Assembly: GCA_038496445.1 (NCBI GenBank)
Contig: JALMLS010000204.1
Span: forward strand, 124,001 to 188,000
From: Trichosphaerium sp. ATCC 40318
Taxonomy: Eukaryota > Protista > Tubulinea
Direction of reading: 5' to 3'
DNA: 64,000 nucleotides
Part shown: piece by piece, positions 1-64,000 of the stretch
Layout: each line of letters begins with the position of its first letter
Position numbering within the stretch: position 1 is the first letter of the stretch
Program-made: the position numbers and the translations under genes
Notes under the pieces: model-generated
Database searches by the model: none
What the model was told of the DNA's origin: nothing
What the model saw: the letters and a program-made list of their open reading frames with translations, nothing else

Positions 1-122
1 TCAATAAATTGTTGACTTGTACAATTTTTAATGTTTTTTTTTTTATTTACTAATACAAACACACTACTTTTAAACTCAGGGTTACCGCAGTATAAACAAA
101 AACGCTTTACAAGCGTAATTAA

Positions 123-1952
123 TTATACGTCATCAGTCAAGTCAGCTAGACCGAGATAAGCCATACGCTTGGCAAATATACGCCTGAATACAGTCTCTGT
201 GATGACTCTGATATTCTCAGAGTTTACAGCAATAGTTGGGTGAGTTACCACCTTGTTTCTCAATTCCTCATTCTCTATCTTCATTAAGAACTTTGTTGCG
301 AGGAACTCTATAGCTTCAGCAGGATCACTGAGTTTTCCTTTAAAGTCAGGGTAACGCTAATAAAAAATAAGAAGATATTCACAGATGAAACAAGAACAAA
401 AATGGGTGAAAAAGAGGAAAAAGATGCTTTGGTGTTTGTGTTTGTTAGTGCGTTGACGTTACCTCTTTGAATATCTTTACATTCTCCTCATCTTCAAGCT
501 TGTTACAAAATATGTCTGTTTTGTTCAAAAACAAAATCCAGTTACTACATACAGTAAGAATAATACGAACGGAGAAATTATAAAATAAAGATAAAATTAA
601 TAAACTGATTTTAATATTCAGCGATACTCCAAAAATATTTTTTCTGCTACTAAACGTACCCCATATCTTCGCCGTATGTATTGACGAGCCCAGCCCAGGT
701 ATCCAAAGAAGTTTCCAATCTAGTTTGCTTCTTACTACTCTCAACGTACCTGTCAATAGTATTGAACTCATTTATGGCGGCTACGAAGATGACAGCGCTT
801 ATATTTTCTGTCAAGATACGTTCCCTGTTTGAAGAAAAATCAACAAAAACCGTTAATATCTCACTTTACTTACCACTTGCGACGTTCAACAGGTTGACCA
901 CCAGCGTCAATAACCTCCCAGAAGAGTTTTTTACGCTTAAAGCGAGCCCTAATACATGTCAGACGCCAAAACAACGCTTTGAACAAAAAAAAAAGTAAAA
1001 AGAATAAAAAAAGCCGTAATTACCTTGTAATACCAAGAGTACGTTGTTTGCAGTTTAGGATATCTTCATCTGATGGCTGGTAATCCATAGAGAGTACTTC
1101 ATCACCTTTTTCAACAAACTTATGAAGAGTTGGTATTTCCTCGTGTGCGCCTGGTTGCATGCAAATCTGTTTAAATTGTTTGTCTTGTAGTAACTCAATC
1201 GCAGCTGTCAATAACTCTTGCTTCTCATCAACACCCTCTGAATCTGGTGTATCACGAACTCTAAAAAAGAGGTTTAGCTGATTGGACTGGTTTTGGTTTT
1301 TTTTTTGTTGGTTCGGAATAAAAATCGTAATAACAAGAGCGTAAAGGTAGTGATAACGTGTTGGGCAGTTTGTTGGGCAAAAGGACCAGAAAGATGCTTT
1401 GGCAAAATAGGAGTTCTTTCTATCGAATTTGCCAGTACAGAAAATGGAATATCGATGTATGCGGAAGTGTTGGAGCTTCTTGCCCGGAAGTGGTACATAA
1501 CGCCCAAAAATGGAGGTACACATAGGAGTAGTCAAATTATTGTACCTGAAGCCGCGAAACAACTTGTGGGCGTCGGTTTCCTTTTTACTTTCATAATTTT
1601 GCAGTAAATCGTCAAAGGCTATAGCATGAAAGGTTAATGGGTTATAAAAGTACTTAAAACTCGAAGTGATTGAGCCGAAAAGCAAAAAAAAGTTTGTAGC
1701 GCAATTGCTTGCCTGTGTACATATTCCGCCATATGATCTCCCTGAAATTAAGTATCTCGTCTTGCGAAAAAGCTCGTTGACCACTCTTTGGGTTATGCAA
1801 AAGACGCAATTGTTGGGTTACTGTTGATTTACCACTTCCACCAATACCTATCGTTTTATTAAAAGGATAAATTAGATGTGGATTAGTTTACCGAGCATAA
1901 CAATACGCATTGTCTTGTCCTCAACATTAGGTGAAGAAAAGCAAATGCCCAT
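123..1952 (-). CDS. Heterotrimeric G protein alpha subunit (multi-exon)
   Basis: Spliced translation MGICFSSPNVEDKTMRIVMLG|IGGSGKST (P-loop), LNCKQRTLGIT (switch I Arg/Thr), IDAGGQPVERRKW (G3), LFLNKTD (G4), and C-terminal ...AYLGLADLTDDV*. MG-x-C start fits myristoylation/palmitoylation. Confidence 0.95.
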
Positions 1953-2124
1953 GATGATGTGCTATTGGTTCTTTCTGACGCTAGTTTTTTTTTGTCCAGA
2001 CTTAAAACGTAGTCCTTAGCATTTCGTATTTAAAAAAGCCGCGGTTAAACCAACAGTTTAAAGGTATTGTACTACATTGATTGTAGCAATTGGGAAGCAG
2101 TTTACACTAACTTTTAACCGTTAG

Positions 2125-2821
2125 ATGGCAGACGAGGATATACGATCAATGGAGCTTACTCAAGCGGATATGGACGAATGTACAGGCGATTTGGCTCAAG
2201 TGTTCGCAATGTACAGACCAAGAAGCGCTGCCGACGACGGTAGTCGCAAAAAAACGCGTGGTAGAAAGTCTAGAAACGCGCCAACGATCGTACAAGGAAC
2301 TTCACGAAGGAAGAGAGTAAAACTCAGCACCGAGGATTTAACGGGAGACAAAGGCCTCATCGCGCTCGTAGCCAACTTCAAAGCGTTCAACACATTTACA
2401 AACAAGCCTGGTATGGAGGGCACAAATCTAAATAACGTTCTCCAACGCTTCAAAGCTTGGACAGAGCAGGTACGCACTTACTATTTGACTCTCTGAAAGA
2501 GTAGTACATGGCTTGGCGCTAACACGATTGCAGTGCTGCCCTGGTCTCTCATTGGCTGATTTTTTGGCTCAAAATGCTAAACTTGGTGCGTTTTTTGCAA
2601 GTGTCAACTTTACAGTGACAAGTCTTTTGCTCTTGTTGTTGCGAAACTCATGGCAATAAATAGGTAATTCTGAAGGCGTTAGACAGGTGTCGGCGAGCCT
2701 TTTTAATGAGCCTGAAGGTCCAAGTATTGTGAACGTCCTAGATGGCTCTGACGTGCCTGTAGTGGAAGCTGAAATTATGCCTCCACCAGAAGTTACTGTT
2801 CCAATGGTTACGGCTTCTTAA
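2125..2821 (+). CDS. Replication fork protection protein, Swi3/Csm3/TIPIN family
   Basis: RRKRVKLSTEDLTGDKGLIAL...GMEGTNLNNVLQRFKAWTEQ|CCPGLSLADFLAQNAKLG follows the Swi3 domain pattern. There are two short introns. Confidence 0.75.
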
Positions 2822-3271
2822 CAAACCAAGAAAACCAAAAAAAACTTGGATTGTAACTTGTTATGTACATAAAAATTTTTTAGTCTCTGTACATAGAATC
2901 AACGCTTTTTACTCCTACCCACGCAGAGTTAATTATACGATATCGTATTATACTGTCTCACAAAGCCAAAAATCAATAGAAATTTGCTATAAAACTCCGC
3001 AGGATAAAAATGATGCAATACATAACCTAACAGGTATTGTACTACTCGTTTGAAGCTGTATTTGTTCAGTTTCTCTTTTTTACAAAACCCTTTTATCGTG
3101 TACTGTAACGTAGTTTTAGGTTAAATGATAGTGCAAAGCATGTAGTAAGCGTGTAACCCCTTCCAAAAAAGTACGTGCGCATTTGGTTGTTCGGCGTGTA
3201 TTCGGCTAAGCTGTATTTTTGTTCAAAATCGCTGAATTTTATATTTGTAACCCACAAAAGGGACAGCTCAC

Positions 3272-6043
3272 ATGCTGAAGGGGTGGAGAAAGAAGAGGCG
3301 AAATAGGACCAATACGACTATCGAAGAGCCTATTACAGAAGAAATAAGCAGTTCGAGCTCAAGCGTATTGTCGTCGCCTTCCCCACGAAGTAGGACTGCT
3401 AGCAAGCCACGAAAGAGTCGCAAGGGAAGCAAAAGCCCAGGCCACAAAACACGCAAATCAAAAGGAACTAAAAACGCAAAATCTAAGCTAAGGAGTCCAA
3501 AAAAGCGCTCAAAACAGGCTGACGTTATTCCCGAGGTACATTTTGCTGATTTACAACTGTTACAGAAAATACCACGCATTCAAGCTTTAAAGTGGCTCAT
3601 ATTATACAACTACTATTTTGTAATTTGTTTTGGTATTTCACCCTGTAAAAAGTTTCATTTTTGATCAATAATTTTTTTTACCCCTATTGCGTATGGTTAA
3701 TAGTCTATTACCCACCGTCTTATTGTAAAATTAACTGTTACCCCAAGGCAATAATTGTAGAACCAGAACAAGAGAACGAAACTGACAACGCAGCAAGCCA
3801 TGAGTCCGGCGTACGTCCGATATGTCAAACGTCAAGCGAGCTTAAACGTCATGTAGGTTCAGGATAATAACGACAACCACGCGCCACCAGTGCAGCCCGT
3901 TGAGGAGGTCGTAGAAGAAGAGGATGAACCTTCATTATCTTCTGATTGGGAGCGCGAATATCAGGAAGACGAAGACGAGTACTCTTCGCAAATGGAAGGG
4001 GTAAACGCACAAACTTTTGTTTTTTTGTGCTTTTTGAAAAGAATTAACCACAAAAATTTTTTCGTTATTAACGCAATCGTCCAGGAGGACTCTGACAGCG
4101 ATATTGATGATGACTTCTGTGGCGCGTACGATTTTACAAATTCTCAAGTAGACGACCTTGGAGAAGAGTTTACCTCATTGTCTCCGGAGGATATAGTAGC
4201 AGCACATGATAAACAGATTACGGTACGTGAGGTTTATTTGAAAAACAGCAATAAAAATTAAAACCATTTGGAGCAAATCTACAATTTTTTTTTCAATTAT
4301 TGTAGAACGAAAGTACACTAATTTGTCCTTTATTTTGATGACTTTCGCAAAACGCGAAAATAATTCTAAGTGTTTATTAGGAAGTTGCCGAACTACTTGC
4401 TATTCCAGAAGCTACCGCAGGAGCCATGTTGAGATATTACAGATGGAAACAAGAATCTTTACTTCGAGCGTACTTTGCAAATCCTAGTAGTGTATTAAAT
4501 GAGTCTGGTTGTGTTACTGTAAGCTCTAAAAAGAAAGTAACCGATGGGTACGCTTTTTTTTATTTTTTTCGATTACCTTTGCACAAAACTCCGCTGACGC
4601 GACATTTAGATCTAGTGTGTCCACAAAGCGAATAGACAAAAAAGGACCTTGCTTAATTTGTGGAGACGAAAAATTAGCTAATGAGTGCACTGCTCTTCGT
4701 TGTAAGCATAGATTTTGTAATAGCTGTTGGAGTCAGTATCTCGAAATGAAGATCGGCGAAAAACAGCAGGTAAGCAAGACAGTAACACAAAAAAAACATT
4801 CTGTTTTGATCCAAGTCGTTTTTTATTCCCCTTTCTTATGGTTTTATTTAGGCTTGTAAACTTTGCTGCCCTGCAGCAGGATGTAATTTATTTGTTGGAG
4901 AAAGACTTGTAAAGAGATTAGTATCTAAAGCTAGTTTTGCTAAATACAAGAGGTTCGTAGTTTCTTCTTGTTTTTTTTTCATTTTTTTTTTTCAGTAGAC
5001 TTGGATTTTCTTTGTTCCTTATGTTCTTGTTAGGTTTATTACACAATCTTTTGTTGAAGAAAATACGTATGTATCTTGGTGTCCTAGAGCCGGGTGTACT
5101 CGCGCTATATCAGCGGATGCTGTTGAAGGAAGTATAGTCAAGTGTGATTGCGGTTTTCGGTTTTGTTTTACGTGCCATAACGAAGCTCATCTTCCAGCGA
5201 CGTGTTATATGGTCCGTGATTGGAATAATAAATGTATAGATGACTCTGAAACAGTACGTTGAACGAAGGACAAAAAACCTTTACTCGTTAAAAACTTTCA
5301 CCTAACAAGTTTTTGTAGATTCACTGGATAGGCGCAAATACGAAAGACTGTCCAAAGTGTAGAATTGCTGTTGAGAAAAACGGCGGTTGGTACGTTTGCG
5401 ATCAGATTTTTCTGATTTTCATCAAGTTCTCCTTATTGTATCTCATAATCGATTTAGTAATCATATGACATGTCGCCAGTGTGGGTATGAATGGTGTTGG
5501 TTATGTAATAGACCATGGAAAGGACATAACGACTATTATACATGTAATCGTTTTGAAAAAGCACAAAAAAAATTGGATAAAAAAAAGAAAAAAGGCAAAA
5601 AACACAAGATTCAAAAAGAAGAAGAGGACCGAGAAGCACAAAAGGAGCAACTCAGTCGATATTTACATTACTACGAGCGTTTCTTGAGTCACGATCATGC
5701 TGCTAAAAACGAGAAAACGATCAGAGAGGCAGCTCAGAAGAAAATGCTTGCATTGACTGAAGAACACTCGACGTTGGCTGAAGTCCAATTTATTGAACGG
5801 GGGACAGAACGTCTTTTAGAATGCCACAACGTTCTTAAGTGGTCATACGCTTATGGCTATTATTTAACCGAGGAAGGGCCTAAGACGTTATTTGAATTTT
5901 TACAAGAAGAGCTTGAAAATACAACACAGAAGTTAGATGATATTTTGGAAAACCCAGGTGTCATGCATCGTGTTGATGCTGTTAACCTTACAAAGTTGGC
6001 TGAAACGCGTAAAAACAACTTGATGAATATAGGAAAACAATGA
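3272..6043 (+). CDS. Ariadne-family RBR E3 ubiquitin ligase
   Basis: Acidic N-region, RING1 (CLIC...[10 protein letters not shown]), IBR (WCPRAGC...[21 protein letters not shown]), RING2 (TKDCPKC...EKNGGC|[16 protein letters not shown]) and an Ariadne domain ([32 protein letters not shown]). Confidence 0.95.
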
Positions 6044-6377
6044 GAAGGTTTCCTCGACTCATACAAAAGATTTGGGGGCTTCTGTTGAAGAATGAAAGAA
6101 AAGAAAAAAACAAAAAACAACCAAAAAAACAAAAAAGTTTCTTTAGAACCTAATGATTTTTTTTTTTGGGTTCTCACTGTACACTAAATTAAAACACTTT
6201 ACTCCACCTAATATTTCGTGTATGTTGTTAATATATTTGAACATCGAAATTTGATTTATATACCACTGTTGCTTATGTACGAGGTGAAAGATGTAAGTCA
6301 AAATATTTCTCGAAAAGTTTTTTTTATTCTTTTGACGTAGTGTACATAATTGGTGTTATTTATAATTTTTTGAGTTC

Positions 6378-7498
6378 CTAGCATTGACTCCAGTCTACAG
6401 TAGGCTCATCTAGTGCAATATCAGCACCATCGGTAAGTGCCTCATGCTTAAAATGGATATCAGGAACTGAAGTGTTGCTCAAATCCAGGTTCTTTGTTTT
6501 CTTCTCGTTTGGTAGAATATTTGCAAAAGAAAGCTGTAAATCATCTGCAACCCTGACTACGACTCTCTCACTGTAAAAAAATTAATAAAGATTCAAAATA
6601 CCAAAAGAAAATGATTGATCGACAACAAGAAGAAGAATCTTCAGAGATTGATTTTAAAAAAAAACGCAAAAAATCTTTACGTACTCTTCGTATTTTTGAC
6701 TTTCGCTGATTGATTCTACAAGACTTGATATCTGTTTTTGTCTTTCTGGGTGTTCTTCTTTGTTTGGTGGTGATGTGTTTTCTTTCATAAGCAGTGAAAG
6801 ATAAGAAGCGTTCATTTTCAGTAAAGCCTTGAATTTCTCTGCAATAGAATCGTCTAGAGTTCCTTGATACCTTTGTAGCTTCAATATTATGAATGCGCAA
6901 ACTTGTCGAAGCTGGTTTATGTCGCGTCGTTGTAAAACGAGCTGTTTGCTTGTATCATCGCTGTTTTTCGCGTTTTCAATCGCTTTTGCGACTGCTGTAT
7001 TGATTTCAAGTGTCAGGTCCTTGATGGCTTTGTTAATATCCGCTTCTCGCTTTCCTGCGTGATTGATGCCGTTGGCTGCGTTTTTAGGTTTTGCCTGTTT
7101 AAACTCGTGTTTTAGTTTTTTGAGTTCTGTAGACATGCTGATGAGGTTATATACGCCTAAACCTGCCAAAGTAGCCGTAATAACGTAGACCCATATTTGA
7201 AACAACGCAGTAAATGTAGCTGTTTTTACAATAAACCGTTGTTGTGTTATAGACGTCCAATCTGTTATCTAGATCAATATTAGGGCGTTTTCAGACAACA
7301 AAAACGTTTGTGATTGAGTACAAAATTCAGATTGATTAAACAATCTCTCTTAGGGTTCTAATGCGCAAGGGGAGGGTATAAACGTACGTTTGATGTAAAA
7401 ATAAGATTGACATAAACTGCGTAAGCAGATGCAAGCGCAATATATGTTAATGCGACTATTGATAGGATGTATATTGAGAAAGAGGTACGTGTTGCCAT
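6378..7498 (-). CDS. Hypothetical membrane protein with two hydrophobic segments and a helical/coiled-coil C-terminus
   Basis: Three exons join in frame: MATRTSFSIYILSIVALTYIALASAYAVYVNLIF..., ORF 6654-7205, and a last exon ending ...EPTVDWSQC*. No family recognised. Confidence 0.55.
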
Positions 7499-7666
7499 CT
7501 TGATTGCCAGATAAGTTATTTGATTGTATTTGTGTTTATCAACTTTATCAAAAACGGCCGATTAAGCTAACATTTTGCTCTTTTGACTGATATTTTATAT
7601 CAATCAAACGATTTATTGTGAAGTTGTAGTAATATAATTCTATTTGGTGTTGTAGTCCATATTTTC

Positions 7667-8123
7667 ATGGTACACTTAAGAAATGAGACAGTCAGATTGT
7701 ACGATTTACCTCATAACTTTATTACGTAATTGCGCTCAGCGGTATTCTATTTGATGATGTGAGTACTTTTTCTTTTAACCTACATGTAGCTCATTTCTCT
7801 TCTAAGGTATTAGATCTTTTATCCGTAAAGAGAGAAGTGAGAGGAAATTACCAAGTTGCACCAGCTGGCTTCTTTATCATTTTCTGCAGTATAGTAATAT
7901 CGGTAAGACATCTAGAGATCATGTAAAAGATAATAACTATTGGTTTTAGGTTGCTATTGCTTTAGCCTATAAAAAAAAGACTGTTTCTTCATCTTCTGAC
8001 AATGACAGCACAAGTGATAATAACAGTGGTTTAAGTGAAAATACACCGCTGTTAGTTACTAGTCAACCAACAGTTGTAAGAAAGACAAACGCTGACGATC
8101 AACTTGAGCAAGGAAGGAATTAA
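7667..8123 (+). CDS. Small single-pass membrane protein, 5' end unresolved
   Basis: The last two exons splice in frame: ...APAGFFIIFCSIVIS|VAIALAYKKK...SENTPLL...QGRN*. ENTPLL resembles an acidic dileucine sorting motif. No clean in-frame start was found. Confidence 0.35.
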
Positions 8124-8313
8124 AGATTCTGAGCTCTGAAATGTACAGAAAAAAAAAAGGAATAAACACTTTCCTGTGAGCAAACTTATTCGCCATTTTC
8201 ATGTTTACTTAGTTACATTGACACATATTTTAACTACAAAGTGTATTGACTCGATTGTGTGAGGTTCAAGAAAAAAACGTAAACTCAAAATCTGTTTTCT
8301 TGAAATATTCTCA

Positions 8314-10163
8314 TTAGACTTTGTCAAAGAATATAGCCCGTAGTTGACCATCAGCAGTCCATAATTTTTCGACTCCTTCTTCTTTATCGTTTTTGAAATG
8401 ACAATGAAGACCTAGTTGGCCATTTTCATGCCACTCTTTGCATTCACCTTCTTTTTTGTCATCTTTGAAATAGAGTTGCACTTTTAATTGACCGCTTTCA
8501 TACCACTCTTTGTATTCACCTTCACGTTTGTCATCTTTGCAATGGTATTCAAATTGTAATTGACCACTTTCATACCACTCTTTGACTTCACCTTGTTTTG
8601 TGCCAGCAATGAAAGAGCACGTGTAAGATAATTTACCATTTTCATTCCACTGTTTGTGTTTACCTTCACTTTTGTCTTCTTTGAAGTATCCATGTCCACT
8701 TAATTGACCATTTTCATGCCACTCTTTGCCCTCACCTTCTTTTTTATCATCTTTGAAATAGCATTGCTGACTTAGGTTACCATTTTTATGCCACTTTTTA
8801 TATTCACCTTCTTTCTTACCACCTTTGTAACAGCATTGTATATAAGGCTGTCCATTCTCATACCACTCCATGCTTTCACCTTCTTTCATGTCATTTTTGA
8901 AATGACATTGTACACTCATCTGCCCGTTTTCATGCCAATTTTTTGCTTCACCCTCCAACTTGTCGTTTTTGTAACACAAAAGGGATGACATATATCCGTT
9001 CTCATACCACTCTTTGCGTAAACCATTTTGTTTACAATTGGCATAGGTTGTTTGGATGTTTAATTGTCCGTTTTCATGCCACATTGTAAGGTCACCTTCG
9101 TTTTTACCATCCTTGTAGAATCCTGTTACCCTTAATTGACCGCTTTTATACCATTCTGTTGATTCGCCATCTTTCTTTCCATCTTTGAAGTGACATTGTA
9201 TACACAATTGACTGTTCTCATAGTATTCTTTCCCTTCTCCTTCAAACTTATCATTCTTAAAGTTAATGTCCCGCTTTAGTTTTCCATTTGCATGCCATGT
9301 TTTGGCTCTTCCTTCTCTATTGCCTCTATTGCAATAGAATAGTTCCTTTAATTGACCAGTTTCATACCACTCTTTATGTTCACCTTCACGTTTACCATCT
9401 TTGTGATAGAACAGTTCCTTTAATTGACCGCTTTTATACCACTCTTTGGCTTGTCCGTCTTTCTTGCCTTCTTTAAAATACCATTGTACATCTATGTTAC
9501 CGTTGTCGTGCCACTGTCTATATTCACCTTCTTTCTTGCCATCTTTAACATAGCACTGAAACTTTTTAACTCCATTTTCATAATACTGTGTGCATTCACC
9601 CACTACCTCACCGTTCTTATAATAGCAATGAGAAGTCAAAATGCCGTTTTTATTCCATTGCTTGTGCTCTCCTTCTGCTTTCCCTTCTTTAACATTAAAT
9701 ATGCTGGAGAGAGTACCATTTTCATAAAACTCTTCTACTAGTCCTTTCTTTTTTCCGTTTTTGTAACTACGCCGGAAGACCTTATTGCTGTTTTTATAGT
9801 ACTCCTTCGTTTTAAAAAACTGTTAGAAAATCACGTGATAAAAACTAAAATGAATAAAGGTTCTTTAAACGTTCAATAGTGCCGCCGTACTTGTACAAAA
9901 TTATCTTGAGGCTCAGTGGAGTAGAATCTCAAAGGAGAGTAACAAATCATCTCACGTGAGTTATGAACATAGCTGCGATGTGATGGGCAATAGAATGGCG
10001 ATACATTATAATCTCTTTGCGTAGTTCTAAATCGTGGTAGTTCCACTAAACCCTTTCGATATCTATTGCACGTGGTTCTAGGCCGTGAGGCTACAATAAA
10101 TGAGCCTAAACGTGGTTATTTGTTACAATATTACTGAGGTCATTGTTACATACGCTGTAGCAT
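8314..10163 (-). CDS. MORN-variant (MORN_2/YwqK-like) repeat protein with putative mitochondrial presequence
   Basis: About 20 tandem 24-aa repeats (EGEYKEWYESGQL...YFKDDKK). Upstream exons (10163-10154 and 10105-9891) splice in frame to give MLQRSFIVASRPRTTCNRYRKG...SPLRFYSTE. Confidence 0.85.
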
Positions 10164-10614
10164 TGTAGTATCCGAAAATTGATTAACTATGTTAGTAAAC
10201 CCGGTGAGTTTAGTAAACTACTTGACTCAAAGAGACTGTAGTTGCTTGTTAGTCAACAAAAGCAGTAGGAGTGGGAAGCATACAAACCTTCCATAAACTC
10301 AATAGTGGACAACGAGGGTCTGAGTAATCTGTTCAACTCTACTGGACAACACAGCCAGCTGGCCATGACCTTTCAATGCACATGTTGTAATCGAATGAAC
10401 CCTGGTTGCTTTAAGAATAAAATACTAGACTATTCTTTTTGTAAAAGTACTTTTAATCATGTCACAGCGGTCTTGTGTCACACAAAATATTTAGAATAAA
10501 TCCCTCATGCTCAGTATGAATCATTGTCGAGTGTAGATCTTGACAATTAGACTGTATCTAGTGTTAGTAAGCCAATAGAAGCATCGACCAAAGCTTAACA
10601 TAAAATCTATACAA

Positions 10615-10960
10615 CTAGAATTTGCGACAAGTAAATCTAATTCCCAATGACTTAGCAGCCTCTTCTGTAATCCTTCTACAACCCCACATCAATTGATTCT
10701 GTACTTCTTTGTATTGTATTTTTTGCACGTACGAAATTATTTTCTTACTTATGGCACTGGCTCCCATTGAGTAGCTATTATTAATGGGTTTATCTATTGG
10801 CTTCAAAACTAGGTAGGTGCATCTTTAAATTACAAAGCTACCAGGTTGTGTAATCGGTTTATAGCCTACGATTTGCTCGGTTGATGTACGGCGTGTGTTA
10901 TCAAATCTTAATCTCTGTAAGAAAGCTACAAAAGAAGGTATTACAGCTCTGTGTTCATAA
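10615..10960. pseudogene. Degenerate LRR fragments on both strands
   Basis: Minus-strand LMWGCRRITEEAAKSLG* and plus-strand LNLCKKATKEGITALCS* resemble the repeats of the F-box/LRR gene at 15190-16146. There is no continuous ORF. Confidence 0.35.
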
Positions 10961-11904
10961 CATTTGGGCTTTGGTGTTAATGCAACTGTAACTATAAAGG
11001 GCAAGGGTACAATCAACATTCTCCAACACACACTAATAAATATCCTGTCTAAATATTGTCATGTTAATGTTAGAGTATCAACTGGTTATAGACATTTGTG
11101 TAGCAATATGTTTATGGATAATAACTGTCTAAAACACTGTATCCCTCAAAATAAGGAATGTACTTTGAGTTATTGTTGGTGGGAATGGGGTAAGCATCAC
11201 TGTGTTGAAAAACTTACAGTGTAAGGTTGATAAAAGATTAGAAATGACTAACATGTGTTTTCTAGCAACCCGTGTCAATAATGTGGAACATGATGTAGTT
11301 GTTAAAAAAGTGCAATTGGAAAATTGTTATTTTCCGAGTGGAATGTTACAATTTCTATTTACGTACTTTCGCGGTTAGCAACCCGATTCCTGGCAACGCA
11401 GTAACGTCACTGTGACTTATATATCGCACAGCCATCTGACCACCCGGCAGAGTGTGGACTACCCAGCCTGCATCGGTAGAAAGCTGCGTTGAATTAATAT
11501 TGACTTTTCTCCTAAATTTGACAAAAAAAACTCTACTTTCTACCGTTGTAACGGCTTTCGAAAAATATGTGGACGCAACGACAACCAAATGATAACTTTC
11601 CAGGTGAACAAATAATGACGTTAAACGTTTTTTTAACCGCAAGTCAGCTGAAATGGATAGAAACACTCTACCTAACTTGTGGTTGAAGGTACAAACTTGA
11701 TTATGACACTTTGCGCGTACATTTAACGATAAAACTAAACTAAACTGCTTTATCTAACTTACCAGTCATTGATTACGCTCTAGAACCAACGTACAGATCG
11801 TGTTCCACTATCAGTTCAAGGTACATCACGTCAATTATCAGAAAACGCAATCATAACGAGTTATAACAGTATGTAACAAAAGCTTTAACGCATTAACAGC
11901 GGAA

Positions 11905-40295: not shown

Positions 40296-41384
40296 ATGGT
40301 TGAGGAGAAACTAAGTGTTTTCCGTAAAGATTTGGAGCATTCGTTGGAAGGGTTTTTTACGCGAATGATGGATACGGTAATGGAGGAATCACGAAAGCAT
40401 GGTGCTGACAATGGTTCAAGAACGCCTGTGGAAGTTCTACCAACTCCAAGTACGCAAAAAACGCCTAGTAGGGCGACGTGGGATGAAGTTAAGGCGTCAG
40501 AAGCCCTCCAGTCGAGAGCTGACGATGTCTTGATGGATATCCAAAAACGTTTGGGTGGTGGACCTAATGAGTCATTAGGTACCGCCAAGTTGTCTAGTAT
40601 GACACAAAGGGGCGCCATGCAGGAGCAGGCGAGTGGGAAAGAATCCGCAGTTGACCAAAAGGGTGGATTGGCAGCTATGCGCTCGATTCTTGGGCGTACA
40701 CCTGACGGCATGAATGCGGACACTCAAAAGGTCCGTTTCAAGCTTTGGCGTGAAGCTCCTCTACTGACAGGTGTGTTCAGAAGTGGGCTGCACATGCCAG
40801 TGTACTACTTGCACTATGTGGTGCCGGCAACGGCAATGGAACCGGTGGTTCTCACAAAGAAAGCAACGACAGCCCCAAAGGTCTATCCGATAAAAAACGT
40901 CGCAGATCGTTTGACTCGGATGCAGACCGTGCTGCTGCAGCTAAAAGAAGACGCAAGGAGCGGTCTAATCAACAGCGCTCAGCTAAAAAGTTACGAAATG
41001 TATCATCAGCTGCTGGTGGAGTTGTCTTCAACTTTAACACTTACGCGGGTAAGTAAGTTTGACAACGCAGTTAGGCGTTACTGGGAAAAATCCAGTGGAT
41101 CTTATGATTTTCCTTCTATGATTTCTACCTTGTATTTAGGTGGTGCTGTCGGTGAGCAAGAAGAGGAGGAGGATCAGGGTAGCCCCTCAAGGCGAAGGGA
41201 TCGCAATGGCGGAAAGTATTCCGAATGGGCATTGGCTTTGGGGCGTAGGCACAATACGTGCATTGATTATAACCTCAAGGGTTATTGCCACTTCATGAAG
41301 AAGTTTGGTGATTGTAGACGTAAGCATGCTTGTATGTTTTATGGTGAGGAAGACCACGTCTACAGGGAATGTAAGAAAAAATGA
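40296..41384 (+). CDS. Retrotransposon gag-like ORF with C-terminal CCCH-type zinc finger
   Basis: CIDYNLKGYCHFMKKFGDCRRKHAC...HVYREC, located upstream of the RT ORF. Confidence 0.85.
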   Translation: MVEEKLSVFRKDLEHSLEGFFTRMMDTVMEESRKHGADNGSRTPVEVLPTPSTQKTPSRATWDEVKASEALQSRADDVLMDIQKRLGGGPNESLGTAKLSSMTQRGAMQEQASGKESAVDQKGGLAAMRSILGRTPDGMNADTQKVRFKLWREAPLLTGVFRSGLHMPVYYLHYVVPATAMEPVVLTKKATTAPKVYPIKNVADRLTRMQTVLLQLKEDARSGLINSAQLKSYEMYHQLLVELSSTLTLTRVSKFDNAVRRYWEKSSGSYDFPSMISTLYLGGAVGEQEEEEDQGSPSRRRDRNGGKYSEWALALGRRHNTCIDYNLKGYCHFMKKFGDCRRKHACMFYGEEDHVYRECKKK

Positions 41385-41390
41385 AAACTT

Positions 41391-42965
41391 GTGGGCATGG
41401 AGGTGAATAAAAAGAATTGTTTTCAAATTGCGTCTGTGTCTGAATGTGTGAGTGTGTGGGAAGCGTTTATGGTTGAGGATGAGGATTGGCCATGGTTACG
41501 TAGTTGGATAGTATCTGGTATCAAGGTAGTACCAGAAGGAACGGTGGTGATTGAGTCAAAGTTAACTAACTCAAGCACGTGTAAAGAATGGGAAGAGTTG
41601 TTGTCACAAGATATAGAAAGGGAAGCTAAGTTGGGATGGATATATCCGTCAGAGATTGGGAGAAAGGTCAATAGGTTGGCAGTAGTACCTAAGTATGATG
41701 ACTATGGTAAGTTTAGAAACAAGATAAGGCGGTTGGTGTGCTTGAATCTTCCAGAGGGTATGTCAACAAATGATTTGGCAGATGCGCCAGGTTTTTCATT
41801 GAGGGCGTTTAAAGAGGCGATTGAATGGGTTAGACACCTTGGATATGATGTGGTGTTAGGTAAAATTGACATGTTCTGCGCATACAGGATGTTGCCCATT
41901 GCGCCAGAGGATCATGATATGTTTGGTTTTATGTGGAAGGGTATTTATTATCGAGACGGTCGACTACCATTTGGGTGGAATTGGGCACCTTGGTATTTTG
42001 TCAAAGTTATGAACATGATATCAAGGGCGTTTGCAAAATTGGGTTACAAGGCACATGTAGTGTACATTGATGACTGGTTGATTATTGCTAGAACAAAAGA
42101 GGAATGTGGGAAAGCAATGTGGGTGTTAACTCGTTTATTACGAGACTTAGGTTTTATTATTACAGAGGAAAAAATGGAAGGTCCAACTAAGCAGTTAATA
42201 TTTCTGGGGTACAAGTTGGATATGAACAGTTTGGAGATATCACTGACGGGCAAAATGAAAAGGAAGATTAGGGTTATGCTGGATGAAACCCTAAAGGCAA
42301 ATAGGGTTAGGGTTAAGGATTTACAAAGTGTAGCAGGTACACTTAATTTTGCAGCACAAGTAGTCTATGGCGGTGCTACATTCTTGAGGCGCATATATGC
42401 AAACATGGCTGGAACGGGTTCCAATAACAGATGGGTTAAATTGTCTAAAGGTTCCAAGGAAGATTTATTATGGTGGTCTAAGTTTATGGATATGTGGGAT
42501 GGGAAAGCAGTGTTAATTAAACCGTTGGAGAAGGTTAGCACATGGGTACAAACAGATGCGTCAGGGTTTGCAGCAGGCGCTTTCTTTGACAACCAGTGGT
42601 TGGTACATAAGTTTGTTGGGAAAGAAAAAGACTGGCATATTGGGGTTAAAGAGCTTTATGCTTTTTGGATGGCTGTAAAGGAATGGGGTCATTTGTGGAA
42701 AAATAAGGAACTAGTCAATGTGTTTATCGACAATACAGGCACAGTTTCACATGTGAAGAAATTGGTGGCCAAGAAAGAAGTTTTTATGGGGTTTGTGAGA
42801 GATATACAAACATGGTCAGCGGTGCACAGGTTTAGACTGTGCCCAAAGTATATTAAATCGGAAGAGAATGTGTTGGCGGATCCACTCTCCCGGCTTAAAT
42901 TTGGTGTTTTCCGAAAGGAGCTCAAAAAACAAGGGATTTTTAAGGTGTCTGGTAGGTTCATTTAA
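41391..42965 (+). CDS. Reverse transcriptase / RNase H (DIRS-type)
   Basis: KIDMFCAYRML, RLPFGWNWAP, VYIDD and FLG in RT; TDAS, KELYA, IDN and NVLADPLSR in RNase H. Confidence 0.96.
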   Translation: MGMEVNKKNCFQIASVSECVSVWEAFMVEDEDWPWLRSWIVSGIKVVPEGTVVIESKLTNSSTCKEWEELLSQDIEREAKLGWIYPSEIGRKVNRLAVVPKYDDYGKFRNKIRRLVCLNLPEGMSTNDLADAPGFSLRAFKEAIEWVRHLGYDVVLGKIDMFCAYRMLPIAPEDHDMFGFMWKGIYYRDGRLPFGWNWAPWYFVKVMNMISRAFAKLGYKAHVVYIDDWLIIARTKEECGKAMWVLTRLLRDLGFIITEEKMEGPTKQLIFLGYKLDMNSLEISLTGKMKRKIRVMLDETLKANRVRVKDLQSVAGTLNFAAQVVYGGATFLRRIYANMAGTGSNNRWVKLSKGSKEDLLWWSKFMDMWDGKAVLIKPLEKVSTWVQTDASGFAAGAFFDNQWLVHKFVGKEKDWHIGVKELYAFWMAVKEWGHLWKNKELVNVFIDNTGTVSHVKKLVAKKEVFMGFVRDIQTWSAVHRFRLCPKYIKSEENVLADPLSRLKFGVFRKELKKQGIFKVSGRFI

Positions 42966-44020
42966 CTAGTGTAGATTTAAAGAGGAAAGTTGAAGAAAAA
43001 AGGAAAGAATTGGTAGCGTATGCGTACCCAGTCACGACGCAGAAGAATCGTAGATCAGCTTGGAAAGCAATGATCATGGCCTTGTTGGCTTTGGATATAC
43101 CTCAGGAGAGGTGGTTTCCTCTCGATGAATTTGCGTTAACGTCTGTGGTGGCGTTATGGTCTAAAGAAGAAAACGTGGAGGGTGGTTTGAAACCTGACAC
43201 GATAAGGGTTTACTTATCACATTGGGTATGGTTGTGTAAGAGATTGGGTTATGGCGATCCGAGAATGGATTGTGTGGGTTACTATGATATGTTAAGGGGT
43301 ATGAGGCGCAAGTTTGGTGATAAGGTTGAGAGAAAAAGACCTATTACACCGAAGATATTACACGAAATCAAGGTGATTTTAGATTTTCGAAGAGTGCGTG
43401 ATGTGGTTTATTGGTGTGCGGCAATGTTTGCGTTCTGGGGCATGCTGAGGGTTGGCAATGTGGTACCAAGACGAGAGGACTCGTTTCAAATGGATAGACA
43501 TGTTGCATTGGATAATATCAAGATGTCAAAGTTTGGGTTTTGGCTAGGTGTCAAACAAACAAAGACGATTTTATTTAGGGAAAGAATTCACACAATACCG
43601 TATGTATTGATGGAGAATGAATTGTGCCCGGTAAAGGCACTTCAAAGGATGTTGAAGGTGGCTAAAACCACGAAGGGTGGGTCAGCATTTAGGTATAAGG
43701 TTAAGAATAGGTATATTCAAATGACGTATGCAAAGTTTGTGAAGAGAACGAGGGATGTTCTCAATGGTTTAGGTTATGATTCAAAAGAGTATGCAGGGCA
43801 TTCCTTTAGAAGAGGTGGTGCCACTTTTGCATCAGCAGCAGGTGTGTCTCCTGAGATGATCAAAGTGATGGGCGACTGGCGGTCAGATGCATATCTGATA
43901 TATGTAGTGTTATCAGAAGAGCAAAGGGTTCATAATCCGAAGTTAATGGCGGATTTTTTGAAGACAGCAAGTGCGCAGGTCTTAGACAAGATTGGAGTAG
44001 ATGGGCCTTCATGGTTATAA
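42956..44020 (+). CDS. Tyrosine recombinase
   Basis: Catalytic set GMLR, KT, LCPV, GHSFRRGGA and GDWRSDAYLIY. The frame is open from 42956, with no ATG until about 43070. Confidence 0.95.
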   Translation, partial: VHLTSVDLKRKVEEKRKELVAYAYPVTTQKNRRSAWKAMIMALLALDIPQERWFPLDEFALTSVVALWSKEENVEGGLKPDTIRVYLSHWVWLCKRLGYGDPRMDCVGYYDMLRGMRRKFGDKVERKRPITPKILHEIKVILDFRRVRDVVYWCAAMFAFWGMLRVGNVVPRREDSFQMDRHVALDNIKMSKFGFWLGVKQTKTILFRERIHTIPYVLMENELCPVKALQRMLKVAKTTKGGSAFRYKVKNRYIQMTYAKFVKRTRDVLNGLGYDSKEYAGHSFRRGGATFASAAGVSPEMIKVMGDWRSDAYLIYVVLSEEQRVHNPKLMADFLKTASAQVLDKIGVDGPSWL

Positions 44021-44025
44021 AGGCT

Positions 44026-44415
44026 TGGGATGGGTCTCTGGCTACGTTGATCCAGGTAGGGTCGCAGCCGAGCGAGACGGAGTCTCTCCTCCAATCTGGT
44101 AGTGTTGGACTAACAAGAACAAGTGAATCTAATGACGGTACAAATAGTATTTTACCGGCGTTTGATAAGCGGGGTAGTTTGTTACTTAAGGTAGTTTCCA
44201 GTGTAACAACTTCGGTGAGTAGCAGTTCAATCAATGACAGATTACGATAGAAAAAGTTTTTTAATGTAATGTAATTTATTGATTTGTACAAGAGATTAAT
44301 CCAATAAATGGGATGGGTCTCTGGCTACGTTGATCCAGGTAGGGTCGCAGCCGAGCGAGACGGAGTCTCTCCTCCAATCTGGTAGTGTTGGACTAACAAG
44401 AACAAGTGAATCTAA
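44026..44415 (+). repeat. B1-A2-spacer-B2 terminal repeat block
   Basis: B1 (44026-44132) equals B2 (44309-44415), 107 bp each. A2 is 44133-44256. AATAAA lies at 44303-44308, immediately before B2. Confidence 0.97.
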
Positions 44416-44486
44416 CAAAAAAATAAGCGGTTTTACTCGCAAATTGACTATTAGCGACTACGAATGGCTCCATTGGCACGCAAACC

Positions 44487-45888
44487 ATGTCGCGCGTTCG
44501 GGTTCACCTTATGGTGCTTCCAATCGAATTACAAGAAAAAATCGCGCGGTATTTATCAAAAACGCCTCTTGTCCATTTTAAACGAACGAATAAGCAGTTG
44601 TATAACATTTCTAAGCGAACGCCTGTAGGAAAGGTGCATTTAATAACTAATAACGTTTTTTTGACAAAAAAATGCTCCAAATCAACTTAAACGCTCAAAT
44701 AGGTTCTGAATCACGTATACAAAGCGATTTACCTAGTAAAACAACATTATTGTGATTGTCCTCCTTCTTTTACATGCAAACACCTACGAGAAGGCGTGGC
44801 TAATAACATACTCACGGATGTGTGCCTTGGACCTTCCAATCAAGTGCGACACGCAGAACTAATGAATTTTTTGAAAATGTCAAAAAATAACCGTTGAGCT
44901 GACTGTCCAAAAGGTTTTCGCAATTTGTGGTAACGAAGGGATCTATACACTTGATTTAAACACAGGAGATTTGAAAATGTCAAGGCGCTTTGTATCAAGG
45001 AAGAAGAGATTATTGTGCCTAACATACTCTCCATTACGTGATACTCTTTTTGTTTACAGTGATCATCGCACTGTTGAATCAATACCTCCCATAGAGAGGA
45101 ATGTATCATCTTCTGCATCTACTACAAAGCGTAAGTGAAGTACTTTGATATTAACCTTAAGCTTGCACGTGTTTGTCATTAATGGGTTATTAATAGAATG
45201 GTATTCGATGAGTTTGCAAGATGGATCAGAACATATTGTTGCTCTAAGTGCTTACTTTATGCATTTCTTTAACGTTGATGATGCTATCACTACAGACTCT
45301 GTCTATATAGCACCTACATTTACAACAGTACACGCAATGAGTAGATACTATCAAGGTGCATATATAGCCCATAGTACTCCACAAGTGTGTCATTTTGTAA
45401 AAGACAATGTGACGACTGTAATCACAACAGAAGAACAGATGGGTGGTTTTATTATTGTTTCTATGGCTGTTGATAATAATGGTACTCTTTATATGCTATC
45501 AAAGAAGGAAGGCGTACTACAATTGCATACATATATCGACGGTAATATTGTAAAACTCAAACTTGATATTTCTTTGGATTTGTTGAACACGTTTGACGTG
45601 AAACTCTTTTATGTTGGTCGGTACCTACTCATCAGTGGTGTTGCTGTCGGCCATGAAGTTACTGGTAGATGTCATCTTATTCGCATAGAACTCACGGTAC
45701 TGCGAAATACGCTGTGTAACGTATGAATTTAGAGCTAACTTTTCGTTTTTTCTTTAAAGTCGTTGGGACTTGGCAGAAAGGTTATGGATAAAAAACGCGT
45801 CTGGAGATCACACGGTGAAGTTAACATCAATAATAAACGACCTAGGATATCAGTTCCCAAAGTATCTCATAAGGCACGTGATATTTGA
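44487..45888 (+). CDS. F-box protein with SWIM-like CxC..CxH motif and beta-rich (propeller-like) region
   Basis: HLMVLPIELQEKIARYL F-box; exon 2 HYCDCPPSFTCKHL; later VFAICGNEGIYTLDLNTG and SMAVDNNGTLYMLS. It may continue into the next gene. Confidence 0.65.
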
Positions 45889-46015
45889 TCAAACCAATCA
45901 AAAAAGTAACAAAAAGGGACAAAAAACGTTTGTTTTTTGAGAAACTGGCGGTAAAAATGATTCGACTGTTTACACTCTTTACACTTCCCTACACCTTAAT
46001 TAATACAATATTAAG

Positions 46016-48684
46016 AGTTTTGGAGCGAAACCAAACACAGTACCAGCAAAGAAACCAGAAGTATTTACTATCGCTCAAGTAGTCAATGCAGGTGTTACTT
46101 CAGTAACCGTAAGGTACAGAGCACTTTTTTTTGTTTTGTTTCCAAAACTAAGTTCCAAAAAAACTCGTAGGGCAAGAGTCTTGAATGTTTCAGAAGTTCA
46201 ACCGACAGATTCTGGTCATTTTATAGACGCTAAACTATCTGATACAACAGGAACAATCACGTACGAAACCACCAAATTTTTTTACAAAACAAAGAATCAC
46301 GTGATCAGTGTCATTTCGCATTTTTTTCGCTTTCTTATCTTATTTTTCAGGTTTCGACTTTATGATCGATTTATTCAAAGCTTTGCACAGCTTCTGCGTG
46401 GTGTCAATAAGGTGCGAGTTCACATCACTTTTTATTTTGAGCTAGAACTATTTTTTGGTTTTTTTGAACTAGTTCAATACTTGTTGATGCTGACGTTGTT
46501 GATGCGCTAGGTTTTCTATATTGCATATGCTAAGCGTGGTAGAAATTCATGTTATTTATTTGCAAATAGTGCTACTAAAGTTTTTACACAAGAAGACGGA
46601 GAGGCGTTTCTAGGCGGTAAGCACAACCAAAGCACGATGCAAACTAATTTTTCTTAAGTGAAGCGTACCAACATGCCACCAATAGCACAGCGGCAACCGT
46701 TGCCCCTCCCACAGCAATTTCCTTGCGACAAAAATCCATTACCAGTTCCTAAGGTGGCGCCACTCCCAAAACCTGTTATGCCAGCCAAAATACCAATTAA
46801 GACACCGAAACTGGAAGGTATAAAAAGAGAGACGAAACAGACTCCTCAGGACTTCTTGCAGTGTTCCGAATCTCAATTTGCAGAGAGTGCTTGCTCTCTT
46901 GAGTCTATTGAACCCAATCATTTCTCAACACCAGATGCATATGAGTCTCTTAGAAGGCCAGCAGTGAGCTCAACAAAAAAGCAGAATTACTTATCATCAT
47001 TATCGTCTGCTGAATATCTCACACCTGGTGAGTCTATGGCTGCTGCTCAAAGGCTTATAAGCCCTCCTGAGGTTCAGTCACCTGAACCTGGACATGAGGA
47101 GACAACACCTGAAGGACAAACACAATACCACCAGGTATCTCAATACACCAAGGTTTTCGAATGTACGACAAAAAGTTTTGTATACTTAATGCTGATTCAA
47201 GTGGTTAGTCGCTCTTGTTGGCGAAAATAATCGTACAGGCTTCGATATCGATCCATCGCGATTAAGCGTAATGTTGGCACCTAGGAAGGCAAAACTCAAG
47301 GTTCAACGCAATACCGAAGGTGCATTCGAAGTAAGTCTTTTTTTTTTGCATAAATAATGAAGCAGTATTAACTTCTTATTTTAAAACAGGTGATGCTGAG
47401 CGATCGGGCTGATAACGTCATGGTCAATTATAATGATAAGCTCATGTGTAAGAATACTATAAAGTATACTGGAGGCGAAGGCGTTATACCTCGTGTGAAA
47501 GTTAAGATAAAGAATCCAAGAAGAGAACATAAATCATTGTCATCTGCGCCAAAAAAACCAACAAGTGCTGAACAACAGGAAATATGGACAAACGATGCTG
47601 CATCTCCACCACATAATCCTAGAAAGTTTGCCTTTATTGTGGCTTCATCAGTGCGTATTGTATGTTTTTTAAAAAAGTATTAATGGGTTTTGTGAAGAAG
47701 CATCAATATCTACCTGACCTTGGAGACGATTGTGTTGTTAGTTCTCAACTTTTAATGGTAAGAAAAAAATGAGATTGAATAAGTTTTTTTTGGTTTTTCT
47801 TTCATTTGGGATTTTGGTTGACACGTGACAAATGGATATTCTAACACATTTTAATTCTAATATTTGGTTTTGTTAAGGGCCGACTTGAAGAATTAGGGTG
47901 GTTTGTTACGATAGTGGAAAATCCTTCGTCTTTGAAGTTCGATGCTACATTTGAAGAATTTATAAATTTATTGCCTGTTGATGCAACTGTAAGTCCCTTG
48001 TATTTTTTTCACTTTGACGTTTACTAATGTATAAAATAGGTACTACTCTCTTTTACAGGATATGGCTTACATACAAAAAATAGAGTACGTCCAAAGGAAT
48101 AAAGTAATTTGTTTTCCTCTTTTGACATTAATTTTTCTTGTTTAGGATTGGCTTTGTTTTAGCGATACTGATTTAACCTCAAGTTGCGCTGGTGATGTTG
48201 TTAGGCCATTAGCTCATATTCTCGCGAGTACTCGAGCAAAGAGCCCAAAGGTAAGTTCATTGTTTGTGAAAGAATTTGACGGTGATTAATCTTTCTCACT
48301 AGAACACCATTCTCTTTTGTGATGTTGTTCCGCCTGAGAGATTCAGGTACAGCTTTTCTAACCTTCAACTCTTTTGGCTTTTCGACAAATAACCAACCAT
48401 TTAATAGGCCAGTTAATGGACCAAGAATTGCTAAACCAGGATTGTTTTGCTTAGGCGCAGGTAACCTTAATTTAGAAGATGTTTTGTTAATTTTTTTATT
48501 TTTAGGATCTAGTAGTAACAGCATTCCTGGGAAACTCACGGATGATCTTTGTGATAATATTAAACGTGGTATGTCACTTGTTGATGTTTGTCGCAATGTC
48601 CGTAAAACTGTCATGAAGTCGGCAGGAACAAGGTTAGTTGTACCTTGGAATTTCTCAACAATGACTGAGAACGTGTATTTTTAA
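46016..48684 (+). CDS. OB-fold + Pro-rich linker + catalytically inactive caspase-family (C14) domain; start unresolved
   Basis: VTVR|ARVLNVSE...FIDAKLSDTTGTIT|FRLYDRF is an RPA-type OB fold. The C-terminal region reads RKFAFIVAS...RLEELGWFVTIVEN...VLLSFTGYG...ILFCDVVP...VRKTVMKSAGTRLVVPWNFSTMTENVYF*. Confidence 0.7.
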
Positions 48685-48847
48685 ACAATAAAGACATTGG
48701 TATTACTAGCTTCGATTTTGATGTCTTAACGCACCTAAGCGAGCACTGAACTACGGCAGTTTTCCTAAAGGAAAAAAAAAGGAAACAATGCCTAGAAGGC
48801 CAACGATAATCAGACAAGTAATAAACAGTACTTTTTCTTACTCTTGC

Positions 48848-49325
48848 CTTTTTTGTCGACACACAGAAACTGGCTTATCACGCTTTAAAAAGGCTGTAGA
48901 TTGTAGTGCGAAGGTTTTTAGGGCGTATTTGCTACTGGGCGTATAATCGAACGAAAAGTGCCGTTTTATGCCTGTATTCAGCAAATACGCTCTAAAAACA
49001 CTCGCCATTCGCTAAAAATTTGCGTTTTCTGAACGTAAAACAACAAATATACACCAAAAAAGAAACCCGTTTTGTTGTGTGACCCAAATTTCGTTTTCTA
49101 TTTTGTTTTTTTGTTTAAAACGTGAGCAAAACGTCATCTGCAGGCCTGTTCTTGTAACACATCATCTATTGTATCACTTTATAATACATAGGTGGTGACA
49201 AGAACAGACTTAGAGACTCAACAGCGCCTAATTTTCTTCGGTGAAGTGCTCTAAGTTGCACCAGAAACAGTGTGTTTTCTTTGAAAAAGCAAGATAAGCC
49301 AGTTTCTGGTGTGTCTACAAAAAAG
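48848..49325. repeat. Fold-back region: about 33 bp outer inverted repeat enclosing three hairpins
   Basis: 48848-48879 is the reverse complement of 49293-49325 with 1 mismatch and 1 indel. Hairpins lie at 48908-49005, 49133-49217 and 49257-49313. Confidence 0.8.
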
Positions 49326-49578
49326 TGCTATCGAAAGAAAAAGCCCAATTCACCACTCGTTCGTTTTTAGGACCTAATTTACTCGTACTACGTACTCGTT
49401 AAATAAACGGACCGAAAAACTACTCGTTGCAAAAAGGAACACTATCATACAACAAAAAAAAGGTTTTGTCCAAATTTTACTTATACACCTACATTGCTTT
49501 TCTCTGGTCTACAACAAGCGTCCTTATACTGTACGTTTAGTATACGTATTCTTTCTCTTCTTCTTCTCCTACTAGTAT

Positions 49579-50777
49579 TTACTTGTCTGCTGTGCTCGCC
49601 TTCGCTTGAGACTTTCTACGTGTGGTCTTTTTCTTTGGTGGACCAGCTGCTTTCGCTTTACGCCATAGATTATTAAAATACGCTCTACTCGAGTAGTCGT
49701 TATCGTTATCCGACGCCTCAGAAACGATTAAACCTAGAAGCCATGATACAGCAGGGTAATCATTAGCATTTGTAGCATCATAGAAAGGCCAGTGGTTATC
49801 AGGGCTAGCAGAAGGCTCTACAAACAAGACAGTCTTATCCTGACTTAACGCATCGCGGATTTCGTCGATTAAGTATTTTGCGTCTGTGTCCTCAAGCATT
49901 GTGATGTAAGGCAAGTAGAAGTAGTTATAGAAAGCATCTTGCTGATCCCATATGTTACCATCGTCGTCTGCTACCCATCCCTTGAAAATATCTGTTTGTA
50001 CGTAAGGAACGCGTTTTTTAGCAATACTGTTGCTCCAGGCGCTTGTAAGGTCGGTACTGCATGACTTGAAAGCTTTGTAACATTCGAATATTCCCAATAC
50101 TGATGTACTCGTCTTTTCATCCCCATCATACATGTATTTTACTTCAGTAATAGGAAAGCGAGGGTTTAGAGTGACCCATTGACATTTATCTTTCTGGGTT
50201 TCTGCCTTTGGTGTGTTGGTGACTGTCAAGTCTACAATCACTATTTTATCATCGTCTTCATCAGGATCTAAGAGCTAACCATGCGTTAGGAGGTATTTGT
50301 AGTGTTTTAACGACAGGAAAAAATAATTACGAAAAAAGAACCGTTAGAAATTTGAGGTTGGTTCTATGACGCTAAATACACATTCTAGGATAGTGGTAGT
50401 ACCTTTTTAACGCGTTTTACGCCCGAACGTGAGCAAACAGCGATTTTGCAACCGTCTTCGTTTTTAATCCACAAGGGTGTTGCTGGCGTGCTTTTCTTAC
50501 TGCGAGTAGAAGTACGACGAGCGGTTGATCGTACACCAACTAATCGTTTCCGTCTTATTTTAATGCGCACTAGCTCTTCCTGCATCCTCTTGAGCTCTGC
50601 TTTGGCGTATTTGACCCGTTGAAGAGCAGGTGTTTTCCCATTGGTTAAAACATGCGATTGAGTCTCTACAACAACCTTCAATGCCCTTTGTGAGATTTCG
50701 TCGCATTTTAGAATGATTCCCATCAATGATGGTTTATCATACGTAATATCCATCTCATCGCCTGAGCCATTTGACAT
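49579..50777 (-). CDS. Divergent DUF6939-like protein with N-terminal helical/basic extension
   Basis: KIAVCSR...IVIVDLT...WVTLNPRFP...STSVLGIFECYKAF...QQDAFYNYFYLPYITMLE...LIDEIR...KTVLFVE follows the motif order I recall for DUF6939. One intron at about 50270-50402. Confidence 0.6.
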
Positions 50778-50906
50778 TGTTATTAGTGGAATTAATAAAA
50801 AGGTAATACAAAGAAACGCATTGACAACAAAATACAAAAAAAATCATCAAAAATGTGTCACTTTCCCAACAACGTGTGGCGTTACTGCCACAATTTTTGG
50901 ACTCTC

Positions 50907-53098
50907 TTATTTTACATCTGCTTTTTTTACATTTGGTTTCTTTGTTTTTGGAGAAGAAGCCGAAAGTCTCCTCTTGCTCTCCCTCCTGGTTACCTTGGGC
51001 GAAGGTTTTGACGCTGGTTTCTCTTTCTCGTCAATATCCTATTAAAAAAAAAGTGTCAACGGCCTGTGCTGGGAAAGGAAATGTTGAAGAGGTACCATCT
51101 TATCTGGCTTATTTTTATCAACTGGTACGTCTTTTGGTTCATCTGGTGTTGATATAAGAGCTTCAGTAATACCACTCTTTGCAAGACTGCCAATTTTATC
51201 ATAGTACTTCAATACAACCAAACGATGTAATTGCCAATCAGATACTACCTTATTCTTCTTACAATGCTTTTTAACTCTACCCTCAAAATCAATGGTTGGG
51301 TATTTTCGAGATATACGCTGTCTCTTTGCTGGTGGTAGCATAGGCATTACATCTATGGTCTATACACCTCATTAGCTATTGAATAAACCAGAAAAAATCC
51401 GCGTAGAGAAAGCAATAACTACGTGCCTCATCAAATTTTCTCTTAGATTCTTCCAATTCGAACCCTTTGCAAGCTTCCCTCTTCCACCTTATCCAACTAC
51501 ACACTATGTAAGGCCAAAAAAGTAAAAAAAGACAAAATAAAGCCAATAGACTTTGACTTACGGCAATTCATCGCTAATCACATGTTTAAGCTTTTCACCA
51601 TGTTTTCTACCATCTGGAGTGACTTTATCTAGAAGCTTACGAACACTGGCAACCCAATCTGAAACTTTCTTCTTTTGCTTATCCGAGAGTATTGCAACCT
51701 TCTGAGCTTTTTTTGGTATTGGATTTGTAAGTGCTACGCGTAGACAGAGTCAGGTAAACAACTAAACATAACGCTAAAGCTATCGTACCTTGAAAGAATA
51801 TCATGTACTGAACAAGAACATGTTGTCTAAAGTAAGGATCGCGTATTTCAAGATTAATTAGATTAGGACCAGTAAGGAACTTTGTAAAATAAGCCTAAAA
51901 TAAACGTCATCAGCACCTTTAGCTCAGAGAGTAAGTAATAATTATTACCTCGCCGGTTGTAGAAGAGGTGACTTTTACAACGTTATTGTCGTGCTCTGAG
52001 GTAAATGTTTGAAGTATAGTGTTCATCATATCAGCCATAGACTTCCAAGCTTGATCAGAGTCGAAAACAGCCAGAGGATTTTGAACGTATTGTTGTACGC
52101 CCCAAAACGCTTTATAAAATTTTATATCAATAGGATCATCTAATATCGCATTAGTAAGGTCATTGGTAGTGGAGATATTAAAATAAGGACAAGTTTCGAA
52201 AAAAAAAGTTTTGGCGTTTTTGACGTTTCTGGCGCTTACCCATGTTCATTGTGTTTGCTTGATCTTCAAGTGCATCATCAGATATCCGTGTGACGTTACC
52301 AATATTAACTTGGCCCTTTTTATTGAGTCCAGAGACGTTACTGATTGGAAAGATTTTTGCGATTGTTAATAAGATTAGCCCTTTGAATTGTGTATCCTCC
52401 GTCTCTGATAATCGTTTAAACATTGGTAAAAACGCTTTAACAGCGCATGGCGTTAATCTTCTTCGGACTACATCGTCTTCCAGGACAAGGAAGAGCTAGA
52501 AAAGGAGAATTACTTCCGTTGAGACTGACGATTGACATGTTTTTTTCGTTACCTTGCCGAGTTTATCTGTTCTGTTTTGAACTAAAGAAGAATAGGGAGT
52601 AAGTTTGAAAGGTTTTTTTGTTTTTTGTCTTTTTTACCTAGTTCGAACCAATCAGGCGTTTCTTGTATAGATACGGTTGCCAGCATGTCAGCTATAACAT
52701 TTAAGCTGTTTGTTTAATTTATTTGTTTTAAACTAACCTATAAGGAGGAATACAGTCTTGCAGTTTACTATGCGTGTGTCCCCTATCTTGCGCATAGTAA
52801 ATTCAACAGCAAGATCAAGCAATCGGCCAATACTTTGTTTATTTCTTGTATCCTTGTTTCTCTGTCGTCTATTAGGTAACAATAACGTTTTGAAGGCCTT
52901 ACCATTATTTCATCCAACCTCCTACGCAATGCGCTTTGTAACTTGGGGTATAAATTTCTGGACGCAACTTCCTCACACGCTCGCTGTATAGTATCGCAAG
53001 CATCTTCAAAAGATTGCTGGTAGTTGACAAGTATAGCCTGTATTCAGTCAGATACATAGTAGTATGTAATTACGCACCAACAGAGCACTTGTTGTCAT
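50907..53098 (-). CDS. THOC1: THO complex subunit 1 (Hpr1)
   Basis: KRLSETEDTQFKGLILLTIAKIFPISNVSGLNKKGQVNIGNVT, FYKAFWGVQQYVQNP, FTKFLTGPNLINLEIRDPYFRQHVLVQ and WIRWKREAC. Confidence 0.85.
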
Positions 53099-53377
53099 TG
53101 TTGCACTGAAGCTGACTTGATGACAGCTAAAATTAAGGCAGGCTAGATTTGACGCCTTTAACAAACACTTTCAACCATTACATTGATAGTCAGATTTAAT
53201 TTAACGGTCTGGTGACAGTTTATTTTGTATAATTAAATAAACATTTCTACTGTACCATTACGCTCATGTACGTTATTAGTAACCAAAAACAAGGGTTTCT
53301 CCTTTTTAGTCGTTAAATGACGCGTCGCCACGTAACCAAACCACGTCAGAAGAAAATCATTTAAAAGCAACCACACA

Positions 53378-56300
53378 ATGAACACCCACGCAATAGCACT
53401 GTTACTTATCCTCCTCATCGCGTTGAGCCAAGCACAGGATAAAACGTGTACAAAACAAAAAGAAACGAACCTACGAGTTGTATCTGACAATGAACCGTCT
53501 TTTGTGGCCCTCCAGGATGTCCAAGTACAATCATAGATGCCTTACAACCCTAAAATAACGGGCTTTTGAACTGTAGGTGGATGCCAAAATTGTTGACTTT
53601 CTAGCGATCGTAGAAGTCACTCAGACATATGTTAATACGTTGGATACTCCAATAGAAGCAGTTTACGAATTCCCTCTAGATGATAAAGCCGCCATTACAC
53701 AGTTCAAGGTGCTTGCTTGTGCTCTAAAATTAGTACTTTTTTGCTCCACGTGTTTTTTTTTAAATTCTCAACTTAGGCAGAAATGGATGGTAGAGTAATA
53801 CACGGGATTTCAAAGAGGAAGAGTGAAGCAAAAGCCGAGTATGACGCTGCGATTGAACAAAAGCATACAGCGTATTTGATGGAACAAGATACTGATGATA
53901 TATTCCGAATGAACGTTGGTAATTTGCCTGCTGGGAAACAAGTTAAAATTACTGTAACTTATATTACTGAGGTTAACGACATTTGTTTAATTGTAGCTGA
54001 ACTTAACATTGTATAGCTCGCTCTTGAAACGCAAAAGATGAGGTTTGTTCTGCCTACTACGGTCGGTCTTCGTTACGGAAGATCATGCGAGGAACATACA
54101 ACAAGGAGTGATACAGTACCTTATACTGTTAATGTACGTTGCAATTTTTTTTTGTGTTGTTTATTATCAATCAGGTTGGCTTGGATGTTGTAATGTCCTC
54201 AGAAATAGGCGAGGTTGTATCGCCTAGTCACGATATAAAAATAAAGGCCCAAGGAAATACAGCAAGAATAGAGCTCGATAGTCCTTCCTTAACAAACGGA
54301 GATTTGGTAAACAAGTTACACCACTGCTTTATTTTGTTCTTATTCGCTTTTTATAGGTTATTTACATCTCTGTATTGACACCGCACAACATGCGTGCTTG
54401 GATTGAAGAACCAAGTAGTACTTACCCAGATGACGAGGTCAAAGCAGCTCTTCTATCATTGTATCCTAGTCATGAAGAGGTGCTCAGAAATAATCATCTT
54501 CCATCATCAAACTTATGGTTTCTTGTCCTAGATGGCTACCGAATCTTCAAAGGAAAAAGAAATAATCTTCCTATTGGATACATCAGGGAGTATGATGCAC
54601 AACAAGTTTGACGACCTTAAGGTACCGGCTTGCTTGTTAAAAAGTTGTTTTTTTTTTTTCTGGACACGTGTTTTATAGTTCTCACTTTATCCTACAGAGT
54701 GATGAAAGTCGCACTCGATTTCCTCCAAACTGCTAGTATGGCGCGTTGCGAAAGAAAATGGAAGTATAACATTATCACATTCGACTCTCAATACACCAAA
54801 TTATACCCAGAAAGCAAGCAGCTTACTTATGAAAATATCAACCAGGCTATTTCTTTTGTGGAGAAACTCGTAGCAGGTATGTAGTCAGTTACGACTTAGA
54901 ATCATGATAACCGATCTAATAATAACAATAAAGGTGGTGGAACTCATGTGTACGAACCGCTACAGCATATCTTTGAACAAGAAGTTGTACCAACATCAAA
55001 GAATTCAATAATCCTTGTTACTGATGGGCAAGTTATGAATACGGGTAATATCTTTTAGTCTTACATCGTCACATCTCATATTATTCTAGGAGCTGTCCTT
55101 GATCTTGTCAAGCAGAATAGTGATGTATGGAGTGTCTTCAGTATTGGCATTGGTCATGGTGTCTCACATGAGGTAAATTAAATAGCACCTATTTTCTCTT
55201 TTTTTAAAGAACTTGAACTTACTTTGTTCTGTTTTTCTTAGCTTGTTAATGGCGCAGCAACCCAAGGAAATGGTGTGGCTGAGTATATTCTTCCAAATGC
55301 TGAACAAGTTAGACCAAAAATGATTCGTCAGCTTGGACGTGCACTAGGAAGTAGAAAAGTAGAAATAGATTCCATAGACTGGGGTACTGACGCTAAAGTT
55401 AATCAGATACCAGCCAAATTACCTGTCATATACGAGGACACACGTCAATTGGTACGTTTTACTACACATAAGATCATTGTTGGTAGTATCTGAGTGAATT
55501 CCAAGAAGTTCACTTCACTTTTCTTTCGAATTCGCGTTTTTTTCTTACATTCCTTCTTAGGTCTATGGGTTCTTACCTAGAGATGCTGAGTTTGTAAGAC
55601 CTATCAAAGTTACTTTCAAATCAGGACATACAGTAGAGATACCTCAAGAACAAGTGAACACGTTTGAAGAAAACGAGACAACAATGTTGATTCACAAACT
55701 TGCTGCAAGAGAGCTCATACGAGAACTACAATATGGTGAAAGAACATTCAACAAAGAAGAAATAGTAGCTCTTGCTACAAGGTATAACCTCATGTCGTCA
55801 GAAACATCTTTTATAGCAGTCGACTACGAAGCGAAGACGGAAGGAGATATGAAACGAACGGTTGTTCCTACTCTCGATCCTGCTCTTGTGCAGCCCACGA
55901 TTGCCGAATCTGGAGCTGCTCCTACCAGGAAGAAGACTGCATTGAGAATGGAGGCGTCATCTTATGCCATGCACGCAGACGCCGGTCCTTCGTATGCTCA
56001 AGATGAAGCTATCTTGTTGCTTGATGTATCTCCATTATCTGTTGGTGTTGGTGATGTTAAAGGCGTTTTTAGACCTATCGTACTACGGAATTCTATTATA
56101 CCTAACAGAAAGGATGTGACAATGCCTGTTTCACATTTTGAGAGGCAAGGAGATGAGATTATTATAAGGGTATATACAGGAGAGCGAGCAGAATCTAAAT
56201 CGAATGTTGAGATTGGTGAAATCAAGGTCAGATTACCTGACGGATATGATGAGGGTGAAGAAGTTACTATCACTGTTGACATAGATGGTACGATTTCTAC

Positions 56301-56663
56301 CCTGCTTTTACTTCCAATGTCTCTTTATCACGTGATATTTGTCATGTTTTTTTTCGAAAGAAAAATACGATTGAGTGTTTTTTATCAACTTTTTTTGTTC
56401 TCAATTGTTTTCTTTTCTTCTGGTTGCTATTTCATTGAGACCTTTGATTTATATAATAACGTGTACACTGTTCATCTAACTGGTTTTTTGTAGTAAATGG
56501 CATTATTACTGTTACAGCTAGATTAAACAAAAGCGGATTTGAAGTTTCAAAACAGTGTTCTCAACCGAAAAGTCTCAGTAACGAGGATATTGAAATAATG
56601 ATCAAAGAAGCTGAAAAATACCAACAAGAAGACTTACAAATAAGAAAACAAGCTGTTTACTAA
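53378..56663 (+). CDS. Signal-peptide VIT + vWA domain protein (VWA5A/ITIH-like) with C-terminal Hsp70 substrate-binding domain
   Basis: Signal MNTHAIALLLILLIALSQA; VIT (PIEAVYEFPLDDKAAI, FRMNVGNLP); MIDAS LLDTSGSM, GGT, LVTDG; ALATRYNLMSSETSFIAV; then LLLDVSPLSVGV...VYTGER...IDVNGIITVTA...LSNEDIEIMIKEAEKY. Confidence 0.9.
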
Positions 56664-56773
56664 TAAATAATAATGATACTACACTATTTTTTTTTCTCCA
56701 GCAGTGGCTCTAGGCAACTCTGAAAGGAGACGTTTAGGATAAACACCAAAACATCCACTCTTAGCGTGGCGAA

Positions 56774-57111
56774 TTATCAAAGACTGCAGCATGGCCTGCA
56801 TATATTGTTGATGTAAATCTAAATCCTTTGATCATCTATTATTGGTTAATACATAAAAACTATTAGACTAATGGCATACCTTTGAACACTTTAAGAACGA
56901 AATCTTCTTCTAAATCAAAATTGACAGATGGATAAATATCACATTTAGGGCTCCAACTTTGCATGTCTGCAGGTACTAAGTCATTAACTATCATGCTCTT
57001 CCTCTCCCTAAAACTTTACTTTAATACCCACAAACGAACTAACACGTGACAGAGTTTACTGACAACATTGACAACGAAAAAACCCTCGGCCATAGCACTC
57101 TGTGTTGTATA
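56774..57111 (-). pseudogene. Inverted duplicated fragment of the MYND gene (source about 36066-36420), including introns
   Basis: Reverse complement matches 36066-36420 closely, with a small deletion bounded by ATCAA microhomology. Confidence 0.9.
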
Positions 57112-57397
57112 TTGAAACTACCAGTAATTGTTCATGTAGATCCCTTTATCATAAAATAGCTTTAACATTTGATGTCCTTACTCTAGCAATGTAAGTATGT
57201 ACAAGCAGTATTTGTTTTACATCCGTTGACCTCGCTGTAAGTCAGAATCAAGTGATTACTTTCATAGATATTGCATTCATATGCTCGCATATACCAATAC
57301 TAGACCATGTAAGGTATTAACATACTTGTAATCATCAAATTAAGGGCGGTACTGACACGAATAGGGATTTACCTTACAATCACGTGATTGCCATCTA

Positions 57398-58032
57398 TTG
57401 CACCTTCCAGTTGAGATTCAACTTGATATCATCGATTTAGACACTTCAGCGTATGTAATTTGGCCACTTCTTTCAAAACAAGCGGCAGTGACCACAAGAT
57501 ACGATGATGAGATGAACAAGCATGGAAAATGGCAGAGCAGAAAAAACCGCCAATTAGTTCGTCAACAGTATTGGAAACATGGCAAGGAGAATGACGAATG
57601 CCATGTTTGGCATGGTGGACAGCTGTATTTACAATGTAATTATGTTAATGGTAAAGAACATGGAGAGTACAAGAGATGGCATAAGAACGGCCAAATATGG
57701 GAGCAAAGTAATTACATCAATGGTATGACAATGGCCATTTGTGGGAGAGTAGTAATTACGTCAATGGTAAACGAGAAGGAAAGCACAAGATTTGGTATAA
57801 GAATGGGCAATTGAAGGAGCACGGTAATTGTGTTAATGGTAAACGAGAAGGAAAGTACAAAAGGTGGTACTATACTCGCCAATTGTGGGAGCAGGGTAAC
57901 TACATCAATGGTAAACGAGAAGGAGAGTACAAGGTGTGGTACGATAATGGGCAATTACAGAAGCAGAGCAATTATGTCAATGGAAAACAATATGTGTGCA
58001 AAGAGTGGAACAAAAACGGTCAACTTGTATAG
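57398..58032 (+). pseudogene. F-box + MORN-variant repeat gene, frameshifted and intronless
   Basis: HLPVEIQLDIIDL F-box like the 28-29 kb paralogs. There is a frameshift near 57725 where part of a repeat is missing, and no ATG upstream in frame. Confidence 0.75.
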
Positions 58033-58720
58033 CATTATAATTAAGCAAATGGTAAACAACCAATATGGAAAAGATAAAAAGTGAAACATTGGCCAAGAGT
58101 ACAATTACGTCAATGGTGAATTTAATACAATACAACATTTATTACTAAGTTTACCTCACATGCGCTTGACTTTACCATTACCTTTTCAGGCTACACCTTA
58201 ATCTCTTCTATGAAATTATAAAGTGCTTTTTATCAAATGCAATTTTGAGCAGCAACATGTTGCGGTTTAAACTGGTACTTTGTACAACCACTACACTAGT
58301 CGCTTGTACTTTTTGAAACCCATACGTTAAAGTTCCACTGGTACAAGCCACACGTGATGTTATATGAGGGCAGGTACCACGCTTTTAAGCGATACCATTG
58401 AGTATTAGAATTGTAAAATGATGCAATGTAGGTAAAAGTTTACAAACCGGGATTGCCTACCTACCAGCCTTGATCGCGTAATTGGACATGTCAGTATACA
58501 CATTGATGCATCGATTGAGAAAGTGCATAGGATGCAGGATCACGGTAAAACCGCGGAAGTATCCAGTGCGGAAAAATACGGGAAAGGTTGGAGCGAAATA
58601 AAAGTCCTATGTTACGGATTACTCATATTCGTGAGCTCATTTCAACCTTCATGAGATGGTTCATGCGATTGTAACCTAAACATAAAGTCAGCCGGAGTAA
58701 AAAAACACTAAAAATACGGA

Positions 58721-59689
58721 ATGACGACAAGACAACTAGAAGAGGCTATGCATATTCCGATGGAACTATTATTGTACCATATAATCCCTCAAACGGTTAA
58801 TAAGCTAAACGATGTTCTTTCGTTTATTTTAGTATCAAGAGCCATCCACAACGCATTTTGCACCGTAAAATCAGTACTAGAACCATTTTTAAAAATCGTT
58901 AACGCAGAAAGAGCACAATACTTTCTATCATACAAACCAGATCTCTCAAGAGCTCTAGAAGACACTTACGAACCATGGCCTATGCTTTTATTACAACACA
59001 ATACAGATTTATCGCTCTTGAAGGCAATCAAACCATTCTTCATTTCGAACAACGACTCAGGCTTTCCACATGTATCCAAGGTTTCTGCTGGAGACAAAAT
59101 AGGCTTTTTCATTGGGCGCAAAAATTTTGGAGTACAGTCAGGAAACTGGGAAATGAGCGTTGGTCCTTACCATAGTATAGCCGGTTATACAAAGGAAGAG
59201 AGAATAATTCTAACAGAACCACGTGATAATGATCTAAAAAAAGAAAGTAAAGAATATGGAAGGGTTTTATTTTTGAGTGGACTTATTGCTCAGGGGCCAA
59301 TCGAAACGTTTAGTCGTATGAAACATGAACGCCCTCAACACAATGAGTCAGGTTTGACGAAACGTCCCATATTCGGTGATCTAGACCGATTGAAAAACCC
59401 TGCTGAACTGAAGCCTTTAAAATTGAAATACAATGGAGATGAGAAGTTTGAGTTTTCGGGTATGTTCAGTACGTTCTATGATATCTGTTTAGTTGGAGAT
59501 AAACGTAGAAGATGGATGGTCGTAAAAGCTTCTACTTTTGATAGTGGTACTATTAATATTGGTGAAAAAAGCTACGCTGTTGTTAAAGTTGCAAAGGACA
59601 ACTTGGCCTTTGTGTTTAAAACCAAGAATTTGGTATTTACTGCTAGCTTATTCACAAGAGGTATAGTTCAAACGCTTAACAAAGAATAA
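58721..59689 (+). CDS. Intronless hypothetical protein with F-box-like N-terminus
   Basis: 322-aa uninterrupted ORF. MHIPMELLLYHIIP...DVLSFILVSRAIH matches F-box spacing. The remainder is unrecognised. Confidence 0.65.
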   Translation: MTTRQLEEAMHIPMELLLYHIIPQTVNKLNDVLSFILVSRAIHNAFCTVKSVLEPFLKIVNAERAQYFLSYKPDLSRALEDTYEPWPMLLLQHNTDLSLLKAIKPFFISNNDSGFPHVSKVSAGDKIGFFIGRKNFGVQSGNWEMSVGPYHSIAGYTKEERIILTEPRDNDLKKESKEYGRVLFLSGLIAQGPIETFSRMKHERPQHNESGLTKRPIFGDLDRLKNPAELKPLKLKYNGDEKFEFSGMFSTFYDICLVGDKRRRWMVVKASTFDSGTINIGEKSYAVVKVAKDNLAFVFKTKNLVFTASLFTRGIVQTLNKE

Positions 59690-60755
59690 ATATAGCCAAT
59701 ATTGTATTTAATATAGTTGATTAAATGGACAGAAATGAGCACCTTCATCACGTGCCACGGGTCATTCTGCAGTATTTTATTCTTTTTTTTTGACACATTG
59801 CGATAAAGAAGTCTTTCATGTCCCTTTTTTTGACGAACAAAGGCAGTTGGTTGATTTCTGACCGTAGTCACGCCGTGGGTATGGTACAAGGTTTACAACC
59901 ATTTTCCTAAAGTCACACATTACCTCCCAACCGCATGTGACAACGCTCATATGTAAGAGGGAAATTACTCCATGTAAAAGTCAACCTATGTAAAACACCT
60001 AGATAATAAATATTGTGTTCGGAGTGACATCTTTACCTGTTACACATAGCCCTTGCTGCCAGTTCATTGACATCTTTGAAGTTTTATAATTTGTCAAAAT
60101 TGCAGACAGAATTTGTAGAAACTCACTTTCTGGAATAGTAAAACTTGAGTGAGAATACTTTATTACACGTGATAACTATTGATCTTCATCATGAATGCTA
60201 ATTTTGTATTATTACTACATGTCGCTAAGTTACATCTTGATTTGGATTACATACGCGGTCCACAAAAAGTCTGTGAAAGTAAAGGTTATCATTAACTCAA
60301 TGGCGGACTACAAACGTAAACGTACACCAAGGGAAGCAAGAACAACCAGAATAACGAGAAGTACACAAAAGCCGTTGCATTTTACTTTTTTTTTACTGTA
60401 CAGTAGGTATGACACGCAAGCAACAATTACAGAGCATGGAGAGTGCGTGCACCAATATCTTTATAGCAATTGCGCTTTTATTGACCAGTTTGGTTTAAAC
60501 AGGCGATTCAGACGTTAAACCACCAAAAAAACATACACTGTTTAAAAAGCAGCCAAAACGAAAACGTATTGTAACCAAACAAGCGTCTATTTCAAAAAAA
60601 CGCAAAAAACATACACCACGTACTACCTACCACCATAATTTATTCATTTAACGCTCGCAAAGCTGACGAGAATAAAGAAGACTCTTCATTGAGCCAGTAC
60701 GTCCAAATATCCTGCTTGCAAGCCAACTTACAGCACTTGCAGAGCGACACACCCA

Positions 60756-62683
60756 ATGGTGCTAAAGTTAGCGCAAAGAATTAAGGCATTAACACAAAAG
60801 CTTGCAAAACTTGCAGAAGAAAATGAGAAAAAGAAAAAAGATTATAACGAAAAATATGAAGATTTCATGCAATTTCGCCAAAAGAGTACTGCACGTTATG
60901 CACGTGTTCATGAAGAAGTTCGACAATTGAAAAGACTGAATGGCATATTTAGGGCGTTTTCAAAGCTACTGGGTCTAGGTACATACTTACAGTTGTCTTT
61001 ACTTAGTACTTCGTCTATCTAACTATTTTAGACTATACTGGCATTTATGAGTGTAACAGGATACAGGAGATGGTGACACACGTGAACACACTAGAATTTT
61101 GCCGTGAGAACTCTGTTATCAAGTTTTGTGGCGTTTACGACCCTGAAAACAGCCTGTTTGTAGATACAAACCATGCAGACATCACAGCGGATGACGATGT
61201 TAAGGTATTAACAATCAATGGCAAAATTGGATCATACACAAAACCAACACTGCGAGAGTTTGGTATGTATGCTTGCGAATTTGGACTTACCTTACTTGAT
61301 ATGTAATGACATTCATTCGAAAAATACTTTGGATGGTGAAACAGTAACAAGGAAGCCTGGCATGATTGACTCAAAGCAACCAGACATCGTATTAACTGCA
61401 AAGAACACTATATATAAATCTGAAATGCAAGCTGTGGCTGTATGGGAGCTGAAAGCCGGCCATAGAACGTACTTTACATCTGAAGAAATAGGACAAGTCA
61501 TGTACGAATTTCTAAGCAATACTTTGTCTCACTATTATTGTAGGCACTTTCTTTCATTGTACATGAAAGCACTACCAGACCGCAAGTTTATGTGGGGTGT
61601 GTTGTCGAACCATAAGTACATCATGTTTATTAAAGTGATGTGGAATGACATTGAGGCATCTCCTACTACCACATATCTGGTGTCTATGATTATAGTACAG
61701 AAGATGCAGCTGGTTCTCAAAAGCTGAGCCACTTTCTTAGCTCTTCACCTGATCAATTAGGATGGCATCCAACTGTTGTACAGCATCAGGATATTTCCTT
61801 AATACCACTTACATTACTTGGTGATGGCGGTACAGCAAAAGTTTACTCAATCTCTGTACCTGCTACACTTTTTGAATCACGTGAACCTGCTGATGATAAA
61901 ACAATGTTTGTATGGCCCTAAAAGTTTTTAGCCGTAACATACCTAAGCATGTAGTGATACATGAAACAACGATGCTCAAAGCCATAAATGAAGCCAACAT
62001 TCCCAATGTTCCTACTTTGGTACTCTCTTGCGTTTCATTCTTTCTAACATTAGTTTTATTCAGGTAGCGAATGGTCGTACTACTACACATCTCGAATACA
62101 TCCTGACGACTCCCGTTGGACAAAGCATAGATAAACAAGGAATAACACCAAGTTTTGTTGATTTGGTAAACACTTTAGAACAGTTACACACAAACGGATT
62201 TGTTCACAGGTACCTGTTGGTTCTTTTTTCAACATACTTATTGGTATGTAAAGGGACATAAGTATTGATAATATTGTTGTACATAACAACAAATGTGTAT
62301 TAATAGACTGGGGAACAGCAATAAAGACAAACTTAAGGACAGAGTTTGAAGGTAGTACATTCTTTGGTTGTAAGGAAGTACACTTCAACATTCACAAAAA
62401 ATTTGTTTACTTGCCTTCCTACGATCTCATGTCTCTTGTCCGTGTATTTGCAATGACAGGACAGTACAAACACAAAATGTCAGAACTCAATTCATTTCAT
62501 GCTGAAGTGGAATGGGATGAGGGACACCTGGCAAATCAACAAGCGTTCATAGATTTCACAAGACATTGATGCTAATTTTACTGATGCTTATAAACTAGCA
62601 TCAGCGCTTGACTACCAAGGCTTGAGGCAGTTTTTTAGTCAAAGACAATGCCTAGCACTTGTGCCATTTAGGATCAATGCATA
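60756..62683 (+). pseudogene. Crinkler-like effector: coiled coil + PD-(D/E)xK nuclease-like domain + protein kinase (disrupted)
   Basis: KQPDIVL...VWELK...EEIGQV...RKFMWGVLSN, then kinase LGDGGTAKVY, ALKVF, HR|DISIDN and LIDWG. There is a frameshift near 61653 and a 13-nt deletion near 62567 relative to the paralog. Confidence 0.8.
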
Positions 62684-63165
62684 GATAGTGACATTACAAC
62701 AATAAAAGTACGAAAAGTGTAATGCAATAAAAACAACCTTGTTTTGTGGTAAAAGTCTTGATATGTAATAAATGCCGTTGAACAGTTGAACACTTTCTCA
62801 CTTAATTGTGCGTCTAAATAAGGAGAAGCGACAAACGGGATAGTTAACAGAATTGATGGGTTACTACATCATCATGAAACGTTGACGTGTGAAGGTTCAC
62901 ATAGTGCTACTCTTTAGTAACTGAACGTCTTGTAGGTCTGATGAAACATGGAAGTTTTAGAATAGCCTGGCATCAGTACAACACTGTACACTTTCGCAGG
63001 TTAAATAAACAAAAAGAAATGTGAACACACCAGCAGTATTAGTAATTTCTTTCAACTTGATAAGTTTCAAGAACAGATTACATACATGTAAAATAGATAT
63101 TGTATCCAGTAGTCTTTTTTTACTTTACTATTCAGTGCATTACATGTTATTGTTGTCATGTACTA

Positions 63166-64000
63166 TCATAGCTGCTTGAACGGAACCAGCGCTAGGCATT
63201 GGGTATGAGTAAAAAACTGCCTCAAGCCTTGGTAGTCAAGCGCTGATGCTAGTTTATAAGCATCAGTAAAATTAGCATCAAGAAGTGTATCCCAATGCCT
63301 TGTGAAATCTATGAACGCTTGTTGATTTGCCAAATGGGCAAATCTCCAATCCACTTCAGCATGAAATGAATTGAGTTCTGACATTTTGTGTTTGTACTGT
63401 CCTGTCATTGCAAATACACGGACAAGAGACATGAGATCGTAGGAAGGCAAGTAAACAAATTTTTTGTGAATGTTGAAGTGCACTTCCTTACAACCAAAGA
63501 ATGTACTACCTTCAAACTCTGTCCTTAAGTTTGTCTTTATCGCTGTTCCCCAGTCTATTAATACGCACTGTTTGTTGTGTACAACAATATTATCAATGCT
63601 TATGTCCCTATTACAATTGAGCCCGATATGTTATAACAAGACACGTGCCTGTGAACAAATCCGTTTGCATGTAACTGTTCTAAAGTGTCTACCAAACCAA
63701 CAAAACTTGGTGTTATTAGCTTTTTATCTAGTGTTTGTCCAGCAGGAGCTGTTACACTGTAGTGGAGCCCTTTGGTGGTTTTACCACTTGCAATCTGACC
63801 AAAAATATAGTAAGCATATTGAGTTAAAAGTAAAGGAGTACCAAAGTAGGGACATTGGCTTCATTTATGGCTTTGAGCATATCTATCTCGTGTTTGACTA
63901 CATACTCAGCTAATTTGCTTTTGAAAACTTTGAGAGCCACACAAACACTGTCATTTTCATCAACAATGTATTTCGAGCTTGAGGTGAGCAATGTGTCAGG
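63166..64000 (-). CDS. Paralogous Crinkler-like kinase, C-terminal part (runs off the window)
   Basis: VALKVF, HEIDMLKAI, FVHR|DISIDNIVV, LIDWGTA and YDLMSLVRVF. Near-identical to 62100-62670 in inverted orientation, and the frame is intact in this window. Confidence 0.88.

Follow-up and report, generated by a model that had tools for sequence, protein, structure and literature searches.

Does the forward-strand locus at 46016-48684 of the window (the 64-kb stretch of DNA analysed as a whole) encode one protein in which an OB fold is fused to a catalytically dead caspase-family domain, as a sequence-only reading had proposed, and what might such a protein do? We addressed this by placing public RNA data on the locus, comparing the predicted domains with family profiles and mapping the active-site columns of the caspase family onto the predicted product.

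Transcript structure and the 5′ end

RNA contigs from four public runs indicated a single spliced mRNA of 2031 nt at 45640-48705 (forward strand), comprising 16 exons and 15 introns. Exons 1-8 span 45640-45696, 45760-45873, 46016-46113, 46171-46260, 46351-46411, 46511-46616, 46659-47162 and 47209-47330, and exons 9-16 span 47390-47650, 47698-47757, 47878-47988, 48040-48084, 48146-48250, 48303-48346, 48408-48460 and 48506-48705. One 2031-nt contig from run X1 (depth 37) contains all 15 joints with zero mismatches, and some of these joints recur in runs X2-X4. This contig carries OB and caspase-like exons alike; the possibility that they belong to separate transcripts, which would have undone the proposed fusion, therefore fails.

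Introns measure 42-142 nt. The longest (142 nt, 45874-46015) is of the GC-AG type, its joint having been placed at 45869->46012 with four ambiguous letters, so that a shift by +4 yields GC..AG borders. Splice sites of this intron and of intron 47163-47208 are unlike those of a naive reading, and a hand-built gene model with a start ATG at 45957 and an intron at 47135-47201 was overturned by the RNA joints. Position 46016, at which the sequence-only reading had begun the locus, is a genuine exon start, i.e. the acceptor of the GC-AG intron, and 48684 is indeed the end of the stop codon, whereas the mRNA itself starts at 45640 and its start codon lies at 45784. The TAA stop (48682-48684) is followed by AATAAA (48687-48692); the RNA contigs extend to 48705/48706. 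Once spliced, the mRNA can be translated in one open frame, with the first in-frame ATG (45784-45786) giving a 642-aa product. The locus is a genuine, expressed gene with 16 exons, from a eukaryote rich in short introns. The 64-kb window holds no paralogue of it; a 441-aa MORN_2 ORF is also present in the window, and its matches are bacterial repeat proteins (25-46% identity).

The 5′ end of the gene deserves closer attention. The 27 codons preceding the ATG at 45784 are likewise open, reaching the 5′ end of the contig, and the leader contains, as read from the sequence, two short out-of-frame upstream ORFs starting at 45653 and 45669. Further upstream on the same strand lies an F-box/SWIM-like/propeller-like unit (44487-45696; exons 44487-44633, 44703-44795 or alternatively to 44819 or 44843, 44899-45130 and 45197-45696), in which the F-box is recognized by Pfam above the curated cut-off (E=8.4e-5) and the last exon gives weak Atlas leads to beta-propeller families. 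On read-through, the F-box gene encounters a stop at ~45727. Via the donor at 45696, the unit is in frame with the mRNA described above, and joining the two yields an intact ORF of 974-990 aa.

It is possible, if doubtful, that the real functional product is a protein of ~980 aa in which the F-box/SWIM-like/propeller-like exons are spliced in frame onto the OB and caspase-like exons. Such a protein would be the substrate receptor of an SCF ubiquitin ligase, with the OB and dead-caspase modules selecting the substrate, and the 642-aa form would be an isoform from an internal promoter. That the frame of the mRNA is open to its first base and continues into an upstream 166-codon exon ending at a used donor (45696) fits this proposal, as do the complete ORF with its Pfam-supported F-box and the two out-of-frame ATGs, which are unusual for a dedicated 5′ UTR. 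However, RNA depth upstream of 45640 was 0 in all four runs, against a depth of 37 for the X1 contig, and the contigs of X1 and X2 share their 5′ start at 45640, where that of X2 has an additional letter not encoded in the DNA, as a cap would leave. Moreover, agreement in frame would arise by chance in one of three cases.

Domains of the 642-aa protein

The predicted protein is probably built, in this order, from an RPA70-type OB fold, a Pro/Ser-rich linker, a beta-rich segment and a C14 pseudo-protease domain. No earlier report of an OB fold combined with a dead caspase domain was found in the literature and databases searched.

For the N-terminal region (residues about 31-150; four exons, 46016-46616, which encode residues ~31-148), hmmsearch against a profile of 34 RPA70 DBD-A segments returned 15.6 bits (p=5e-7), and hhalign aligned 100 columns with P=7.8e-7 and a probability of 92%. 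The match was specific to this domain of RPA70: with a full-length RPA70 profile it fell on DBD-A, and the domain-by-domain comparison gave 1.2e-6 for DBD-A versus non-significant values for F (0.95), B (0.21) and C (0.048). Likewise, the hhalign score of the N-terminal 120 aa against DBD-A (41.3) stood well apart from those of 100 shuffles (12.7 +/- 3.0, maximum 26.6). The RPA/SSB-like OB fold named in the sequence-only reading can thus be specified further, the DBD-A-specific profile placing it among RPA70 DBD-A-type OB folds, and we consider it likely to derive from DNA-binding domain A of RPA70. In the profile alignments, Tyr97 and Phe138 fall on human RPA70 Phe238 and Phe269, which we take to be the base-stacking positions of DBD-A (numbering per the 1JMC literature), and Thr93 falls on Arg234, so that this arginine is not kept.

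The OB fold is followed by a single exon (46659-47162; residues 149-316, 168 aa) of Pro/Ser/Gln/Glu-rich composition (25 P, 17 S, 15 Q and 15 E among its 168 residues), in line with the Pro/Ser-rich linker proposed earlier. This exon had no Pfam match and no homologue among 1.84 billion representative proteins; it may serve as a disordered tether of ~170 aa. At the junction between linker and caspase-like region, a beta-rich middle segment (residues ~305-395; 47209-47510) looks FHA-like by eye only: its pieces gave no signal in Pfam, PDB or the Atlas, and it matched neither the C14 nor the RPA profiles. Searches with single exons, namely ten against Pfam and five against PDB sequences, returned no relevant match.

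The C-terminal region (residues about 431-642; eight exons, 47621-48681, which encode residues ~435-642) was compared by hhalign with 102 orthocaspase domains, resulting in P=2.4e-6 for a local alignment of 198 columns and 5.6e-7 for a global one of 208 columns. A second bacterial C14 set gave P=6.7e-5 (local) and 2.3e-6 (global). Against the 102 orthocaspase domains, the C-terminal 212 aa scored 43.3, compared with 13.8 +/- 3.2 (maximum 32.1) for 60 shuffles, and the hhalign cross-controls were negative. Bacterial orthocaspases are the best profile match. By p20/p10 caspase-hemoglobinase domain profiles, the region thus belongs to Peptidase C14 (two reference sets, with shuffle and cross controls). 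It did not qualify as a type I metacaspase: the profile of 88 giant-virus sequences of that type was not significant (hhalign P=0.04, hmmsearch E=0.07). A protein-language-model lead for the last exon pointed to the same family: among its 100 nearest Atlas clusters, 51 are Peptidase_C14 and 11 are C13. No relatives of this exon were found in the viral contigs searched, and neither this search nor that with the linker exon yielded an orthologue of the protein. As to the reference material, one of the families, a prophage-seeded bacterial C14 set (alignment A1), provides an indirect link to solved folds through its matches to metacaspase structures, MALT1 and GSU0716.

Could the C14 similarity nonetheless be misleading, the region adopting another three-layer alpha/beta fold, e.g. 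a TIR-like or other Rossmann-like one? If so, speaking of a dead active site would be meaningless. Identity to the family is merely 16-17%, hmmsearch scores are low (6-8 bits, p ~1e-4, covering the His-site region only), Pfam is silent on the pieces and the metacaspase profile is not significant. Yet ~200 columns align collinearly with all family motifs in register (beta1, the S1-pocket Asp, G-x-G, D-x-x, G-x-F-T and Q-x-P), the result is shared by two family sets gathered independently, no shuffle reached the C14 score, and the Atlas lead assigns the last exon alone to clan CD. Another fold is accordingly improbable. Residues about 431-642 would then be a caspase-hemoglobinase-type C14 domain, an assignment we regard as probable; the claim that the C-terminal exons provide the C14 scaffold is upheld by a profile match that extends over ~200 columns and lies clearly above the shuffles.

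Residues at the catalytic positions

The two positions of the catalytic dyad are both substituted. At the His site (S/A-G-H-G in the family), the domain reads FTGYG (48052-48066), which hmmsearch and hhalign aligned on FAGHG/FSGHG with three family sets. G-H-G corresponds to G508-Y509-G510, and Tyr509 replaces the catalytic His. At the Cys site (D-A-C-H-S-G), it reads CDVVP (48318-48332): hhalign column mapping retains the aspartate (D to D558) and replaces the following residues (A to V559, C to V560, H to P561, S to P562 and G to E563), so that D-A-C becomes D558-V559-V560 and the motif reads D-V-V-P-P-E. The invariant Cys column is occupied by Val560 or, in one alignment, by a gap. Both motifs had been spotted in the sequence-only reading, and the alignments place their Tyr and Val on the catalytic His and Cys. 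Framework residues, by contrast with the dyad, are retained (D455, D523, G592, T595 and P630). The C-terminal tail RLVVPWNFSTMTENVYF (48631-48681) aligns with the family Q-x-P-t-L motif; the orthocaspase/paracaspase-like QxP ending suggested for it is thus recovered in part, with Pro630 kept and the Gln replaced by Val628.

With Tyr509 and Val560 in place of the catalytic His and Cys, the C14 domain should not cut peptide bonds. Residual activity is conceivable because a His and a Cys are found close to the canonical sites (His512 three residues after the His position, Cys557 three before the Cys position) and the acidic pocket is retained (Asp455 and Asp558), but that the domain is still a protease through these displaced residues is very improbable, given that the canonical positions are Tyr and Val in every alignment, that H-S-G beside the Cys has become P-P-E, that Cys557 aligns inside the beta strand preceding the active-site loop, and that a dyad displaced in this way is not known to us from any C14 enzyme.

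Putative function and relation to known systems

Taken together, a modular adaptor combining an RPA70-type OB fold with a pseudo-caspase is the explanation we consider best and probably correct: the protein would most likely be an adaptor whose pseudo-caspase part is non-catalytic and is tethered to an OB fold for nucleic-acid binding, its function being deduced from sequence. The OB fold would bring the dead caspase domain to single-stranded DNA or RNA, as judged from Tyr97 and Phe138, which occupy the base-stacking positions (Phe238 and Phe269) in the alignment. The dead caspase domain, in turn, may serve for binding or dimerisation, like cFLIP and the bacterial pseudo-orthocaspases, and, with both acidic residues of the pocket (Asp455 and Asp558) in place, may still hold Arg/Lys-containing peptides. 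As a whole, the protein would be a non-enzymatic adaptor, and what suggests a role in nucleic-acid sensing, be it in genome maintenance or in immunity, is domain identity together with the two kept DBD-A aromatics.

Caspase-family domains that have lost catalysis are known to act as regulators, both in animals (cFLIP) and in bacteria (the Tyr-Ser pseudo-orthocaspases), but to our knowledge it is poorly understood how they are targeted outside the animals. The tethering of a pseudo-caspase to an RPA70-type OB fold suggests that single-stranded nucleic acid is linked directly to an interaction module of the caspase fold, and would offer a simple, testable model of pseudo-caspase binding. Should the F-box exons be part of the protein, ubiquitin ligation may be linked in as well. 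Carried further, though we deem it unlikely, this would mean that at least in some conditions the locus produces an SCF receptor of ~980 aa, made of an F-box, an RPA70A-type OB fold and a dead caspase domain with a pocket for basic residues, whose targets would be Arg/Lys degrons or proteins bound to single-stranded nucleic acid, the former protease site being a fossil and the gene part of a lineage-specific expansion of F-box fusions.

Each part of the protein resembles a known system and departs from it. With RPA70 (RFA1) DBD-A, it shares a significant and specific profile match and aromatic residues at the two base-stacking positions, but the predicted protein has a single OB fold, lacks DBD-F, B and C and the zinc ribbon, and does not keep Arg234. 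As its OB fold is attached to a pseudo-protease, it should not be the replication factor RPA70 itself. SCF F-box substrate receptors come into consideration through the F-box exon with its Pfam-level match, which precedes the mRNA on the same strand and in its frame, although in the four runs no RNA joins the F-box to the OB and caspase-like exons. The animal pseudocaspase cFLIP(L) is comparable at the level of concept, its caspase fold having no catalytic Cys and working by binding rather than cutting; it differs in belonging to the subfamily of true, Asp-specific caspases and in carrying death effector domains where the predicted protein has its OB fold.

Paracaspases (MALT1, type 2; PMC5978004) are C14 proteins of the Arg/Lys-specific branch whose domain sits C-terminal to non-catalytic modules and functions in scaffolding complexes. 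By description, the predicted protein resembles them in keeping the acidic pocket residues, and the reference alignment A1 matches MALT1 structures, but it has no death domain, no recognised Ig domains and no catalytic dyad. The pseudo-orthocaspases of bacteria are Tyr-Ser variants in which the His is changed to Tyr (PMC6426788) and which provide the precedent for the His-to-Tyr inactive orthocaspases invoked in the sequence-only reading. The likeness, drawn by description only, consists in a C14 p20-type domain with the His replaced by Tyr and the Cys lost, which is presumed to be non-proteolytic (PMC6426788). These proteins carry Ser at the Cys position, in contrast to the Val found here, and they are bacterial, whereas the gene in the window is eukaryotic, contains 15 introns and joins its C14 domain, by way of a long linker, to an OB fold of the RPA70 type.

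Transcript and product of the OB–C14 gene

The sequence around the gene is eukaryotic and AT-rich (~38% G+C), with very short introns. When RNA contigs from four public runs (X1–X4) were placed on positions 45000–49400, a single 2031-nt contig from X1 was found to cover 45640–48705 with 15 joints and 0 mismatches to the window, and subsets of the same joints were seen in X2, X3 and X4. These joints delimit 14 GT-AG introns and one GC-AG intron, 42–142 nt in length; the GC-AG intron (45874–46015, forward strand; joint 45869->46012, with four ambiguous letters that were resolved) is the gene's longest at 142 nt, the other 14 measuring 42–120 nt. The spliced mRNA forms one long open frame, whose translation runs from the first in-frame ATG at 45784 to a TAA stop at 48682–48684 (both forward strand) and gives a product of 642 aa, with the coding part spread across 15 exons, the largest encoding 168 aa. 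An AATAAA lies 3′ of the stop (48687–48692, forward strand), and the RNA contigs terminate at 48705/48706. The sequence-only reading had begun the gene at 46016, which is a true exon boundary; the RNA joints, however, place two further exons upstream of it. That the OB-fold and C14 (Peptidase_C14, PF00656) exons might lie on separate transcripts, as that reading had allowed, is contradicted by the X1 contig, which carries both.

Two short upstream ORFs begin in the 5′ leader (45640–45790), at the ATGs 45653 and 45669; the one from 45669 crosses the first intron and ends just past the main ATG at 45784. This layout is known from termination–reinitiation control. Directly downstream of the gene, contigs from X2 (depth 11.5) and X3 (depth 7.5) fall on the intergenic stretch 48822–49115, their long loose ends lying at 48860 and 49115; apparently this stretch is either transcribed or has sequence in common with an abundant RNA. 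Another X3 contig (2529 nt, depth 50, minus strand) touches 46125–46142 and 49094–49115, two short T-rich/low-complexity pieces 3 kb apart, and these contacts probably stem from simple sequence in common, not from transcription of this locus.

A longer product would arise if upstream F-box/SWIM-like exons were joined to the OB–C14 gene. Pfam placed an F-box in exon 44487–44633 (E=8.4e-5, above the cut-off), followed by a CxCx5CxH motif that is SWIM-like by eye and had no Pfam match, and the last exon of this upstream unit (45197–45696) is in frame with the mRNA and stops at the donor site used there. Joining yields an uninterrupted ORF of 974–990 aa, one intron having three candidate donors; moreover, the mRNA frame is open from base 1, and the two ATGs within the leader are out of frame. 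Against this, 0 contigs were found upstream of 45640 in the four runs, despite a depth of 37 for the X1 contig, and the X1 and X2 contigs both start at 45640, the latter carrying a single additional letter that does not match, as would be seen at a capped end. Since RNA starts at 45640 with none upstream, we take the 642-aa form as the main product and regard the long F-box isoform as possible, if rather doubtful. A Pfam reverse transcriptase domain lies at 41391–42965, and the Ngaro-like retrotransposon ends ~70 nt (44416–44486) before the F-box ATG; one might speculate that its insertion cut off or silenced the promoter of the F-box unit.

The N-terminal OB fold and the linker

For the domain tests, reference families were retrieved with short degenerate DNA patterns of textbook motifs and compared locally with the spliced model. 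A GEIRATAFN pattern in metagenome contigs gave 103 eukaryotic RPA70/RFA1 loci. With a GHG...DACHSG pattern, viral contigs yielded a prophage caspase-family gene, from which two protein searches led to 146 PF00656 proteins, and bacterial genomes yielded 102 distinct orthocaspase domains; a related pattern returned 88 giant-virus type I metacaspases. Exon-by-exon Pfam searches and PDB sequence searches with five exons gave nothing relevant. A search of viral contigs with GGTCATGG...D-[SAC]-C-H-S-G retrieved ~100 from giant viruses, all of which carry a metacaspase-like ORF (250–340 aa); in metagenome bins of giant viruses, metacaspases would seem to be very frequent.

Residues 31–150 matched a profile of 34 RPA70 DBD-A segments with 15.6 bits (p=5e-7, as a single comparison), and hhalign against DBD-A gave P=7.8e-7 (probability 92%, 100 columns), the real score of 41.3 comparing with 12.7 ± 3.0 (maximum 26.6) for 100 shuffles. 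The match to a full-length RPA70 profile falls on DBD-A, and the per-domain test returned 1.2e-6 for DBD-A versus 0.95, 0.21 and 0.048 for DBD-F, DBD-B and DBD-C, respectively. The RPA-like OB fold originally proposed for the N-terminus is thus supported by a DBD-A match above shuffles. In the alignments, Tyr97 and Phe138 occupy the columns of the Phe of ATAFN and of KQF, which are the base-stacking Phe238 and Phe269 of the RPA70–ssDNA structure, and Thr93 aligns with the Arg of EIRAT (Arg234). Judged from sequence, nucleic-acid binding by this OB fold is plausible.

The exon at 46659–47162 (forward strand) codes for a 168-residue segment in which Pro, Ser, Gln and Glu are abundant, in agreement with the predicted Pro/Ser-rich linker. 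It had 0 matches among 1.84 billion representative proteins, as expected for a disordered tether. Residues ~305–395 look beta-rich and FHA-like by eye, and searches with pieces of this segment in Pfam, the PDB and the ESM Atlas returned no signal.

The C-terminal C14-like domain

With the 102 orthocaspase domains, residues 431–642 aligned by hhalign in local (P=2.4e-6, probability 89%, 198 columns, score 43.3) and global mode (P=5.6e-7, 208 columns), compared with a mean of 13.8 (sd 3.2, maximum 32.1) for 60 shuffles. A second bacterial C14 set gave P=6.7e-5 locally and P=2.3e-6 globally (100 shuffles, 14.1 ± 2.5, maximum 22.3). In hmmsearch the domain scored more weakly (6–8 bits, p=1e-4 to 3e-4), aligning the same His-site stretch. 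In cross-controls, the OB and middle segments had no match to the C14 profile, nor the C14-like domain to the RPA profile. The family in the prophage-seeded bacterial C14 alignment matches solved metacaspases, MALT1 and GSU0716, so that the comparison is anchored in the caspase-hemoglobinase fold. The giant-virus type I metacaspases gave no significant hhalign match to residues 431–642 (P=0.04), which, among these bacterial and giant-virus references, would place the domain closer to the orthocaspase/paracaspase side. The last exon alone, searched in the ESM Atlas, had 51 Peptidase_C14 and 11 Peptidase_C13 (same clan) clusters among its 100 nearest, which may serve as a soft independent lead to C14.

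Strongly conserved family columns were mapped on the protein. The G-H-G columns fall on G508-Y509-G510, those of D-A-C-H-S-G on D558-V559-V560-P561-P562-E563, and those of Q-x-P on V628-x-P630, while D455, D523, G592 and T595 are retained as framework residues. FTGYG and CDVVP therefore stand, as first read, in place of the His (Y509) and Cys (V560) motifs, and the tail indeed aligns with the family's C-terminal motif. His512 and Cys557 each lie three residues off the canonical position; a shifted catalytic dyad formed by them is unlikely.

Genomic setting and comparison with known proteins

The gene neighbourhood is ordinary eukaryotic, with an Ariadne/IBR ORF (RBR ubiquitin ligase; 5387–6043, forward strand), a divergent G-alpha piece (1020–1784, reverse strand) and a DUF6939 ORF (49579–50241, reverse strand; E=4e-5, below the cut-off), and no other caspase-family or RPA-like gene was found within the 64-kb window. 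A 441-aa single-exon ORF of MORN_2 repeats (8314–9639, reverse strand; Pfam E=9e-69) has at least 120 homologues, all those listed being bacterial-type YwqK-like at 25–46% identity; it may have come from bacteria or be a repeat protein that arose by convergence. As its search did not return the window's own protein and the linker exon had no match, this genome's proteins seem to be absent from the collections searched. Looking for relatives of the gene as paralogues in the window, or with the last exon in viral contigs, also gave 0, and orthologue searches were weak.

A single mRNA encodes an RPA70A-type OB fold joined through a long tether to a C14-type domain that lacks the dyad and keeps the framework and two acidic pocket residues. 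Such a protein would not cut peptides; its caspase-fold domain would offer a surface for binding or dimerisation and might still accommodate Arg/Lys side chains or form a pair with an active C14 relative, and the OB fold would put the protein on single-stranded DNA or RNA. It might serve genome maintenance, immunity or ubiquitin-dependent turnover.

Full-text literature searches found no description of an RPA70-type OB fold and a pseudo-caspase in one protein. As parts, both are of known kinds, the pseudo-caspase being on the orthocaspase/paracaspase side. His-to-Tyr pseudo-orthocaspases are documented in bacteria (PMC6426788); in these the Cys position is Ser, whereas here it is Val.

Follow-up and report, generated by a model that had tools for sequence, protein, structure and literature searches.

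The window analysed here, a 64-kb stretch of DNA from Trichosphaerium sp. ATCC 40318, contains on its forward strand a gene for a protein in which a VIT-vWA body is followed by the interdomain linker and substrate-binding domain (SBD) of an Hsp70 chaperone (Table 1). The original prediction had placed, within a single spliced open reading frame, a signal peptide followed by VIT and vWA domains, the latter with its MIDAS intact, and then by the Hsp70 linker, β-sandwich (SBDβ) and lid helices A and B. This order was borne out by Pfam matches, motifs and alignment, and the N terminus appears to be of the secretory type.

Table 1. Features of the VIT-vWA-SBD gene, with positions in the window
Feature	Position	Strand	Basis or remark
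5' UTR exon, 3' end	53245..53267	+	RNA joint 53267->53350, run X1
5' UTR intron, 82 nt, GT..AG	53268..53349	+	RNA joint
CDS, 805 aa	53378..56663	+	13 exons, ATG 53378 to TAA 56661-56663; frame-keeping model and cDNA joints
CDS exons	53378-53524, 53577-53708, 53777-53971, 54017-54133, 54175-54306, 54357-54479, 54532-54621, 54696-54876, 54934-55044, 55090-55172, 55242-55451, 55561-56287, 56494-56663	+	
Putative signal peptide, aa 1-19	53378..53434	+	hydrophobic core of 12-13 residues; S-Q-A/Q fits the -3/-1 rule; predicted cleavage site
VIT domain, aa 50-158	53577..53971	+	Pfam PF08487; split by intron 2
vWA domain, aa ~292-450	54559..55280	+	phmmer E 1e-84 to P0154
MIDAS, intact	DTSGS 54577-54591 (D298/S300/S302); Thr376 54942-54944; Asp403 55023-55025	+	motif positions
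Intron 7	54622..54695	+	spliced out in RNA (54621->54696, no shift possible); ends GT..AC in the window
ITIH/VWA5A-like region behind vWA, aa 451-600	55281..55839	+	phmmer to VIT-vWA relatives; ends in the conserved ...TSFIAVD strand
Low-complexity tether, ~54 aa	55840..56001	+	unalignable between relatives
Hsp70 interdomain linker ILLLDV	56011..56028	+	aligned to E. coli DnaK 388-393
SBDβ sandwich, aa 664-760	56029..56525	+	Pfam HSP70, PDB sequence matches, pocket residues; intron 12 (56288-56493) falls inside
Lid helix A and about 11 residues of helix B	56574..56660	+	DnaK alignment; TAA 56661-56663 next

Gene structure and transcript

All introns of the coding sequence, including the one within the SBD, are spliced out in cDNA contigs of the public run X1. 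A single X1 contig of 2,225 nt covers part of exon 2 and continues from exon 3 to the stop codon with intron 12 removed, confirming transcription through the SBD, and other contigs cover the joints of exons 1 to 3, among them that between exons 1 and 2. The X1 cDNA comes from another strain and shows six single-base differences (three synonymous and three nonsynonymous), too few to judge selection. The introns measure 41 to 206 nt and have GT..AG ends with the exception of intron 7, which reads GT..AC in the window and leaves the frame open. An alternative placement of intron 7 at donor 54606 and acceptor 54697, which also keeps the frame, was ruled out by the RNA joint 54621->54696. Upstream of the start codon, an in-frame TAA is found at 53230-53232 with no ATG in between, provided that the UTR exon is contiguous. 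Based on these data, the VIT-vWA-SBD locus is a real, expressed gene.

Neither paralogues of this gene nor housekeeping genes were found within the 64-kb window. As side observations, Atlas searches with an Ariadne exon matched only broad eukaryotic clusters, and a retrotransposon RT had relatives at ≤35% identity.

Domain composition and predicted structure

Residues 1 to 19 show n-, h- and c-regions and contain the most hydrophobic 15-mer of the protein, as judged by eye and hydropathy. The VIT profile matched exon 2 (E 1e-11; profile positions 6 to 49) and exon 3 (E 9e-20; positions 51 to 111), while single-exon Pfam matches of the vWA domain were weak; the part of P0154 that aligns with it carries Pfam VWA_3/VWA. 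Similar to VWA5A and ITIH proteins, the window protein contains a VIT domain, a MIDAS-bearing vWA domain and the conserved region behind it, and its nearest sequence relatives are VWA5A-like proteins. The C-terminal module distinguishes it from ITIH1 to ITIH5, since ITI_HC_C is replaced by the Hsp70 SBD; PF06668 matched no exon in single-exon Pfam searches. Only 4 cysteines are present in the 805 aa.

The linker had been predicted to start at about 56011 in the same exon as the preceding region, and ILLLDV indeed lies at this position in exon 12. The Pfam HSP70 profile matched residues 146 to 242 of exon 12 (E 3.5e-10; profile positions 379 to 474) and exon 13 (E 3e-6; positions 476 to 527). 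The HMM check proposed earlier was therefore positive for both PF08487 and HSP70 on single exons, and as both matches continue across introns, they confirm the splicing and lie far outside what chance would produce. HSP70 coverage begins only at profile position 379, that is, without the part corresponding to the ATPase domain (NBD). The absence of this domain, which had also been predicted, agrees with a negative tblastn search of the 64-kb window using four NBD-bearing relatives. An upstream ATPase domain joined to the open reading frame was considered and rejected, because of this negative search and because a contiguous UTR exon would close the frame at 53230. The C terminus (...KQAVY) contains no KDEL or HDEL, as foreseen, and no EEVD.

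Alignment with DnaK revealed that the substrate pocket is conservatively hydrophobic (I401V, F426M, V436I, I438I, I472V and L484I), with the arch residues being M404V and A429S. Divergence is greatest in loops L1,2 and L3,4, which contact the substrate. The alignment stops near residue 535; among the latch positions, R467 is replaced by Asp, and D540 and H544 are missing. The lid is truncated, and a complete lid with its latch is absent. As in canonical Hsp70 proteins (HSPA8/HSPA2/Ssa1, BiP and DnaK), the linker is hydrophobic, SBDβ has eight strands and a hydrophobic pocket, and helix A of the lid is present. In contrast to these proteins, the window protein has no ATPase domain, latch or EEVD/KDEL ending, its lid ends about 11 residues into helix B, its N terminus appears to be of the secretory type, and the identity is only about 38%.

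When SBD affinity was ranked by PDB E-values, the best sequence matches were cytosolic Hsp70 proteins (6e-10 to 3e-9; HSPA2, Ssa1 and Hsc70 SBDs at 6e-10 to 1e-9), followed by BiP (2e-7) and DnaK or mortalin (7e-7). A phylogeny distinguishing these three groups had been suggested. An SBD tree did not resolve the origin, with the window SBD grouping only with P0002 on long branches, and the order of cytosolic Hsp70 ahead of BiP and DnaK is that of the E-value ranking.

Structural statements made here rest on AlphaFold models of two homologues, P0002 and P0151, which are 28 to 36% identical to the window protein. In the P0002 model, SBDβ has a pLDDT above 90, and Foldseek matched the SBD to those of Hsp70, DnaK and BiP at about 3.3 Å over about 130 columns, with oligomeric, lid-truncated BiP (7A4U and 7A4V) and Geobacillus DnaK (2V7Y) among the top matches. 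The P0151 model (pLDDT 86) has an SBD that superposes on that of human HSP70 at 1.0 Å, and its first ~620 aa match the structure of ITIH1 (6FPY; PMC7170535) with an E value of 6e-32. The segments equivalent to the tether have a pLDDT below 50 in both models, and thus the tether of about 50 aa is predicted to be disordered or flexible. The linker likewise has a pLDDT below 50 in both monomer models and is therefore not confidently placed in the monomer.

Related proteins with the same modules

The VIT-vWA-SBD architecture is, among the sequences found, rare but not unique. The metagenomic proteins P0151/P0007 and P0156 have a signal peptide, the same domain order and a truncated lid and lack an NBD. 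The same order, again with a truncated lid and without an NBD, is found in the nearest relative, P0002, which is encoded on a genomic contig (L005; GC 30%) of a different organism and whose N terminus lies off the contig. P0151, P0156 and P0002 are 28 to 36% identical to the window protein. On the VIT-vWA tree, P0151 and P0156 fall into another clade than the window gene, and hence the fusion may be convergent. The SBD of P0002 ends earlier than that of the window protein, inside helix A, suggesting that SBDβ is the retained unit. Between these two proteins, the SBD is 34% identical and the vWA-C part 48%, which points to faster evolution of the SBD than of the vWA part and agrees with relaxed or diversifying selection no less than with changed specificity.

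In a second group of relatives of about 1,230 aa (P0009; P0152/P0024 in GCA_003202625.1; and P0011 of Nonionella stella), the VIT-vWA part is located between an NBD and the SBD. These proteins share the three modules with the window protein, and their vWA C-terminal region is joined in the same way to the LLLD linker and SBD, but they differ from it by their N-terminal NBD and full lid. The C terminus of P0009 and P0152 is EEVD or IEDVD, and neither has a signal peptide, whereas P0011 has both a signal peptide and an NBD. The NBDs of P0009 and P0152 carry the substitutions D8->S and K70->H (DnaK numbering) and are probably inactive or degenerate, so that ATPase activity seems dispensable in this group. 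SBDβ is complete in every full-length relative, the lid is lost progressively among relatives, and nearly every VIT-vWA-linked SBD retains the linker motif. P0154, the closest of the VIT-vWA relatives that lack an SBD, ends in an ordinary, different C terminus.

The architecture had been proposed as undescribed. In line with this, a literature search returned no description of the VIT-vWA-SBD or NBD-[VIT-vWA]-SBD form, nor of NBD-less SBD proteins, and the combination of HSP70 and VIT is absent from the Atlas clusters nearest to P0151; however, as described above, the form itself is shared by P0151/P0007, P0156 and P0002, next to NBD-bearing forms. To our knowledge, there are hardly any natural proteins that use an Hsp70 SBD without the ATPase.

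Possible functions of the fused SBD

The reading that we favor, with a probability of roughly 40%, is that the gene encodes a secreted ITIH/VWA5A-like VIT-vWA protein with a tethered, NBD-less and lid-truncated SBD, which would serve as an ATP-independent peptide clamp and, together with the MIDAS site, allow bivalent capture. Secretion, peptide binding and the biological role are all inferred. SBDβ would form a clamp that stays open at all times and takes up hydrophobic peptide segments in extended form, and with lid and latch missing, binding and release are both expected to be fast. DnaK variants that lack the lid retain peptide binding, at lower affinity and with faster exchange. The site of action of the protein would be extracytosolic (secretory pathway, phagosome lumen or medium), where neither ATP nor J-proteins nor exchange factors would be available. 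The vWA MIDAS could provide a second, metal-dependent binding site, so that clamp and MIDAS together might capture or bridge unfolded or foreign proteins.

This clamp model is suggested by the conservation of pocket and linker, the truncated lid, the absent NBD and the homologue models. Counted against it are the diverged L1,2 and L3,4 loops, the lower identity of the SBD than of the vWA-C part, the small number of cysteines, a signal peptide judged by eye and hydropathy, and structures taken from distant homologues. In addition, the NBD-docking linker is strictly conserved though the NBD is absent, which a simple holdase function does not explain. The ATP-independent holdase or peptide-capture role put forward originally is plausible with regard to the retained pocket and truncated lid, but the SBD is the faster-evolving part, and there are at least three further mechanisms that would also fit.

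The first of these takes the conserved linker as its starting point and, although we think it unlikely, has a real chance of being correct. The free ILLLDV linker would itself be an Hsp70 substrate and occupy the SBD of a neighboring molecule, leading to auto-inhibition or to self-assembly in which VIT-vWA units are chained into multivalent polymers that competing hydrophobic ligands would dissolve or remodel. Such a contact is known from BiP, in whose oligomers the SBD of one protomer engages the interdomain linker of its neighbor (PMC4608358; see PMC7758071 for structures). Consistent with this, the linker is the best conserved Hsp70 stretch in nearly all VIT-vWA-linked relatives, it is left unplaced in both monomer models, and the oligomeric BiP structures matched by the P0002 model likewise combine a lidless SBD with an exposed linker. 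However, 7A4U and 7A4V were engineered by truncating a complete, NBD-bearing chaperone, whereas the window protein carries a naturally truncated SBD in fusion with an adhesion scaffold. The linker may also be kept through its continuity with strand β1 or through recent descent from NBD-bearing ancestors, and in the fragment P0013 it is degenerate.

Less probable than such self-assembly is a bait-and-trap or integrated-decoy function, in which linker and SBD would mimic a host chaperone attacked by microbial proteases or effectors, and once this bait is cleaved or bound, the vWA MIDAS would be able to lock onto the attacker, by analogy to ITIH4 and MASP-1/2. ITIH4 is described as being cleaved in a protease-susceptible region, after which it forms an inhibitory complex with that protease in a vWA-dependent manner (PMC7793589); the same study names the MIDAS and divalent cations. 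The window protein is comparable in layout alone, with the tether and linker directly 3' of a body that has, via its homologue P0151, the ITIH fold; the bait mechanism is an analogy, as is the whole of this reading. The scaffold evolves more slowly than the SBD, and Hsp70-linked proteins occupy at least three separated, supported places on the VIT-vWA tree, suggesting that the C-terminal module was captured or swapped repeatedly, but this tree was made with a quick method. Furthermore, no PADLOC family was matched, and a secreted decoy of a cytosolic chaperone requires a lumenal or extracellular attacker. More doubtful again is the wider idea that the VIT-vWA scaffolds of this protist form a bait-and-trap or decoy family that repeatedly captured pieces of host machines, of which the window gene might be a secreted member displaying an Hsp70 bait, with the MIDAS as the lock.

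It is improbable, in our view, that the SBD is a passive or decaying relic of an NBD-VIT-vWA-SBD ancestor that lost its NBD and most of its lid, with function residing in the VIT-vWA part alone. NBD-bearing relatives do exist, lid loss among relatives is stepwise, the SBD sits on a long branch and is less conserved than the vWA-C part, and a single origin of all VIT-vWA-linked SBDs is not rejected by an AU test (P = 0.41). Against this, the frame is intact and expressed over about 150 aa and two exons, residues of core, pocket and linker are kept among lineages with only about 34% identity in the SBD, and no full-length relative has an incomplete SBDβ. The ordinary C terminus of P0154 also speaks against a relic, as it indicates that the SBD can be lost when the domain is not needed.

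Still harder to uphold is a split Hsp70, in which linker and SBD would act in trans with a separate NBD or with BiP in the ER lumen in client delivery or regulation. In the ATP state of canonical Hsp70, the linker and the RNxxIP turn contact the NBD. Both elements are canonical in the window protein, and P0011 pairs a signal peptide with an NBD, but no NBD gene lies within the 64-kb window, an ER retention signal is absent, and the NBDs of P0009 and P0152 look catalytically degenerate. Finally, an assembly chimera or a false model joining a VIT-vWA gene to an Hsp70 pseudogene fragment is hardly credible and is refuted by the continuous cDNA contig of the other strain and by the same vWA-to-SBD junction in P0002 on the independent contig L005; moreover, the fusion point lies inside a single exon and so cannot be created by splicing errors.

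Taken together, an expressed gene places an Hsp70 SBD on an integrin/ITIH-like adhesion scaffold that is putatively secreted, a combination found again in distant proteins. If the clamp binds peptides on its own, the protein would be a natural ATP-independent extracellular binder of the Hsp70 type and a test bed for the control of an SBD by lid and linker without allostery. If the linker occupies the cleft of a neighbor or serves as a bait, it would represent a new use of a chaperone module, in polymerization or in immune-type trapping, and a decoy function would make it a eukaryotic microbial counterpart of the integrated decoys of NLRs. The window gene provides a concrete, clonable entry point into VIT-vWA chimeras.

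Transcript and gene model

Three-frame translation and splice-site tracing resolved the gene for the VIT-vWA protein ending in an Hsp70 substrate-binding domain (SBD) into 13 exons, and its product, after RNA-based correction of the gene model, is 805 amino acids long. The introns measure 41 to 206 nt, and all but intron 7 have GT..AG ends. In cDNA contigs of a public SMART-type run (X1), all introns were spliced out, the exon 1-exon 2 joint included. A single 2,225-nt contig covers part of exon 2 and exon 3 through the stop codon and lacks the 206-nt intron splitting the Hsp70 part, and thus a spliced transcript spanning this part, named in the original prediction as a check, does exist. The X1 RNA differs from the window at six single bases (three synonymous and three nonsynonymous), indicating that the RNA donor was another strain and that this evidence is independent of the assembly. 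The two ends of intron 7 read GT..AC in the window, and the canonical AG two bases further downstream would break the reading frame; either the 3' splice site is noncanonical or the strains differ here. In one cDNA contig, template-switch adaptor sequence adjoins position 53572, within intron 1; rather than marking an alternative start, this loose end probably reflects a cDNA truncated at its 5' end.

Features of the studied gene and of the surrounding window
Feature	Position	Strand	Remarks
MORN_2 repeat ORF, 441 aa	8314-9639	-	E 9e-69
Reverse transcriptase, Ngaro-like element	41391-42965	+	
5' UTR intron, 82 nt	53268-53349	+	GT..AG, X1 RNA; upstream UTR exon ends at 53267
Studied gene	53378-56663	+	ATG at 53378, TAA at 56661-56663
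VIT	exons 2 and 3	+	Pfam E 1e-11 (profile 6-49) and 9e-20 (profile 51-111)
Intron 7	54622-54695	+	removed in X1 RNA
Linker ILLLDV	56011-56028	+	canonical in alignment with E. coli DnaK
HSP70	exon 12, residues 146-242	+	Pfam E 3.5e-10, profile 379-474
HSP70	exon 13	+	Pfam E 3e-6, profile 476-527
MORN_2 repeat ORF, smaller	57398-57814	+	directly downstream of studied gene

Elsewhere in the window, the reverse transcriptase had relatives of ≤35% identity only (5.8 billion clusters), and the host lineage seems to be poorly sampled.

Domains and the Hsp70 module

When Pfam was searched exon by exon, the profile pieces abutted across introns, with VIT continuing over intron 2 and HSP70 over intron 12. 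The vWA domain gave a weak Pfam signal on single exons; the N-terminal 615 amino acids matched VIT-vWA proteins with a Pfam-annotated vWA domain (E 1e-84), and the residues of the metal-binding MIDAS motif are present (D298/S300/S302, T376, and D403). Residues 1 to 19 are more hydrophobic than any other segment and form a predicted signal peptide with n-, h-, and c-regions. The C-terminus (...KQAVY) lacks KDEL, HDEL, or EEVD, and tblastn with four relatives bearing an Hsp70 ATPase domain (NBD) found no such domain in the 64-kb window. Together with the Pfam HSP70 matches, these results bear out every observation of the original prediction: one ORF with a predicted signal peptide, VIT, and a MIDAS-intact vWA, ending in an Hsp70 linker and SBD, with neither an NBD nor KDEL/HDEL.

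In the DnaK alignment, the RNxxIP turn is canonical, hydrophobicity is conservatively kept in the pocket (I401V, F426M, V436I, I438I, I472V, and L484I), and the arch residues are V/S in place of the M/A of DnaK. The protein ends ∼11 residues into lid helix B; of the latch positions, R467 is replaced by Asp, and D540 and H544 are absent. Judged by sequence, the C-terminal module is a natural lidless SBD. The top matches in a PDB sequence search were cytosolic Hsp70 SBDs (HSPA2, Ssa1, and Hsc70; E 6e-10 to 3e-9), followed by BiP (2e-7) and DnaK or mortalin (7e-7), a ranking that points, at modest resolution, to a eukaryotic, cytosolic-type source.

Predicted structures of two homologues, P0002 and P0151, stood in for the window protein. 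The SBD-beta of P0002 was modeled with a pLDDT of >90 and matched Hsp70/DnaK/BiP SBDs in Foldseek (∼3.3 Å over ∼130 columns), the best being the lid-truncated oligomeric BiP 7A4U. In the P0151 model (mean pLDDT 86, pTM 0.73), residues 1 to ∼620 matched the inter-alpha-inhibitor heavy chain ITIH1 (6FPY; E 6e-32), and the SBD superposed on that of human HSP70 at 1.0 Å. The disordered tether and the linker had a pLDDT of <50 in both models. The P0151 model also shares its ITIH-like VIT-vWA fold with PDB 9e5c chain 4s (E 6e-23), an 809-residue component of the 96-nm repeat of the flagellar doublet in Trypanosoma brucei, and hence the scaffold also has structural roles inside cells.

Relatives and origin

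With exon 12 as the query, HMMER was run exhaustively against 1.84 billion cluster representatives; it returned no close relatives (best E 3e-15) and a small set of proteins combining VIT-vWA with an Hsp70 SBD. The metagenomic proteins P0151/P0007 and P0156 have a signal peptide, VIT, vWA, and an SBD with a truncated lid. In P0002, the fragments P0008, P0013, and P0004, and others (Logan and JGI contigs), the vWA C-terminal region is joined to an SBD; P0002, the nearest relative, is encoded on L005, a genomic contig with 30% GC from another organism, and has the same vWA-SBD junction as the window protein, with its SBD ending already within helix A. P0009 and P0152/P0024 (unannotated assembly GCA_003202625.1 and Logan contigs) consist of an NBD, VIT-vWA, and a full SBD that terminates in EEVD or IEDVD, with VIT-vWA inserted exactly between the end of the NBD and the linker; P0011 from Nonionella stella has a signal peptide, NBD, VIT-vWA, and SBD. 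These NBD-bearing forms (P0152/P0024 at L001 1404-5141) are about 1,230 amino acids long, and the ATPase of P0009 and P0152 is probably dead, since DnaK D8 is replaced by S and K70 by H.

Word-indexed searches of 5.8 billion clusters brought up hundreds of VIT-vWA proteins, none of which could be added to this set, and none of the Atlas clusters nearest P0151 contained HSP70 and VIT-vWA together. The original prediction did not recognize the architecture as described; a literature search likewise found no description of it, and none of these relatives is named, but the pairing itself recurs in this small protein set. P0001 (Peniophora sp. VDC01256.1, 240 aa) matches HSP70 profile positions ∼364-421 four times in tandem, seemingly as repeated linker/beta1-2 units.

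The SBD tree was unresolved, with the window protein pairing only with P0002, and an AU test did not reject that all VIT-vWA-linked SBDs arose once (p = 0.41). A quick VIT-vWA tree placed Hsp70-linked proteins in at least three places with supported branches between them, each adjoining VIT-vWA proteins with other C-termini, and P0154, to which the window protein is closest among VIT-vWA proteins, lacks an SBD. Repeated fusion or module swapping and a single fusion with later losses are therefore equally likely. Identity to P0002 is 34% in the SBD versus 48% in the scaffold, and the SBD evolves faster. VWA5A-like VIT-vWA proteins of other eukaryotes (P0164, P0247, P0302, and P0212) carry added modules, namely, ubiquitin, UBA-like plus patatin, and nucleoporin FG repeats, and P0212 has a C-terminal tail rich in Cys; such variety is in keeping with a scaffold whose appended domains are exchanged.

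Possible function

We tentatively propose, with a probability of roughly 0.4, that the SBD would act outside the cytosol as a peptide clamp that needs no ATP and is mounted on an adhesion scaffold with a MIDAS, so that clamp and MIDAS would form a bivalent capture or bridging protein. Four features suggest this function: the pocket is kept, lid and NBD are lost, NBDs of relatives appear degenerate, and SBD-beta is what is retained as a minimal unit. The clamp does not explain why the linker is canonical although the NBD is absent, which motivates a first alternative: the linker may be a ligand of a neighboring molecule's SBD, leading to self-assembly or autoinhibition, as it is in BiP oligomers (PMC4608358; PMC7758071). 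A second would be a bait-and-trap mechanism; in ITIH4, a bait region is cleaved and the protease is then trapped via the vWA domain (PMC7793589), and the layout here is similar, with a disordered tether and an Hsp70 look-alike behind an ITIH-like body. An evolutionary relic, a split Hsp70, and an artefact rank lower. The component families are well known; their pairing and the related forms with VIT-vWA inserted behind an NBD are rare and without names and, as far as searched, have not been described. The finding is real and unusual.
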